Notes under the pieces: generated by a model
Told to the model about the DNA's origin: nothing
The model's input: only the letters and a program-made list of their open reading frames with translations
Databases searched by the model: none
Shown here: positions 1 through 64,000 of the stretch, piece by piece
How positions within the stretch are numbered: position 1 is the stretch's first letter
Layout of the letters: every line of letters begins with the position of its first letter
Position numbers and translations under genes: made by a program
Source of the DNA: Bacillota bacterium
GTDB taxonomy: Bacteria; Bacillota; Desulfotomaculia; Desulfotomaculales; Nap2-2B
Direction: 5' to 3'
Assembly (NCBI GenBank): GCA_040755975.1
Contig: JBFLZY010000006.1
Coordinates: 10,078-74,077, forward strand
Length of the DNA: 64,000 nucleotides

Positions 1-207
1 CGGAATGGCCGCCAGGGGATCGCAGCCGAAACGGGAAAATAAAAAGATGGCAAAGTAGGCGGCCAGCATTAAAAAATCGCCGTGGGCCAGGTTTAAGATC
101 CGGACCACGCCGAAGGCCAGGGCCATCCCCGTCGCCGCCAGGGCGTACAGTCCCGATTTCAAAATGCCGTTGAGCAGCGCCTGTCCAAATAACAACCACT
201 CGCTCAC
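1..207 (-). CDS. Branched-chain amino acid ABC transporter permease (LivH-like), N-terminal fragment; gene runs off the window
   Basis: Reverse translation from GTG at 207 gives VSEWLLFGQALLNGILKSGLYALAATGMALAFGVVRILNLAHGDFLMLAAY, a typical LivH/BraD N-terminus; GTGA start/stop overlap with the upstream gene. Confidence 0.6.
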   Translation of the reverse strand, partial: MSEWLLFGQALLNGILKSGLYALAATGMALAFGVVRILNLAHGDFLMLAAYFAIFLFSRFGCDPLAAIP

Positions 208-1271
208 TGCTCCCGGCCGCCCTTCGCCCCGGAACCGGTTTCGGCCGCCTCCGCGCCCCACCGCAGGCAGGTCGCCGACCAGGTGTAGCCCGTGCCGGCG
301 CCGGCCAGGACGACCAGGTCCCCATCCTTCAGCAGTCCCCTTTGCTCGGCCTCGGCCAGGGCGATCAACTGGTCCCCGGATTGAATGTGCCCGTGGTTTT
401 TCAGGTAGACGGAACTCTCCGGGGGCAGGCCCAGCGCGCTTAAGATCGCCTGGTGAACGGAGGGCTTCATGTGCGTGATCCCCAAAAAGGCAATCTGGGC
501 CGGGGTATACCCGCTGCGCGTGCAGGCGCGGGTGATCACGTCGAGAAAATTGGGGAGGGAAACGGGATCCAGGTTGATTTTCATCTTCTCCGGATCGCGT
601 ACGTCTAAAAAATGCATCCGCTTCCGGATGGTTTCCTCCGTCGGCCGGATTTTCGAACCGCCGGCGGGCACGTAAACGTCCAGGCTGAAGCGGCCGTCGG
701 TGTAAATAGCCGAACCCAGGACCTGGTTTAAGCGGTGCCCCCGCCGGAGGACGCAGGCGGCGGCCCCGTCGCCGAAATTAAACATGAACCGGGACCGCTG
801 GTTTTGAAAATCGATCAGGTCCCCTTCCTTCGTCCCCATCACCAGCAGGACGGTTTGCAGTCCGGGGTCGGCCAGGAGCATGTCCTTGGCCACTTTTACG
901 GCCACGGCAAAGCTGGCGCAAAGGGACATGATTTCAAAGGAGAAGGCCCGGTGCGCCCCCAGGCGCTCCTGGATGTGGGCGGCGATGGACCAGACGGAAT
1001 AATCCTTGTATTCGCTGCCGAAATAGATCAGCACGTCGATTTCCCCCGGGCTTAGGCCGCCCAGTGCCCTGCGGGCCGCCTGGACGGCCATGTCCGAAAT
1101 ATGCTCGTCCGGACCGGCCCGGTGCTTTTTGGCGATTCCCATCTTTCCGGCCACAATCTCCGGGGGGATGCCCGCCCTTTCTCCGATTTCTTCCGCCGTT
1201 AAATAACTGTCCGGCAGGTAAATGCCGTAGCTGACCAGTCCGACCGGTTCGCGGGCCGGAGTAACGTTCAC
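204..1271 (-). CDS. 3-oxoacyl-ACP synthase III-like condensing enzyme (thiolase fold, FabH family)
   Basis: 355-aa ORF; N-terminus VGLVSYGIYLP, active-site-like Cys in IMSLCASFAVA, C-terminal GAGTGYTWSA; translationally coupled to the acyl-CoA ligase upstream. Confidence 0.7.
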   Translation of the reverse strand: MNVTPAREPVGLVSYGIYLPDSYLTAEEIGERAGIPPEIVAGKMGIAKKHRAGPDEHISDMAVQAARRALGGLSPGEIDVLIYFGSEYKDYSVWSIAAHIQERLGAHRAFSFEIMSLCASFAVAVKVAKDMLLADPGLQTVLLVMGTKEGDLIDFQNQRSRFMFNFGDGAAACVLRRGHRLNQVLGSAIYTDGRFSLDVYVPAGGSKIRPTEETIRKRMHFLDVRDPEKMKINLDPVSLPNFLDVITRACTRSGYTPAQIAFLGITHMKPSVHQAILSALGLPPESSVYLKNHGHIQSGDQLIALAEAEQRGLLKDGDLVVLAGAGTGYTWSATCLRWGAEAAETGSGAKGGREQ

Positions 1272-2839
1272 GATTGACCGCCTCCCCGGGCAAGCTCTTT
1301 CAGCTCTACCTTGACTACCTTCCCGACCGAGCTTTTCGGCAGACTGTCCAGGATTTCCACGTATTTAGGCACCTTGTACCCGGCCAGCTGCGTCCGGCAA
1401 TACCGGATAATTTCCTCCGGCGGCAGGCCCGGCTCTTGCAAAACCACAAAAGCCTTGCCCACTTCCCCCCACTTCGGATCGGGAACCCCCACCACGGCCG
1501 CTTCCCGGATCTGGGGATGGGTGACCAGCACAGCCTCGATTTCAGCAGGGTAGACGTTTTCGCCGCCGGAAATAAACATGTCTTTCTTGCGGTCCACGAT
1601 GTAAACAAACCCGTCTTCGTCGACCCGGCCCAGGTCGCCGGTATGTACCCACCCGTCGATCAGAGTTTCTGCGGTAGCCTTCTCGTTCCGCCAGTAGCCG
1701 GTAAAAATCTGCGGGCCGGCAAAACAGATCTCCCCCACCGCGCCGGCGGGCACGTCCTCCCCCCGGTCGTCCAGCAGGCGAATAGGCGTATAAAGAAAGG
1801 GCACGCCCACCGAAGCCCACTTTTTCCTGACCATGTCCATCTGTTCCCAGAGCATGGAAACGTTGTTCGGGCCGGCTTCGGTCAGACCGTAGCCCTTGAC
1901 GAAGGGTACGCCCTTGTCCCAGTATAGTTCCATGATCTCCTTCGGGCAAGGGGCGGCTCCCGCCATGGCCATGCGCAGGGAGGAAAAATCCGTCTTTGGA
2001 AAAGCGGGGGTTTCGGCGAACATCAAAAACATGGTCGCCGCCCCGAACAGCAGGGTGGTCCGTTCCCGCGCCACGGTGGCCAGCACCCATTCCGGATCGA
2101 AAAGCCGGTCGATGAAAATCCGGCCGCCCGCAGCCAGAATGGGCAGCGTCAAGAGGTGCCACCCGCCGGTATGGAAAAGGGGCAGGATAATGACGGCGGA
2201 ATCTTGATTAGTGATATTCCAGCTCAGCACTTCATTGACGATATTCACGAAAACCATCCGGTGGGGGATCATGGCGGCCTTGGGCAGGCCGGTGGTTCCC
2301 CCGGTGGACAGCAGCAGGTGGGTCTCCTCCCAGGAAAAGGGCTCCGCCTGCGGCGGCCGCTCACTGGCCGGCGCCAGAACCGCGGAATAATCCGGCGCCT
2401 CCGGCAAAGCCGGCGCGGCCGGTTTTGCCCCCTCCAGCCGGATTTTCGCCGGAAAGGGAAAGCGCAAAGAAGCCGCTTTTTCTTCCAGTTCCGCTTCAAA
2501 GAAAAGGGCTTTCGGCTCGATCCGGGCCAGCATCTCGTCCATTTCCGCCGCCGACAGGCGGATGTTCAGGGGGAAATCGATCACGTTCAACTTTTGGGTG
2601 GCAAAGAACAGGTCAAAACATTCGATCCGGTTGCGGGCTAAAACCGCCACCCGGTCGCCCGGGGCCAGGTTTAAGCCGTCCTTTAAATAGTTGGCCAGCC
2701 TGTTCGCCCGCCGGTTTAATTCCCCGTAAGTGAACCACCGGTCCGCCACCCGGTCGTAAACGGCCTGTTTCTCCGGGGTTAAAGCGGCGCGCCGGGCGGC
2801 CAGGTCGCTGATCCAGGACCACGTTAAGCCCATGAGCAT
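1268..2839 (-). CDS. AMP-dependent acyl-CoA synthetase/ligase
   Basis: 523-aa ORF with AMP-binding signature LLSTGGTTGLPKAAMIPH, GYGLTE, TGDLGRVDEDGFVYIVDRKKD and C-terminal GKVVK motifs. Confidence 0.85.
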   Translation of the reverse strand: MLMGLTWSWISDLAARRAALTPEKQAVYDRVADRWFTYGELNRRANRLANYLKDGLNLAPGDRVAVLARNRIECFDLFFATQKLNVIDFPLNIRLSAAEMDEMLARIEPKALFFEAELEEKAASLRFPFPAKIRLEGAKPAAPALPEAPDYSAVLAPASERPPQAEPFSWEETHLLLSTGGTTGLPKAAMIPHRMVFVNIVNEVLSWNITNQDSAVIILPLFHTGGWHLLTLPILAAGGRIFIDRLFDPEWVLATVARERTTLLFGAATMFLMFAETPAFPKTDFSSLRMAMAGAAPCPKEIMELYWDKGVPFVKGYGLTEAGPNNVSMLWEQMDMVRKKWASVGVPFLYTPIRLLDDRGEDVPAGAVGEICFAGPQIFTGYWRNEKATAETLIDGWVHTGDLGRVDEDGFVYIVDRKKDMFISGGENVYPAEIEAVLVTHPQIREAAVVGVPDPKWGEVGKAFVVLQEPGLPPEEIIRYCRTQLAGYKVPKYVEILDSLPKSSVGKVVKVELKELARGGGQS

Positions 2840-3013
2840 CCCTCCCCAATGTGTAATATGAATCAGTTGTCATGTTTATTCTCTAAAGAATTCCAAAATC
2901 CTTCTCGAAAAAAAATTTTTTCTAAAAAAATTTCTCTGGTAATTATCATAATATTAAAAACCGCTTTAAAAAAGGAATCTAACGGGAAGAAGGCGAAAAT
3001 ATAAAAAGAAGAG

Positions 3014-3679
3014 GTGAATCGGGTGTCAGTTTTAAACGGCAATGCCCTGGAAGGAGTTAATAAACCCAAGACTTCCCGCGGGGAAGCCACTTTCCGCAAG
3101 CTTTTGGAGGCGGCGGAAGAGGTTTTCGGGGAAAAGGGATATTACGAAACTTCGGTTGTCGATATCATCACCCGGGCCGGAGTGGCCCAGGGCACTTTTT
3201 ATCTTTACTTCAAAACCAAAAAAGACATTTTCCGGCATCTCGTCGTCCACCTGCACCACGAGATTCGAAAACACGTCCAGCTGGCCGTCGCCCCCTTAAA
3301 CGGCCGGCTGGCCAAAGAGAAACGCGGCTTGCTGGCCTTTCACGAATTCATTTTGCAGCATCGGAATTTATACCGCCTGTTGAGGGACCTGGAGCTGGTG
3401 GACGAAGAGCTGTTTAAATGGTACTACGGCAGCTTTGCCAAAAACTACGCCCGGCGGCTGGCCAAAGCCATGGAAAAAGGGGAGATCCGACGGTCCGATC
3501 CCGAGGCGCTGGCCTACTGCTTAATGGGGCTCAACGTTTTCACCGGCATGCGCTGGCCCCTCTGGGAGAACAAACCGGCGCCCGCCGGCGCCGTGGAAAC
3601 GATTTTCACCTTTTTAGAAAAGGGGTTGGGCAACCCCGGGGACGGCCCTGCCGGACCGCCGCCAAAAGAACCCCCGTAA
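3014..3679 (+). CDS. TetR/AcrR family transcriptional regulator
   Basis: N-terminal HTH region RKLLEAAEEVFGEKGYYETSVVDIITRAGVAQGTFYLYFKTKKDIF; divergent from the acyl-CoA ligase operon; the real start is probably GTG at 3023, after the RBS GAAGAGG. Confidence 0.85.
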   Translation: MNRVSVLNGNALEGVNKPKTSRGEATFRKLLEAAEEVFGEKGYYETSVVDIITRAGVAQGTFYLYFKTKKDIFRHLVVHLHHEIRKHVQLAVAPLNGRLAKEKRGLLAFHEFILQHRNLYRLLRDLELVDEELFKWYYGSFAKNYARRLAKAMEKGEIRRSDPEALAYCLMGLNVFTGMRWPLWENKPAPAGAVETIFTFLEKGLGNPGDGPAGPPPKEPP

Positions 3680-3809
3680 GTATATACTTCCTTTTGGGGA
3701 ATCACGAGTTCTTTTGCCGGCATAAAGCATCTTCACCTTCTGCTTGCTTGCTGATATTTTATCACGTTCAGGCGCAACAAGGCAATAATCGGCAAAAACA
3801 AAAGCCTAT

Positions 3810-4913
3810 TTAAATTTTTTTCGGGCGCCCCGGAGAAATCTTTTGGAGACACCGAATAAACCATTTTTTCCCCGGCGCCGCCAGCAGGGCAAAAAGCAAA
3901 ACCAGTCCGGCATAGCCGAAAAGAGGGTACAGAATCTTCACTAAAAGGCTGAAGTCCAGCCCGGCGAAGGGAATGGCGGCCAAAGTAACACTTACGCCGA
4001 TTATTTTGTACCGCCGGCCTCCCTCAGGCGCAAGGCGGCTGGCCAGGCCGTGGGCGTCGGCGATGGCCGTGGTCAGGATGGCCACCCAGATGAGCAGCCC
4101 CAAAAACGATTGCAGGACAAAGCCCAGGTGACGGGCGATAAACAAAAGAGGGATCTCGTAGTTGCCGATCTCCGGGTAAAAAGCCAGTCCCGCCAGGGTA
4201 ATCAGCCCGGCGGTCGCCCCCAGCACCAGGCCCCCCAACGCTCCCCCCGCAATGCCCACGGAGGCCGGTACGACCCTGCCCAGCGAAGAAAGGACGGCTA
4301 CGGGGACAATGATATTGTATGAGACGTAAAGAATAGCCGCCCATTCCCAGGTACCGGCCGCCTTTTGCCCGGGCAAAGGGGCCGGGAATTCCCGGGCAAG
4401 CCCGCCTTCGTGAAAAAACCCGGATAAACACACCAGCGCCAGCGCGCAAATTTTCACCGGCACAAGAATCAAGTTGGCCGTCAGCACCCCCGGCAGCCCG
4501 CCCAGGATCACCAGACTGGTAACGGCGGCCGCCAAAACCGTCCCCAGCAAATGGGGCAGCCCGAGCTGCTGCGCAAAGACCGCCCCGCTCCCGGCCAGCA
4601 TTACCACCAGGCCGCCCGGCAACATGAGCAAATTTAAGAAATCCATCACTTTCCCCAATTTCTTCCCGAGCAGGTAGTCCAACATCACGTCGTAACTGGC
4701 CATGCTCAAACCGGTGGCCAGGGCCATAATCACCACGCCCAGGTAAACGAACAAACCGGTGGCCAGCAGCACCCCCCAAAGGCCGCCTTGACCGAAAACG
4801 ATAAAAAACTGCATGATTTCCTGGCCGGAAGCAAAACCGGCGCCGATAATTGTTCCCGCGTACAGGGTAACCACTTTGAACAGCAGAACAAGGTTTGCTT
4901 TCGGCAAGGACAT
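3810..4913 (-). CDS. YkvI-family polytopic membrane protein (transporter-like)
   Basis: Highly hydrophobic ORF with GAGFASGQEIMQFF motif near the N-terminus; start set at ATG 4913 preceded by AGGAGG. Confidence 0.55.
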   Translation of the reverse strand: MSLPKANLVLLFKVVTLYAGTIIGAGFASGQEIMQFFIVFGQGGLWGVLLATGLFVYLGVVIMALATGLSMASYDVMLDYLLGKKLGKVMDFLNLLMLPGGLVVMLAGSGAVFAQQLGLPHLLGTVLAAAVTSLVILGGLPGVLTANLILVPVKICALALVCLSGFFHEGGLAREFPAPLPGQKAAGTWEWAAILYVSYNIIVPVAVLSSLGRVVPASVGIAGGALGGLVLGATAGLITLAGLAFYPEIGNYEIPLLFIARHLGFVLQSFLGLLIWVAILTTAIADAHGLASRLAPEGGRRYKIIGVSVTLAAIPFAGLDFSLLVKILYPLFGYAGLVLLFALLAAPGKKWFIRCLQKISPGRPKKI

Positions 4914-5009
4914 CCCCCCTCCTAAATATTTATGCAACTCCCGGTTGGAATAATTGGAGGGCGGTCTGGAAATAAATATATAATAGTTGCGGAACGAAGG
5001 AGGAAAGGC

Positions 5010-5624
5010 ATGTCCAAAACGGAATTGAAGGAAGTTAACGCGGAAACCCGGCGCACCAAAATCAATATCGAGGACCCGCTGGCGGCGGTAAAATTCGGCT
5101 GGGATCTGGCCAGCCGTTTAAATAAAAACGGCTTTGCCCCTGATTGCCCGAAAATACTGCTTTGTATCGGCACAGATCGCTCCACCGGCGACTGCCTGGG
5201 GCCCCTGGTAGGCAGCAAACTTTCCGCCCTGGGCCAGGACTTCTTTCACGTCTACGGTACGCTGGAGCATCCTGTGCACGCCAGCAACTTAAAACAAAAA
5301 CTGGAAGAAATTTATCGCTGCTACGAAAACCCGCTGATTATCGCGGTGGACGCCTGCCTGGGCAGCCTGGAAAACGTCGGCTGCGTCAACATCGGCGACG
5401 GCTCTCTCCAGCCGGGCGCGGGGGTAAATAAAAACCTGCCTCCCGTAGGCCAGATCCACATCACCGGCATTGTAAACGTGGGCGGATTTATGGAATACCT
5501 GGTCCTGCAAAACACCCGGCTAAACCTGGTTATGCGGATGGCCGATCTGATCGTGGAGGGTCTGCTGAACGCCATCGGGTACTGCACCCAGGAAGAGATT
5601 CCCGAAAAGGTAGCGATTAATTAA
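5010..5624 (+). CDS. yyaC: Sporulation protein YyaC (putative spore protease family)
   Basis: LLCIGTDRSTGDCLGPLVGSKL motif characteristic of YyaC; start at ATG 5010 after AGGAGG. Confidence 0.75.
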   Translation: MSKTELKEVNAETRRTKINIEDPLAAVKFGWDLASRLNKNGFAPDCPKILLCIGTDRSTGDCLGPLVGSKLSALGQDFFHVYGTLEHPVHASNLKQKLEEIYRCYENPLIIAVDACLGSLENVGCVNIGDGSLQPGAGVNKNLPPVGQIHITGIVNVGGFMEYLVLQNTRLNLVMRMADLIVEGLLNAIGYCTQEEIPEKVAIN

Positions 5625-5640
5625 AAATTGTCCTTAAAAA

Positions 5641-5677
5641 AGGCCATAAAGCTTTCCCTTTATGGCCTTTGCGTTTT
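5641..5677. terminator. Bidirectional intrinsic terminator between yyaC and ykuS
   Basis: Perfect 11-bp stem AGGCCATAAAG / CTTTATGGCCT flanked by an A-run upstream and a T-rich run downstream. Confidence 0.7.
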
Positions 5678-5711
5678 GATTTTCTATTTACGTTCCCCGG
5701 GCTAACCTTCC

Positions 5712-5942
5712 CTACCTGTATTGACGCAGGCTGGCCAGGATTTCTTCCGGCGTTTTCCCGGCAGCGTCAATTACCGGGACCTTTGTACTGATATCCTGCA
5801 TATTCAGCACGTTATTATCCAGCCCGGTGACCACAACCGCGTCGGCGCCCCTCTGCCGGGACAGGCTGACCACTGCATAGCCGTTCTTTTCTAAAAGGTC
5901 GCGAACACCAGTTAAACTATCTTCCACGGCGATTGTTCTCAT
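5712..5942 (-). CDS. ykuS: UPF0180 family protein YkuS
   Basis: 76-aa ORF MRTIAVEDSLTGVRDLLEKNGYAVVSL...VVVTG, matching the YkuS family pattern. Confidence 0.65.
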   Translation of the reverse strand: MRTIAVEDSLTGVRDLLEKNGYAVVSLSRQRGADAVVVTGLDNNVLNMQDISTKVPVIDAAGKTPEEILASLRQYR

Positions 5943-6044
5943 GGCTGCTTACCTCCCCAGGGATCCTTAAACGTATTATTAGTATTCGGCGTGCAGGCGT
6001 TTTTTATGCCCGGCGAAAGGAGAAAGCATCCCCGGATTTTTTCC

Positions 6045-6716
6045 TTAGCCGCCAACCGCACCGGAGAGTTCCCGGAGCAGTTCAATCACCTCTTCGTCGG
6101 TAGTCTGCGCGAAATCTACGTAAAACTGTCCCACGGCATAAAAATTTTCCGGGGTATAGAGACAGATCACCCGGTCAACCTCGGCCGCCAGCATCGCCAG
6201 TGTATCGGAAGGAGCCACCGGAATGGCTAAAATTATTTCTTTGGGGGAAAACATGTTTTTAAGGGAACGAATGGCTGCTAAAACGGTATAGCCCGTCGCC
6301 ACGCCGTCATCCACGAGAATAATCCTTTTTCCCCCGTAGGGTGGATAATCTTCCCTGCCCCGGTATTTTTTCATCCGCCGGCGGATTTCCTTTACCTGCT
6401 GGTCGACTTTTTCCTGCAAATCTTTTTCCCTTAACCCCAAAATCTCCAGTAGATGCCGGTCAAAGAAGGTCGTCCCGTCCTGGGCCACCGCCCCGATCGC
6501 CGCTTCCGGGTTATGAGGGGCGCCAATCTTACGGGGAATAATCAAATCCAGGGGCAACCCCAGTTCCCTGGCTACCTGCGCCCCCACCACCACGCCGCCC
6601 CGGGGAACGGCCAGGACAACGCCGTCCCGGTAGGATTCGGGCTTTTTCTTAAGCGCTTCGGCCAGCCGCTTACCGGCATCCACGCGATCCCGGAAAAACA
6701 CTTTGCCCACCCCCAA
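6045..6716 (-). CDS. Phosphoribosyltransferase family protein
   Basis: VLAVPRGGVVVG and PRPP-binding loop RIILVDDGVATGYT. Confidence 0.75.
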   Translation of the reverse strand: MGVGKVFFRDRVDAGKRLAEALKKKPESYRDGVVLAVPRGGVVVGAQVARELGLPLDLIIPRKIGAPHNPEAAIGAVAQDGTTFFDRHLLEILGLREKDLQEKVDQQVKEIRRRMKKYRGREDYPPYGGKRIILVDDGVATGYTVLAAIRSLKNMFSPKEIILAIPVAPSDTLAMLAAEVDRVICLYTPENFYAVGQFYVDFAQTTDEEVIELLRELSGAVGG

Positions 6717-6722
6717 ATTCCT

Positions 6723-7877
6723 CTATCTAGACCCGGCACCGTCTACCAGCGAGGCAATCAGCCGGGCAGTATGGCGGGCCGCCAGGGGCTTCCCCAGCCG
6801 CCTGGCCTTATCCGCCATCTTTTGCAAGCGCTCCGGCCCGCGCAAGCAATCTTCGATTTTCTGGACCAGTTCGCGCACGTTATTTACCTGCACGGCCGCT
6901 CCCTGACCCGTTAAAAACTCGGCGTTGCGAACCTCCTGCCCCGGCAGGGGATCAACGATAAAAATAGGCAAACCCCTGGCCAGGGCCTCGGCGCAGGTTA
7001 ACCCCCCCGCCTTGCCGACCATAAAATCGGAAGCGGCCATCAACTCGTGGATATTATCCACAAAACCCAGAACTTTTACGGGGTTCCGCAAACTGGCCAG
7101 CATCCGCTCCAGCTTTGCCTTTAAAGAATTATTATTCCCGGTGACGACAATCATTTGCAGGCTCCAGGGGCTGTTTCCCAAAGCTTTTACGATATCGGCC
7201 AGCGGTCCCATGCCCAGGCCGCCGCCGATAATCAGGGCGGTGGGCAGGTCCGGATCTAAGCCCAGCCGGTTCTGCACGGCGCGCCGCTCCACTGGACGGG
7301 CGAAACAGGAATTGATGGGTATGCCGACGGCGTGCACCCGGCCCGGGTCAATTCCGTATCCCCGAAAAGAGCTTTGCAGTTCCGGCGCGGCCACCGTAAA
7401 CAAGTCCACCCTGGAAAAAACCCAAAAAGGATGCACGGTAAAATCGGTAAGCGTTGCCGCCACGGGAGAGGAAAAGTGTCCCCGCTGCTTTAAGTTGTCC
7501 AGAATCCCCACCGGAAAAGGATGGGTGCATACAACGGCCTGCGGCCGGAAATCATCCAAAAGGCGAATCAGTTTCGGCGCCGCCAGCCTGTTTAAAAGCC
7601 GGTTAAATTCTTCCTTTCCCGCTTCGGAAAGGGGTTGCCCTTTTTCGGCGAGATGGTATAAATACCCATATACAATGGGTGTTATCTTGAGCATCTCGAT
7701 ATAGGTGCCGAAAAGAACTTTATCCAGAAAAGGATTGATATAACGAAAAGTATCCAGGATCGCTACCTCTGCATCCGGCTTCATTTCATGCAAGGCTTTT
7801 TTAATCGCCAGCGCAGCCTGGAGGTGACCCATCCCTGCCGATACGGACAAAATCAGGACTCTTTGCAATTCTGTCAT
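6723..7877 (-). CDS. MGDG-synthase / UgtP-like diacylglycerol glycosyltransferase (GT28)
   Basis: N-terminal ILSVSAGMGHLQAA, C-terminal GKAGGLTCAEALARGLPIFIVDPLPGQEVRNAEFL; start at ATG 7877 after AAAGAGGG. Confidence 0.7.
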   Translation of the reverse strand: MTELQRVLILSVSAGMGHLQAALAIKKALHEMKPDAEVAILDTFRYINPFLDKVLFGTYIEMLKITPIVYGYLYHLAEKGQPLSEAGKEEFNRLLNRLAAPKLIRLLDDFRPQAVVCTHPFPVGILDNLKQRGHFSSPVAATLTDFTVHPFWVFSRVDLFTVAAPELQSSFRGYGIDPGRVHAVGIPINSCFARPVERRAVQNRLGLDPDLPTALIIGGGLGMGPLADIVKALGNSPWSLQMIVVTGNNNSLKAKLERMLASLRNPVKVLGFVDNIHELMAASDFMVGKAGGLTCAEALARGLPIFIVDPLPGQEVRNAEFLTGQGAAVQVNNVRELVQKIEDCLRGPERLQKMADKARRLGKPLAARHTARLIASLVDGAGSR

Positions 7878-7914
7878 AACGACCCTCTTTACCTTCTGAC
7901 GCCTCTTGCAATAA

Positions 7915-9621
7915 TTAAACCTCGCCAATAATTTTCTTTACATAAGCTACTATATTATCCACCGGCACAAAAGTTGTTTCGCCGGTGGCGCGCCGGCGCA
8001 CCTCCACCTCGCCGCTTTGAACGGCTTTATTGCCGACGGTTATGCGCAGGGGGTAGCCGATCAGGTCGGCGTCTTTAAACTTTACCCCCGGCCGCTCCGG
8101 ACGGTCGTCCAGAACAACTTCGACGCCCGCCCCCGCCAGCAGCTCATAAACCTGGTTGGCCATCGTCATTTGCTTTTCGTCCCGGTCGCTCACCGGCACC
8201 ACCACCACGTGGAAGGGGGCAATCGCCAAAGGCCAGACAATGCCGTTTTCATCGTGGTTTTGCTCAACGGCGGCGGCCATTGTCCGGGTGATCCCGATTC
8301 CGTAGCAACCCATAATCATCGGCCGGGGCTGCCCGTTTTCGTCCAGGAAAGTGGCTCCCAGGGCCTTGCTGTATTTATCCCCCAGCTTAAAAATCTGCCC
8401 CACTTCGATCCCCTGCGTTTCGGACAGTGGGCGGGCGCACCCGGGACAGGGATCCCCCGCTCTGACCAGGCGCAAATCAGCTACCATGTCGGGTTTAAAA
8501 TCACGCCCCGGGTTGACGTTCAGAAAATGTGTATCGTCCTTGTTTGCGCCGGTTACGGCATTAACCATCTGCATCACTTCCAGGTCGGCGGCGATCTTCA
8601 CTCCCGGCAAACCAACCGGGCCGGCATACCCCGGCGCGGCGCCGCTGATCCTGGCGACCGCCGGCGGGTCCGCCAGCTCGCACCGGAGCACGGCCAGCTC
8701 CTTTTGGAGCTTAACTTCGTTGATATCCCGGTCCCCGCGCACCAGAGCCGCCACGAAGCCCTGCTCCGTTTCAAAAAGAAGGGTTTTAATCAGGCGTTTG
8801 GCGTCCATTCCCAAAAAGGAGGTTACTTCGGCGACGGTGCGCCGGCCCGGAGTGGCCACTTCCCGCAGGGGGGCCGGCTCCTCGTTCGTCACCACCTGCC
8901 CGGAAGGAGAGGAGGCTCTCTCCACATTCGCCGCGTAATCGCAGTGGGGGCAAAAAACTACCGTTGATTCGCCCGCCGCGGCGAAAACGATAAATTCGTG
9001 CGTGTCCCTCCCCCCGATCGCCCCGGAATCGGCCTCCACCGGCCGAAAACGCAGGCCGCAGCGCTCAAAAACCCTGGTGTAGGCCGTGAACATCTTTTGG
9101 TAGCTGATCTCCAGCCCCTCGTGATCCCGGTCAAAGGAGTACAAATCTTTCATGATAAATTCCCGCCCGCGCAGCAAGCCGAAACGGGGCCGGCGCTCGT
9201 CCCGGTACTTGTTCTGGATCTGGTAGAGCAATAAAGGCAGTTGCCGGTACGATTTCACTTCGTTGCGCACCAGGTCGGTGATAATTTCCTCGTGGGTGGG
9301 GCCCAGGCAAAAGTCCCGCCCGTGGCGGTCTTTTAAACGAAACAGCTCCGGGCCGTATACATCCCACCGGCCGGATTCCTGCCACAATTCCGCCGGCTGG
9401 ATGATCGGCATCACCAGTTCCTGACCGCCCTGCCTGTCCATCTCTTCGCGGACGATCGTTTCGATCTTTTTGACGACCCGGAAAGCCAGGGGCAATAAAT
9501 TATATACTCCCGCCGCCGCTTTGCGGATGAAGCCCGCCCGCACCAGGAGCTGGTGGCTGACCACCTCCGCATCGGCGGGAACTTCCCGGAGCGTGGGAAT
9601 AAGCAATTGGGACGCCCGCAT
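7915..9621 (-). CDS. proS: Proline--tRNA ligase (bacterial type with editing domain)
   Basis: [34 protein letters not shown]... class II aaRS motifs; ATG at 9621 preceded by GAGGAGGA. Confidence 0.95.
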
Positions 9622-9639
9622 TACACCGGTTCCTCCTCT

Positions 9640-9955
9640 TTCGAAAATAGATCCCGTCTTGCCGTCCGTTTGCCGTCGCTCCGATGCTACGGGCCGACGA
9701 GACAGCGGCTTGGTTCGGAGCGAACCGTAGCAGCGCTGCAAAATGCGCGCGGAACATTACTTTTTTATTCTTCTGGCGCCAGGCAGCGATTACTGTTTAC
9801 TCTTTGCATAGTCGTATTGGCGCGTTTCGCGCTGCCGGTTCGCTTACCTCACCTACGCCGTGTCTCGTTACCGGCCCTTCGCATATGTCGCTCCCGGCAA
9901 ATCGGACGGCAAGCCGTTGGTTTTTCGTTCTTTATGTATGGAAACGTACGCTCCC
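9640..9955 (-). repeat. Copy A of a ~250-nt rod-like hairpin element (paralog at 31200-31535), located in the proS 5' leader
   Basis: About 90% identity of both arms to 31244-31499; closing stem 9661-9675 pairs with 9893-9910; the central ~70 nt are more diverged. Confidence 0.65.
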
Positions 9956-9975
9956 ATGGGCAACTCCCTTGAAAA

Positions 9976-11094
9976 TTAACTCGCCGGGCCGTTATCTTTA
10001 ACGCTTTCGGCCATTTTTCTAACCTCCCGGACGAGCTCATCCACCAGCTTTTCCTCCGGCACCCGGCGGATAATCTCGCCGCGGCGAAAAAGCAGCCCCA
10101 CCCCTTTGCCGCCGGCGATGCCCACGTCGGCGTGCCGGGCCTCGCCCGGTCCGTTCACCACGCACCCCATAACGGCCACTTTCAGCGGTGCGGCCACGTC
10201 CTGCAGTTCCTCTTCTACTTCGCCGGCGATCCTGATCAGGTCAATTTCGGTCCGCCCGCAGGTGGGGCAGGAAATTAACTCGATCCCGCGCTTGCGCAAA
10301 CCCAGGGCCTTTAATATTTCGTACCCCACCCGCACCTCTTCCAACGGGTTCCCCGTCAAAGACACCCTGATGGTATCCCCGATTCCCTCGGCCAGCAAAG
10401 CGCCGATGCCGACGGCCGACTTTACCACTCCCGAACGCAGGGTGCCCGCTTCCGTAACCCCCACGTGGAAGGGGTAGACGACTTTTTCCGCCAGCAGCCG
10501 GTACGCCGCGATCATCAGCCCGACGTCGGAAGCCTTCACGGAAACTTTTATTTCAAAAAAACCCAACTCTTCCAGGAGGCGGATGTGCTTAAGGGCGCTT
10601 TCCACCAGCGCCGGCGCGTTCGGCGAGCCGTATTTTTGGAGCAGTTCCTTTTCCAGGGAACCGGCGTTTACGCCGATGCGGATAGGCACTTTTTTCTTTT
10701 TCGCCGCTTCCACAACGGCCGCCACCCTTTCCGGCCCGCCGATATTGCCCGGATTAATCCGCAAGCCGTCGACACCCGCCGCCAGGGCGCGCAGGGCAAG
10801 GCGGTAGTCAAAATGAATATCGGCAACCAGGGGGATGTTGATTTGCTGCTTAATTAAAGGCAGGGCGTCCGCCGCCCGGCGATCGGGAACGGCCACGCGC
10901 ACGATCTCGCAGCCGGCGGCGGCCAGCTCGTTAATCTGGGCCACCGTCGCCGCTACGTTGCGGGTATCGGTATTGGTCATGGACTGCACGGAAACGGGGG
11001 CTTCCCCGCCCACCTGCACCGGTCCGACCCAGATCGGCCGGGTTTTTCTGCGCTTCACCAAAAGCCAGCCCCTATTTATAAATATTCGAAGCAT
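9976..11094 (-). CDS. ispG: 4-hydroxy-3-methylbut-2-en-1-yl diphosphate synthase (flavodoxin)
   Basis: [30 protein letters not shown]..., C-terminal CPTCGR and GCVVNGPGE Fe-S motifs; the true start may be GTG 11058 or TTG 11061. Confidence 0.95.
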
Positions 11095-11201
11095 CAGAGT
11101 GAGCCAAGGACAACCCCCAGGCCCTAGCGGGTTTGCTGAATATTTACCCCTATTTTTTGCTTGTGCCCTGTCCTATGCTCTAATTGTCCTCTAACCTTGC
11201 T

Positions 11202-12251
11202 CTATCTTTGGAGCAGTTGCAACAGATCGTTATAGGTAATGACCACAATCAACAAAATTAATAACCCGAAACCGATCATGTGAATAAAATTTTCTTTAAC
11301 CGGGTCCACGGGCCGGCCCCGGACCCATTCCACCGTCAGAAACATCAAACGGCTGCCGTCTAAGGCCGGGACGGGAAACAGGTTAAATAAACCCAGGTTT
11401 ATGCTCAGGAAGGCAGCCAGCTGAAGCAAATTGAACATACCGAATTCGGCCGCCCGGTTAATCTCCCAAACGATCCGCACCGGCCCGCCCAAATCGGCCG
11501 GGGCCCTGCCGGAAATCATCTGGCCGATAAAATTAATGATCACCGCGGTTACCCGGACGGTGTATTCCGTACCGGCGGCCAGGGCGCTGAATAAGTTCAG
11601 GCGCCGCAACTCTGGAGCCGGGTAAACGCCGATTTTCCCCTTGCCCTGTTCATCGCGCCGGGGGGTTACCAGGATCTCTTTAACCTCCCCGGCGCGCCGG
11701 ACGGTGAGGGTAAGATTCTGGTCGGGACGGGCGCCGATAATTTCCGTCATTTGCTCCCAGCTGGTGATCTCCCGGCCATCAATGGCGACTATTTTATCCT
11801 TCGGCAACAATCCGGCTTTTTCTGCCGGCCCCCCGGGCACCAGTTGCTCCACAACGGTGGTCACTTTGGGCAGCCCCTCGGGAGTCAGCGCGGGAACGCC
11901 CTGAATCATAAAAATCAAGGCCAGGATTAAAATCGCCAGCACAAAGTTCATCACCGAACCGGCCCCGATGACCAGCATCCGTTGCCAGACAGGTTTTTTG
12001 TTAAAACTCCTGGCTTCGTCCGTAATCTTTTCTTCCGGGTCCATACCCGCCATGCGGACAAAGCCGCCCAGGGGGAAAAGCCTTAAGTTGTAGGCCGTTT
12101 CCCCGCGCGGAATACTGAACAACCTGGGACCGAAGCCGATGCTGAACTCGTGGATCTGGATTCCCACGGCCCTGGCCAGGATAAAATGGCCCAATTCGTG
12201 AAAGATGATCAGCAGGCCGAAAACAAATACCGCGGCCCAAAAAGTCTGCAT
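11202..12251 (-). CDS. rseP: RIP metalloprotease RseP/YluC (site-2 protease)
   Basis: HELGHF zinc motif at the N-terminus, PDZ region, C-terminal NLFPVPALDGSRL. Confidence 0.9.
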   Translation of the reverse strand: MQTFWAAVFVFGLLIIFHELGHFILARAVGIQIHEFSIGFGPRLFSIPRGETAYNLRLFPLGGFVRMAGMDPEEKITDEARSFNKKPVWQRMLVIGAGSVMNFVLAILILALIFMIQGVPALTPEGLPKVTTVVEQLVPGGPAEKAGLLPKDKIVAIDGREITSWEQMTEIIGARPDQNLTLTVRRAGEVKEILVTPRRDEQGKGKIGVYPAPELRRLNLFSALAAGTEYTVRVTAVIINFIGQMISGRAPADLGGPVRIVWEINRAAEFGMFNLLQLAAFLSINLGLFNLFPVPALDGSRLMFLTVEWVRGRPVDPVKENFIHMIGFGLLILLIVVITYNDLLQLLQR

Positions 12252-12258
12252 TTTCTGT

Positions 12259-13419
12259 TCACACCTTACTTTTCACCAGCTTTTGCGCCAGGTCTTTCGC
12301 CCAGCGGTCGGCGGTCAGCACATCTTCGAGGTCTCTGCACTCCGAAACACTATGGGCGGCCATCACCCGTTCGACGATCTCCGGAACTGCCGCAAAAGAA
12401 ATTGCCCCGGCCAAAAAGGCCGCCACCGCCACTTCGTTGGCCGCGTTTAAAACCACCGGCATGGTGCCCCCTTCCCGCCCGGCGGCAAGGGCCAGGGCAA
12501 GGCAGCGAAAACGCTTCAAATCGGGCGGCTCAAAGGTCAGTTGCACCATTTCAGCCCAGTTTATCCTGGGCAGCTGGTTGGGCCGGCGGTCGGGGTAGGT
12601 CAGCGCAAACTGAATGGGCACGCGCATATCCGGAACCCCCAGCTGGGCCAGCGTGGAGCCGTCGACAAACTCCACCAGCGAATGGATGATACTTTGCGGG
12701 TGCACCACCACCTGGATCTGATCATAGTTTAACCCAAACAGCCACCTTGCTTCAATAACCTCCAGGCCCTTATTCATCAAAGTCGCCGAATCAATGGTCA
12801 CCTTGCGGCCCATTTGCCAGTTCGGGTGCGCTAAAGCCATCTCCACGGTGACCTTGTCCAGATCGGCGGGCCCTCTTAAAAAAGGACCCCCGGAGGCGGT
12901 GAGGATAATTTTCGCCACCTGCCGGCGCGGGGTATCCCCGAGACACTGCCAGATCGCGGAGTGCTCACTGTCCACGGGCAAAATCCGCGCTTTTTGCGCC
13001 GCGGCCAGTTTCATCACCAGCTCCCCGGCGGTGACCAGGGTCTCTTTATTGGCCAGGGCGATATTTTTTCCCGCCCGGATGGCCGCCACCGTGGGAAGCA
13101 GGCCCAGAATACCCGGGACGGCCGTTAACACCAGGTCGGCGCCGGGAAAGGAGGCCACTTCCTGCAGCCCGGCCTCCCCGTAAAAAATCGCCGGCCGCCC
13201 GGCAAAGGACAGCGCGGCGGACAACGCTTGCGCTTCCTTTCGGCCGGCCACAGCTACAACAGCCGGCCGAAATTCCTTTATTTGCCCGGCCAAAAGCCGC
13301 CAGTTCCTGCCGGCCGCCAGACCCGCCACAACAAAATCCTCCGGGAACCGGCGGATCACCTCCAGCGCCTGCCGGCCGATGGAACCGGTGCTGCCCAAAA
13401 TAACGATTCTTTTAGCCAT
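12259..13419 (-). CDS. dxr: 1-deoxy-D-xylulose 5-phosphate reductoisomerase
   Basis: MAKRIVILGSTGSIGRQALEV..., ANKETLV, PVDSEHSAIWQC motifs; start ATG 13419. Confidence 0.95.
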   Translation of the reverse strand: MAKRIVILGSTGSIGRQALEVIRRFPEDFVVAGLAAGRNWRLLAGQIKEFRPAVVAVAGRKEAQALSAALSFAGRPAIFYGEAGLQEVASFPGADLVLTAVPGILGLLPTVAAIRAGKNIALANKETLVTAGELVMKLAAAQKARILPVDSEHSAIWQCLGDTPRRQVAKIILTASGGPFLRGPADLDKVTVEMALAHPNWQMGRKVTIDSATLMNKGLEVIEARWLFGLNYDQIQVVVHPQSIIHSLVEFVDGSTLAQLGVPDMRVPIQFALTYPDRRPNQLPRINWAEMVQLTFEPPDLKRFRCLALALAAGREGGTMPVVLNAANEVAVAAFLAGAISFAAVPEIVERVMAAHSVSECRDLEDVLTADRWAKDLAQKLVKSKV

Positions 13420-13483
13420 CAACCCAACCCTCGACTTACCTGAAAAGGCTGCCGAAAAATCTCCGCATCGTCCATGGCGGCGG

Positions 13484-14560
13484 TTATCCCTGCTTTTTCG
13501 CAATCATACCGGCCTTGAGCGCGGCCAGCACAGTGATTAACAAAATCGGCCCCAAAACCAGCCCGGTCACCCCGATGGTTTTTAAACCCACGTACATGGC
13601 AATTAACACGGCCAGCGGGTGCAGGCCCAAATTGGCCGCCACCACCCTGGCTTCCAGGGTTTGCCGCACCGCCCAGACCAGCGCGTACAGGATGAGCAAC
13701 TTAATCCCAAAACCTACGTTGCCGCTCAATAAAGCCCAGGCGGCCCAGGGCAGGTACACGGTTGCCGGACCCAGCACGGGAATCAAATCGAAAAAGCCGA
13801 TGAGCAAACCCACCGTTAAAGCGTATTTTGCCCCGATGATCTGCAATCCCACAATGCTTTGCAAGGTGGTGAGCGAAATCAAAATAAGCTGGGCGCGCAG
13901 GTAAGCCAAAAAGGCCCCCACCACTTCCCGGCCCACGCCGGCGGTCCTCTCCCCCCACGGAGAAGGGACGTATTTCAACCAAAACTGGAGAATCTCCTTT
14001 CTATCCCGGCTGATAAAATAGGTGGCCAGCAAAGTCACAATCAAAATCATCACCGCGCCGGGCACGGCGGAAGCCAGGTGAAGCAAAGCATTTGCCGCCT
14101 GACCGGCCAGGCCCGACAGCCACTTTGTAACCACGCCTATGTTCTCCTGGATCCGGTCGGTGATTAACGGCGGCAATTGAAAATAAAAAACCCTTCCGCG
14201 CTCGACAAGCTGGCTGATATATTCCTGAACAGGCCAGATATATTTAGGAAGCTTGATCGATAAATCGGTTAATTCCGCAACCAGTCGAAAAATCAGCAGG
14301 CTCAAAAGGGACCCCAGGCCGCCGATGAGGATAACCATTGCCGCCGCTACCGCCAAAGGTCTCGTCAGCCTGGCGCGCTGATTGAAAAACTTGACCAGGG
14401 GTTCGATAAACACGGCCAGAATAACCGCCAGGATAAACGGGATCGTTATAACGAACAGATATTTAATGACCACCAGCACTTCCGGCACGATAAACTTCCA
14501 GGCCAGATACAACAGCAAAAGCGTTATCGTGATGGCTGCAATTTGAAGGTAACGGGGCAC
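13484..14560 (-). CDS. AI-2E family transporter / sporulation integral membrane protein YtvI-like
   Basis: 358-aa polytopic protein with the family layout (central FISRD, C-terminal FDLIPVLGP...GLHPL motifs). Confidence 0.65.
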   Translation of the reverse strand: MPRYLQIAAITITLLLLYLAWKFIVPEVLVVIKYLFVITIPFILAVILAVFIEPLVKFFNQRARLTRPLAVAAAMVILIGGLGSLLSLLIFRLVAELTDLSIKLPKYIWPVQEYISQLVERGRVFYFQLPPLITDRIQENIGVVTKWLSGLAGQAANALLHLASAVPGAVMILIVTLLATYFISRDRKEILQFWLKYVPSPWGERTAGVGREVVGAFLAYLRAQLILISLTTLQSIVGLQIIGAKYALTVGLLIGFFDLIPVLGPATVYLPWAAWALLSGNVGFGIKLLILYALVWAVRQTLEARVVAANLGLHPLAVLIAMYVGLKTIGVTGLVLGPILLITVLAALKAGMIAKKQG

Positions 14561-14579
14561 CTTAAAAAAACACCTCGGC

Positions 14580-15374
14580 TTAAATAATTAACTTCTGAAC
14601 GTAGTAATAAACCAGGGGAGCGGTAAACAACATACTGTCAAAGCGATCCAGCATACCCCCGTGCCCGGGAATAAGATCCCCGGCGTCTTTAACCCCGACC
14701 TGCCGCTTAAAGGCCGACTCCACCAGATCCCCGGCCTGCGCGGCAACCCCCAGCAAAAGACCCAGCACCAAAACGGGCGCCGGCGGCAAGAAAGGGTAGA
14801 TGTAAAGAAAAGCGGCGGCCGCCAGAAAACTTCCCGCCGCCCCGCCAATCGCCCCCTCGATGGTTTTGCCGGGGCTTAAAACGCGGGCCAGGCGACGTTT
14901 ACCAAAATATTTACCGATAAAAAAAGCGGTTGTATCGCTCAACCAGGTTCCGACCAACATAAAAACCACCCAGATCCAGCCGTCGGGCAAGGTGCGCAGG
15001 AGATAAACGTAGACAAAAAGGCCCACGTAAGAAGTGGCCAGCAAAGCCATGGCCATGTCGATTAAATTAAATTTCGGGTAAAAAAAGATAAACCATAGTA
15101 AAAATATAAAAAATATAATGGCGATTGCCCCCGCCAGGCCCGCGTCTTTATATAAATAAACGCTTCCCAAAAGCAAGGCCGCGCCTAAAATCATCAGCCC
15201 GAAAGGGATGTTTAAAGCCAGGCGGCGGAACATGCGCTGGATTTCCCGCAAAGACAGCAGCATGACCAGCGCGCTGAAGCCAAGCAGCGCAAAACCGCCC
15301 CACCAGACGGCCAGGATAATTAAGGGAACCCCCACTAAAGCGCTAAATACCCTGGGTACTAACAAACATTTCAC
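14580..15374 (-). CDS. cdsA: Phosphatidate cytidylyltransferase
   Basis: C-terminal SAFKRQVGVKDAGDLIPGHGGMLDRFDS signature. Confidence 0.9.
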   Translation of the reverse strand: MKCLLVPRVFSALVGVPLIILAVWWGGFALLGFSALVMLLSLREIQRMFRRLALNIPFGLMILGAALLLGSVYLYKDAGLAGAIAIIFFIFLLWFIFFYPKFNLIDMAMALLATSYVGLFVYVYLLRTLPDGWIWVVFMLVGTWLSDTTAFFIGKYFGKRRLARVLSPGKTIEGAIGGAAGSFLAAAAFLYIYPFLPPAPVLVLGLLLGVAAQAGDLVESAFKRQVGVKDAGDLIPGHGGMLDRFDSMLFTAPLVYYYVQKLII

Positions 15375-15379
15375 CAGCC

Positions 15380-16120
15380 TTAAACCAGCCCGCCGAAACG
15401 CCGCTCCCGGCTTTGAAAATCAACAATCGCCTGCAACAAATGGATCCGGCGAAAATCGGGCCAGAGGACCGGAGTTAACCAAAATTCCGTATACGCCAGC
15501 TGCCAGAGCAAAAAATTGCTCACCCGGTAGTCGCCGGAAGGCCTGATTAAAAGATCGGGATCCGGCTGCCCGGCGGTATATAAATGCTCGGCGATGATCT
15601 TTTCGTCGATCTCCCCCGGGGCCAATTGCCCCTGCCGCACTTTTTCGGCGACGGCGCGCACGGCGTCCACCAATTCACTCCGGCTGCCGTAATTTAACGC
15701 CACGTTCAAGGTCAATCCCTTCTTTTCGCGGGTCCGCTCGCTGGCCACGCGCACCGCCTGCCGAGCGGAAGGGGGCAAATCTTCCAGCTTCCCGATGGGG
15801 TTAATCCGGATGTCCTGCGCGGCCAATTCCTCAATTTCCTTTTGAAGATATTCTATTAGCAGATTCATTAAAGTATTTACTTCTTCCCGGGGCCTTTTCC
15901 AGTTTTCTGTCGAGAACGCATAAACGGTCAAATATTTAATCCCCAGCTCAACGCACAGCTTAACAATCTCCCGCAGGGATTCCACCCCCGCCCGGTGTCC
16001 GAAAGTGCGGGGCAACCCCCGGCGCTGCGCCCAGCGACCGTTTCCATCCATGATGATGGCAATATGCAACGGTAAACGGGACCGGTCCACCCGGGCAAGC
16101 AACTTTTTTTCTTCGGTCAT
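15380..16120 (-). CDS. uppS: Isoprenyl transferase (undecaprenyl diphosphate synthase)
   Basis: HIAIIMDGNGRWA, TVYAFSTENWKRP, LLIRPSGDYRVSNFLLWQLAYTEF motifs; start ATG 16120. Confidence 0.95.
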   Translation of the reverse strand: MTEEKKLLARVDRSRLPLHIAIIMDGNGRWAQRRGLPRTFGHRAGVESLREIVKLCVELGIKYLTVYAFSTENWKRPREEVNTLMNLLIEYLQKEIEELAAQDIRINPIGKLEDLPPSARQAVRVASERTREKKGLTLNVALNYGSRSELVDAVRAVAEKVRQGQLAPGEIDEKIIAEHLYTAGQPDPDLLIRPSGDYRVSNFLLWQLAYTEFWLTPVLWPDFRRIHLLQAIVDFQSRERRFGGLV

Positions 16121-16297
16121 TTTCTTGTCGCCTTCTAAATTTCTGAACACCACTCCCGGCCCCCTTACCAGAATCAGGCGTCGGACGTCCGAAAAATTAT
16201 AAACAACCCCCTCGGAAGAAGAGGTCGGTAGCCGAAAGGCCAGACGCCAGATTTATCCGTTTGCGGTCGCCAAGCAGCGCTCTTTCCCGACATAATT

Positions 16298-16327
16298 CTG
16301 ACGACTGACGACTGACGACTGACGACT
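16298..16327. repeat. Tandem heptamer repeat (CTGACGA)x4 in the frr-uppS intergenic region
   Basis: ctgacgactgacgactgacgactgacgact read directly. Confidence 0.9.
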
Positions 16328-16366
16328 ATTTTGAGGGGGTTCAGTCCCAAAGTTATTGAAAAGGCG

Positions 16367-18330
<1,964 letters not shown>

Positions 18331-18452
18331 ATTAATCCCACCCCTGTTTATTATTACCATTTAGCCTTTTCCGGATACCGACCCCTTCCAGCTAAAAAGG
18401 CGCCGCACAGAAAAACGCAGGAGTTTCCTCCTGCCTGCAAATCTTTTGCTTA

Positions 18453-19157
18453 TTACATTGCTTCGGCCAGCTGTTCTCCCTGCCTGCCTTCCAAAACGGC
18501 ATCGGCCATTTTGCTGGTCAGCAATCTTACGGCCCGGATGGCGTCGTCATTGCCCGGGATGACGTAGTCTATCTCTTCCGGATCGCAATTTGTATCCACA
18601 ATGGCAACGATCGGGATGCCCAATTTTCTCGCCTCGGCAACGGCAATCCGCTCTTTGCGCGGGTCAATTACAAAAAGAGCGTCCGGCAGCTTTTTCATCC
18701 CTTTAATTCCGCCGACGGACTTTTCCAGTTTCTCTTTTTCCCGCGTAAGTCCGGCTATTTCTTTTTTCGGCAAAACCGCGAGCGTGCCCTCGGCCGCCAT
18801 TTTTTCCAGCTCGAGAAGGCGCTCAATCCGGTGGCGGATGGTCTGAAAGTTGGTGAGCATGCCGCCCAGCCAGCGCTGGTTGACGTAAAACATGCCGCAC
18901 CTTTCGGCCTCTTCCCTAACCGCCTCTTGGGCCTGCTTTTTGGTCCCCACAAAAAGAACGGTCCCGCCAGCGGCGCTCAACTCCTTGACGAAATTATATG
19001 CTTCTTCGATTTTCCTGACCGTTTTCTGGAGGTCGATGATATAAATTCCGTTGCGGTCGGTAAAAATATAAGGAGCCATTTTCGGGTTCCACCGCCTGGT
19101 CTGGTGCCCGAAATGAACCCCCGCCTCCAAAAGCTGCTTCATTGAGATAATCGCCAC
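18453..19157 (-). CDS. rpsB: 30S ribosomal protein S2
   Basis: [24 protein letters not shown]...; GTG start 19157 after GGAAGGAGGTG. Confidence 0.95.
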
Positions 19158-19432
19158 TTTTACACCTCCTTCCGCCCTGGTTTTTCCCTCCGCCGCCTTC
19201 ATCCTTTTGCGCAAACCCGCCTGGGCAACCGGCAAAAATCAGGCCGGCGTGCGTATTTTTTACCGGATGTATTCTAACACAAACTTGCCGGGCGCGCAAG
19301 GGAGGATCGCAAAAGAGCCGTCCTTTACCGCCGGTTGATTTCATGTTAAAACGAGGGGGAAGAAGTGAAGAGGTGGTGGCAGGGATGCCGCCGGGATTTT
19401 CCCTGGATTTATAACGATATTTTCTAACCCTT

Positions 19433-19567
19433 TCAACTAAAACACCTGATTACCAGAACCCCCGTTAAGAACAGGATGGTGCTCAAGCCCAGGGTATCGA
19501 CCACCAGGGAAACAGTCTCTACCCACTCAGGGGTTTTCTCCTCGGGATAATAACGTTTGTTCGCCAT
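19433..19567 (-). CDS. Small (44-aa) single-TM membrane peptide, last gene of the first TauE module
   Basis: ATG 19567 preceded by GAGGTG; MANKRYYPEEKTPEWVETVSLVVDTLGLSTILFLTGVLVIRCFS; below the ORF-track size cutoff. Confidence 0.35.
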   Translation of the reverse strand: MANKRYYPEEKTPEWVETVSLVVDTLGLSTILFLTGVLVIRCFS

Positions 19568-19732
19568 TCCCAACACCTCGCTTTCAATTAAAAGAAGAGG
19601 GAGAGGGGGAGAGGGGGTCTTCTTCGGGGAATGACGCCCTCTCCACAGGGGAAGGGTCGTTTATTGACCAGCGCCTCTCCAAAAAGCATGAAAAGGGAGC
19701 AGGTTAAAAGCTTCGTAACTTTGGCAAACGCC

Positions 19733-19811
19733 CAAAACAAAAGGCCGGTTGCCTTGAACCAAGGCTAACCGGCCTATCGTTGTTCGATTTGGCCTAAACT
19801 CTTTTTACTTT
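19733..19811 (-). ncRNA. Candidate short transcript / attenuator (copy 1): conserved hairpin overlapping an intrinsic terminator
   Basis: Minus-strand RNA reads GGCCAAAUCGAACAACGAUAGGCC followed by AGGCCGGUU..AACCGGCCU UUUGUUUU; 25 of 26 nt of the core are identical to the copy at 28816-28841. Confidence 0.5.
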
Positions 19812-19817
19812 GTTAAA

Positions 19818-19846
19818 ATTATAACAAAGCAATCGGGTGCTGTCAA
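19818..19846 (-). promoter_or_regulatory. Consensus sigma-70-type promoter (TTGACA-17-TATAAT) driving the short transcript
   Basis: Minus strand has TTGACA (19846-19841), a 17-nt spacer and TATAAT (19823-19818). Confidence 0.7.
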
Positions 19847-19903
19847 GAAATTTATTAGCAAAAGTTTTGGCAAATGTTCAGAAAAACCGTAAAAGATCCT
19901 TCT

Positions 19904-20617
19904 TCAGGCTTCTGCTTTTTCCGCGGGCTTGCTGGCCGTGATCCCCAGCCCCTCAAAGATCAACATGATGGCAAAGCCGTACCAGATGGTGTAAACAACG
20001 TAAAAAACGAGGGAACCAACCGAAATTCCCGCCACTTCCCGGAACCGGGCCGGCGGAATGCCGTCATAATTGTACGCCGGCTCCAAAGCCTTCTTGCTTA
20101 CGTTTTCAACAAACACCGCCTCCGCCGGTTTGTTTTCCTGCAGGTAGTGACCTTTTAACTGCTTGAAGGCCGCCCACCAGTAATAAACGGCTTCCTTGCC
20201 GGAAAAACCGTATTGATTTGGGGCGGGCGTTTCCCCGCTCTGAAACAAGGCATCGGCGTCAGCCAGCGCGCGCCGGGCCACCAGGCCCAGGTCGCCCGTG
20301 ACCCGCAGGCTTTCTCCGCTGACCGCCGCTCCCGCGCCCGCGGCAAGGAAGAGAGTTTTCATTTTTTCCAGCTCTTCGGCACTTTTCACCTGGAAAGTAA
20401 CTTCCATTTTAGTTCCGGTAAATCGATCTGCTTTCCCGGCCAGGTCCGGAATAAAGTAGGACGATCCCTTAGCCAAAGAGTTAAAGATGCCGTCGACCAG
20501 ATGCAACCCGGTCGCACCTTGAAAAACCGGGCTGAGGATTACGGCCAGGGTCGCTCCGAAGCAAATCAGCAGCACCAGGCCGGCGATAAATGCCCTCCGG
20601 TTAATGATTACAGGCAT
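19904..20617 (-). CDS. Membrane-anchored hypothetical protein (N- and C-terminal TM segments), partner of the TauE-like permease
   Basis: 237-aa ORF 20 nt downstream of the 441-aa permease gene; no family recognised. Confidence 0.55.
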   Translation of the reverse strand: MPVIINRRAFIAGLVLLICFGATLAVILSPVFQGATGLHLVDGIFNSLAKGSSYFIPDLAGKADRFTGTKMEVTFQVKSAEELEKMKTLFLAAGAGAAVSGESLRVTGDLGLVARRALADADALFQSGETPAPNQYGFSGKEAVYYWWAAFKQLKGHYLQENKPAEAVFVENVSKKALEPAYNYDGIPPARFREVAGISVGSLVFYVVYTIWYGFAIMLIFEGLGITASKPAEKAEA

Positions 20618-20637
20618 CTGTACGCACCCCCTTCATC

Positions 20638-21963
20638 CTAACGAGAAGACTCCAAGGCCTGTTCCGTCCGCCCGGACGTTGCCGGCACACCGGCCAGAGC
20701 AGCGTGTTCCGCCCTGATTTTTCCCACGCTGCGCAGGAAAGAGGCCAGGACCCAGAAAGCAAACCCGCTGACCAAAGCAAAAAAGATGACCGTTCCGATG
20801 GTGCTCAGCAGTTTTCCGGCGGCCGGGGCCAGGCTAAGGTAACCGGCGCTGGAAAGCTTTTCCGGCAGAGCACAGGCCCGGTTGACAAAGCCGGCAAAAA
20901 TGGCCAGAGCGTAAAAACCGCGGATGACCGCCCCCTTGACCACCTTCGTCACCATGGCGCCGATTTGCACGCCGACCAGGGAGCCCAGCAAGAGGCCCAT
21001 GGTCAGGGAGTAAAAGACGAACCCGCTGATGGCGTATTGAATGGACGCATACCCGGCCGTAAAGATGATCTGCAAAATATCGGTGCCGACGGTCGTAAAC
21101 GTGGATACGCCAAGGCCGTAGACAAACATCGGGAAGGTCAGAAAACCTCCGCCGACACCCATAATGGCGGCGATAAAACCGACTATGAATCCGCACCCGA
21201 TAACCGGATAAACCGGCAACTGCCGGCCGCCCGGGACAATGTCCTGGTCGAATTTAACGTAGGGGGGAATCTTCAAGGACTGTAACGTCCGGGCAATCCT
21301 GGTCGTGGTTTGCACCTGCGCTTTTTGGGAAGCCTCGGCCCGGCGCAGGCTAAGATAATCGTAAAGGGCATAAGCCCCCAGAATGCCGAGCATGAAAACA
21401 TAGACTCCACTGATAAAGGCGTCGCTGAGCGCGGGGCTCTTTTCGTAAATGGACTTGTTCAAGCCCGTTCCCAACGTCACCCCAAGGGTTGAACCAACGA
21501 CAAACCAGACCGCCAGCCAGACGTTCACGTTGCCCAGCTTCCGGTGCAGGGCGGTGCCCATGATCGCTTTGGCAAAAATATGAAACTGGTCGGTCCCCAC
21601 CGTCATAATTCCCCTTACCCCGATACTCATCAACGCCGGGGTAATCACGAAACCCCCGCCGGCGCCGATACACCCGGTAATTAAACCCGCAACCAACCCC
21701 ACAAAAAGCGAACCCAAAAACATTTCCGTGGTAATAAAGGACGGCGCGTAAGCTTTGCCGCCGCCAATCAATTCGGTCGCCAAAGCTATTTCTACGCCCA
21801 TAAAAATGATTACCGGCAAAAGGGCGGCCAGCAATATTTTCCAGCGCCTGGCGAGGATAAACCTGCTGTTTTCAATTTCCCAGCGGGCGTAGGCGCTTTG
21901 CAGGTTCAGCAGCGTATTGTTGAACTGCCTTCCTTTGTGGCAAAGTTTAGACCACAAATGCAT
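20638..21963 (-). CDS. TauE/SafE (DUF81) family anion permease, long form
   Basis: 441 aa; duplicated GxGGG-type motifs (CIGAGGGFVITPAL and IMGVGGGFLTFPMF) with TVGTD motifs typical of TauE/SafE; ATG 21963 after GGGGGAG. Confidence 0.8.
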   Translation of the reverse strand: MHLWSKLCHKGRQFNNTLLNLQSAYARWEIENSRFILARRWKILLAALLPVIIFMGVEIALATELIGGGKAYAPSFITTEMFLGSLFVGLVAGLITGCIGAGGGFVITPALMSIGVRGIMTVGTDQFHIFAKAIMGTALHRKLGNVNVWLAVWFVVGSTLGVTLGTGLNKSIYEKSPALSDAFISGVYVFMLGILGAYALYDYLSLRRAEASQKAQVQTTTRIARTLQSLKIPPYVKFDQDIVPGGRQLPVYPVIGCGFIVGFIAAIMGVGGGFLTFPMFVYGLGVSTFTTVGTDILQIIFTAGYASIQYAISGFVFYSLTMGLLLGSLVGVQIGAMVTKVVKGAVIRGFYALAIFAGFVNRACALPEKLSSAGYLSLAPAAGKLLSTIGTVIFFALVSGFAFWVLASFLRSVGKIRAEHAALAGVPATSGRTEQALESSR

Positions 21964-22512
21964 CCACTTCTCCCCCTTTCAAAATCGAAAAGCCTGATGA
22001 AGCCGCCTGGTGATCTTTTCCATATTTCTTTTTCTAAATCAACCTGCTCCCTTTGCATGTTTTTTGAAGAAACCGGTCTCCAACAACCCTTTTTCTGCCA
22101 AAAATGTTCTTGATCTATCCGGATGGTCAACACCTCCTTCTTTTTTGCTAAATCTCCTGCCCATGTGAACTTATTCACTTCACTTGCCGGATAATACTCC
22201 CCGCACACAATCCGGCACCGGGGTCCTGCTTGAAATTTAACAGCCAATTTCCTCCGGACCGGAAACCCTCCCTCATCTGCGTAGCAGAGTAATCGCGACA
22301 ACTCCTTAATTGCCGATTGTGATATAATTAACTTTCTTTATGAGAAATTTATGTTTTTGTCACTACACCTGTCAAACCTGAATATTTCGATCTATTGGCT
22401 TACCAACTTAAATATTATTAACATTCCTGTTCTTGTTCTATTTACTCTTCATCAGCCAGTTTATCTCGTTTTTTTGAGTTATCGTGAAATCAAAAAATTC
22501 ACGGCGAAGGGA

Positions 22513-22563
22513 TTGACAGGAAGAGACTCTTCACGTATAATTGTGATTAGTTTAACAATCACA
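22513..22563 (+). promoter_or_regulatory. Consensus promoter (TTGACA-17-TATAAT) immediately followed by a 22-bp palindromic operator
   Basis: TTGACA 22513-22518, TATAAT 22536-22541, then TGTGATTAGTTTAACAATCACA at 22542-22563. Confidence 0.65.
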
Positions 22564-22880
22564 TTCCAAACAACGTAAAACCCTTAATTGCCTGAAAAGA
22601 AAGGGGGAAAATGAGCGGAGGGTTGACCAGCGGCAATGCAAAGGGGGAAGGTTGAAAACGCGATGAGATGTTGACGATATTGTTATAAAAAGGTTCGTGA
22701 AAACAATCACCGGGAGAAGAAAATGTGAAAAGTATTGTGATTAATGGCACATATTAAACTGCCGGCAACGCTCTTTAGCCCCTTGATCGTCCCAAAATAA
22801 AAAAAGGAAAGGAGTGAACACCGGCCGCCGGGGGCTGTCCGGCCGCTTAGTCGAGGGCCGGTCAAAAAGGCCGGAGGAAA

Positions 22881-23201
22881 ATGAAAACGGTAAGAGAATT
22901 CGTGGTGCCGGTAAACGATTACGACCCCAACCTTGAAAAAGAAAAGCGTTACGTTCCGGGCAGGGAGCGCGTTTTTCGCCCCGGGTTCTATCCTTACGTT
23001 CAGGAAGTCGTCCGTTTCAACCTGCTTTCCGTAAATGCCGGCGATCCCGTGGAGAAAGCCCTGCAGATCATGTTCCGGGAAAAGGTAAAGACTTTACCGG
23101 TGCTGGAAAAGGGCAAAATCGTCGGCGTGGTCAGGTCCCGTGATTTAATTGCCCTGTACGGGGAACTGTTCGAAGATAAGCGGATGAGCTTTTCGTCTTG
23201 A
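22881..23201 (+). CDS. Small CBS-domain protein
   Basis: 106 aa; KVKTLPVLEKGKIVGVVRSRDLI is a CBS-type beta-alpha-beta segment; RBS GGAGGAAA. Confidence 0.55.
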   Translation: MKTVREFVVPVNDYDPNLEKEKRYVPGRERVFRPGFYPYVQEVVRFNLLSVNAGDPVEKALQIMFREKVKTLPVLEKGKIVGVVRSRDLIALYGELFEDKRMSFSS

Positions 23202-23235
23202 TTATCAGTTGGTGCCTTGAATCCTCTCCCGTGAA

Positions 23236-23283
23236 ACGCTCATTTTAAGAACAAGCAGGTTCCCTAAAATGAGCGTCTTTTTA
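23236..23283 (+). terminator. Intrinsic terminator after the CBS gene
   Basis: 12-bp stem ACGCTCATTTTA / TAAAATGAGCGT followed by CTTTTTA. Confidence 0.75.
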
Positions 23284-23352
23284 TTTCATCGTTTTTACTG
23301 ATTAAGCAGCGGCGATAGGTAAACCACCTTTATTTACAAAGGGGTTGAAGTT

Positions 23353-24885
23353 ATGCCTCCTTTTACCCAAATGCCGGGTTTTAAACGCCAATTTTTACTA
23401 ATTGTGTTTATCCTTTTAATCGTCCCGGTGCTGGTGATGCTTTACGACGTCTATTTCGCCTCCAAAACCGACGACATTCTGGTCGTCAACCTCGAAAAAA
23501 AGCTTACCGGCATTGTCAATCAGACGGGCGAAAAAATCACCGCCCGGCTCGCACTGGAACCGGCCGGAAAACAGGCCGCTTCCCTGGAAGAGGCATTCAA
23601 TCAGGCGGCCGCTCCCCTGGCGGAAGCCAACCCGGGCGTCCGGCTGTGTATCTACCTGATCGAAAAAGACAAGATCGTCATCCACGGCTATCTTCACGAA
23701 TTCGGCAAGCGCCTGCCGGAAGAAAAATACGAACGGGAACGGCGCATTTACAACGAAGCGTTAAAAGGAATTTCCGCCGTGATGAAAAGCGGGGAACATA
23801 TCACCAGACTGGGCCGGACATGGGATGACCAGTTCTTGGAATACCTGGTCCCGGTGCGCGTTAACGGCCAGATCACCGCGGTGCTGTGGGCGGAGGAAAT
23901 GATGCACCCGCTTTTTGCCCGCAGCACGAAGCTGCGCCTGGTAATCCGCTACGTCACCCTCGTGGTCTTCAGCTTTGGCGTCATTGCTTCCCTGGTCGCC
24001 ATTGCCTCTTTGGTCCGGCAGGTAAGGGTAATCAAAAACGGCCTCTTGCAACTGGAGAACAATTTTTACTACCGGCTCCCGGCGCTGCCGGGCGAGATGG
24101 GCCAGATTACCGGGGCGATCAACACCTTGGCCGCCGGTCTTGCCGAAAGAGAACAAATGATTGAACAATTGCGGCGTTCGGAAAACCTGATCGCCCTCGG
24201 CAAACTGGTCACCAACATCGCCCACGAGCTACGCAACCCGGTTAGTATTATCCAGGCCGTCAGCGAAGTGCTGGCGTCCCGGTTGAAGAGTTCTCCGGAA
24301 TTAAAAGGGTATGCGGAATACGTAACAAAAATTCAGGAGCAAATCGAAAGACACAACCGGCTGGTGGGAGAACTGCTGGACTTTGGGCGACCAGACCCCG
24401 GCCTCATCGCGCCCCTGAGCTTAAATGAACTGATTTCCGTAATTCTAGGGGACTGCGCTTTGTTGCTCCAGCAAAAAAAGATCGCCCTCGAATTCGCTCC
24501 CAGCGCGGAACCGCTGCTCATAAAGGGCAACCAGGAAAAACTCAAGCAGGTACTGATCAACCTCCTGCTTAACGCCGTCCAGGCCATGCCCAGGGGGGGA
24601 AACCTGATCGTCCGGACGGAAGCAGTCAACCACACGGCCCGGGTGATGATCCGCGACACCGGGGTAGGCATCTCCAAAGAAGACCTGCCGCAAATTTTCA
24701 CCCCTTTCTATACCAAAAAAGCCGGCGGGGGCGGTCTGGGCCTGGCGATCAGCCGGCGCATCGTCCAGATTCACGGGGGGTCGATCAGCGCGGAAAGCGA
24801 ACCCGGGGCGGGTACCACTTTCATCCTCAGCTTTCCGCGTCTTCAAACGGACGAAGAAAACATAGCGTTATCCCCAGATACTTAG
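23353..24885 (+). CDS. Sensor histidine kinase (2 TM, extracytoplasmic sensor domain, HAMP, HisKA, HATPase_c), paralog 1
   Basis: H-box NIAHELRNPVS, N-box LLLNAVQAMP, G-boxes RDTGVGI and GGGGLGLAISRRIV; same architecture as the ORF at 35104-36669. Confidence 0.9.
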   Translation: MPPFTQMPGFKRQFLLIVFILLIVPVLVMLYDVYFASKTDDILVVNLEKKLTGIVNQTGEKITARLALEPAGKQAASLEEAFNQAAAPLAEANPGVRLCIYLIEKDKIVIHGYLHEFGKRLPEEKYERERRIYNEALKGISAVMKSGEHITRLGRTWDDQFLEYLVPVRVNGQITAVLWAEEMMHPLFARSTKLRLVIRYVTLVVFSFGVIASLVAIASLVRQVRVIKNGLLQLENNFYYRLPALPGEMGQITGAINTLAAGLAEREQMIEQLRRSENLIALGKLVTNIAHELRNPVSIIQAVSEVLASRLKSSPELKGYAEYVTKIQEQIERHNRLVGELLDFGRPDPGLIAPLSLNELISVILGDCALLLQQKKIALEFAPSAEPLLIKGNQEKLKQVLINLLLNAVQAMPRGGNLIVRTEAVNHTARVMIRDTGVGISKEDLPQIFTPFYTKKAGGGGLGLAISRRIVQIHGGSISAESEPGAGTTFILSFPRLQTDEENIALSPDT

Positions 24886-24916
24886 CCTCATCACATTTCA
24901 AATTTGATCGGCAGTA

Positions 24917-24968
24917 TTGACATCATTATGAAATTAATGTTACACTAAAATTGTGATAACTATCACAA
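24917..24968 (+). promoter_or_regulatory. Promoter (TTGACA-18-TACACT) followed by the perfect CRP/FNR-type palindrome TTGTGATAACTATCACAA
   Basis: TTGACA 24917-24922, TACACT 24941-24946, palindrome 24951-24968, 22 nt upstream of the receiver gene start. Confidence 0.65.
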
Positions 24969-24990
24969 ATCTCTTTAGGAGGGGATAATT

Positions 24991-25371
24991 GTGGCCAGGG
25001 TACTTGTTATTGACGATGAAGAGGGGATGTGCTGGGCGCTGGAAAAAGCCCTGGAGGAAGAAGGCCACCGGGTTTTTACCGCCACCTGCGGGCTGGCCGG
25101 TCTGGCTGTTTTCAAGGCGCAAGAAATCGACCTGGTCCTTTGCGACATCAAGATGCCCGACATCAGCGGGCTGGAAGTTTTGGAGCAAATCCGCAAGAAA
25201 AAACCGGACGTTCCGGTGGTGATCATGACCGGGTACAGCACTTTGTCCGTTGCTCTGGAAGCAATTAAAAAAGGGGCCGTCAGCTACCTCACCAAACCTT
25301 TTCACATCGGTCAGCTAAAGGAATTGATGCAGAAAATGATTAATCAGCAGCCTTGCCGATCAGTCCATTAA
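24991..25371 (+). CDS. Stand-alone response-regulator receiver domain (NtrC-type receiver without AAA+ or HTH domains)
   Basis: VLVIDDE...DLVLCDIKMPDISGLEVL...YLTKPF; aligns with residues 1-120 of the NtrC-type protein at 36644 but stops after 126 aa. Confidence 0.9.
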   Translation: MARVLVIDDEEGMCWALEKALEEEGHRVFTATCGLAGLAVFKAQEIDLVLCDIKMPDISGLEVLEQIRKKKPDVPVVIMTGYSTLSVALEAIKKGAVSYLTKPFHIGQLKELMQKMINQQPCRSVH

Positions 25372-25682
25372 ATTTGCCGTCGAAAAAAACACCAGCCGCC
25401 CGTTTTGATCGGGAAAAGCTTACGGAAAGCGTCCGGGAGAAAATCGCCATTGGTAAATCTATTCGTGAGTTCCACGAAAGAGAACAGCTGGTCAAGGCAA
25501 TCGAGTTGCTCAAAAAATTTCTTTACCGGGATGAAAAAGGTGTAGTTTTTTGCCGGGCAAATTTCTTTGCGGAACCCCCGCATACCGAAGACCGCCTGGA
25601 CGAAGCTATCCATACTTTGTTGCGAGGGAAAGTCAACATCCTGCGGTGCTGGGAAAAAAAGCCCACCCTACCGGCGCAATAG
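25353..25682 (+). CDS. Hypothetical protein (weakly supported ORF)
   Basis: 109-aa ORF with only a TTG start and no clear RBS; overlaps the 3' end of the receiver gene. Confidence 0.3.
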   Translation: MPISPLNLPSKKTPAARFDREKLTESVREKIAIGKSIREFHEREQLVKAIELLKKFLYRDEKGVVFCRANFFAEPPHTEDRLDEAIHTLLRGKVNILRCWEKKPTLPAQ

Positions 25683-25758
25683 CTCTTCCTTGCCCGGGGA
25701 AAAATCGGGAGCATTTAAACCTGTTACGCAACCGCAGTTAAATTCAACTGGAAAGTTT

Positions 25759-25914
25759 TCAGGGAATAATCGGGCCAAACAGGTAGGCTAAATAAACAAC
25801 CCACAGAGATGAAACAAGAAAGATCCCAATAACATGCACAACATCATTTAAAACGTCGCCGCTGTCGATTTCTTCTTCGTAACCCCTCCAGTTCCGATCC
25901 CACATTCTCATCAT
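25759..25914 (-). CDS. Small (51-aa) membrane peptide candidate
   Basis: ATG 25914 preceded by GAGGGGTAAGGGG; MMRMWDRNWRGYEEEIDSGDVLNDVVHVIGIFLVSSLWVVYLAYLFGPIIP. Confidence 0.3.
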   Translation of the reverse strand: MMRMWDRNWRGYEEEIDSGDVLNDVVHVIGIFLVSSLWVVYLAYLFGPIIP

Positions 25915-26209
25915 CCCCTTACCCCTCGCTAACATAATATTAGCAAAAAAAACAAATAAGGTAAATAGTTTTTTAAATAGTATATTATTTCACATATTTT
26001 TAGCCACCCTTGACTTTATTTTAGGAGCTTGAGATAATATAAGTCAATTAATATTTTTATTTCCTTACTACTCTTTCTTTACTGAATAAAGGACAGGGAC
26101 GTGTTATGGAAAAAATAGTGATATCGTTCACATACCAACTATGAAACAACCCCAAAGAAAAACTTAACATTTGCGCACCCATCACCAAAAAACTCAAGGA
26201 GAGGTGGCC

Positions 26210-26515
26210 ATGCGTTTACCTTTTTTGAAAATTATCACTCCCCCCTGCCCCGCCTGTGGGTCTAAAAATACCACCACCGGGCGGTTGATCAGGCTCGCGG
26301 CCGGTTTCGGCGTTGGTCTGGGCGGATCAATCTTGTGTTTTCTCCTGGCTTTTCTTTACCCCCCCGGCCTGATCTTAATCCCCATCGCCCTGGGTTGCGG
26401 CTTTTTGATCTGCGTCATCCCTCCGCTGGGCAAGTATTGCTGCCTCGACTGCGACGCTTACTGGAATCCCGATAACCCGCAGCTATACTGGAAACCAAAA
26501 CCACCCGGGATTTAG
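26210..26515 (+). CDS. Membrane protein with terminal Cys pairs (zinc-ribbon-like)
   Basis: ATG 26210 after AAGGAGAGGTGG; CPACG near the N-terminus and CCLDCD near the C-terminus flank two TM segments. Confidence 0.5.
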   Translation: MRLPFLKIITPPCPACGSKNTTTGRLIRLAAGFGVGLGGSILCFLLAFLYPPGLILIPIALGCGFLICVIPPLGKYCCLDCDAYWNPDNPQLYWKPKPPGI

Positions 26516-26695
26516 CGCTTCAAAATACCCGCAGGGAACCATCGGGCGAGCCACGAAAAAATGGCACAAAAAAATCCCGGGACATGAAAATACCTTGCCG
26601 GGGGAATATTTTGCCGGCCAACAGCCAGAGCCCCGGGATTGATTCCCGGGGCTCTGGCTGAGACGAGGTCGTCAGTTTTATGACTGACCCCGATG

Positions 26696-27886
26696 TTAAG
26701 CTTTGGCCCTGGCCGCCAGCTCTTTTTCCCGCTTTTCCCGGGCAATCCCTGCGAAAAGCTGGACGACAATGTAGATACATATTCCGGAAGCAGCGGCCAG
26801 CATCAGGTAACCGCCAACCATCGTCCAGAGATAATTTTTCATAAAGGCAACGTACCACTCCGGCCGGTTGGCCACTTCCACCATGTAGTGGTACATGGCA
26901 TCCTTCTTGTAGATCAGCGCGGAAATTTCCCCGGCGGAAAATCCTTCTTGTTTCAGCAGCGCTTCGATTCCTTTCTTGTAAACAGGTTCGTACTGGGAAG
27001 CAATCTGTTTTAAAATTACGGACGCACAGCACAGGAAGGTCGCCACGGCAAAAACCAGCCGGATCGTGATTCCGTAAACGTACTTGGTACAAATAGTGCC
27101 GAATTGGGCACCTACCGCTGCACCAAGGAGCATGATCGCCGCGCCAAGCACTTCCACGCCGCCTTTCAAACTATAGGTGAAGCACCCGTAAGCACCCGAG
27201 AACATCACCTCGAACAGGTCGGTGCCGACGGCTATTTTGGTGGGTACACCCATTAAGTAAATCAGGGCAGGCACCCGGATGATGCCGCCGCCGACCCCCA
27301 GAATGCCGGCGCAAAAACCGGTCACCACGCCCACGAAGAGGATGGCCCAGAGGGAAACTTTCATCCTGGCTACCGGACAGTAAAACGTGGGCCAGATGTT
27401 GAGCGTGTCCTGGATCCAGCGGGACCAGGCGGTGCCGACCACGTCCGCCACTTCTTTGCCGGTTTTCTTCTCCTGCCTTCTTACGCGCAGATATTCCGAT
27501 AACATAAACGTGCCGATAGTCAGGAGCAGGATCATGTACAGGTAGCGCACCACTGTCCCGGCCTGGCCGATTTTGGTCAGATACCGCAGGATTTGGGCGC
27601 CGGCCTCAATTCCCGAAAAGGTTCCGATCAACATGACCAAAGCAATGATGACGCTGACGTGACCAAATTTCCAGTGCCTGAAGGTGGCGATGATGGATTT
27701 GCCAACCAGGTGGGTCATGTCGGTACCTACGGCGTAAATCATCGGAAACCCGAAGATATTCAGCGTGGGGGTAACCAGCCACGCCCCGCCGATGCCGAAA
27801 AAGCCGCCCACCACCCCGACGGTGAAGCCGATTAGCAAAAGGGGCCACCAGGCCATTTCAACTCCACTTACCGGCATGTGGATCAT
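26696..27886 (-). CDS. TauE/SafE (DUF81) family anion permease with C-terminal extension
   Basis: 396 aa; FFGIGGAWLVTPTL and ILGVGGGIIRVPAL repeats, AVGTD motifs; same central insertion as the 441-aa paralog. Confidence 0.8.
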   Translation of the reverse strand: MIHMPVSGVEMAWWPLLLIGFTVGVVGGFFGIGGAWLVTPTLNIFGFPMIYAVGTDMTHLVGKSIIATFRHWKFGHVSVIIALVMLIGTFSGIEAGAQILRYLTKIGQAGTVVRYLYMILLLTIGTFMLSEYLRVRRQEKKTGKEVADVVGTAWSRWIQDTLNIWPTFYCPVARMKVSLWAILFVGVVTGFCAGILGVGGGIIRVPALIYLMGVPTKIAVGTDLFEVMFSGAYGCFTYSLKGGVEVLGAAIMLLGAAVGAQFGTICTKYVYGITIRLVFAVATFLCCASVILKQIASQYEPVYKKGIEALLKQEGFSAGEISALIYKKDAMYHYMVEVANRPEWYVAFMKNYLWTMVGGYLMLAAASGICIYIVVQLFAGIAREKREKELAARAKA

Positions 27887-27918
27887 GAATCTTCACCTCC
27901 ATTTTTTTAAAAAAATGA

Positions 27919-28122
27919 TTATTGCACTTTAATCACTTTATCTTCTTCTTCGTACTCTTTCTTGTACTTGCCCAGGTCAATCCGGAGGGCTTTAAAGATC
28001 AGATCAGCCAAAATGCCCAGGGCGCCCCCCAGGCAAACCATGGTCAGCACAGTCATCCCCGCGTAGGACAACGGGGAGGCCTTTTCTAAAGCGGCAAGCC
28101 ATTCAAAGTAACCCATGGTCAT
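27919..28122 (-). CDS. Small membrane protein (67 aa), upstream partner of the permease
   Basis: One TM segment (MTVLTMVCLGGALGILADLIF) and an acidic/basic tail; RBS GAGGAGGA. Confidence 0.5.
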   Translation of the reverse strand: MTMGYFEWLAALEKASPLSYAGMTVLTMVCLGGALGILADLIFKALRIDLGKYKKEYEEEDKVIKVQ

Positions 28123-28182
28123 TCCTCCTCTCGTTCTTTAGTTTTCTTTTTCCGGCGCTTCCCGGAACTGTAAATCCCCTGG

Positions 28183-28290
28183 CTAACCTGCCTTGCCGGC
28201 AACCTGCCCCGTGACGAGGAAATAAATCCAGGTTACAAAAGAACCGCAGCAGAACAAGATGATAAAAATTTGGATCAGTCTTTTGCCCAT
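28183..28290 (-). CDS. Small (35-aa) membrane peptide
   Basis: ATG 28290 lies 8 nt after GGAAAGGAGGT; MGKRLIQIFIILFCCGSFVTWIYFLVTGQVAGKAG; replaces the out-of-frame 65-aa track ORF. Confidence 0.45.
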   Translation of the reverse strand: MGKRLIQIFIILFCCGSFVTWIYFLVTGQVAGKAG

Positions 28291-28407
28291 TACGCGACAC
28301 CTCCTTTCCTTCTCTGTTTTTAACTGCCCGGAGGATGTCTTGCTCCGGGGGTTAAGTCAGGTTATAAGATGGTGACATAATTCACATATCCCCTGAAAAT
28401 AAAACTG

Positions 28408-28620
28408 CTAACGAATAACTTGCTTTGGTTTGTTTTTTCCAGGATAAAGGGTAACCGGCTGTTCTTCCAGCTTCACCGTCTTGATGGCTTCGTAAATCAA
28501 CACCGGCTGTCCGTTTTCCACGCGCACTCTGACTTCACCCCAACCTAATTCCCGCATGAAAAGAATGAGCTGTTTTTCCCTGTTCGTAAGGTTCTGGACG
28601 GCTCCTTTTTCATCGGCCAT
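28408..28620 (-). CDS. YezD-family (DUF2292) small protein
   Basis: 70 aa; LTNREKQLILFMRELGWGEVRVRVENGQPVLIYEAIKTVKL matches the YezD family pattern (my recollection). Confidence 0.65.
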   Translation of the reverse strand: MADEKGAVQNLTNREKQLILFMRELGWGEVRVRVENGQPVLIYEAIKTVKLEEQPVTLYPGKNKPKQVIR

Positions 28621-28642
28621 TACCTGCTCCCCTCCCCGATAA

Positions 28643-28699
28643 CGTGATTGTTTTCACTATCACATTTTAATTCTATTTTTTACTCGCCCAGCCTGTCAA
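28643..28699 (-). promoter_or_regulatory. Promoter (TTGACA-18-TAGAAT) followed by the 22-bp operator TGTGATAGTGAAAACAATCACG
   Basis: Minus strand has -35 at 28699-28694, -10 at 28675-28670 and the operator at 28664-28643; half-site AACAATCAC is shared with 22555-22563 and 22702-22710. Confidence 0.6.
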
Positions 28700-28775
28700 G
28701 AAAAACCGACCGATTTTTTGACCGATCTAAATTACCGGGCAACGTCAGCTTAAACTGTCCGAAGGGGCGGGGATG

Positions 28776-28889
28776 AAAAAAGGCCGGAAGGCTCTAACCG
28801 GGGCTAGAGACTGCCGGCCTATCGTTGTTCGATTCGGCCCTGCCTGTGAAGTTTGATCTAAAAATAACAAATTCCTGCTGCGCTGTCAA
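28776..28889 (-). ncRNA. Copy 2 of the promoter + conserved hairpin + terminator unit
   Basis: TTGACA at 28889-28884 with a weak -10 (TATTTT), GGCCGAAUCGAACAACGAUAGGCC, then the terminator AGGCCGG...CCGGCCU UUUUU. Confidence 0.45.
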
Positions 28890-28932
28890 CCCCTTTTTTG
28901 CATCTGAAAATTACGAAAATAGGCCTTCCGGA

Positions 28933-29193
28933 TTAACCTGTCCTTTTCTTTAAAAATTCAAGGATTATACCGGCCGTTTCCGGGTCAAAATCACTCTGAT
29001 AAAACCTCAGGAAGAGCGCCTGGCGCAACTCGGCCGGGGTGAGCCGGGGATTTTCCGCCCGGAGAGAAGCCAGCGCCAGGCGGCGGGCGGTATCAAACAT
29101 CGAGCAGCCCATCTTAAGACGTTTTTCGCCGGGCCGTCTCATGATCATCGCCCGGAACCGCCTGGCTGCCTCGGGGTTAGTATCGCCGGTCAT
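28933..29193 (-). CDS. Small helical hypothetical protein, partner of the nucleotidyltransferase remnant
   Basis: 86-aa ORF; its ATG overlaps the stop of the upstream fragment (ATGA). Confidence 0.5.
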   Translation of the reverse strand: MTGDTNPEAARRFRAMIMRRPGEKRLKMGCSMFDTARRLALASLRAENPRLTPAELRQALFLRFYQSDFDPETAGIILEFLKKRTG

Positions 29194-29391
29194 TTGGCTG
29201 CCTCCCTGTAAAGATCTTCAACCGCCAGCTCTTTTTTTATATCTACCGTCCGCAGTTCGACCACGATATCGATATCCCTGGTCATGCGGGGGACGTCATA
29301 AAAGTAGAATTGACCCGGTTGGCATGTACGGGATTTGCGCCTTGTTCAGCCGCCCGGTGACTATCTTTAATACTTCCAATTCATCGCTCAA
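29190..29391 (-). pseudogene. Frameshifted, truncated nucleotidyltransferase-like gene remnant
   Basis: Frame A reads LSDELEVLKIVTGRLNKAQIPYMPTGSILLL-stop; frame A+1 continues FYDVPRMTRDIDIVVELRTVDIKKELAVEDLYREAAK; together this resembles the N-terminal part of a MNT-type nucleotidyltransferase. Confidence 0.4.
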
Positions 29392-29666
29392 TTCAACTTC
29401 CCCTTTCCCCCAATTATAACAAAACTGATCAATTATGAACTCTTGAATTTATAAAAAGCACCCTGTTTTCTGGTGATGCCGGACCGGGACCGGAACCAAA
29501 CCAGGCCGGACCGAATAGCTTGAATATTTTTTATTGTGGAACTTAATATGTGACATATTGCACAAGTGTGTCTTAGGTGTTATAATGCCAGTTAAGTAAG
29601 TGAGAGACAAAAATAGTGACCAGACATGTGACAGATATCACAATTAACTAGAACAACAAATTCAAG

Positions 29667-31238
29667 GTGGAAAAGAACAAAAAACTGCGAAAATGTAATG
29701 ACAAGGAGGGGGGTTGGCCGGTGTTTTTCCGAAAAATCACCACCCGCAGCAACGACAAGGAATACACGTACGTCAAGCTCATTGAAAACTACCGAAAGGG
29801 AAATAAGATCAAGCAAAGGGTCATCGCCAACCTGGGAAACATCGAAGAACTGGACCCGGACCGGGTGCGCAACCTGATCGCCAGCCTGGCGAAAGTTTGC
29901 GGCGTGGAACCTCCCGGCAAACCAAAATTGAAAATAAAAAGAGTCTTGCGTTACGGCGACGCCCTGCTGATCCATAAAATCTGGGAACGGCTGGGCCTCA
30001 CCGGCGCGGCGGGCGCCTTCCCCGGCGCGACGCCGGACCTGGCCCTGGCGATAGAACTGCTGGTCATTGCCGAACTCCTCCCCCTCCCCGCGGGAGCGTT
30101 TCAGGAATGGCGCCGCCACCTCTATTTGCCCGCTCCGGAACAGGCGAATCCCCCGCCCCGGGAAGAAGTCCTGAACTATCTGGCCGAAAACGGGCGGCGC
30201 CTCCAGGAACGCATCTTTCACCGGTTGCAGGAATGGGGAAAAGTAACCTCGCCCATCTACCTTTTCGCCGTGAAGAGCCTGGTGGAAAACATCCCCCCGC
30301 AGCCGGCCCACTTTCTCAACCGGCGCGGCGAACGCCGTTTCTTCGACCTGGATTTATTTACGACGCCCGCGGGAATCCCGGCCGGGTACGCCGCAACGGC
30401 TCGAAACACTGCAGACGGGCAAAACCTGACCAAAAGGATGGCCCAGGCCGGCGAACGGTTTAAAAATTACCGGGTTATCCTGGTCGGCAATTTTCCCGCC
30501 CTTCCCGAAGAAAATCCGCCTGGTCTTGCCAGGTACGCCCGGGAATACATCACCGGTCTTTCCCTTTCCTCCCCCAAAGCCGGGGAGACCAGCCGGAAAG
30601 TCTTGCCGGCAGACCTTTTCCCCGCAGATCTCATCCCGGCAGCTCTTTTGGAGAACTTCCACCGGCTTGCCGACGACCTCTGGTACCGGGAAATCAAATC
30701 GGAACAAACGCGCTACCTGTTATGTTCGAATCCTTTTCAAAATCGCAATTTCATTATTCAAACAAATACCGAAGATCTCCCCGCCTCCGAAATTATCCGG
30801 ATCTATAACGATTTCGCCGCTGTTCAAGCCCGCTACCGGGTCATCGGATGCCCCGCCCGGCCGGATTGCACCGCCATGAGCCTGCCGGGGCGGATCTTTA
30901 TTTCCTGGCTGGCCCACCTGGTCGAGAGGCTCCTCGACTATATTTTCCAGGAACAGGGAATTAATATAAATGCGCTTGCCGCCCTGCAAACTTTGGAGCC
31001 GGTTAAGATAGTCATCAACGAAATGGGGGGTGAGATCGGCAGTTCGGTAATGGCGATGGATAAGGCGCAGAAAAAAATTCTATCCGCCCTGGAAGCGGGA
31101 GTGGCGCCTTCAGAAGCACCTGACGGGTTTCGTCCGACTTCCTGTCCCGCCGGGCAACACCGGCGACACCTTAGAAAACAGAGGTTGGGGATTAGACTCC
31201 CAGGCCATTTTCGCAGCACAAACAGAAAACGAAAATGA
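29667..31238 (+). CDS. IS1634/IS4-family transposase-like protein, probably degenerate
   Basis: N-terminus FFRKITTRSNDKEYTYVKLIENYRKGNKIKQRVIANLG is typical of IS1634 transposases. The expected second catalytic Asp region reads ILVGNFPALPEEN. The last ~15 codons run into the hairpin repeat. Confidence 0.55.
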   Translation: MEKNKKLRKCNDKEGGWPVFFRKITTRSNDKEYTYVKLIENYRKGNKIKQRVIANLGNIEELDPDRVRNLIASLAKVCGVEPPGKPKLKIKRVLRYGDALLIHKIWERLGLTGAAGAFPGATPDLALAIELLVIAELLPLPAGAFQEWRRHLYLPAPEQANPPPREEVLNYLAENGRRLQERIFHRLQEWGKVTSPIYLFAVKSLVENIPPQPAHFLNRRGERRFFDLDLFTTPAGIPAGYAATARNTADGQNLTKRMAQAGERFKNYRVILVGNFPALPEENPPGLARYAREYITGLSLSSPKAGETSRKVLPADLFPADLIPAALLENFHRLADDLWYREIKSEQTRYLLCSNPFQNRNFIIQTNTEDLPASEIIRIYNDFAAVQARYRVIGCPARPDCTAMSLPGRIFISWLAHLVERLLDYIFQEQGININALAALQTLEPVKIVINEMGGEIGSSVMAMDKAQKKILSALEAGVAPSEAPDGFRPTSCPAGQHRRHLRKQRLGIRLPGHFRSTNRKRK

Positions 31239-31535
31239 CCGGCCCGCCGTTCGATTTGCCGGGAGCGACATGTGCGTAGGGCCGGGTAACGAGACACGGC
31301 GCAGGTGAGGCAAGCGAACCGGCAGCGCGAAACGCGCAAATAACCCAATGATAGAAAACTGACAGCAATCGCCGGAAAACCGAGTAAGAAAAGAAAACTA
31401 ATGTACCGCGCGCATTTTGCAGCGCTGCCTGGTTCGCTCCGAACCAGGCCGATGTCTCGTCGGCCCGAAGCATCGGAGCGACGGCAAACGAACGGCGGGC
31501 GAAAGCCTGTTTTCAGGAGAGAATAACGAGAGTAC
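31200..31535 (+). repeat. Copy B of the ~250-nt rod-like hairpin element, upstream of a TauE-like gene
   Basis: Closing stem 31244-31254 pairs with 31489-31499; extended imperfect helix; two compensatory substitutions relative to copy A. Confidence 0.65.
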
Positions 31536-31628
31536 CGGTCGCCGCGGGCGGCTCCCGGGAAAACCCCGGCGGACCGGACGGGCAGTTCCGTCAAGATTAT
31601 TTTTGAAACCTGAAAGGGGTGCAGGCAA

Positions 31629-32621
31629 ATGATCGATCCCCTGACCACTGCGCCGGCAATCTTTTTTATCGGTCTTTACGCGGGTATTTTAAGGGTGTGT
31701 TACGGAACCGCCGCCCAGTTGCTGGCCGTTCCCCTGCTGAACATCTTCGGCCTTCCGACCGTTTTTGCCGCCGGCACCGCCATCGCCGGGAGCTTTTGCC
31801 AGACCGCCGCAACCCTCGTCCAGAAAGGCTCCCTTTCTTACGCGCACCGGCGGCTGGGGTTGGCCCTGGGTATCTTCGGTACCATCGGTATGTTTCTTGG
31901 TCATGCGCTGCTCGCCGGAATATCCGCTGTCAACCAGAATATTTTTACCGCCACCTGGACTGTTCTTCTTTTTGCTGCGGGAGCGGCAACCCTGGTGTAT
32001 TCCCTGGCCAAAGAAAAAAAATGCGGCCCCGGTCAAAATCCCCCTCCGTCCAATTGGCCGTTTTTATTCCGGCCCGGCCCGGGCAACACCCGGTTTATTG
32101 AATTTTTGTCTCTCCCGGCGGTTTTCCTGGTCGGGCTGGGAATCGGCTTCGCCACAGGGTTCTGGGGCCTGGGGGCGGGCCTGCCGGGGATCATTCTGCT
32201 GACCGGGGTTTTGCACGCACCCCCGCAGGTTGCCGCGGCCACCGACCTGGTTGCCTCCTCGATCATCAGTGCGGCGGCCCTGCTGAGCTACCTTCTCACC
32301 GGCCATTTGCATGCCTGGGCCCTGCTCCCCTTTGTCTGCGGACTGTTTGCCGGAAACTGGGCCGGCCATCTGGCGCCCCCGGAAATTAAGGCCGGAATGT
32401 TTCGTCCCGCCTTCGCCGGCGTATTGTTCCTGGGTGCGGCGGCGGCGGCCTTAAAAGTGGCCGGCCACGCCAAAATGGCGGGGCTCTTCTTGATGAGCGG
32501 CATGATTTTGCTCTGTGCGGCCCTCTTAGCCGGCCACCTGCTCATTAACTTGCTGCTGCAGCGCTCCGGCGAAAAAGAAACCGGCGGTAAGCAATCAGAG
32601 CATTCGCCAATTCACCCGTAA
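31629..32621 (+). CDS. TauE/SafE (DUF81) family anion permease
   Basis: 330-aa polytopic protein with AAGTA / AAATD pseudo-repeat motifs; RBS AAAGGGGTG. Confidence 0.75.
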   Translation: MIDPLTTAPAIFFIGLYAGILRVCYGTAAQLLAVPLLNIFGLPTVFAAGTAIAGSFCQTAATLVQKGSLSYAHRRLGLALGIFGTIGMFLGHALLAGISAVNQNIFTATWTVLLFAAGAATLVYSLAKEKKCGPGQNPPPSNWPFLFRPGPGNTRFIEFLSLPAVFLVGLGIGFATGFWGLGAGLPGIILLTGVLHAPPQVAAATDLVASSIISAAALLSYLLTGHLHAWALLPFVCGLFAGNWAGHLAPPEIKAGMFRPAFAGVLFLGAAAAALKVAGHAKMAGLFLMSGMILLCAALLAGHLLINLLLQRSGEKETGGKQSEHSPIHP

Positions 32622-32641
32622 AAGCAACCTGTTTATTTCGC

Positions 32642-33289
32642 TCAAACGACCCCCAGTCTGTTTAAAGCTTTTTTGGTCACCAGGATGAAGCTGGCCAGCT
32701 TTTTGGACGTCAGTTCCGTTTCCCAGCGCTCCGCCAAACGAAAAGGCAAAAATACTTTGAATCTATACTTGCCGGTAGCTTCTACTTTCGGCAGTTCCCG
32801 CTCCAAGGCCTCCCCTAATTCAAATTCTATTTCTTTTTTCTGGCCCAGGAGCGGCAAAAAAACCTGTTTTTTCCGGCCGTCCATAACCAGGTCCAAAACC
32901 AGCAGTTCGCGGCCCTGGTAGGTTCCTTTACGCGGCCTGGTTTTGCCGATGCGGTAATATACGTTTTTATTTTCCAAAACTTTAATGCACCGCCAGGACC
33001 CTTTCAGGCCCAGCCACTGGTCGGAGGAAGGATAGAACATTTTAATCCCCCAGCCGCGCAGTATTTCCTGGGTGCGGATAAGCACTTCATCCAGAAACTC
33101 GTCGAAATCGCCTGACCCGGTCGCTGCAGAATCTTCTTCGCTTTTTACTTTTTCTTCCTGAAGCCAGCGCTCGAACCAGTTGAGCACCTTTTTATAACTG
33201 CTTTGCTGGTACTCCTGGAGAAATGCTTCCTTCTGTCTTGTAAAATGCTTAACAAATTCTTGATTAGTCATTCCCTTCTCACTCCCCAC
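32642..33289 (-). CDS. Hypothetical soluble protein, last gene of the TauE-DUF1634 operon
   Basis: 215-aa ORF 21 nt downstream of the DUF1634 gene; no family recognised; the start may be ATG 33271. Confidence 0.5.
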   Translation of the reverse strand: MGSEKGMTNQEFVKHFTRQKEAFLQEYQQSSYKKVLNWFERWLQEEKVKSEEDSAATGSGDFDEFLDEVLIRTQEILRGWGIKMFYPSSDQWLGLKGSWRCIKVLENKNVYYRIGKTRPRKGTYQGRELLVLDLVMDGRKKQVFLPLLGQKKEIEFELGEALERELPKVEATGKYRFKVFLPFRLAERWETELTSKKLASFILVTKKALNRLGVV

Positions 33290-33310
33290 ACCGCAAGGAG
33301 GCCGCCTTGC

Positions 33311-33727
33311 CTAATGACCAACCCGAAGAACCCCGCTGGCCGCGAGCAGCAGAATAAGTATTTCCAGCCCGGCAATTGCTGCGTAGGCCATATCCTTGCT
33401 CTTGATATAAAAGGGGATTAAAACCAGGTAGCCTGCTATAGTCAGGAAAGCCAGAAAAGCAATGCCGATAAAATTTAGAAAATCGCCGTACATGAGCATC
33501 CCCACCCATCCCCAGCCGACGGGCAGGTTCAACTGTTCGTTAAAATCATGTACGTTCATCCCCCAGTAATTGGGAAGCATTGCGGAAGGTACATAGGGAG
33601 AAATTATCCCGCTGGCGTACAACAAAAACAGGATCCCGAGAATCAGGATTCCTCCCCAGGCCCCGTAAAACAGAATATTGGCGTATCTGATTTGTTCCGG
33701 CGCAATTTGCAGGTTCTGTTTCTCCAT
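33311..33727 (-). CDS. DUF1634-like small membrane protein
   Basis: 138 aa with 3-4 TM segments, immediately downstream of a DUF81 permease; this is the usual DUF81-DUF1634 pairing. Confidence 0.6.
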   Translation of the reverse strand: MEKQNLQIAPEQIRYANILFYGAWGGILILGILFLLYASGIISPYVPSAMLPNYWGMNVHDFNEQLNLPVGWGWVGMLMYGDFLNFIGIAFLAFLTIAGYLVLIPFYIKSKDMAYAAIAGLEILILLLAASGVLRVGH

Positions 33728-33734
33728 AGCATTT

Positions 33735-34682
33735 TCACCCCCAAATTCCCAGGCCTTTTAACAGTGCCCGCACCCCGGCGAAGAAAAGCATACCGATGAC
33801 GATGTACCGGACAATCGATGGTTTCGTGACGGCCAGGATTTTTACCCCCAAAAACGAGCCCAGCATGATCCCGATGATGGAAGGAACGGCGATTAAAGGG
33901 ATGATGCAGCCCTGGTTCAAATAAACCCAGGCCGCGGAAGTGTCCGTGATGGAAAGCAAAAACTTGCTGGTGCCCACGGCCACTTTCAACGGCGCCCCCA
34001 TCAGCAGGTTTAAAACCGGCACGTTCGCCCACCCAGCACCCAGACCGAACATTCCGGCAAGAACGCCGATGAAAACGAAAAGGAACATTCCCGAAGGAGT
34101 CCGCCACACCTGCCAGTTCACTATTTTCCCGGTTGATTCTTCCCGGTAAGAACCTTCTATTTTCAACATCCTGGCCAGGTTATCCGGAGCCTTGACTTCC
34201 GGATACTCCGTGTTTTTAGAAAAAATAAACAAAACGGCGATAAAAATTATGGTCAGGCCTAGAGCGGTCTGGACGATCCACGTCGGCGCCGCCAGACCCA
34301 CAAAAGCCCCGGCAATACTACACGTGGAAGCAATCAGAGCCAAAGGCAGGGTCAAGCGTAAGTTGGCCAGATTTTTCCTGAGCAGGCCCGGGCCTGCCGC
34401 CAGGGCGCCCGAGAGGGCCACCAGCAAACCCGCCCCCCTTACGAAGTCCAGGTGAAATGGAAAAAAGCTGCTCACTAAAGGGACGTATAACACTCCCCCG
34501 CCCACTCCGGCCAAAACGGCCAGGATGCCCAAGATGATCGTGGCGATAAATAGCGCCAGCGGCCATACCCACCACGGTGGCCCGAGGTGAGCGCTTGTTG
34601 CCACTGCCGCTGCGGAGCCCGTCGGCACCGTCGGACTGACGGTCGAAGCCAGGATCCACATGGAGGCTATTTTTTCCAGCAT
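33735..34682 (-). CDS. TauE/SafE (DUF81) family anion permease
   Basis: 315 aa; LAGVGGGVLYVPL and MFGLGAGWANVPVL repeats with AVGTS. Confidence 0.8.
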   Translation of the reverse strand: MLEKIASMWILASTVSPTVPTGSAAAVATSAHLGPPWWVWPLALFIATIILGILAVLAGVGGGVLYVPLVSSFFPFHLDFVRGAGLLVALSGALAAGPGLLRKNLANLRLTLPLALIASTCSIAGAFVGLAAPTWIVQTALGLTIIFIAVLFIFSKNTEYPEVKAPDNLARMLKIEGSYREESTGKIVNWQVWRTPSGMFLFVFIGVLAGMFGLGAGWANVPVLNLLMGAPLKVAVGTSKFLLSITDTSAAWVYLNQGCIIPLIAVPSIIGIMLGSFLGVKILAVTKPSIVRYIVIGMLFFAGVRALLKGLGIWG

Positions 34683-34903
34683 TCCTTCCCCTCCCCCGAA
34701 AAATTACGTATGGCAAAACTTTTTCCATCTGCATTTCTTCCTGAAAAATAAAGCGTTCGGCAAGCAATTCCGCCCCTGTCAAACACCCCCTCTCGCTGGT
34801 AAAAGTAAAAATAATTCTTCTTCCTCAACTTACCCTTTATCAAAACATACCCTTTGTGCTATAATAAACATGCGTGGAAAATAGAATGCACTTGCTCAAT
34901 AAA

Positions 34904-34918
34904 GCACAAACCGTGCCA
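34904..34918 (-). promoter_or_regulatory. Candidate sigma-54 (-24/-12) promoter for the TauE-DUF1634 operon
   Basis: Minus strand reads TGGCACGGTTTGTGC, with GG-N10-GC spacing; it lies about 220 nt upstream of ATG 34682 and 113-170 nt from inverted repeats. Confidence 0.55.
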
Positions 34919-35103
34919 GCGGACTAAATACAGGCATCTCAGAAGGGACAAAAGACTTAACCCGGCTGAGCCTTGCCGGCGATGTCTAAAAACAAACAGT
35001 TAATTACCGAGGGATAAAGTTAACGGGACTTGTGAACGTGATAACATTATTTTTCCGCTGTCTGTTATCAGACAAGGGTTGTTCACAATTCAACAGGAGT
35101 TAA

Positions 35104-36669
35104 ATGGCAATGAAATTCTTTCGAGGCAGGACCACTTTACGTTCCCAAATTATCTTAACCATTATTATTTTGCTGCTGATCCCCGTGCTGGTTGTTCTTT
35201 ACGATATCTTCTTCGCCACCAAAAGCGATGAAATAATGCTCACTGAAAAGGAGGAGCGCCTCCAGTCGATTATCCAAAATCAAATTGTCCCGGGGCTTAC
35301 CCTTGATTTAGAGAAAAAACTGGCCGGACAGGAAACTGCTGATCTGCCCCCGGAAATTCGCGACAGTCTCATCAGGGAATCTTTCGATGAAGTCGTCAAA
35401 CCGCTGGTGCCGAACTTTCCGGGAGTCCGGCTGGGGCTCTTTCTTCCCGAAAACCAGCAGATTTTCGTCCACGGCTTTTTGCACGGATACCGGTACCTGT
35501 CCCCGGAAGAAGCCAGGCAGAGGGAGAGGCGCATTCTGACGGAAGCCGATTCCGGGTTAATCGCCGTCAGCGCCAGCGGCCGTCCTCTGGCCAAGCTGAC
35601 GATGAGCTTGAACGACAAAACCATTGAATACTTCGCCCCCATCATAATCCAGGATAAGCTCGTGGCGGTAGTTTGGGCCGACGAGCGCCTGCACCCCATC
35701 TTTGCCTTAAGCCAGAGCTTTCGCCTGTTCATCCGCTACATCACCCTTTTCGTCCTCCTGGCCGGTGCCGCCGGGGTATTGATCGTCACCCACAACCTGG
35801 CCAAAGGAGTCAGCCTCATCAAGGAAGGTTTAGGCAAAATGGAAAAAGACCTGAACAAACTTCTTCCGGACTTACCCGGCGAAGCCGGCCAGATCGCCCG
35901 GGCCGTCAACAGGATGGCCGTCTCCCTGGCCGAAAAGGAAAAGTTGGAAGAGGAGCTGCGCCGCTCCGAACGCCTGGCCGCGCTGGGCCGGCTGGTAACG
36001 GGCGTGGCGCACGAGCTGCGCAACCCGATCAGCGTGGTCAAGGCCACCGTTCAATTGATGGAAACGGATTTTCAAGGCGTTGCAAACATCAACGAATATG
36101 TTAGTATAATTAAAGAACAGGTCGATCGCCAGAACAGGATCATCCAGGAATTGCTGGATTTCGGCCACCCGGGCAAAAACATTACCCAGCCGGTGGCTGT
36201 TAATTCTTTGCTGGAAAAAGTATTGACCTTTACTTCGTCGCTGTTGCGCCAAAATAATATCGAACTAAACCTGGAAACCAAAGAGCGCCTGCCGCTGATC
36301 GAAGCGGACGGGGAAAGAATCAAACAGGTTTTTGTAAATTTAATTCTGAACGCCGTTACGGCCATGCCTGAGGGGGGAACCCTGACCATTAAAACCTACC
36401 GGGAAAACAACAGCATCTGCTCGGAGTTCAGCGACACCGGTTCGGGCATCGCCCGCGAGCACCTGCCCAAAATCTTCGATCCTTTTTATACAACCAAGGA
36501 AAACGGCACCGGGCTGGGTCTGGCCATCAGCCACCAGATCGTCAAAAGCCACGGCGGCACCATCGAAGTGGCCAGCACCGGCCCGCAGGGAACCACTTTT
36601 AAAGTAAAGCTGCCGATGGTACAAACAACCAGGGGGTTGGACGATGGTACCCAAAATATTAATTATTGA
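35104..36669 (+). CDS. Sensor histidine kinase, paralog 2
   Basis: H-box GVAHELRNPIS, N-box LILNAVTAMP, G-boxes SDTGSGI and GTGLGLAISHQIV; N-terminal TM and sensor region alignable with 23353-24885. Confidence 0.9.
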   Translation: MAMKFFRGRTTLRSQIILTIIILLLIPVLVVLYDIFFATKSDEIMLTEKEERLQSIIQNQIVPGLTLDLEKKLAGQETADLPPEIRDSLIRESFDEVVKPLVPNFPGVRLGLFLPENQQIFVHGFLHGYRYLSPEEARQRERRILTEADSGLIAVSASGRPLAKLTMSLNDKTIEYFAPIIIQDKLVAVVWADERLHPIFALSQSFRLFIRYITLFVLLAGAAGVLIVTHNLAKGVSLIKEGLGKMEKDLNKLLPDLPGEAGQIARAVNRMAVSLAEKEKLEEELRRSERLAALGRLVTGVAHELRNPISVVKATVQLMETDFQGVANINEYVSIIKEQVDRQNRIIQELLDFGHPGKNITQPVAVNSLLEKVLTFTSSLLRQNNIELNLETKERLPLIEADGERIKQVFVNLILNAVTAMPEGGTLTIKTYRENNSICSEFSDTGSGIAREHLPKIFDPFYTTKENGTGLGLAISHQIVKSHGGTIEVASTGPQGTTFKVKLPMVQTTRGLDDGTQNINY

Positions 36670-37993
36670 CGACGAAAAACATCTTTGCTGGGCGCTGGAA
36701 AAAGCAATGCGCCAGGAAGGGTACAGCACTCTAAGCACCACGAGCGGCAAAAAGGGACTGGAGTTAATCAAGGAAGATCCTCCCTCGCTGGTTATTTTAG
36801 ATTTAAAAATGCCGGAGATGGACGGGCTGGAAGTACTCAAAAGGGCAAGGGAAATGCAGCCCAGGCTTCCCGTCATCATCCTGACCGCCCACGGAACCAT
36901 TGAAACGGCCATTGAAGCAATGAAAATCGGCGCGGTCGACTATCTCACCAAACCCTTCGACCTGGATGAATTAAAAATCGTCATCAAACAAAATCTCATG
37001 GTCAGCCAGCTGGTCACCGAAGTGAATTTCCTGCGCGCGGAACTGGCCAGAAAATACAGCTCCATAATCGGCGAAAGCAAAGCTATCCAGGAAGTAAAAA
37101 AACTGATCGAAAAAGTGGCGAAAAGCAACGCCACAGTGTTGATTACCGGCGAAAGCGGCACGGGCAAGGAAGTGGCTGCGCTGACCATCCACCAGCTAAG
37201 CCCGCGCCGGGACGGGCCCTTTGTGCCGGTAAACTGCGCCGCCCTGCCCGAACAACTGCTGGAAAGCGAGCTTTTCGGGCACGAAAAAGGGGCTTTTACG
37301 GGCGCGGTCGCCCGCAAGCTGGGCCGTTTTGAACTGGCCGACAAAGGAACGATCTTCCTGGATGAGATTACCGAGATGCCGCTGTCCATGCAGGTTAAGC
37401 TTTTGCGGGTGCTGCAGGAAAAATCCTTTGAGCGCGTCGGAGGGACCGAAACCCTGCGCGTGGATGTCCGGGTCATTGCCGCCACCAACCGGGATATCGC
37501 ATCAGCCATGCAACAGGGGCAGTTCCGGGAAGATCTCTACTACCGGTTAAACGTCTTCCAGATCCACATGCCCCCCTTAAGGGAAAGAAAAGAGGACATC
37601 CCTTTGCTGGCTCAACATTTTGTTGAAAAGTTCCGCCCTACCTACCTGGTGAACAAAATCTCCTCCACGGCCCTGGAACTGCTTGTTCGTTACCACTGGC
37701 CGGGAAACATCCGCGAACTCCAGAATGTTATCGAAAGGGCGGCGATTATTTGTCAAGGCAACGAAATATTACCCGAACATTTACCTAAAGAATTATTGTC
37801 CACGCAAAAAACAACGGCAAGTTCAATAATAAATTTTCCGGACCAGGGAATCTCCCTGGACGAGGTGGAAAAGGAACTGATTTTAAAAGCCCTGGAAAAA
37901 ACCGGCGGAAACCAGACCAGGGCCGCCCAACTATTGGGGATCACCCGCTCCGCTCTGCTTTACCGGAGCCAAAAATACGGCCTTAACATATAA
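36644..37993 (+). CDS. Sigma-54-dependent response regulator (NtrC/AtoC family: receiver + AAA+ + Fis HTH)
   Basis: Receiver DLKMPEMDG, Walker A GESGTGKE, GAFTGA loop (EKGAFTGAV), C-terminal HTH NQTRAAQLLGITRSALLYRSQKYGL. Confidence 0.95.
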   Translation: MVPKILIIDDEKHLCWALEKAMRQEGYSTLSTTSGKKGLELIKEDPPSLVILDLKMPEMDGLEVLKRAREMQPRLPVIILTAHGTIETAIEAMKIGAVDYLTKPFDLDELKIVIKQNLMVSQLVTEVNFLRAELARKYSSIIGESKAIQEVKKLIEKVAKSNATVLITGESGTGKEVAALTIHQLSPRRDGPFVPVNCAALPEQLLESELFGHEKGAFTGAVARKLGRFELADKGTIFLDEITEMPLSMQVKLLRVLQEKSFERVGGTETLRVDVRVIAATNRDIASAMQQGQFREDLYYRLNVFQIHMPPLRERKEDIPLLAQHFVEKFRPTYLVNKISSTALELLVRYHWPGNIRELQNVIERAAIICQGNEILPEHLPKELLSTQKTTASSIINFPDQGISLDEVEKELILKALEKTGGNQTRAAQLLGITRSALLYRSQKYGLNI

Positions 37994-38079
37994 AAATTTT
38001 TTCGAAAAAAGGAGGATTTGCCCACAACTCTTCAGAATATTTTCATTTGAAAAGAGGTTAAACTTTTACAAAAAGACTG

Positions 38080-38721
38080 GTGGTGATTACGATTTTAACC
38101 AACGAAAAGAACAATTTGAAAAAAGAAATAAACACTCCCCAGGGACAGGTGAACATTGAGGGGCCTGTGGAAAGGGATTATCTCGCTTCTCTACTAATTG
38201 ACCCGAACTTGAGCAACTTTCGCAACCCGTCGCGGCAAAAGGAGGCCTTGATGCTCGTGGCCGACTCCCCGGAAGGAATGGTCTATATAGCCAGGCACGG
38301 GAAGACCATTATCGGCTATCTGTCTTTTCACGCGCCCAGCCCCTATACGCGCTGGAGCAGGCACCCGCGCATCCTGGAGCTCGGCGCCATCGAAGTCAGC
38401 GCCCGGTGGCGCCGTTTTGGAATTGCCACCGCCCTGCTGAAAGAAGCTTTTCAAAACGATCACTTTGAGGAATATATTGTGATCGCCTGCGAGTTTCAGC
38501 AGCATTGGGATCTGCAGGGAACCAGGATGAACGCCTGGAATTACCAGCGGATGCTAAGCAGGCTGTACGGAAGCGTAGGCTTTAAGAAAAGGCGCACGGA
38601 CGATCCGGACATCCTGGAACACCCCGCCAATATGCTTTTGGTGCGCTTCGGCAGCAAGGTAAACAACGCCTACATCAAAGCCTTTGAAGAGCTAACCTAC
38701 CAGCAGTCGCTGGTGGAGTAG
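38080..38721 (+). CDS. acuA: Acetoin utilization protein AcuA (GNAT protein acetyltransferase)
   Basis: IEGPV, LELGAIEVSARWRRFGIA, HWDLQGT and EHPANMLLVRFG blocks align with B. subtilis AcuA as I remember it. Confidence 0.75.
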   Translation: MVITILTNEKNNLKKEINTPQGQVNIEGPVERDYLASLLIDPNLSNFRNPSRQKEALMLVADSPEGMVYIARHGKTIIGYLSFHAPSPYTRWSRHPRILELGAIEVSARWRRFGIATALLKEAFQNDHFEEYIVIACEFQQHWDLQGTRMNAWNYQRMLSRLYGSVGFKKRRTDDPDILEHPANMLLVRFGSKVNNAYIKAFEELTYQQSLVE

Positions 38722-38897
38722 GGACCGGAAAGGGGCATAAGCAAAGCGGCCGGAAATAAATTTCCATGGTGATTGGTTTGTTGACGCCTGAAAACCTCCT
38801 GGAGAGAAACAAAAAATCAAACCCGGGAGGTTTTTATATAGGGCAAAAGAACTTATTTTCTTAATAGAATTTACGAATAATTTAACGAGGTGATCCG

Positions 38898-39428
38898 ATG
38901 AATCGCCAGGGTTTATACAGGTATAAAAATTACTGGCCCCGGATAGCCGAGAACGTCTTTATCGCGCCCGGCGCGCGGATCATTGGACGCGTGGAAATCG
39001 GCGAGGCGGCAAGTGTATGGTTTAACACGGTCATCCGCGGCGACGTCAACGAAGTAAAAATCGGCCCGTACACAAATATTCAGGACGGCTGCACGCTGCA
39101 CGAAGAAGACGACGCTCCCCTGACTATCGGCGAACGCGTGACAATCGGCCATAACGCCATTATTCACGGCTGCACCATCGGCAAGGGAGCACTCATCGGG
39201 ATGGGCGCAATTATTTTAAATAAGGCCGTCGTAGGAGAAAACGCGGTTGTAGCCGCCGGCTCGCTGGTTGTCCAGGGGCAGGAAATTCCCCCGGGGCACC
39301 TGGCGATGGGTTCGCCGGCAAAAATTATTCGCGCTCTCACCCCGGAAGAAAGCAAAGAGTTCCAGCGCGCCGCGGAAAATTACCGGCGGCGCGCCAGGGA
39401 ATATTCAGAAAACACCCCGGAACCCTGA
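38898..39428 (+). CDS. Gamma-carbonic anhydrase family / hexapeptide-repeat protein (YrdA/PaaY-like)
   Basis: VFIAPGARIIGRVEIGEAASVWFNTVIRGD...GHNAIIHGCTIG hexapeptide pattern. Confidence 0.8.
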   Translation: MNRQGLYRYKNYWPRIAENVFIAPGARIIGRVEIGEAASVWFNTVIRGDVNEVKIGPYTNIQDGCTLHEEDDAPLTIGERVTIGHNAIIHGCTIGKGALIGMGAIILNKAVVGENAVVAAGSLVVQGQEIPPGHLAMGSPAKIIRALTPEESKEFQRAAENYRRRAREYSENTPEP

Positions 39429-39584
39429 CAAAACCGGTCCCAAAAGACACGTTCCGACATTGCTGACGAAACCTGTCACCTGAAGATTTTTCAGGCAATT
39501 TCCCTTTTTCAGGCTTACCAGGGTAAAAATAACGAAAAAAATAATTGTAAAAATTTTTGGGAAAAAGAAGGAGATTATCAAAAC

Positions 39585-39701
39585 ATGAAGAATAATATGG
39601 AAAGGGCGGTAAATTTTACTCTGGGAAATTTTGTGACAGGGAAGTTGGGACGTGTCGGAAAGCTTTTGGGCAGCCGCAAGCGAGGAAATAGTAATGGATA
39701 A
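39585..39701 (+). CDS. Small (38-aa) basic peptide candidate, translationally coupled to the membrane protein
   Basis: ATG 39585 lies 9 nt after AAGGAG; MKNNMERAVNFTLGNFVTGKLGRVGKLLGSRKRGNSNG; its stop overlaps the next start (ATGGATAA). Confidence 0.3.
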   Translation: MKNNMERAVNFTLGNFVTGKLGRVGKLLGSRKRGNSNG

Positions 39702-40176
39702 AATGCCCCTAACCGCTTTAGTGTTCCAATCTATCCCGGAAAGCATAATTCTTTTCGCCCTGGGCCTCACCCTGATGGGTGTTCCCTTACGCTGGAAAAG
39801 GATTGTTCCGGCAGCTTTAATTTTATCAGCGACTTCCTATTTAGTACGAAGCATGCCGCTACCTTACGGAATACATACTATAGCCAGTTTGCTGGCCTTG
39901 TATTTGTTGTTTATTATCCTTTTTCGCACCCCCATCTTGCTTTCGGCAATAGCTGCTCTTTCAAGTTTAATTGCGTTATTAAGTTTAGAGCTCTTATTAT
40001 GGCCGTTCATTTTCTTTGTAACTAATATATCAATTAAAGATATCTGGCATCAACCCATTTTACGCATTGTAATACCCTTACCGGAGTTAGCTTTATTGAG
40101 CATAATAACCTGGTGGTGTAAAAAGAACAAAATTACACTTTCTACCTTTTGGCCTTTCCATAAAAAACAAAAATAG
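39694..40176 (+). CDS. Polytopic membrane protein (about 5 TM), candidate sensor module of a split AgrC-like kinase
   Basis: 160-aa hydrophobic ORF ending 11 nt before the kinase ORF, in a different frame. Confidence 0.55.
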   Translation: MDKMPLTALVFQSIPESIILFALGLTLMGVPLRWKRIVPAALILSATSYLVRSMPLPYGIHTIASLLALYLLFIILFRTPILLSAIAALSSLIALLSLELLLWPFIFFVTNISIKDIWHQPILRIVIPLPELALLSIITWWCKKNKITLSTFWPFHKKQK

Positions 40177-40187
40177 GAGCATGAATC

Positions 40188-41039
40188 ATGAGCGTAATAT
40201 CATCCAATTACGCATTAATTATCTTCCTGCTATGCCAATCCTTTATTCTCTGCCTGGTTACACAGTATATCATCATCAATAACTTGACAATTTACATGGG
40301 TATAATCGTGGTTGTCACTCTAATTGTAATAGGCAATGCCATCATGAGTTTTTTAATTCTCAAAAGGTTGGTACAAAGCGAATATCAAAGTATCTTACTG
40401 GAACAACAAGCCCGGAGCATAGAAGACATTCAGGAGTTAATCTGTAACATTCGCGCCCAGCGCCACGATTTTCTCAATCACCTGCAGACCGTTTACGGCC
40501 TTTTGCAAATGAACAAGGCGGAAAGCGCCCAGAGCTACCTGGCCGAAGTAGTCAGAGAAGCGCGGACGTCCGCCCAGCTCATTAATCTCAAGCAACCGGA
40601 GGTGGGGGCGCTAATCCAAAGAAAGGTAAACCAGGCCGCGGCCCAGGAAATCAGCTTTAACCTGACCATCCAGAGCGATTTGCACGCCGTACCGGTCCGT
40701 CCCTACCAGTTGAACCGGGTTCTGGGCAACCTGATTGACAACGCCTTTGAAGCCGTTATGGGGCTGGAACCGAAAGAGCGCTTCGTTAAGGTTGAAATCA
40801 GCGAAAACGAAGAAAATTACATCATCAAAGTTCTCAACTCGGGACCGGGTTTAAAGCCCGAAATTCTTGATCATATCTTTGCGCCCGGGTTCTCCACCAA
40901 AGGTTCAAACCGGGGTATGGGCCTCTCCATTGTTCGCGAAATAGTGGAGGAGCACGGGGGAACAATTTCGGTGTCTTCTCCGCCGACGATCTTTACGGTA
41001 AAATTTTCCCGGCCGGGAGGGAAAGGCAATGATTCATAA
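40188..41039 (+). CDS. GHKL/HPK10-type sensor histidine kinase (AgrC-like catalytic part with 2 TM)
   Basis: H-box IRAQRHDFLNHLQTVYGLL, N-box LGNLIDNAFEA, G-box GFSTKGSNRGMGLSIV. Confidence 0.8.
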   Translation: MSVISSNYALIIFLLCQSFILCLVTQYIIINNLTIYMGIIVVVTLIVIGNAIMSFLILKRLVQSEYQSILLEQQARSIEDIQELICNIRAQRHDFLNHLQTVYGLLQMNKAESAQSYLAEVVREARTSAQLINLKQPEVGALIQRKVNQAAAQEISFNLTIQSDLHAVPVRPYQLNRVLGNLIDNAFEAVMGLEPKERFVKVEISENEENYIIKVLNSGPGLKPEILDHIFAPGFSTKGSNRGMGLSIVREIVEEHGGTISVSSPPTIFTVKFSRPGGKGNDS

Positions 41040-41649
41040 CTTTGCCGTGAGGCTGGCCGCTATTATCGCTGGAGAATTGAAGATGAACGAGCGGCAGGGA
41101 ATCATTGCTTATGGTCTGGAAGTAATTATTGGCGCCTTGATAAAGTTAATTCTATTTGTCACGCTCCCGGTTGCCTTGGGAATCTTTCCCCAGGTAGCCG
41201 CCGCCGCGCTGGCCAGCATCATTTTTCGCCTGGCTGCCGGGGGGGCTCACTGTACGGCTTATTACCGCTGCCTGGTCAGTTCCCTGGTCACTTTTTTAGC
41301 TATTGGAGCACTGGCCCGCTATCTGGCTGCCTATTCTCTCCCGCTGCAAACGATAGTCATTTGCGTCACCGCCTGGTCGCTGGTCATTGTGTGGCGCTGG
41401 GCGCCGGCAGACACACCGGCAAAACCGATTGTTAACTTACTCCACCATAAGGGCCTACGAATTGCATCTCTAATAATAGTAGCTTTCTATCTTGTTACAG
41501 GGTTGTATACTCCTTTAAAACCAGACCTTGTTCTGGCGGCATCATTAGGTTTTTTCATTCAGGCTTTTACGATCACTCCGGCGGGATACCGCTTTATAGA
41601 AGCAGTAGACAGGCTCCTTTCCCGGCAAATAACTCCCTGCAGGGATTAA
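41029..41649 (+). CDS. agrB: Accessory gene regulator protein B (AgrB-family peptide-processing membrane protease)
   Basis: 206-aa membrane protein with FRLAAGGAHC motif and AgrB-like topology; overlaps the kinase stop. Confidence 0.8.
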   Translation: MIHNFAVRLAAIIAGELKMNERQGIIAYGLEVIIGALIKLILFVTLPVALGIFPQVAAAALASIIFRLAAGGAHCTAYYRCLVSSLVTFLAIGALARYLAAYSLPLQTIVICVTAWSLVIVWRWAPADTPAKPIVNLLHHKGLRIASLIIVAFYLVTGLYTPLKPDLVLAASLGFFIQAFTITPAGYRFIEAVDRLLSRQITPCRD

Positions 41650-41667
41650 AAAAAGGAGGTGAAAAAG

Positions 41668-41796
41668 GTGAGGTTCAAACACTGGCTGATGAGCATTATA
41701 GCTGCCGTAGCCATGGTTGTTGCTTCAACGGGCGTCTACCCTGCCAGCGCGGGTTTCTGGTACCAACCGGAAATACCCCCGGAACTGCGCAAATAG
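41668..41796 (+). CDS. agrD: AgrD-like cyclic autoinducing peptide precursor
   Basis: GTG 41668 lies 6 nt after AAAGGAGGTG; MRFKHWLMSIIAAVAMVVASTGVYPASAGFWYQPEIPPELRK has an amphipathic leader and the conserved YQPE-x-P recognition tail. Confidence 0.7.
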   Translation: MRFKHWLMSIIAAVAMVVASTGVYPASAGFWYQPEIPPELRK

Positions 41797-41804
41797 CCTT
41801 TTCA

Positions 41805-41836
41805 GGGGATAGAAACCGCGGTCTATCCCCTTTTCT
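41805..41836. terminator. Intrinsic terminator after agrD (convergent with the helicase gene)
   Basis: GGGGATAG / CTATCCCC stem followed by TTTT. Confidence 0.7.
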
Positions 41837-41863
41837 TTCTCTCAACCAGCGTTCCCTCACCTT

Positions 41864-43414
41864 TTACACCCCGACCAGGGCTACTTCCTCCCTGTCCAGC
41901 GTCTGGCGAATTGCGCGCACGAAGTCCGCCATATAAGCGTCCTTTCCCGCCGCCCGTTCGATCTGCCGTAACAGGTCGATTTCCCGGCGCAAGATGGAGA
42001 AGATATCCCCCTCTTCAAGGTTGCATTTTTGCATGAGCCCCTCAAAAGAGGCGCCGCGGTACCAGGCAGCGGCCAGCGTCGCCGGCAGGTGGCTCCAGAC
42101 GCACATATGCTCGGGAACCCCGCTCCTTAAAAGGAACTTCCGGAGGTCCACGACGTGTTCTAAGGAAAAGGGGCACCTTTCCACCCATTCATCGCGGCCG
42201 GGCTGGTAGTCGACGCCAGCCAAAATGGCCGCCGCCTCTTCCGGGGAGGCTTCCAAAAGAATCCCCGAGAAAACCAGTTCGGTCACCAGGACTTCCTGAA
42301 CGTGCAGCTCCAGCGCAAATTTCCCGCGGGCAAGCAATTCCCTGCCCCGCACGTAACCCAATTCTTCCAGCAGACGCCAGACGTTTTCAAACTCCAAAAC
42401 AAAATCCCGCGAGTTCTTTTGTAAATTCTCGATGCGAGCGGTTAAATAAGTTTTTCGTTCGGCAAAACCTTTTAGCTTTTTCTCGGCTTCCGCGCAGCTG
42501 TTATAGTTGCAATCTTTTCGGCCTTCCTGAAGCAACTTCCTCAGCTCCTCCCGGCGCTCCCGGGCGCCGGGGCGATGGCGGTATTTACGCCGCTTGAGAT
42601 GATTGAGCTCCCGTTTTAAAGCCAGGCGGTGCAGCTGGCAGGCGGGCGTATCCTTCTCCGGGCAAAAACAAGCCGCCAGCCGTTTTTCCTTTTCCGTAAG
42701 AGTATTTAGCTCCCGCCGCAGCTGCCAGATTTCCCGGTTATTCTGGTAAACGGCCAGGTTTTGCTCCAAAAACCGCTTAATCTCTTCGTCAGTTTTCCAG
42801 TACAGCAGGCTCAAGACCGTGTTCGGCGAAATCGCCAGGCGCCCCCTGACCGGCTCTACATCCAGCTCGTTATAAAAACCTGTTTGTTCCGGATATTTCT
42901 CGTCAATTCGGACGTAAACGTGCCCCACCCGGTCGTACCCGCGGCGCCCGGCCCGGCCGGCCATTTGAAAAAATTCCCGGTTCATTAAACCGCGAAATTC
43001 CCGCCCGTCCCACTTGCGGCAGGAATCAAACACCGTGCTGGCGGCGGGAAAATTAACCCCCAGCGCAAAGGTTTCCGTACAAAACAGCACGTAAAGCAAC
43101 CGTTCTTCGTAAAGCCTTTCCACCAGCTCTTTAAGCACCGGGGGCAGCCCCGCGTGGTGGTACCCGATTCCCTGCAAAAGCAGGCGGCGCAGGTTTTGCC
43201 GCCGGAGGGTGAATAAGCCGGGGTAACTCTCTTCCGCCTGCCTGATCGCTCTCCTTACCGCCTGTCTTTCCCGGCCGGTTAAAAAATCAAAAGCGCGGCC
43301 CAGTTCCTCGGCCAGCATTTCCGTCCGGCCCCGGCCGAAGGCAAAATACAAAGCGGGTAAATGATCTTGAATTGTTTCGATCACTTCTACGCAGTTAGAA
43401 TTGTTCTCGGCCAT
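41864..43414 (-). CDS. Ski2/HelY-like DExH helicase, C-terminal part (RecA2 domain plus helical C-terminal domains)
   Basis: GIGYHHAGL, TETFALGVNFPA and QMAGRAGRRG (motif VI) present; no Walker A or DExH motif in this ORF. Confidence 0.8.
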   Translation of the reverse strand: MAENNSNCVEVIETIQDHLPALYFAFGRGRTEMLAEELGRAFDFLTGRERQAVRRAIRQAEESYPGLFTLRRQNLRRLLLQGIGYHHAGLPPVLKELVERLYEERLLYVLFCTETFALGVNFPAASTVFDSCRKWDGREFRGLMNREFFQMAGRAGRRGYDRVGHVYVRIDEKYPEQTGFYNELDVEPVRGRLAISPNTVLSLLYWKTDEEIKRFLEQNLAVYQNNREIWQLRRELNTLTEKEKRLAACFCPEKDTPACQLHRLALKRELNHLKRRKYRHRPGARERREELRKLLQEGRKDCNYNSCAEAEKKLKGFAERKTYLTARIENLQKNSRDFVLEFENVWRLLEELGYVRGRELLARGKFALELHVQEVLVTELVFSGILLEASPEEAAAILAGVDYQPGRDEWVERCPFSLEHVVDLRKFLLRSGVPEHMCVWSHLPATLAAAWYRGASFEGLMQKCNLEEGDIFSILRREIDLLRQIERAAGKDAYMADFVRAIRQTLDREEVALVGV

Positions 43415-43464
43415 TCGCCATTCCCCTGAAATAGATTCGCTGCCAGACGAATCAAGGTAACTCC

Positions 43465-44226
43465 CTACGCCTTATGAAAAGGCTGCCTGTCCTCGTCGTA
43501 CCGGTAGCGGCCTCCGCCCGTCACGCGCCGCATGCGCCGGGCTTCCTGGCGCTTTGCCACTTCGGCGCGCGCTTCCGCCTCGTCCAAAATATCGCCGCCA
43601 GGCGAAAGCCAGTTGATTTTTAAGGGGACGGCGCGTCTTTTTTCCTCAATCACCTTAATCGGGGAGCCCCTTATTTCCCCCATCCAGACGGCTATTTCGC
43701 GGATATTGGGCACTGTTGCAGACAAGCCCAAAATCTTAATGTGCCCGGGAGCGAAAATAATGCTCTCTTCCCAGGTAGTGCCCCTTTCCAGATCGTCTAA
43801 ATAATGCATCTCGTCGAAAATAACGTGGGAGGTGTTGGCCAACATTTCCGGGTTGGCGAAACACCAGTTCCGAAAAATTTCGGTCGTCATGACCAGTATA
43901 GGGGCTGTTTCGTTAATGGAGAGGTCGCCGGTGATTAAACCAACTTTCTCCCGCCCGAACAGGCGGCAAAAATCCCTGTACTTCTGGTTGGAAAGCGCCT
44001 TTAAGGGCGAAGTGTAGACGGCGCCCTTGCCTTCGGCCAGCACTTTCTCCAAAAGCTTCTCGGCAATCAGGGTTTTTCCCGTGCCCGTAGGGGCGGCCAC
44101 CAGAACAGAATTACCGGCCAGCAAGGCGGCAATGGCTTTTTCCTGAAAGGGGTCCAATTGAAAGGGGACCGGCCCGGAAACCGCGCCCGGATTCCGCCGG
44201 CGACTGCCTTTTTTCAAATCAACCAA
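43465..44226 (-). CDS. Ski2/HelY-like DExH helicase, N-terminal part (RecA1 domain)
   Basis: Q-motif FQLDPFQ, Walker A APTGTGKT, DEMH box (FDEMHYL), LSAT motif III. Confidence 0.8.
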   Translation of the reverse strand: MVDLKKGSRRRNPGAVSGPVPFQLDPFQEKAIAALLAGNSVLVAAPTGTGKTLIAEKLLEKVLAEGKGAVYTSPLKALSNQKYRDFCRLFGREKVGLITGDLSINETAPILVMTTEIFRNWCFANPEMLANTSHVIFDEMHYLDDLERGTTWEESIIFAPGHIKILGLSATVPNIREIAVWMGEIRGSPIKVIEEKRRAVPLKINWLSPGGDILDEAEARAEVAKRQEARRMRRVTGGGRYRYDEDRQPFHKA

Positions 44227-44401
44227 CGCCTTTCCGCGGATCTACAGGTCTGCAGGATAAAAACTTACCCCCTACATTATACACCATACCGGCAACCAGG
44301 CAATGCGTTAACAAAAAGTTAACGCAAGGTAAAATAGTGTTCTCTCCTGGCAAAAATTAAGGTATAATAGGAGTAATAAGATCTTAAAGGGGTGGGGTCC
44401 C

Positions 44402-44623
44402 GTGCCTCAAAAATACCCGGTCGACTACCGGGTAAATATGCAAAACGGACAGATTTTGAGCGTTGAAGTAACCTGTTGCCAGCGCCGCATCGGGGAAATC
44501 CGCTTTAAGGACGGACAGAGCATCAAATGTCCCGGCTGCGGCACAATTCATCTTGTGCGTTTGCAGCACAACCATTTTCATTTGAGCCAGGAAAACCCGC
44601 GCGTTTCAAGCACCAAAACATAA
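44402..44623 (+). CDS. Small hypothetical protein with a CPGCG motif
   Basis: GTG start after AAAGGGGTGGGG; 73 aa; its end overlaps the convergent speB. Confidence 0.35.
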   Translation: MPQKYPVDYRVNMQNGQILSVEVTCCQRRIGEIRFKDGQSIKCPGCGTIHLVRLQHNHFHLSQENPRVSSTKT

Positions 44624-45484
44624 AATGGCTTCCCGCACCAGCTTGGCCGCCAAAAAAGAGGTGCGCTCGGACGGGTCGTAAACCGGGCTGACTTCGACTA
44701 TATCCATGCCCACCACCTGCAGGCCGCTCTTCTGCAAATAATGCAGCACCCGGATTATTTCCTGCGGGGAGCAGCCTCCGGGTTCAGGCGTGCCCGTCCC
44801 CGGAGCATAAGCGGGATCCAGCACGTCTATGTCCAGCGTCACGTAAAGCGGCCTGTTGGCAAGAGCGCCGGCTATTTCTTGCAAAGGAGACAACACCTCG
44901 TTGCAGAACAGGTTGGTATGCTCGCGGGCATAATGAAATTCTTCCCGGTCGCCGGAACGAACCCCCAATTGATAAATGCTTGGCCCCCCCACTATCTCGG
45001 CCACCCGCCTCATTACCGTGGCGTGGGATAATTTTTCGCCGCCGTAGGTGTCCCGCAAATCCAGGTGGGCGTCCAGTTGCAGAACGGCCAGTTCCGGGTA
45101 AAAACGGGCGGCTGCGGCTATCGCCGGCAGGCTGATTAAATGTTCCCCGCCCAGCAGGAGGGGGAACTTTGCCCGGGCAAGCAAACTTTCGACGGCAAAA
45201 GCGATGCGCCGAACGCTTTCCTGGACGTTTCCGGGGGGAAGGACGAGATCGCCCCCGTCAAAATATTTATAATCCCTTAAATCGCGGTCCAGATCGGGGC
45301 TGTACTCTTCCAGCCCCTGGCTCACCCGGCGGATGTGCAGGGGGCCCAGGCGCGCTCCCGGACGAAAAGTAACGGTAAAATCCATGGGGGCGCCGCAAAT
45401 AATCACCCTGGCTTCGGCAAAATCGGCAGTGGCGCCCATATACCCGCTATTCTTTTCTACGAAATCCCACATGCTCCTCGTCAT
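44606..45484 (-). CDS. speB: Agmatinase
   Basis: Ureohydrolase motifs LLGGEHLISL, QLDAHLDLRD, VTLDIDVLDPAYAPGTGTPEPGG. Confidence 0.9.
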   Translation of the reverse strand: MTRSMWDFVEKNSGYMGATADFAEARVIICGAPMDFTVTFRPGARLGPLHIRRVSQGLEEYSPDLDRDLRDYKYFDGGDLVLPPGNVQESVRRIAFAVESLLARAKFPLLLGGEHLISLPAIAAAARFYPELAVLQLDAHLDLRDTYGGEKLSHATVMRRVAEIVGGPSIYQLGVRSGDREEFHYAREHTNLFCNEVLSPLQEIAGALANRPLYVTLDIDVLDPAYAPGTGTPEPGGCSPQEIIRVLHYLQKSGLQVVGMDIVEVSPVYDPSERTSFLAAKLVREAILCFGA

Positions 45485-45520
45485 CCCCCCTGGTCTTCAC
45501 CGGCGAACCATCCTTCCCGG

Positions 45521-46357
45521 TCAACTTCCCGTTTTCAGCAGATCCGCCACGAAAGGCGGCAGGACAAAAGCGCTTTTGTGCACTGCCGGGCTGTAATAAC
45601 GCGTGCCCAGCTCGGGAAGGCCGGCCACCTCCACCTGCAAGGGATCGTATTTTTTGCTGCCCAGCGTAAAAGTCCACAATCCGCCCGGATAAGTGGGAAC
45701 GCAGGCAAGGTAAAGCCTGGTAACCGGGAAGATCCCGGAGATATCCTGAAAAACGCGCGAAATCAGCTCGCCGTTAAAAAACGGGGACTCCGTTTGGGCC
45801 ACAAAAAGCCCGTCGTCGGTCAAAGCCCGAAAGACGTCCCGGTAAAAGGCGGCGCTGAACAACCCTTCCGCCGGCCCGACAGGATCGGTAGAATCAATGA
45901 CGATCATATCGTAAACGCCCTGGTGCTCCCGCACGTGCCTGATCCCGTCAGCAATAATTATTTCTACCCGCGGGTCGTCCAGGCCGGAGCTGATCTCCGG
46001 CAAAAACCGTTTTGCCGCCTCACATACCCGGCCGTCAATTTCCACCAGGGTCGCCTTTTCCACCCGGCGGTGCTTCAAAATTTCCCTGATCGACCCCCCG
46101 TCCCCGCCGCCGATGACCAGAACGCGCCGCGGCAGCGGGTGGGTGTTCAAACCAACGTGCGTGATCATCTCGTGGTAAACAAATTCGTCAGTTACGGTGG
46201 TTTGAATTACGTCGTCCAGAACCAGCATCCGGCCGAATTGAACAGTATCGTAAACGGCCAGTTCCTGGAAGGGCGTTTGCTCATAATGCAGCAGCTTTTT
46301 CGTCCGGCAGCTTAAGGCCATATCCGGAGTCTGGAGTTCCGTAAACCAGCAATTCAT
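45521..46357 (-). CDS. speE: Spermidine synthase (polyamine aminopropyltransferase)
   Basis: WFTE, LVLDDVIQTT..DEF.YHEM, VLVIGGGDGG, DMIVIDSTDPVGPA. Confidence 0.9.
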   Translation of the reverse strand: MNCWFTELQTPDMALSCRTKKLLHYEQTPFQELAVYDTVQFGRMLVLDDVIQTTVTDEFVYHEMITHVGLNTHPLPRRVLVIGGGDGGSIREILKHRRVEKATLVEIDGRVCEAAKRFLPEISSGLDDPRVEIIIADGIRHVREHQGVYDMIVIDSTDPVGPAEGLFSAAFYRDVFRALTDDGLFVAQTESPFFNGELISRVFQDISGIFPVTRLYLACVPTYPGGLWTFTLGSKKYDPLQVEVAGLPELGTRYYSPAVHKSAFVLPPFVADLLKTGS

Positions 46358-46393
46358 TCTTCATCTCCCTACCTTAACATGATCAGCCCAAAG

Positions 46394-46852
46394 CTAATAC
46401 CACATGGGCACGGCGGCCAGGGCGCAGCCAATTTTTTCTACTTTATGCTCCACCGAAGCTATTTTTATATCAACCAGCTGAATCTTCCGGACAGCAAAGG
46501 CTTCTTGAAGCATTTCTTGAATCCTGTTCCGCGCCTCCATTTGCGCACAGCGGCCGGCAAATTCCATGATCACGCCAAAAGAATTTAACCCCACGCCGAC
46601 GCCTACCGCCGCGGAAATCAACTCGCCGGGAACCTCGCTAATAATGTACCCGTAAGCAACCGGCACCAATGCACCTACCGGAATAACCGGTTCCGGGCAG
46701 TACTGGGCACCGGGCGGAAGAATACTGCTTACCCGGATCAGGTTGATGTTGCCGATTCCCCCCGCCAGCAGGGCTTGATCAAAGGCGGTGAGAGGAGTAG
46801 CGCCCTCCGCACTGGCAGCGGTAAGAAAATATTTCCGGGGGGTGGGCAGCAT
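46394..46852 (-). CDS. pdaD: Pyruvoyl-dependent arginine decarboxylase
   Basis: 152 aa; TPLTAFDQALLAGGIGNINLIRVSSILPPGA contains the Ser-Ser self-cleavage site typical of PvlArgDC. Confidence 0.8.
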   Translation of the reverse strand: MLPTPRKYFLTAASAEGATPLTAFDQALLAGGIGNINLIRVSSILPPGAQYCPEPVIPVGALVPVAYGYIISEVPGELISAAVGVGVGLNSFGVIMEFAGRCAQMEARNRIQEMLQEAFAVRKIQLVDIKIASVEHKVEKIGCALAAVPMWY

Positions 46853-47026
46853 TAATCATCCCTCCTTAGCATTTTTATGCCAAAGCAACAAATTAATTAT
46901 AGCAGAAGAATTTAAAAAGGGAAGTATTAAATTGATTTCCCAGATTTTACTAGTATAGGTAATTGCCCCTGGTGAGATTCTATAAAAGAATGTTTTTAAA
47001 TTAACAACAATTTAGGAGGTATATCT

Positions 47027-47515
47027 ATGGCAAAAACCGTAATCAGTACATTTAACTCGCGGGATTCAGCCGAACGGGCGGTGAGCGACTTAAGGAGCAA
47101 GGGGTTCGATCGCGAAATCTCCATTGTGGCAAAAGACGACCAGCGCGCTCAGGCACGCAGAAGAGATGACAACGCCCTCAACATGGGCGGCGATCCCGTC
47201 TTTGAAGGCACCACCACCGGCGGGGTGCTGGGCGGGCTGGCCGGGCTGGCGGCCGGCGCGGGCGCCCTGGCCATTCCCGGGATCGGCCCGATCATTGCCG
47301 CCGGCCCGATCGCCGGTTTGCTTTCCGGGGCCGCCACCGGCGGAATCGCCGGCGGCCTGCTGGACTGGGGCATTCCCGCCGAGCGGGGCCGTTATTACGA
47401 AGAGCGGGTGAAGCAGGGGAACATCCTGGTCTCTGTGCGCACGGCCGACAACAAGGCCAGCGACGCCGCCAGCGTACTGCGCAGATATGGCTCCCGGGAC
47501 GTAGAAATCCACTGA
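47027..47515 (+). CDS. YflT-like general stress protein with glycine-zipper region
   Basis: N-terminal FNSRDSAERAVSDLRSKGFDREISIV, then a G/A-rich zipper, then GIPAERGRYYEERVKQGNILVSV. Confidence 0.5.
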   Translation: MAKTVISTFNSRDSAERAVSDLRSKGFDREISIVAKDDQRAQARRRDDNALNMGGDPVFEGTTTGGVLGGLAGLAAGAGALAIPGIGPIIAAGPIAGLLSGAATGGIAGGLLDWGIPAERGRYYEERVKQGNILVSVRTADNKASDAASVLRRYGSRDVEIH

Positions 47516-47552
47516 ACCACCCCACGGTTAATTTTGGATAAATCGCCTGGCG

Positions 47553-47591
47553 GCAGGGTGTCTCACCACCAGTGGGACACCCTGCTTTTTT
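47553..47591 (+). terminator. Intrinsic terminator
   Basis: GCAGGGTGTC / GACACCCTGC stem followed by TTTTTT. Confidence 0.8.
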
Positions 47592-47734
47592 ATTTTGGCG
47601 CGGCGCCGGGCCAACTAAACGCAAAGCAAAAGGCGCCTAAGGGACAGGAAAAACCATCGGCACTTTTTTAAAGGGCAGAAAGGAAACAGTTAACTAACTG
47701 TCGTATTATATCCATATAATAGCAAAACAGGTAG

Positions 47735-49318
47735 GTGTTAGCAAACGTGAAGAAGGGGTTTTTTATCCTGGCCTTCTTCTTTTCGCTCTACCTTTTTTAT
47801 CTGCAAGGCTCCTCCTGGCCATTTCAGCAAAATAAAACCGACCAGTTGATCTATTTATGCCAGGAGGAGTTCCAGACGCTGGACCCTGCCCGGGCGCAAG
47901 ATTACTCTTCGCTTAAAGTCATCGCCAATATATACGAAGGTCTGGTTAGATTTAAACCGGGTTCATTTGAGGTGGAGCCCTGTCTGGCCACCGGCTGGAA
48001 GGCTTCTCAAGACAAGCTCAACTGGACATTCAAACTTCGACCGGGGGTAACCTTCCACGACGGGACGCCCTTTGACGCCGCTGCCGTCAAATATAGCTTC
48101 GACCGGCAAATAAACAATTTGACGGCAAATACTTCCATGGTCTTTGGCATGGTTGAATCGATCCAGGTTCTTGACCGGCTTACCGTTCGTTTTAAGCTTA
48201 AATTTCCTTACGCGCCCTTTTTAAACAATCTGGCCCTGCCTTTCGTCACCCCCATCGTCAGCCCGGCGGCCCAAAAAGACGGGGGCGATCCAGCGCTGCA
48301 GCCCGCGGGCACCGGGCCGTACATGCTGGAAAAACGGGAGCAGGAACGGGAAATCATTTTAAAGGAAAATCCGCTTTACTGGGGTGAAAAACCGGCCCTG
48401 AAGAAAATTATCTTCCGGACGGAAAGCGACGCAGCCAAAAGAAAGCGGCTCATTTTAAGCGGGAGGGCGGACGTGATCGATGCCGCTCCGGAAGACATTC
48501 CTGCTCTCGAAAACAAGGGCATCAAGATCTGGCGCGTTCCCGGCGCAGATATAAGCTACCTCGGCTTTTACACAAATAAAAAACCCTTTCAGGACCCCGG
48601 GGTGAGGCAGGCCGCCTGCCGCGCCATCGACCAGCCGCGCTTGCTTCAGGAACTGTTCGGGGAAAATGCAATTCCGGCCAAAGGCCCGCTGCCTCCGGGA
48701 ATCCTTGGGCACGCGCAAGAACTCCGGCAGCTTCCCTATGACCCGCAGGAGAGCCGCCGCCTGCTGGCCGCCGCCGGCTATCCCCGGGGTCTGCCGATAA
48801 CCATTATCACCTACGCCGGGGAGCGCCCCTATAATCCGGCGGGAGGGGAAAAACTGGCCCGGGCGCTGGCAAAACAACTCGCCGGAGCCGGTTTTAAAAC
48901 CAGAGTTGTTGTCCACCCGTGGGAAAAATTTAAAAAAGCCCTTCTCGATCAGGAAGGCGACGCCTTCTTATACGGCTGGATCAGCGATAACGGCGACCCC
49001 GACAACTTTCTCTACACTTTATTTTCCTCCGCCCAGATCACCACCGGACTAAACGCCACCCGTTACCACAACCAGAGGATCGATACGCTGCTCATTACGG
49101 CCCAAAGAACTCCGGACCCCATTTTACGCGCCCGCCTGTACCAGGATATTCAAAAGCAACTTTTGCAAGAAACGCCCGCCTTCTTTATCAACCACAGTCT
49201 TCTGGCCGTCGCCGCATCCCCGGCGGTTTCCGATTTGACGCTTCACCCGGGCGGCTTCATTTATTTCCAGAACGCAAAAAAGCAAAACCGCAATAAATTT
49301 TCCCCAAACAACGAATAA
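47735..49318 (+). CDS. ABC transporter substrate-binding protein, family 5 (peptide/nickel type)
   Basis: 527 aa with N-terminal signal/TM segment; family-5 SBP pattern (LVRF..G...P.LA..W, TF.LR.GV.FHDG.PF). Confidence 0.8.
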   Translation: MLANVKKGFFILAFFFSLYLFYLQGSSWPFQQNKTDQLIYLCQEEFQTLDPARAQDYSSLKVIANIYEGLVRFKPGSFEVEPCLATGWKASQDKLNWTFKLRPGVTFHDGTPFDAAAVKYSFDRQINNLTANTSMVFGMVESIQVLDRLTVRFKLKFPYAPFLNNLALPFVTPIVSPAAQKDGGDPALQPAGTGPYMLEKREQEREIILKENPLYWGEKPALKKIIFRTESDAAKRKRLILSGRADVIDAAPEDIPALENKGIKIWRVPGADISYLGFYTNKKPFQDPGVRQAACRAIDQPRLLQELFGENAIPAKGPLPPGILGHAQELRQLPYDPQESRRLLAAAGYPRGLPITIITYAGERPYNPAGGEKLARALAKQLAGAGFKTRVVVHPWEKFKKALLDQEGDAFLYGWISDNGDPDNFLYTLFSSAQITTGLNATRYHNQRIDTLLITAQRTPDPILRARLYQDIQKQLLQETPAFFINHSLLAVAASPAVSDLTLHPGGFIYFQNAKKQNRNKFSPNNE

Positions 49319-49374
49319 TTACCCGTTTTGTGGATATGCTAAAAAAAGCAAAAATATGGCAAGGAGGAAAAAGT

Positions 49375-50265
49375 ATGGTTAACCAACTCCAGCAACAACT
49401 CCAACGTTTGCGCGACGAAGTTAACTCTATCTCGCAACTGGCCGCCCAGCTGCAACAGGCCGAGCAAAACAACTCGGCGCAACTGCAGCAACTCCAGCAA
49501 AAAGAAGTTTTTGCCGCCCAAAACCTGCAGCGCATCCAGTACCTGGCCAGCCGGCTCCACCAGGACATCACGCAGGCCAGCAACATGGCGCAACAGTTAA
49601 CCGGCGCGTCCACCTTCCCGCAGGCCCAGGCGACTTACCAGTACGCCGCGCCTACCGGCTATGCACCGTTCCAGTACCAGCCGGCAACCGCCCAAACTGG
49701 TTGGGGCGCGCAGCCTTTCGCGGGGCAAACCGCCTGGGGAGGACAACAAACCGGTACCTTTCAAAGAGGCTTCGGAGCTCAATACGGTTACGGCGCCGGG
49801 CAGCTGGAAACCGGCGCCCAATACGGCGCTCCCGTTACGGGATGGTCCGCCCAGTATAGCCCGCACCAGGTCAGCCCGACGACTCAGTACACGGCCGGCC
49901 AGATCAGTCCCGCTGCGCAATACGGCACAGCCCGGCAGGGCGGCTGGACGACCCAATATACGACCACACCCGGACAGTGGAGCGCGACCCAGAGAAGCGA
50001 AGCGCAAATCGGCCAGGGCACGGAAAATCAATTAATCTGGTCCGGTCAGGCGCAGGCAGGCTGGGGCGGCGGTCAGGCGCAGCCCGGTTGGACCGCTCAG
50101 GGGGGCGGCCAGACCCAGACGGGTTGGAGTGGCCAGTGGGGCACCCAGACCGGCCAGCTTACCCAGTACGGCGCTACTGGAGCAGAAATGGGCTACGGGC
50201 AGGGTTTAGGCCGGACCGGCTTTGAAAGCGCCCAGTACGGCGGCCAGTTCTTGGGGCAGCGCTAG
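49375..50265 (+). CDS. Low-complexity protein: Q-rich coiled-coil N-terminus plus Q/G/T/W/Y-rich repeat region
   Basis: ATG 49375 after AAGGAGG; QLQQQLQRLRDEV...QLQQLQQ followed by GW/QY-type degenerate repeats. Confidence 0.55.
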   Translation: MVNQLQQQLQRLRDEVNSISQLAAQLQQAEQNNSAQLQQLQQKEVFAAQNLQRIQYLASRLHQDITQASNMAQQLTGASTFPQAQATYQYAAPTGYAPFQYQPATAQTGWGAQPFAGQTAWGGQQTGTFQRGFGAQYGYGAGQLETGAQYGAPVTGWSAQYSPHQVSPTTQYTAGQISPAAQYGTARQGGWTTQYTTTPGQWSATQRSEAQIGQGTENQLIWSGQAQAGWGGGQAQPGWTAQGGGQTQTGWSGQWGTQTGQLTQYGATGAEMGYGQGLGRTGFESAQYGGQFLGQR

Positions 50266-50358
50266 GAAGCCGCCTGCCCCTCTCCCGCCGTCGCCGCCCT
50301 TATACTCCCGGAAAACAGCAAGGGCAACTTGCCGGACAAGGCGATAGGGCATAAGTTA

Positions 50359-50395
50359 ATGAGGACCGCGGTTATGCCGCCGGCCCTCATTTTTT
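50359..50395 (+). terminator. Intrinsic terminator
   Basis: ATGAGG..CCTCAT stem with a GC-rich interior, followed by TTTTT. Confidence 0.6.
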
Positions 50396-50482
50396 CGGCC
50401 AGCAAAAAAAGACAACATTCACCTCTTAACATATTATACCAATTATAGTATAATTAAACAAAATCATGCGAGGTGGTCTGCT

Positions 50483-50725
50483 TTGGCAAAGGTTTTGCGG
50501 GAAGGGGCTTCCTACAACCAGCGCGAAGTCCTTGATTTGCTGGTAGAATTCTCCGGGTTCAAAGACCGGGTGCAAAAGAAATTCAAAGATTTATCGCGGG
50601 AACTGGAAGGCAAGCCGAACGAACACGAATTGTGGGTTAACCTTTACCTGGTGTCCGCTGATTACGCCGAGGAGCTGGCCATCAAAAAACAAAAGCAGGA
50701 GGCCCTGATGCAAAAGGCATCTTAA
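50483..50725 (+). CDS. Small hypothetical protein
   Basis: 80-aa ORF with a TTG start after GAGGTGG. Confidence 0.35.
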   Translation: MAKVLREGASYNQREVLDLLVEFSGFKDRVQKKFKDLSRELEGKPNEHELWVNLYLVSADYAEELAIKKQKQEALMQKAS

Positions 50726-50829
50726 AAACCTGACGCGCGAAACCATTACCCACGTGGAACCACTATCTACCCTTGCCACTGAGCTGCCCATGTGATATAA
50801 TTAATGGCGTGATAGATTTGAATTGGTAC

Positions 50830-50905
50830 GGGGGCATAGCTCAGCTGGGAGAGCGCTAGAATCGCACTCTAGAGGTCGGGGGTTCGAGTCCCCTTGCCTC
50901 CACCA
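50830..50905 (+). tRNA. tRNA-Ala (anticodon CGC)
   Basis: Hand-folded cloverleaf: acceptor GGGGGCA/TGCCTCC with the G3:U70 Ala identity pair, anticodon loop ATCGCAC, T-loop TTCGAGT, encoded CCA. Confidence 0.95.
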
Positions 50906-50952
50906 GGAATGACAAGGGTTTGCGGGATCGGAGATTTACACTTAAAAGAAAA

Positions 50953-50974
50953 TTTACCCTTATTTTACCCTTAT
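50953..50974 (+). repeat. Tandem 11-mer TTTACCCTTAT x2 between the tRNA and the integrase gene (candidate arm-type sites)
   Basis: tttacccttattttacccttat read directly. Confidence 0.6.
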
Positions 50975-50981
50975 CGGATTC

Positions 50982-52202
50982 TCAGGCTTCCGTTGCGGAA
51001 GCTCCTTTTTTTCTCCTGAAAAGTTCGTTCAGCCTAGCCGCTGCTTTCTTCTTCAGTTCTGGGTCAACGTGGCTGTAGGTGTCAATCGTGGTGGTAATCT
51101 TTGCGTGACCTAAAAGTTCCTGCACTACCTTTGGGTGTTCGTTCAGCTCCAAAAGCCGGGTGGCGAAGGTATGACGCAAATCGTGGAATCTGGTTTTTGG
51201 TATTCCCGCCCGCCTTAAAAGCCTTTCAAATTTGCGGGTGAAATTCCGGGGGTCAAGGGGTTTGCCGTCCTCCAGGCAAAACACCAGGTTTTCATTGTGG
51301 TAATTCTGGCCGAAAAACAACCGTCCCTCGTTCTGTCGGGTCTTGTGGGCCTTTAGTTCTTTTAGAATGTCCTCCGGGATTGGGATTATACGCTTTGAAG
51401 ATTTTGTTTTTGGATCAAGGTAATCAAGCCTGGTTTTCCTCCCGCCGTTTTTGGAAGGGTCGTCAACCTTAACCCTGGCAAGCGATTCTTTCACGGCAAG
51501 GACGCCGTTCTTTAAGTCTACGTTGTCCCACTTTAAGGCCAGCAGCTCCCCGCGCCTTAAGCCTGTTCCTAATTCCAAAAGAAAGGCAGCATATAACCTG
51601 TCTTGTTCGGCCAGACTTAAAAACTTGTCCATCTCCTCCGGCTTTAAGGGCCGCATTTCCCTTTCCTCTTTTTCCGGTAAATTAACTGCCTCAGCTACAT
51701 TGCGGTAAATAAGCTGCTCTTTAACGGCTTGCTTCAACGCTTCATGGATTACCGCATGCATATAGCGAACGTAATCTGGAGATAGGCCGCCTTTGCCGTC
51801 CACCCTGCCTTTCTCCAGCTTTTCTTTGTACAGTTTTTGGAGTTCGCCCGTCTGTAGCTTGTTCAGGGGAATATTACCAATCGCCGGCTTAATATGGCAG
51901 CGAATTAGCGTTTCATATCCCGCCCAGGTGGTGGGCTTTAGCTTCAGCTTTTTATAATCGGCAAGCCATTTATCCAGCCACTGGCCTACCGTCACCTTGT
52001 GGGGTTCAATGAAGGCGCCCGTGGCCTGTTCGTTAACCGCCTTCGCCAGCCAGTCCCTGGCGTCCTCCCGCTTCTTGAAATACTTGCTGATTTGCTTTTG
52101 CCTGCCCGTGGCCGGATCATAACCTACCGTAATCCGGGCCTCCCATAAACCGTCTTTCTTGCGCTTGCGAATGGTTCCCTCCCCGTGGCCGCGTTTAGCC
52201 AT
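50982..52202 (-). CDS. Tyrosine-type site-specific integrase (phage integrase family)
   Basis: N-terminal MAKRGHGEGTIRKRKKDGLWEARI (SAM-like/arm-binding), catalytic region RFHDLRHTFATRLL...LGHAKITTTIDTYSH. Confidence 0.9.
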   Translation of the reverse strand: MAKRGHGEGTIRKRKKDGLWEARITVGYDPATGRQKQISKYFKKREDARDWLAKAVNEQATGAFIEPHKVTVGQWLDKWLADYKKLKLKPTTWAGYETLIRCHIKPAIGNIPLNKLQTGELQKLYKEKLEKGRVDGKGGLSPDYVRYMHAVIHEALKQAVKEQLIYRNVAEAVNLPEKEEREMRPLKPEEMDKFLSLAEQDRLYAAFLLELGTGLRRGELLALKWDNVDLKNGVLAVKESLARVKVDDPSKNGGRKTRLDYLDPKTKSSKRIIPIPEDILKELKAHKTRQNEGRLFFGQNYHNENLVFCLEDGKPLDPRNFTRKFERLLRRAGIPKTRFHDLRHTFATRLLELNEHPKVVQELLGHAKITTTIDTYSHVDPELKKKAAARLNELFRRKKGASATEA

Positions 52203-52362
52203 CCCTCTTGCCCCCCTTCCTGGCCTTTTCCCTCTCAATATACTCATTCACCGCGATGACCACCAATTTCCCCAAGGACAAACCCATCAGCGCCGCTTCC
52301 GCCTTGGCCTTCCTGTGCCATTCAATTGGCACCCGGACGCAAAACTTGTGTTCCTCGGCCAT
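52195..52362 (-). CDS. Small ribbon-helix-helix-like protein (possible excisionase/regulator)
   Basis: ATG 52362 after GGCAGGAGGTG; MAEEHKFCVRVPIEWHRKAKAEAALMGLSLGKLVVIAVNEYIERE; overlaps the integrase start by 8 nt. Confidence 0.5.
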   Translation of the reverse strand: MAEEHKFCVRVPIEWHRKAKAEAALMGLSLGKLVVIAVNEYIEREKARKGGKRDG

Positions 52363-52550
52363 AAAAAAACACCTCCTGCCAATATTGTATGAAAAGCTAG
52401 ATTGTATGTCAAGCATTATTTTCTTCCGGAGGAAATATATTGCCGTCCATCATTTCCCTCCTAATTTTCTAAAACTAAGACGAATCAAAAAAAATCGATG
52501 TTCCATTATCTTAGAAGAAAAATTCGATATATCGAAATTCTATTTTGATA

Positions 52551-52583
52551 GAAAAAACCTTCCTGGAAAACTCCAGGAAGGTT
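52551..52583 (-). terminator. Intrinsic terminator downstream of the signal-peptidase fusion gene
   Basis: ACCTTCCTGG / CCAGGAAGGT stem with a T-run on the minus strand. Confidence 0.75.
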
Positions 52584-52598
52584 TGTGAGTCACTTACA

Positions 52599-55001
52599 TT
52601 AACGACTTTCAACTCTAATGCTCTGGGTTTTATCATCCCATTCTACATAAAAACCCAACGCTTCCCCTATAAACCGCAAGGGCACCATTGTTGTTCCGTG
52701 AATAATGAAAGGTTCTGTGTCCATGAATCGTTCTTCCCCATTTAAAAGTAAGCGTTTCTGTCCCATTCTAAGAGCAACAGCGCGTTCGCCACGCAAATAG
52801 GTTATTTTATAATCAACCGGGTCCCAATCAATAGTGGCGCCCATTGCTTCACCGATAAAGCGAAGAGGTACCATCGTCCGGCCATCTTTAATAAGCGGGG
52901 CCACAATGAGCGTCTTCGTTTCCCCGTTAACCACCGCTTGCTGTTTGCCGATGGTGAGGGTAATTATAACCCGCATTTCTGTTGGCGTGGCAGAAACTTC
53001 ATTGGAAGGCGGGCTAAGTGTTCCGTCCGTGTAAAGGGCACGGATGACATAATAATAGGTCTGGCCGTTTTTAACTGCGTAATCAGTGAATTTTGTTTCT
53101 AACAAGGGAAAGTCGTTGATTCGGTCCGTATTTGTTGCTTTGCCCGGCTCGGTAGCACGATAAACATAGTACCCCTTTAGCGCCTTGCCGGAAGGCGGAG
53201 TATGAAGTTGCCAGCTAAGAGATACGTAGCCGATACCGGCAGTTGCAGATAAACCCGTGGGCGGGGATATGATTTCAGCCGATTGCCGAGGCAAGGTCGG
53301 AAGTGTTACCTCTATAGGCTTCGGTAGATGAATCTCTTGAGTTGACTGTGATCTGACCACTACCTGGATTGGTTCACTTGTAGCTCCATGATAACCAGCC
53401 GTTATATTGGCGGTACCAGGCTTTAAGGCGCGAAATGAAGCGGTTAATCCGGTTGTTTTGTTTTCTTTTACGGAATCAAATACTACGATAGCCGGGTCAC
53501 AATTGAGAATAAGACTGCCACTGTCAAATGTTATTGATCCCCTCATTCCCGGAACATAAAAAGCACCAATTTCTAAAGTACCGGTTTCCCCAACATCAAG
53601 CTCTATTCTTTTTGGATAAAGGTTGACTTCTCTTTTTAACCCTGCTGTTTCTACCCAAATAAACATCCTATCGCGGGCGTGGGGGTATTGCTTATGAATT
53701 ACCTCGATCTTGGCAGTACCGGTCTTAAGTGCCTTTATCCCTTTAACACTGGGATGACCTGGCAAACCAGAATCAGTATATATTACTTGTACTACCTCAG
53801 GATCATCAACTAACCAATCACATTCCTCAGTAAAGCATGGATAGCCATGTTCCCCAAGATAAAGAGTCCCTGCACTTACACTGTAAACCTCCCCCGGATA
53901 TAAACTACAAGAATCTACCATTTCCAAATCGGCGTGCTCTGGTAAGTCACCACTATTTTGAAGCCCATCTCTTGGTGATTCTCCCCTTTCAGTTGAATTC
54001 CTGCCGGGTAAAGGTTGCTCTGAACTGCCCCTTCGCACGGGAACAGAAATAGAGACTTCCTGAGATGAAGGCGTAAAACTGCCATCTTTGTAAATCGCTC
54101 TCACAGCGTAATAGTATGTTACGCCCGGTTCAACGTTATAATCATCATATACAACAATGTTTCCGTAGATTTGATAAATACCATCGGACGATCCGATGAT
54201 TTCTCCATTTGCTGCCTTGCCAGGCTCTTTGCTTCTCTGAACTATATAAGTTTTAACATTCTCGTCGCGTTTCCACCTCAGCATAACATAATCGGCAGCA
54301 CCATTGACAATATCTGCGGTAAGCCCTTGAGGAGCAAGTAAAGCCTGGTCAATTAGGCGTCGGGCGCGGGAAAGAGGAGAGTAGATGGCAATCGCCTTTC
54401 CAATAACATTACTTACCGGTAGGGGGCCCCAATATCGACTATCCTCACTGTTATTACGGTTATCCCCAAGCACAAAAAGATAACCGTTTGGTACTTTAAC
54501 AGGGCCAAAATTTCCTGTATTATGCTTGATGTAAGGTTCCTCGAGACAATTACCATCAATATATACTTTTCCGTTCCGTATTTGGACGGTTTCCCCACCG
54601 ATTGCAATAACCCGCTTAACGAAGGTTTTCTTTGGATCACGCGGATATTTAAATGCTATAATATCCCCTCTTGACGGAGAAGTATTAAGATAGGAAAGCT
54701 TGCTTACCAATATCCGGTCTCCCTGGAGTAGAGTTGGTTCCATAGAACCACTCGGAACATAGAAAGGTTCGATTATTCCTTCTCTGATAAGCCAGGCAGC
54801 AACTACTCCAGTGATAACGTCACCGATAAAAGCATAGGCAGGTTGAATTTCGTATCTGTCTTCCGTTAAGTAAACATCCAAGCTATTTTCAGAAGAAGAA
54901 TCTCCTACGTAGCTTGCCGATGCTGAGGCAGCAGGCGGCATGGTTGTTAGAAAAAGCGCCAATAACAAAACTAAAGCCATTATCTTCCGGAAGATAAACA
55001 T
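52599..55001 (-). CDS. Signal peptidase I (S26) fused to FN3-like, Big-like and copper-amine-oxidase-N-terminal-like domains
   Basis: S26 motifs VPSGSMEPTL and VLGDNRNNSEDSRYWGP in the N-terminal third. FN3-like YYYAVRA / YYYVIRA segments follow. C-terminal MVPLRFIGEA(M/L)G repeats. Start ATG 55001 after AAGGGGG. Confidence 0.8.
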   Translation of the reverse strand: MFIFRKIMALVLLLALFLTTMPPAASASASYVGDSSSENSLDVYLTEDRYEIQPAYAFIGDVITGVVAAWLIREGIIEPFYVPSGSMEPTLLQGDRILVSKLSYLNTSPSRGDIIAFKYPRDPKKTFVKRVIAIGGETVQIRNGKVYIDGNCLEEPYIKHNTGNFGPVKVPNGYLFVLGDNRNNSEDSRYWGPLPVSNVIGKAIAIYSPLSRARRLIDQALLAPQGLTADIVNGAADYVMLRWKRDENVKTYIVQRSKEPGKAANGEIIGSSDGIYQIYGNIVVYDDYNVEPGVTYYYAVRAIYKDGSFTPSSQEVSISVPVRRGSSEQPLPGRNSTERGESPRDGLQNSGDLPEHADLEMVDSCSLYPGEVYSVSAGTLYLGEHGYPCFTEECDWLVDDPEVVQVIYTDSGLPGHPSVKGIKALKTGTAKIEVIHKQYPHARDRMFIWVETAGLKREVNLYPKRIELDVGETGTLEIGAFYVPGMRGSITFDSGSLILNCDPAIVVFDSVKENKTTGLTASFRALKPGTANITAGYHGATSEPIQVVVRSQSTQEIHLPKPIEVTLPTLPRQSAEIISPPTGLSATAGIGYVSLSWQLHTPPSGKALKGYYVYRATEPGKATNTDRINDFPLLETKFTDYAVKNGQTYYYVIRALYTDGTLSPPSNEVSATPTEMRVIITLTIGKQQAVVNGETKTLIVAPLIKDGRTMVPLRFIGEAMGATIDWDPVDYKITYLRGERAVALRMGQKRLLLNGEERFMDTEPFIIHGTTMVPLRFIGEALGFYVEWDDKTQSIRVESR

Positions 55002-55105
55002 AAATTTTTGTAACCCCCTTGTTTTAGATTTCGGCTTACTGCCCCTGCAACAGATACCTTCTCTTGACTGACGTAACATATATTCTCTTTTAATCTTCTG
55101 GTTAT

Positions 55106-55363
55106 TTATTTAAGAAGGCTTAATTTCATTTCGCACAATAAATCAAAGTGAATCTCAAATATCCTGTCCAATGGTAAATTCACCCCCGTTATAGTGACAT
55201 TGGGAATTCCATGCCCCCTAAGAAAAGCGTTTAGCCTTTTTTGGATAAGCTGGGCGGCTACCCTCTTTTCTTCTCCTTTTAAGTCGTAGGGGTCTAACCC
55301 CAACTCTAGTTTAAAATTTTTTGCCAATTCTACCTCGGTTAAATGATAATGAATAATACTCAT
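55106..55363 (-). CDS. Hypothetical protein
   Basis: 85-aa ORF divergent from the XRE regulator. Confidence 0.4.
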   Translation of the reverse strand: MSIIHYHLTEVELAKNFKLELGLDPYDLKGEEKRVAAQLIQKRLNAFLRGHGIPNVTITGVNLPLDRIFEIHFDLLCEMKLSLLK

Positions 55364-55426
55364 ACTGTCAAGTTATAATATGAATGAATTTCATAAATTG
55401 TCTTGTGGTATGGAAAAGATTAAGAT

Positions 55427-55771
55427 ATGAATATGAGTAATACAGACTTGAGTAAAATTGGTAGGCAGATAAAGTTCTGGAGAGAACAGAAAGGAATTTC
55501 GGCTAGGTCTCTAGCTGCAAAAGTTAATCTTACCCAATCGGCAATCTCCAAAATCGAAACAGGGGCCAGTGTGCCGTCACTTGCTACGCTAAAACGTATT
55601 TGTGACGTTCTGGATATAAGCCTATCTGATTTTTTTGCTACCACAACTGGCTTTATGGCTTTTCCCGAACACCTCTTCCCTCTCTTGCAGGAAGCTAAAC
55701 ATCTGACACCATTTCAGGCTGAACAATTAGCAAAATTCATCGCTGCTATGAGAGAAGCCCAAACTACCTGA
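55427..55771 (+). CDS. XRE-family helix-turn-helix regulator
   Basis: IGRQIKFWREQKGISARSLAAKVNLTQSAISKIETGASVPSLATLKRICDVLDISLSDFF. Confidence 0.85.
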   Translation: MNMSNTDLSKIGRQIKFWREQKGISARSLAAKVNLTQSAISKIETGASVPSLATLKRICDVLDISLSDFFATTTGFMAFPEHLFPLLQEAKHLTPFQAEQLAKFIAAMREAQTT

Positions 55772-56258
55772 GCCTCAACCTTTTCAGCGATTTGGCAAGC
55801 AGAATGTCGAAGCCCAACTCCTCGGCGTGTTCCATGTAGAAAGTGTAAATGGTCTCGGCCACCCAGAAAGCGAAACTCTCGGGCGTGTCGTCGTAGTCGT
55901 CCGGCCACTTCAGCCGGGCCAAGTCGAAGAGAATCCATAAGCTTGGGTCCAGTTCCACGTCCTGGAAGCGCATTTTGGCCCGGATGGTGGAGCTAACCTT
56001 CGCTCCGGCGGTATTTCCCCCGCTTCCAGGCGTTTTTCCCCCACTCCCAGGCGTTTTCCGGCCGGAAACAGGCTCAAGCAAGCCCAAGGCCCGCGCTTCA
56101 TTAATAGACCCGGCCACTCTTTGGCCTTCACCGTCGAATAACCCCTTGATTGGTGGACACGCGTTGCCTTCAGCTTTGCGCTTCCGCCGGTGAGTTAATA
56201 ACCGCCCATAAAAGCCGTCCACAGGGAACTGTTCACCGCAGCCACAGAGCCAATACAA
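55764..56258 (-). CDS. Hypothetical protein with an internal KTPGSGG tandem repeat
   Basis: 164-aa ORF directly downstream of the AACAGG iteron array; N-terminal Cys cluster CGCG. Confidence 0.45.
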   Translation of the reverse strand: MYWLCGCGEQFPVDGFYGRLLTHRRKRKAEGNACPPIKGLFDGEGQRVAGSINEARALGLLEPVSGRKTPGSGGKTPGSGGNTAGAKVSSTIRAKMRFQDVELDPSLWILFDLARLKWPDDYDDTPESFAFWVAETIYTFYMEHAEELGFDILLAKSLKRLRLR

Positions 56259-56261
56259 TAA

Positions 56262-56520
56262 TTATCCCCCCTGTTAATTTTAACAGGACGTTAGTAAAAA
56301 CAACAGGCGTTTACAACAGGAAAGTTATTGAGTGACTCAACAGGCCTGTCAACAGGATTCACTTACTGAGTCAGCAACAAGACCTGTCAACAGGAAAACT
56401 GCTGAGCGGGCTTGAGTGTTTTAACAGGGGTTGTTGACAAGGGCCTGTTTTGGAACACTCAAGGCACTCAGTCACTCAGTTGCTAAAGCACTCAAGGGCA
56501 CTCACAAGGCCGCCGCTTCC
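56262..56520. repeat. Iteron array 1: at least 8 copies of AACAGG/CCTGTT plus at least 6 copies of CACTCA(A/G)
   Basis: Includes CCTGTTAATTTTAACAGG, CAACAGGCCTGTCAACAGG, CCTGTCAACAGG and ACACTCAAGGCACTCAGTCACTCAG. Confidence 0.8.
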
Positions 56521-56676
56521 ACGTGGGGGTTGTCGGTGAAAAGGGCGTAGCGGGATTCGGACAGGCGCCAGGTTTGGAGCATGGGGGGTCGCCTGCTTAT
56601 GAAAAAATTTTTAAAAAGAAAAATACCGACCAGGTTTTTCCCCAATCGGTACTTTTTAGTTTATTTATTAAATAAT

Positions 56677-57417
56677 TTAGAGCGGGGGACTAACAGGCCT
56701 GTCAACGGGGAATTGCTTTAATGGTCTTTGCGTCATTGCCTCGAACTGCCAGTGGTAGGGATGCACAGATAGCATCAAACGTACCCCATCGCCCGCTGGT
56801 TCGCGGACGAGGACACCTACATCGGGAAAGGGCCTAACAACGGCAGTTCCACTCAACCTTCTCTCCACCTTGGGGAGACCCATGAGAACCTGGAACCGCT
56901 TGACCAAGTTGTCCTTTTGGCGCCACATCAAGCGAGAAATGGTGAACGTCATCGGGTGTGCATCCCAGGGACCCCGGACGATTCCGCGCGGGTCAAACTT
57001 TCCTTCTTCCTCAAAAAGATACCCTTGCTGACTAAAGAAAGTGGCGAAAACGAATGCGGCCACTTGCACGTTCTTGCCTTCCACTCGGTACTCCGCTCCC
57101 CACAAGTAATCTGCGTAATACTCCAGCACGGCGTCAAACCCGTCCAGGATATCGGTGTGCTTGTAGCCGCGCTTGATCTCAACCGCAACGTAGCATTCCT
57201 GTCTGGTAGTGCGGGCAGCGGACAGGTTCCCGCACACCAAGAGATCCGGCCTCTTCCCTGGAGCGATGCTTCTCACTTTAAACATCCCCCAGTCAGGGCG
57301 GTTCTTGTTCTGCCTTTCGTCATAAACGCGGAAACCGGCCCGCGTGAGCCAGTCTCCCACGGCAAGCTTCACTTCCGCCTCGCTGAGGCGATCCGATTTT
57401 CGGATCCGGGTCGTCAT
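56677..57417 (-). CDS. PD-(D/E)xK-like nuclease-fold protein (tentative)
   Basis: 246 aa; KRPDLLV...YVAVEIKRG resembles a D...ExK restriction-endonuclease-like core; flanked by iteron arrays on both sides. Confidence 0.4.
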   Translation of the reverse strand: MTTRIRKSDRLSEAEVKLAVGDWLTRAGFRVYDERQNKNRPDWGMFKVRSIAPGKRPDLLVCGNLSAARTTRQECYVAVEIKRGYKHTDILDGFDAVLEYYADYLWGAEYRVEGKNVQVAAFVFATFFSQQGYLFEEEGKFDPRGIVRGPWDAHPMTFTISRLMWRQKDNLVKRFQVLMGLPKVERRLSGTAVVRPFPDVGVLVREPAGDGVRLMLSVHPYHWQFEAMTQRPLKQFPVDRPVSPPL

Positions 57418-57439
57418 CTTTGCACTCCTTGCGGTTCTT

Positions 57440-57640
57440 TTGGGTGGTCGCCTGTCATACCCCTGGTCAGGGGGATAGGGCCTCTATCCAGCCCCTATCC
57501 ACCGGTGAATAGAGTGCCTATCCACTGCCCCTTATCAACCCCTTGTCACGTTGAATAGGGGTTTGATAAGGTCCCTATCCATACCCCTTATCAACCCCTA
57601 TTCACTGTGGAGAGGATATCCATCACGCCTTCTCATAAAG
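57440..57640. repeat. Iteron array 2: CCTATCCA-type, CCCCTTATCAACCCCT-type and TGAATAG-type repeats
   Basis: CTCTATCCA, CCCTATCCA (twice), GCCTATCCA, GATATCCA; CCCCTTATCAACCCCT twice plus one inverted AGGGGTTTGATAAGG; TGAATAG three times. Confidence 0.8.
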
Positions 57641-57644
57641 GTGT

Positions 57645-58004
57645 TTAAACGTTCTTGTTAACCGGGGGCTCTTTGGGTTTACGGGCAGCAAACCAATTCA
57701 TTGCGGTCAAAATTAATGCGAAAATGCCCCATATAGTCATATCCTTGAATACCGTTGTTGTTCCTGCTACTATACCTAATATTCCCGCTATTCCAGTAAT
57801 GATCATGGCAACTTTGGGAAGCCCAAAAGCAAAGGCACCGGCTACAACGAAGAGTAAAGCCACAAAAATTCCAACACTACCGCCTTCTTGGGCTGACTTT
57901 TCGCCAAATGCGATTCCTCCTACATTGACCGCACAAGACTGCAATATAACTATTAGCCCTAAAAATAGAGAGATAATGCCTGAAGCTATCCTCATATTTT
58001 CCAC
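57645..58004 (-). CDS. Small polytopic membrane protein
   Basis: 119 aa with 4 predicted TM segments; stop lies 3 nt... start follows the lipoprotein gene by 3 nt. Confidence 0.5.
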   Translation of the reverse strand: MENMRIASGIISLFLGLIVILQSCAVNVGGIAFGEKSAQEGGSVGIFVALLFVVAGAFAFGLPKVAMIITGIAGILGIVAGTTTVFKDMTIWGIFALILTAMNWFAARKPKEPPVNKNV

Positions 58005-58007
58005 CTC

Positions 58008-58511
58008 CTACTTTAGTGAAACAATAGCCTGCCCGAAGCCCAGTACATTAGGCTCAAATAAGAGCTGAAGTCCGGTTGCTTTGGTAGGAACCTCAAATAC
58101 TAGCTCACCGCGCATTTTTTGCCCTGGATGTAATTCACCATCTACGTTTCCCTTTTTCTCTGGGCCTATGGTTACATTGTACCTGTAACCTTCTGAATCA
58201 GTCAGAGAGAACATCATTAAGGAACTAATGGCAGCAGGTTTTTCTCCAATGTTTTCCAACGTGACATCTACTATTTTGTAAATATGACCTTCTTTCGGCT
58301 GGATAAATTGATTACCCTTGCTTTCCCGTACCCCGTTAACAGTAAGAACCAGGCCTCCCATTTTGATTTGCTCGCCTATGGAAAATGTTTTTGGTGGTTG
58401 TGGCTTGGGTGCAGCTGTGTCCGCTTTTTCCGGCGTAACGGTTCCCCCGCATCCGACCATGGTTATCAATAAAACCAGACCAACAAAAAACATGAACCAA
58501 AGTTTTTTCAT
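58008..58511 (-). CDS. DUF4352-like secreted lipoprotein
   Basis: Lipoprotein signal MKKLWFMFFVGLVLLITMVGCGG; beta-rich body with VTLENIG...GELVFEVP, a pattern reminiscent of DUF4352. Confidence 0.6.
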   Translation of the reverse strand: MKKLWFMFFVGLVLLITMVGCGGTVTPEKADTAAPKPQPPKTFSIGEQIKMGGLVLTVNGVRESKGNQFIQPKEGHIYKIVDVTLENIGEKPAAISSLMMFSLTDSEGYRYNVTIGPEKKGNVDGELHPGQKMRGELVFEVPTKATGLQLLFEPNVLGFGQAIVSLK

Positions 58512-59037
58512 GGGCAAAATAGCCACCTTTCAATGGTTTATTAAATCAGTTCGGTCTTTTTGCTTGCATTGCCTCTATGCCCCCTTTCTTTAACCTCGAT
58601 AAGCTTCCCGCCTGTGCCTTATCCGCAGGACATAAAGTACTCCTCGCTCCCAAAATCCCTTCCCCTACTCCCATGCAATCTTCTCCACCACCGCCTCCAG
58701 GTCGGCCCTGCCGGGCCTGGTGTACCTGTCTGTTCAGTTATATTCGCCAACTAATGGCCGATTCCTACCTGAGATTATTTCTTTTTGTTTTCGGGTATTG
58801 ACCATAAAACCTTTGGAATACCATAAGGGTAATTGTATTATGCCGACGTTTCGCCCAAATGCCGCTAAAGCCGGGAACGTCACCAGACGCATTTTAAAGT
58901 GATTTGAGACGGGTCAAGCAACGGGCAGGGTAAAGAAACATCGACCGGTAGCTTTAAGCGGCCAAATTCGGCCTCCAGGCAAGCCGCCAAGGCCGCCCGT
59001 ACCTATATACCGCACCTATATCCCGCACCTGTCCGGG

Positions 59038-59067
59038 TAAAAAGCCCCCTGCGCTCGAACGGGGGGC
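59038..59067 (-). terminator. Intrinsic terminator downstream of the surface-protein pseudogene
   Basis: GCCCCC / GGGGGC stem followed by a T-run on the minus strand. Confidence 0.7.
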
Positions 59068-59091
59068 AAATGGTCTAAGAGGGCAAGGAAA

Positions 59092-60824
59092 TTACTGTTG
59101 GATTATGATGTTCTGTGTATTTTCGTACCAGTCTACTCTAAATCCGAGTGCCTCGGTTACAAATCTTACAGGTACTAAAGTCACGCCATTGGTTAGGACA
59201 GGAGCAACATCCAGAGTACGAGATTGCCCATTTACAATGGCTTCGGTCCGGCCTATCCACAAGGTAACGTTGCGACTACCTAAAGTGTAAGTTATCCGCT
59301 GTTCAGTAGGATCCCAGTCCAGATTAGCTCCGATAGCTTCGCCAATAAACCTCAAAGGCAGAAACGCTCGGTCGCTCAGAAGTTTAGGCGGGATAATTAA
59401 CTCCTTGGTCTGCCCGTTAACGTAAGCAGTGCGGCTGCCTATGGTAAGCTGAATTGTGACGTTTCGTTTTGTCTGTGGCATAGCCGAAACTTCTTCGGAT
59501 GCTGGGCCTGTAGTTCCGTCATTATAAACCGGCCTGACGACATAATAATACTCCTGGCCATTTTGAACTGTGCGGTCCGTCCAAGTTGGTTGGAGCGAGG
59601 GAAAATCATTGATCCGATCCGCCGTCACTGCCTGCCCCGGCGCAGTAGAACGGTATATCCAATAGCCTCGAAGTGTTTTGCCAAAGGGGGGCTGCTGAGC
59701 CTGCCATGTAAGTATCACTTGATTATCGCCTGCAAAAGCGCTAAGTCCCCAAGGGTGAGCTTGTGGCGTCGGGGGAGTCTGTGAAGGAATGTTTACTGTT
59801 ATTTCCTGACTGGGCGGGCTTTCTTCTCCTGCCTGATTGATTGCTGTCACGTAAAATTTGCACGGAGTATCAATGGCAATCCCAAAACTGCTGCCGAAGC
59901 ATTTAATATGCTGATCCAGTTCCCATGGAGTCCACGAACCATTTAGGTAAGATGAACTGTATATCCTATACCCAGTCGCTCCGCTTACCGGATTCCAGGA
60001 GACGTTCACCAAATAATGCGTTTCGCTTACCCGTGTAGTACTTACGCGAAACCCGGTTGGGGCCTCCAGCTTAACTGAAGCAGAAGGAACATTCAACGTT
60101 ATTATATTGCTGGGCGGGCTTTCCCCGGCCGAATTTACGGCAGTTACATAAAACTCCCAATTGCCAGGATTTCCTAAATTGCCCGCAAAGGTGCCGGTAT
60201 AACTGTTTGTTTTCGTTTCAACAGAACTAAAACTGCCGTTTGGTACCACGAAGCTGTGCTATATATTCTGTATGCGGTTGCGCTATTTACTGGGTCCCAT
60301 GATAGGGTTATACGGTAGTGATTGGAAACACTGTCTGGAACAATGCTTTCGACGGATAACCTGGTCGGACCTTCCGGTATTTGGGTATTGTTTCCATCCT
60401 GATTACTAGATTCATGGTTAGTTGGTTGATTATTGACTAGGCCATCGGAAGAAGAAAAAACTACCTGCTGTCTTTCAGAATCCCAGCTCGCCTCGCTAAT
60501 ACCCAGCGCATAGGCAATCCAGTCAAAGGACAGCATAGGTTGTCCGTTGACATTTTCCGGGGCCACATCCATGTTGATAGTGATGCCGTTAATCAGCATG
60601 ACGTTGCTGCCGATGGTGAGCTGGACAACCTTGTCACCCTTGATCAGGGTAACCTTGCCGTCAGCATATATAATGTTGTCTGAAGACACGCCGCAGGCCT
60701 TAGCCGCGTACCGAACGGGAACGAAGGCCCGGCCGTTCTTAATGTACGGGGCAAGGCCGTATAAAATTTTAGTAGGCACCCAGAAGGGATCACCACCCCA
60801 AAAAAAGAAGTGAGACCTCACCAA
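59092..60824 (-). pseudogene. Cell-surface protein (copper-amine-oxidase-N-like + FN3 repeats), 5'-truncated by an IS and internally frameshifted
   Basis: Track ORFs 60174-60824 and 59092-60249 are consecutive parts of one FN3-repeat protein, joined by a 1-nt frameshift near 60245-60252. The 5' ORF begins inside the IS inverted repeat and has no signal peptide. Confidence 0.75.
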
Positions 60825-62445
60825 ACCAAAACACCAAATTACCTACCAAAGGAGTGAGGTCCCGTGTTAGATATTCGCCACATAATAGGAGCAGTCCTTC
60901 TTTTCGTATCTGGTTTGGTTAAGCTGATCAGAGAATACAAAAACTTTTGCGAGCTCGAAAAAGGCATCCACGAACTGTGCCAGAAAGTATGCAACCAGAT
61001 ATTCACCTGGGCGCTTGCCCAAATCGACACCCGTCTGATGAACGAGCGGGATAAAACCACCTGGGAAGTGGTCGGATTTCGGCCGAAAACAGCCGTCAGC
61101 ACCTTCGGGGAGTTTCTCTTTCAAAGACGCCTGTACAAAAACAAAAAAACCGGGGAAACCAGGTTCTTTTTGGACGAACTCCTGGGGTGGCCGGCTGGAA
61201 AGAGACTCACCCCCCGGATAAAAGAACTGGCCGTCAAATTAAGCGCAGAAATTCCCTTTGCCCGGGCTGCTGAAATTTTGGGTTACCTTGTTCCGGGGGT
61301 AAGCGCCATGACCGTCTGGCGGGCCACTCAAGAAGTGGGGGAAATCCTCCAGCAAGAAGGAGAAGAAAAAAGAGAAGCGGTCTTTGCCTACGGAGAAGCA
61401 CCCGCTGGAAAAGAGGTTGCTTTTGAACTTTGCCTCGAAGCCGACGGGGTGGTAATTCGCCTGCAAAGGGAAGAAGAGAAAAAGGGGGAGATAAAGCATA
61501 TTGTCGCCTACGAGGGAAAAGAAAAAGTTGCCCCCAACCGGTATGCGCTTAAAAACAAGCTTGTCCTGGGCGCTTTAAAAGATGGCGAAGCAGCCTGGGA
61601 AGAAGCCTATGCGGTCATTGGCGGGAAATGGGACTTAAGCCGAACAAAAAGAATCTTCATCGGTGGCGACGGGGCGGACTGGCCCAAGCAGGGAGTGGAG
61701 TACTTCCCTGGTGCCGAATATCGTTTGGACCCGTACCACTTAAGCAGGCACCTAACGGAGGCCCTCTGGCATGACGAAGAAGCCTTCCGGGAGGTATCCA
61801 CAGCTATTTCCCGGAATGACTGGCACCAAACCCAGAAGATTTTAACGACCGCGGCGAAAAAAAACAGAGGCAACCGGAAGAAGAGGATCACCAGACTTTT
61901 GCGCTATCTTGAAGAAAACTGGGCGGGGATCGTCGCCTCGCCGGGAGCAAAACGCCTGGGCGCCATTGAGGGGCAGATTCAGCACAACGTGGCCCGGCGG
62001 ATGAAACGCTTAGGAGCCCGGTGGACAATCTCCGGTGGAGACCGGATGGCCAGGATTTTAGCGGTCAGGGCAAACGGAGAACTGGCCAGTTATGCATCCC
62101 GCTGGCCGGTTAAAAACGAGAGTTTGCAAAAGATGGCCCGGGTGGAAAAAAACCGCGAGGTGAAAATGGAGGATGTGGAAGAGTGGCTAAGGGCGTCCAT
62201 CCCTGCACTCAAAGGGCCGTTTGCCGACCGGCCGTGGATAAAGTATATTTTACGGGAACTTTCCCGGCCGGATTTTGCTGCCCTTATTGGCTGACCTGTT
62301 TAAAAAGGACTTTAAAAAGGACATAAAAAGCGGCGCCGTTTAGTAACCTCTGGAGAGCCGCCCTGTCGTTAGTTTTTTAACCACCTACGGGGTTGGTTTT
62401 CAGGCTGCTTTTTGATGCTAATGTTTTAAAGCGGTGAGGTTTCAC
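60810..62445 (+). mobile_element. ISLre2-family-like insertion sequence (about 1.64 kb)
   Basis: Imperfect terminal inverted repeats GTGAGACCTCACC..AAAACA (60810-) and the complement of GGTGAGGTTTCAC (-62445), enclosing a single 476-aa transposase ORF. Confidence 0.7.
60864..62294 (+). CDS. ISLre2 / UPF0236-family transposase
   Basis: 476 aa; family assignment is from overall resemblance (FLFQRRLYKNKKTGETRFFLDELLG, GDGADW) and is from memory, not searched. Confidence 0.6.
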   Translation: MLDIRHIIGAVLLFVSGLVKLIREYKNFCELEKGIHELCQKVCNQIFTWALAQIDTRLMNERDKTTWEVVGFRPKTAVSTFGEFLFQRRLYKNKKTGETRFFLDELLGWPAGKRLTPRIKELAVKLSAEIPFARAAEILGYLVPGVSAMTVWRATQEVGEILQQEGEEKREAVFAYGEAPAGKEVAFELCLEADGVVIRLQREEEKKGEIKHIVAYEGKEKVAPNRYALKNKLVLGALKDGEAAWEEAYAVIGGKWDLSRTKRIFIGGDGADWPKQGVEYFPGAEYRLDPYHLSRHLTEALWHDEEAFREVSTAISRNDWHQTQKILTTAAKKNRGNRKKRITRLLRYLEENWAGIVASPGAKRLGAIEGQIQHNVARRMKRLGARWTISGGDRMARILAVRANGELASYASRWPVKNESLQKMARVEKNREVKMEDVEEWLRASIPALKGPFADRPWIKYILRELSRPDFAALIG

Positions 62446-62541
62446 AACGGAAAAAATTTTGTGGGGATACCTACTGGATCTTGACACGGACAGATTGACA
62501 GTTCCCCTTTAAACATGCTAAAATGAACTTGCATTTTCCGG

Positions 62542-62630
62542 GCCGGAGTGGCGGAACAGGCAGACGCAAGGGACTTAAAATCCCTCGGAGGGTTTCCTCC
62601 GTACCGGTTCAAGTCCGGTCTCCGGCACCA
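62542..62630 (+). tRNA. tRNA-Leu (anticodon UAA), class II with long variable arm
   Basis: Acceptor GCCGGAG/CTCCGGC, anticodon stem-loop AGGGA-CTTAAAA-TCCCT, variable arm CGGAGGGTTTCCTCCG, T-loop TTCAAGT, encoded CCA; TTGACA-18-TAAAAT promoter upstream. Confidence 0.9.
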
Positions 62631-63120
62631 ATTAAAAAAACGATTCCGAAGTAGTGGAAAAAATCCCATATCCCATAAGGAATAAATTAGTTTTGTGCCA
62701 TATACTGGCGAAAAGCCTGACAACGCAAGTGGTTTTACCTTGCCTCTAAAAGATTCTTTATAAAAAGATATATTTATATTGCCCGTTAATCAATTTGTCC
62801 TTAAAAATTTCAGAAAAACCGTATGATTAGTGTGTATGCCAGCACCTACTCGGGTAGGTATTCTGAAGTTAAAAAACGAATTCTTTAGCATAATAGATGT
62901 TTTCAGCATCTTCATACTTTTTATAGAAGTTCTGCTACTCCTCGAGCATAGAGATTTATGTTTTCTATTGGAACTCCAGAAAACCATTCCTGCTGTATTC
63001 AGTCAAGTAGTTCCTATCCATTTTTCTCAACTTCCCAAAAAAGAATTAGGTTTCCGTCGAAGTTTCTCAGGTATTTATAATTTCTGACTTTTTGCCCAGA
63101 TAAATACAGGGGGGAAGTTG

Positions 63121-64000
63121 ATGCTAAGTCAAGTTGTATGGAAGAATTTTATCGAAACAGGGAATCTCGCAATAGATCTTCCACCTTTCATTCTTGCCTC
63201 TTGGAAAAGGTGTAAAAAGATTGGTGTAAACCCTTTTAAAGAAAAAGTTGAGCTATCTGTAAGTCCTCAGGAACTAATTAATTATCAAAAAAAATCTATA
63301 TTGTACATGAGTCTAAATGAAGAAATTAAAAAAAATATAAAGTTTTTATTGGTACAAAACAAAGCTGTTATCACCCTGGCAAACAGCGATGGCCTTATAC
63401 TCTACCTGGACGGGGATGAAAGAGGAGTAAAGATTTCTCACGAAAACGGTTTCGTTCCAGGGGCTTATTGGTTAGAAGACTCTGCTGGAAACAATACAAT
63501 AGCAACTTGTCTTCGACTTAAAAAACCGGTTATTATTAAAAACTATGAGCATTACTGTAAAGCATGGCATCGTTATGATGCTGCTTCATTTCCTTTATTC
63601 TCTTTTGATAAAAAGCTCTTAGGAGTTATTACAATTGCATGTGAAAGCGAACAAAACTCAAACATTGAAGCTGTGGGCAGGATAATAGCTAATATATTCG
63701 AAAGGTTAATAAAAGAATATGAATTAAAAGATCAGCTATTTTGGTACAAATGTTTAACGGAATACTTCTTTTCCGAAATTCAACGGCCTGGACTAATTGT
63801 TGATGAAAATAAGTCCATCATTTTAGCCAATTCCAGTGCGCAGGCTTTTTTTGGGAAAAAACTTTTGAATCTAAACGAACTTGAACGTTACTGGAATAGA
63901 AAGATAGATATTGATAACAATATAAAAACTTTGCGTTTTTTAGTGGGGAAAAAGGAGGAAATCATACTTACATCTAAGTCGTTTGGTGAAAAAAAAGTAC
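63121..64000 (+). CDS. GAF-domain regulator N-terminus (AcoR-like sigma-54 activator type), partial, runs off the window
   Basis: ATG 63121 after GGGGGGAAG; open to the window end; MLSQVVWKNFIETGNL...WKRCKKIGVNP...SAGNNTIATCL resembles the N-terminal GAF region of AcoR-type activators; AT-rich codon usage. Confidence 0.55.
   Translation, partial: MLSQVVWKNFIETGNLAIDLPPFILASWKRCKKIGVNPFKEKVELSVSPQELINYQKKSILYMSLNEEIKKNIKFLLVQNKAVITLANSDGLILYLDGDERGVKISHENGFVPGAYWLEDSAGNNTIATCLRLKKPVIIKNYEHYCKAWHRYDAASFPLFSFDKKLLGVITIACESEQNSNIEAVGRIIANIFERLIKEYELKDQLFWYKCLTEYFFSEIQRPGLIVDENKSIILANSSAQAFFGKKLLNLNELERYWNRKIDIDNNIKTLRFLVGKKEEIILTSKSFGEKKV

Follow-up and report, generated by a model that had tools for sequence, protein, structure and literature searches.

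The two copies of a rod-like hairpin element found in the window (the whole stretch of 64,000 nucleotides that was analysed) are best read, with a probability of roughly 0.7, as non-autonomous, MITE-like derivatives of the IS110 family that carry a palindromic core. A complete element would consist of the first ~46-50 nt of the left end of the parental insertion sequence (ACCYCCATGCC, a small hairpin and AACAGAGRAYGAAAAT), a long palindromic rod replacing the bridge-RNA body and the recombinase gene, and the last ~14-17 nt of the right end (TATTTTCAGGGTAG).

Two copies of a palindromic element in the window

A search of the 64-kb window with nhmmer returned exactly two copies (E values of 6.7e-106 and 2e-90). 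The original prediction had described a near-continuous imperfect helix at 31244-31499 (part of copy B), and had noted a second copy, which is present as the reverse complement with its rod at 9658-9913 on the minus strand (copy A). As had been stated, both copies point toward the downstream gene, these genes being proS and that of a TauE-like exporter. The predicted hairpin is real, but the repeated unit is longer than had been proposed, covering ~31196-31521 and 9638-9966 with conserved 5' and 3' tails included. The features of the two copies are as follows.

Copy A (9638-9966, minus strand)
9914..9966, minus strand: 5' tail, a subfamily variant (GAGTTGCCCATGGGAGCGTACGTTTCC...GAACGAAAAACCAACGG) common to loci L018 and L011; boundary from the empty site in L055
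9658..9913, minus strand: rod hairpin, closing stem CTTGCCG with CGGCAAG (fold and alignment)
9638..9657, minus strand: 3' tail ACGGGATCTATTTTCGAAAG, its last ~11 nt similar to the host DNA bordering the left junction
Copy B (31196-31521, plus strand)
31187..31195, plus strand: left flank GGGGATTAG, a target-like sequence ending in the shared TAG
31196..31241, plus strand: 5' tail, corresponding in degenerate form to nt 1 to ~46-50 of an IS110-family left end (ACTCCCAGGCCATTTTCGCAGCACAAACAGAAAACGAAAATGACCG)
31242..31500, plus strand: rod-like imperfect hairpin, the palindromic core (RNA and ssDNA folds; 73 consensus pairs)
31262..31269, plus strand: 5' copy of the direct repeat GGAGCGAC, a GGAGC(GAC) repeat
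31338..31409, plus strand: A-rich apex, which has no pairs in the consensus structure and varies most (alignment columns 108-179)
31475..31482, plus strand: 3' copy of the direct repeat GGAGCGAC, a GGAGC(GAC) repeat
31501..31521, plus strand: 3' tail GAAAGCCTGTTTTCAGGAGAG, corresponding in degenerate form to the IS110 right end ...TATTTTCAGGGTAG

Copy B is 326 nt long and holds no recombinase gene. Its 5' tail is, by eye, diverged from the consensus, with the 16-nt start motif matched only when three mismatches were allowed, and its 3' tail reads GGAGAG in place of the consensus GGGTAG; with such degenerate ends copy B is probably immobile. Exact-protein look-ups of the IspG and TauE proteins of the window returned no record and hence yielded no empty site for copy B.

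The rod folds equally well on both strands and its helix is conserved

Every one of the predicted pairings was found, together with both local hairpins (GCGCGAAACGCGC and GGTTCGCTCCGAACC) and the 8-mer GGAGCGAC as a direct repeat on the two arms, and the stability of the helix lies far above that of shuffled sequences. Positions 31240-31505 folded as plus-strand RNA to -131.2 kcal/mol (shuffles, -91.5 +/- 4.6; z -8.6; 0 of 200 as good) and as minus-strand RNA to -126.1 kcal/mol (z -7.2), while ssDNA folding of the whole elements gave z scores of -7.9 for copy B and -7.7 for copy A. When both strands of 12 copies were folded, the mean difference was 4 of ~130 kcal/mol, and the minus strand contained as many G:U pairs as the plus strand, or more. 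No strand asymmetry was apparent either in this comparison or in an arm-against-arm alignment; a plus-strand wobble count from RNAalifold (19 G:U versus 2 A:C) comes from a test that is biased by construction. Since both strands fold equally well, the helix carries no RNA-specific signal. Consensus scans for promoters and terminators inside the element gave no match.

In an alignment of nine full-length copies, the consensus structure comprised 73 pairs, with 99.2% of cells paired, and mean pairwise identity was 95.1% for paired columns, 87% for internal unpaired columns and 66.7% for the apical loop, in agreement with the earlier estimate of ~90% for the arms and ~60% for the apex. Five pairs of the helix were changed on both sides. 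Of the two co-varying positions claimed before, the one in the closing stem (CCGTTCG with CGAACGG versus CCGTCCG with CGGACGG) is a genuine double change within the helix, from U:A to C:G (pair 21/262), whereas the other (GCGTAGG with CCCGAAGC versus GCGAAGG with CCCGTAGC) falls into an internal loop (3x3) of the predicted structure; as the two positions read T:C, T:G, A:A and A:G in other copies, they do not form a conserved pair. In a 241-nt subfamily, the apical region is swapped for a different apical module.

The element belongs to a dispersed, multi-copy family

A 20-mer from the 3' arm was found at 42 loci in GTDB genomes (MAG158, ~20; MAG242, 11; HOT.MB2.58, 6; CTOTU1360, 3), and BLAST resolved ~46 instances of 44-566 nt. 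The hosts are four uncultured Desulfofundulus-related Bacillota MAGs, to which metagenomes are to be added. The copies are intergenic and lie beside unrelated genes, and no transposase or protein family recurred next to them in the MAG loci of 8 kb each. Their size variants form a deletion series, the 44- and 52-nt hairpins being the exact product expected from deletion between the GGAGC(GAC) repeats. A tail-only unit of 64 nt (L014:5770-5833), rods without recognisable tails (L025 and L037) and a second small element nested inside some copies were also seen.

Many copies in random orientation with duplicated flanks had been named as the mark of a plain MITE. The copies are indeed many (at least 45), but their orientation is not random: ~26 are co-directional with the upstream gene versus 10-11 opposed, and, when both flanking genes are considered, 19 have the same direction as both versus 6 opposed to both. 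The GC skew of the window is negative throughout, and the two copies in it are oppositely oriented. Across loci, skew is confounded with gene direction in a replication-strand account of the orientation bias.

A recent insertion of copy A in the ispG-proS spacer

Locus L055 matches the window at 98.8-98.9% identity on either side but lacks window positions 9649-9966, and its ispG-proS spacer is only 23 nt long. At this flank identity the empty site indicates that copy A is a recent insertion of ~318 nt, which entered as a unit with its tails included. The empty site reads ...TTAATTTTCGAAGGAGGAACC..., and the junctions in the window read TTAATTTTCAAGG/GAGTTGCCC... and ...TCTATTTTCGAAAG/AGGAGGAACC (here and below, a slash within a junction marks the boundary of the element). 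Eleven nucleotides of L055 align to both junctions, and the exact breakpoint is ambiguous because the host DNA bordering the left junction is similar to the last ~11 nt of the 3' tail. The element is absent from all the ispG-proS spacers of L055-L058 (23, 136, 77 and 34 nt, respectively). L018 and L011 were considered as orthologues of copy A, that is, as evidence for a conserved proS leader, and were rejected as such since their flanks are unrelated by alignment; they represent a subfamily. A second insertion polymorphism was found in L033, which is empty where L021 is filled.

An IS110-family insertion sequence shares the ends of the element

In locus L047, the same 5' tail is followed by ~205 nt of non-coding sequence, an ORF of 406 amino acids and the same 3' tail. 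The ORF contains both domains of an IS110-family recombinase, DEDD_Tnp_IS110 (PF01548, 1.9e-41) and Transposase_20 (PF02371, 7.4e-25). This partner insertion sequence is 1.57 kb long and occurs in five different contexts, four of them occupied by related copies with 93%, 92%, 91% and 78% protein identity to L047, in which the left end is always TAG/ACCCCCATGCC. The right end TTTTCAGGGTAG/ is found in L047, L050, L051/L052 and L053, while L054 is cut by the contig end. Nucleotides 1-51 of the left end are 82-98% identical to the 5' tails of the rods (E values down to 5e-17), and this homology stops at about nt 50, ahead of the guide motifs described below. Homology at the right end is short (~14-17 nt). 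The sequence TATTTTCAGGGTAG, allowing for up to two mismatches, follows 14 of 47 rod 3' arms, and it ends exactly 22 nt past the stem in 13 of these and 20 nt past it in the other. Rod and insertion sequence occupy the same position between GAAAAT and TATTTTC, and copies of both are present in metagenome Ga0315298. The rod shows neither similarity nor complementarity to the interior of the insertion sequence, and the L047 recombinase detected no IS110 recombinase gene in the window by tblastn. Nor was an IS110 gene shown to accompany the rods in one and the same genome, the MAGs being covered by loci of 8 kb each. The outermost ends, ACCYCC... (ACCYCCATGCC...) and ...CAGGGTAG, are not inverted repeats of each other, as is typical of IS110-group elements (PMC11208160); we use the term MITE-like because, without terminal inverted repeats, the strict definition of a MITE does not apply. 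The tails of the copy A subfamily differ from those matching the L047-type insertion sequence, and no autonomous insertion sequence with such tails was found among the matches. For this subfamily we predict a second IS110 relative with the ends GAG/TTGCCCATGGGAGCG... and ...TATTTTCGARRGAG.

The left-end non-coding region of the insertion sequence holds CAUUAGAC and CAGGGUAGA(UU), sense copies of the left insertion junction (ATTAG/AC) and of the right end CAGGGTAG; each occupies the 3' side of a predicted internal loop, one loop following the other. These copies of the outer junctions (7 nt and 9-11 nt) are in the sense orientation in all four complete copies of the insertion sequence, and the left target guide and the left donor guide have been described in the same orientation (PMC11208160). 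Most tailed copies are preceded by (G/A)ATTAG, or (G/A/C)ATTAG when tailed rods and copies of the insertion sequence are taken together. In L054, where the first motif is AAGUAGAC, the flank is CAAGTAG, so that motif and outer flank change together. Matches to the inner junctions (of the type GAAAAT/TTATTTTC) were not above chance in the left-end RNA region, a search for the right-side guides (RTG and RDG) identified none, and Rfam gave no match on the partner insertion sequence at gathering score or E<=10. Judged by sequence, CAUUAGAC and CAGGGUAGA are guide-like motifs with the correspondence expected of the target and donor guides of a bridge RNA.

Alternative explanations

The original prediction had offered two candidates, a novel structured leader or ncRNA and a palindromic non-autonomous mobile element of the ERIC/REPIN kind. 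A structured leader in cis, or an ncRNA gene, that controls the gene downstream of it (proS or the TauE-like exporter) would agree with the facing of both window copies, with the co-directional bias of the family and with a conserved helix in which five pairs have changed on both sides. As the primary identity of the element, however, it is largely refuted, and we regard it as highly improbable, given that at least 45 copies sit beside unrelated genes, that copy A is missing from a 98.9%-identical genome and from the ispG-proS spacers of three other relatives, that the strands fold about equally with no deficit of G:U pairs on the minus strand, that the element contains no consensus promoter or terminator, and that deletions down to 44 nt are tolerated. 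The earlier statement that no known RNA class could be assigned was borne out, as no Rfam family matched at gathering score or at E<=10: the gathering-score matches in the window were two tRNAs elsewhere, and over either copy nothing exceeded 17 bits at E<=10. For want of an Rfam match, a T-box in front of proS was likewise rejected.

The second candidate is supported as to a mobile element but not as to its form, since the termini are those of the IS110 family. A REPIN/RAYT or IS200/IS605-type element, moved as a single strand by a Y1 HUH transposase, would fit the hairpins, the GTAG-like 3' end, the strand bias and the lack of both terminal inverted repeats and a clear duplication; it is nonetheless the kind of element that we would least expect here, as no Y1 transposase recurs near the copies (nor was any RAYT/TnpA partner seen in the MAG loci of 8 kb each), the left-end hairpin and the core hairpin are unrelated in sequence, and the window copies are opposite in orientation under a uniformly negative GC skew. 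Scarcely more credit is due to a classical MITE with terminal inverted repeats, moved by a DDE transposase with a target-site duplication of ~10-11 bp. An IS1634-like ORF does abut copy B (NF033559, E value of 9e-23), and an imperfect direct repeat of ~11 nt, ATTTTC(A/G)A(A)G, flanks copy A and can be read as such a duplication. Yet the score of this ORF lies under the family cut-off, its reading frame simply extends into the element, and it recurs near no other copy, for which it was rejected as the partner. The outer ends are not inverted repeats. As to the direct repeat, every copy has it at the right junction irrespective of the flanking sequence; it thus belongs to the element, and the left flanks resemble it. 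Readings of the ends (TTAG...GTAG) as terminal inverted repeats, a target-site duplication, IS200/IS605 or IS91 were dropped when the IS110 termini were found. It is also very unlikely that the tails and the rod are a REP-like host repeat used merely as a target by the insertion sequence. IS110-family elements often target repeats (PMC11208160), the tail-only unit of 64 nt exists, and rod and insertion sequence share one position between GAAAAT and TATTTTC; against this, the left-end RNA region copies the outer junctions and not the inner ones, its first motif changes in L054 together with the outer flank, and copy A was inserted as a unit with its tails.

Discussion

Reading both window copies as IS110-family derivatives, we infer that they are mobilised in trans by the recombinase of the insertion sequence. 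Going by the published IS110 mechanism, the autonomous insertion sequence would supply DEDD recombinase and bridge RNA, the donor loop of the latter would recognise the two ends of the element and its target loop ATTAG/A sites, and the element would be cut or copied out as a circle and then inserted site-specifically, mostly into short intergenic spacers. The rod behaves as a palindrome at the DNA level, and its pairing appears to matter for propagation or stability, since the helix has been kept whereas the apex and the outer sequence have diverged. It is also prone to hairpin-mediated deletions, which generate the short forms. If the element affects neighbouring transcripts at all, for instance as a roadblock, terminator or stabiliser, this would be a by-product.

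To our knowledge, MITEPpu9 is the only IS110-family MITE-like element described so far. This element of Pseudomonas putida, which carries ssr9 and is associated with ISPpu9 (IS110 family), is a precedent for the present one: it is likewise multi-copy, and its movement in trans by the recombinase of the insertion sequence has been proposed (PMC12288879). It differs in that ssr9 is an expressed sRNA gene, complementary to an antisense RNA encoded by the insertion sequence, and in that five of its eight copies lie within ISPpu9 (PMC12288879), whereas the element described here is known from DNA alone, carries as cargo a palindrome of ~250 nt with neither similarity nor complementarity to the insertion sequence, which rules out an ssr9-like antisense role, and is dispersed in copies without it. 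Like IS110-group elements with a left-end bridge RNA, such as IS621 (PMC11208160, PMC11208158), the partner insertion sequence has a long left end, a short right end, no terminal inverted repeats and site-specific insertion; it also shares with them the two recombinase domains and, in the left end, a pair of motifs which match the left target and the left donor in the expected sense. The core appears to be (T)AG(A) here rather than CT, and the window element has the termini of the partner without the recombinase and without the bridge-RNA body. ERIC, Correia/NEMIS, pneumococcal BOX/RUP and REP/REPIN sequences are also small, intergenic and multi-copy, with long hairpins and size variants due to indels, and can sit within operons; their hairpins, however, arise from terminal inverted repeats (DDE-mobilised) or from REP pairs (RAYT), whereas here the palindrome is internal and the ends are asymmetric and of the IS110 type.

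According to a 2026 preprint, IS621 reportedly leaves the donor as a single-stranded circle. It seems unlikely to us, though worth spelling out, that the palindromic core, instead of being passive cargo, serves the element as an adaptation for parasitising bridge-RNA recombinases. If it did, and if IS110 elements leave as single-stranded circles, a circle of ~330 nt and ~80% self-complementarity would fold up on itself as a DNA rod resembling a viroid. The base of this rod would bring the left and right ends next to each other, and the rod would withstand nucleases and might prime synthesis of the second strand. Such an adaptation would explain why the helix is conserved at 95% and the apex at 67%, why both strands fold equally, and why left flanks resemble the right end of the element (a "half-match" insertion through the donor guide).

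The element can thus be set aside as a false lead to a new riboswitch-like leader. It would instead be a natural, abundant hitchhiker that is non-autonomous and relies on an IS110-family (bridge-RNA) recombinase, in a lineage of Bacillota that is uncultured and thermophile-related, for which termini, the target motif ATTAG/A, filled and empty sites, and a candidate partner insertion sequence with guide-like motifs are defined here. The series from the tail-only unit through the 44-nt hairpin to the 250-nt rod would offer natural substrates for the cis requirements of a bridge recombinase, and for asking whether a single-stranded intermediate of transposition benefits from DNA secondary structure.

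A repeated hairpin in the window and its surroundings

RNA folding of window positions 31240-31505 gave one long imperfect hairpin (-131.2 kcal/mol, z = -8.6; 0 of 200 shuffles as good), and a second copy of this hairpin core, hereafter the rod, was found in reverse complement at 9658-9913, so that the hairpin was accurately described in the original prediction. Its extent was not, since the repeated unit exceeds the hairpin: in the window, nhmmer with the family profile detected two copies and no more, at 31185-31525 and 9633-9972. The strand opposite to 31240-31505 was nearly as stable (-126.1 kcal/mol, z = -7.2), and single-stranded DNA folding of both whole elements (rod plus 5' and 3' tails) gave z values of -7.9 and -7.7. 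A search of Rfam, which had been proposed with the prediction, returned no match for the rod copies, either at the gathering score or at E ≤ 10. The two elements and the features beside them are as follows.

9638-9966 (-): copy A, in the ispG-proS spacer
9632-9637 (-): AGGAGG, intact proS ribosome-binding site, with copy A directly upstream
29667-31238 (+): 523-aa ORF directly 5' of copy B, a degenerate IS1634-family transposase
31196-31521 (+): copy B, before a TauE-like gene
31536-31592 (+): stretch between copy B and the TauE-like gene, with a GC-rich hairpin (CCGGTCGCCGCGGG...CCCGGCGGACCGG) and the stem-loop below
31577-31592 (+): terminator-like stem-loop with a T-run, 3' of copy B

The 523-aa ORF scored 81 bits against NF033559 (cut-off of 100; profile positions 1-288 of 483) and had no Pfam match; its final ~14 codons enter the 5' tail of copy B. 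The hairpin and the stem-loop within 31536-31592 lie outside the repeat family. Elsewhere in the window, a pair of 30-nt inverted repeats (19676-19705 and 22041-22070, 90% complementary) surrounds about 2.3 kb with ORFs at 19904-21963, which may be another mobile or invertible segment.

Copy A is a recent insertion of a dispersed family

In the nearest database relative, whose ProS is 99% identical, the ispG stop and proS start are separated by only 23 nt (...GAGTTAATTTTCGAAGGAGGAACCGGTGTAATG) without the element, while the window carries about 318 extra bases (9649-9966) in this spacer and the DNA on both sides of the insertion point is 98.8-98.9% identical. The element was also absent from three more distant relatives (ProS 85, 83, and 81% identical). 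Copy A is thus a recent insertion, and a ~250-nt hairpin now parts ispG and proS. A second filled/empty pair was provided by the loci L021 and L033. Two further loci, L018 and L011, were considered as orthologues of copy A and rejected, their flanks being unrelated; the two belong with copy A to a subfamily marked by the closing stem CTTGCC/GGCAAG and by a tail variant of its own.

A 20-mer of the 3' arm had exact matches in 42 stretches of GTDB genomes, nearly all from four MAGs: Bacillota MAG158 (about 20), MAG242 (about 11), HOT.MB2.58, labelled Armatimonadota (6), and CTOTU1360 (3). BLAST with the window copy as query yielded about 46 instances of 44 to 566 nt. From the 76% identity between the window's ProS and Desulfofundulus proteins, the host is an uncultured relative of this group. 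The rod copies are intergenic, the genes on either side are unrelated, and no recurrent protein family was present among the neighbours examined. The original prediction had offered a structured leader or ncRNA as one candidate; the absence of copy A from so close a relative and the unrelated genes beside the copies do not support it. Copy orientation is skewed toward the direction of neighbouring genes (both flanks known: same/same 19, opposite/opposite 6, divergent 3, convergent 0); because gene direction is confounded with local GC skew, this bias may reflect either transcription or replication. Paralogous ORF pairs, whose layout resembles two-component (histidine kinase and response regulator) pairs and which are unrelated to the rod element, recur in the window (23353-25371, 35104-37993, 40188-41039) and at several rod-bearing loci.

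Anatomy and size variants

Anchored stacks placed the start of the conserved 5' tail at (A/G)TTAG↓ACCYCCATGCC (arrow, junction), followed by a small hairpin, TGCCRC-loop-GYGGCA, and then AACAGAGRAYGAAAAT. The 3' tail, ...TATTTTCAGGGTAG, is kept in 14 copies and ends 22 nt past the basal stem in 13 of them and 20 nt past it in the other; the rod itself is prolonged by GAAAAT and ATTTTC. A 64-nt tail-only unit was found at L014:5770-5833. Short-form hairpins measure 44, 52, and 94 nt and match the expected remnants of a cross-hairpin deletion with end points in the short direct repeats GGAGC(GAC); loci with common flanks but unequal hairpin length were L020 versus L033 and L025 versus L037. Longer forms contain a second, nested mini-element, ~60-110 nt long and bounded by terminal inverted repeats (CCGGCACTCAGC...GCTGAGTGCCGG), at recurrent positions within the rod arms (L021:1975-2540, three of them; L002, L008, L009, L014, L018, L034, and L039). 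Many copies are set on both sides in short G-rich telomere-like tandem motifs (GGGATTAG, GGGGTTAG, GGGTAG; flanks of L028, L013, L032, L030, L031, L007, and L024, and window 31184-31195), and (GGCACAAA)n-like repeats adjoin those at L019, L030, L036, and L014. These motifs may represent ATTAG target-site arrays or, alternatively, a separate class of short tandem repeats in the intergenic DNA of the lineage.

An IS110-family element shares the tails

A metagenome scan with the 5' tail as query recovered rod copies and, in addition, locus L047, in which the same 5' tail is followed by about 205 nt of non-coding DNA, a 406-aa ORF with DEDD_Tnp_IS110 (1.9e-41) and Transposase_20 (7.4e-25) domains, and the same 3' tail. 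DNA was also retrieved for relatives of the 406-aa protein (93, 92, 91, and 78% identical). All of these insertion sequences (ISs) start at TAG↓ACCCCCATGCC, and the right end, wherever on the contig, is ...GTTAGTTTATTTTCAGGGTAG↓, with unrelated flanks outside. Three of the four complete copies are 1.57 kb long; in the remaining one, L050, the left end and the last TTTTCAGGGTAG span 2,289 nt, apparently owing to a partial repeat of the transposase gene beyond the first right end. This second partial gene copy (within L050:1501-3800, in which ...GGCCCCCACCAGCGGATGCTT... repeats) suggests a tandem or nested IS insertion. Just 3' of the IS copy in L051 and L052 (L051:3055-4185 and L052:1850-2980) lies a gene for a >400-aa protein with RRXRR and HNH domains, an IscB/Cas9-like nuclease architecture. 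Rod elements and the IS are homologous only over left-end nt 1-~50 (82-98% identity, E values down to 5e-17) and over the final ~14-17 nt; the rod showed neither similarity nor complementarity to the IS interior.

The shared tails could be either the IS ends or the IS target. In the published model (PMC11208160), the left end of an IS110-group element specifies a bridge RNA whose left target guide and left donor guide have the top-strand sense of the left target and of the right end, respectively, with the core included. In all four complete copies, the outer left junction recurs within the left-end non-coding region as a 7-nt sense copy (ATTAGAC or AGACCCC) and the outer right junction as one of 9-11 nt (CAGGGTAGA[TT]), while sequence specific to the alternative inner junctions gave chance-level matches only. 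In the consensus fold predicted by RNAalifold, each of two successive internal loops has one of these motifs on its 3' side. Furthermore, the 78% relative, L054, has AAGUAGAC instead of CAUUAGAC as its first motif and CAAGTAG instead of ATTAG as its left flank. From the outer junction copies, their loop placement, and this joint change, we read the tails as the termini of the IS and ATTAG↓A as the preferred target. Left flanks that fit this target occur in most tailed rods, copy B among them (GGGGATTAG↓ACTCCC). Right-side guides were looked for in the IS and not identified, nor was a partner IS found for copy A's subfamily. The left flank in this subfamily, as in L014, is similar to the right end of the element itself. 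Such a likeness would agree with the donor-guide 'half-match' insertions that a 2026 preprint describes, a link offered only as a suggestion.

Conservation of the hairpin

An alignment of nine full-length rods contained 73 consensus pairs (99.2% paired), among which 59 were invariant, 6 varied on one side only, via wobble, and 5 were changed on both sides (12 cells). Shuffles matched this number of pairs in 3 of 500 cases and the number of cells in none of 500. The five changes represent about three events, each common within one subfamily.

Covariation events in the rod alignment
CC>UU with GG>AA: subfamily of copy A
U:A>C:G: copy A
C:G>U:A and G:C>A:U: L004, L020, L024, L037

The second covariation of the original prediction sits in a 3x3 internal loop and is not retained in other copies. 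Mean pairwise identity was 95.1% in paired columns, 86.9% in internal unpaired ones, 66.7% across the apical loop, and 48.6% immediately beyond the stem; with identity highest where bases pair, helix pairing appears constrained. This constraint is not evidence for an RNA, because both strands fold about equally (mean difference 4 kcal/mol) and the minus strand has at least as many G:U pairs as the plus strand. The arms of a DNA palindrome can co-evolve by template switching or hairpin repair, without selection on RNA.

Proposed mobilization in trans

The rod family is mobile, or was so recently, and its ends are common to an IS110-family IS, within which both these ends and the target have guide-like copies. 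We infer that the IS recombinase and bridge RNA would act in trans on rod elements. Copy B, which matches the 16-nt left-end motif only with 3 mismatches and ends in GGAGAG (consensus GGGTAG), is, from these degenerate ends, probably a fossil. Since the 2026 preprint reports single-stranded circular intermediates for IS621, the palindrome might, speculatively, stabilise such an intermediate.

Among described elements the closest is MITEPpu9, which is MITE-like, belongs to the IS110 family, and carries the ssr9 sRNA gene (PMC12288879). The rod family differs from it in cargo (here a palindrome), host lineage, and abundance. In behaviour the family is similar to ERIC, Correia, and BOX elements, but it does not end in inverted repeats. 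The chief value of the rod family is as a natural substrate series for bridge-recombinase biology.
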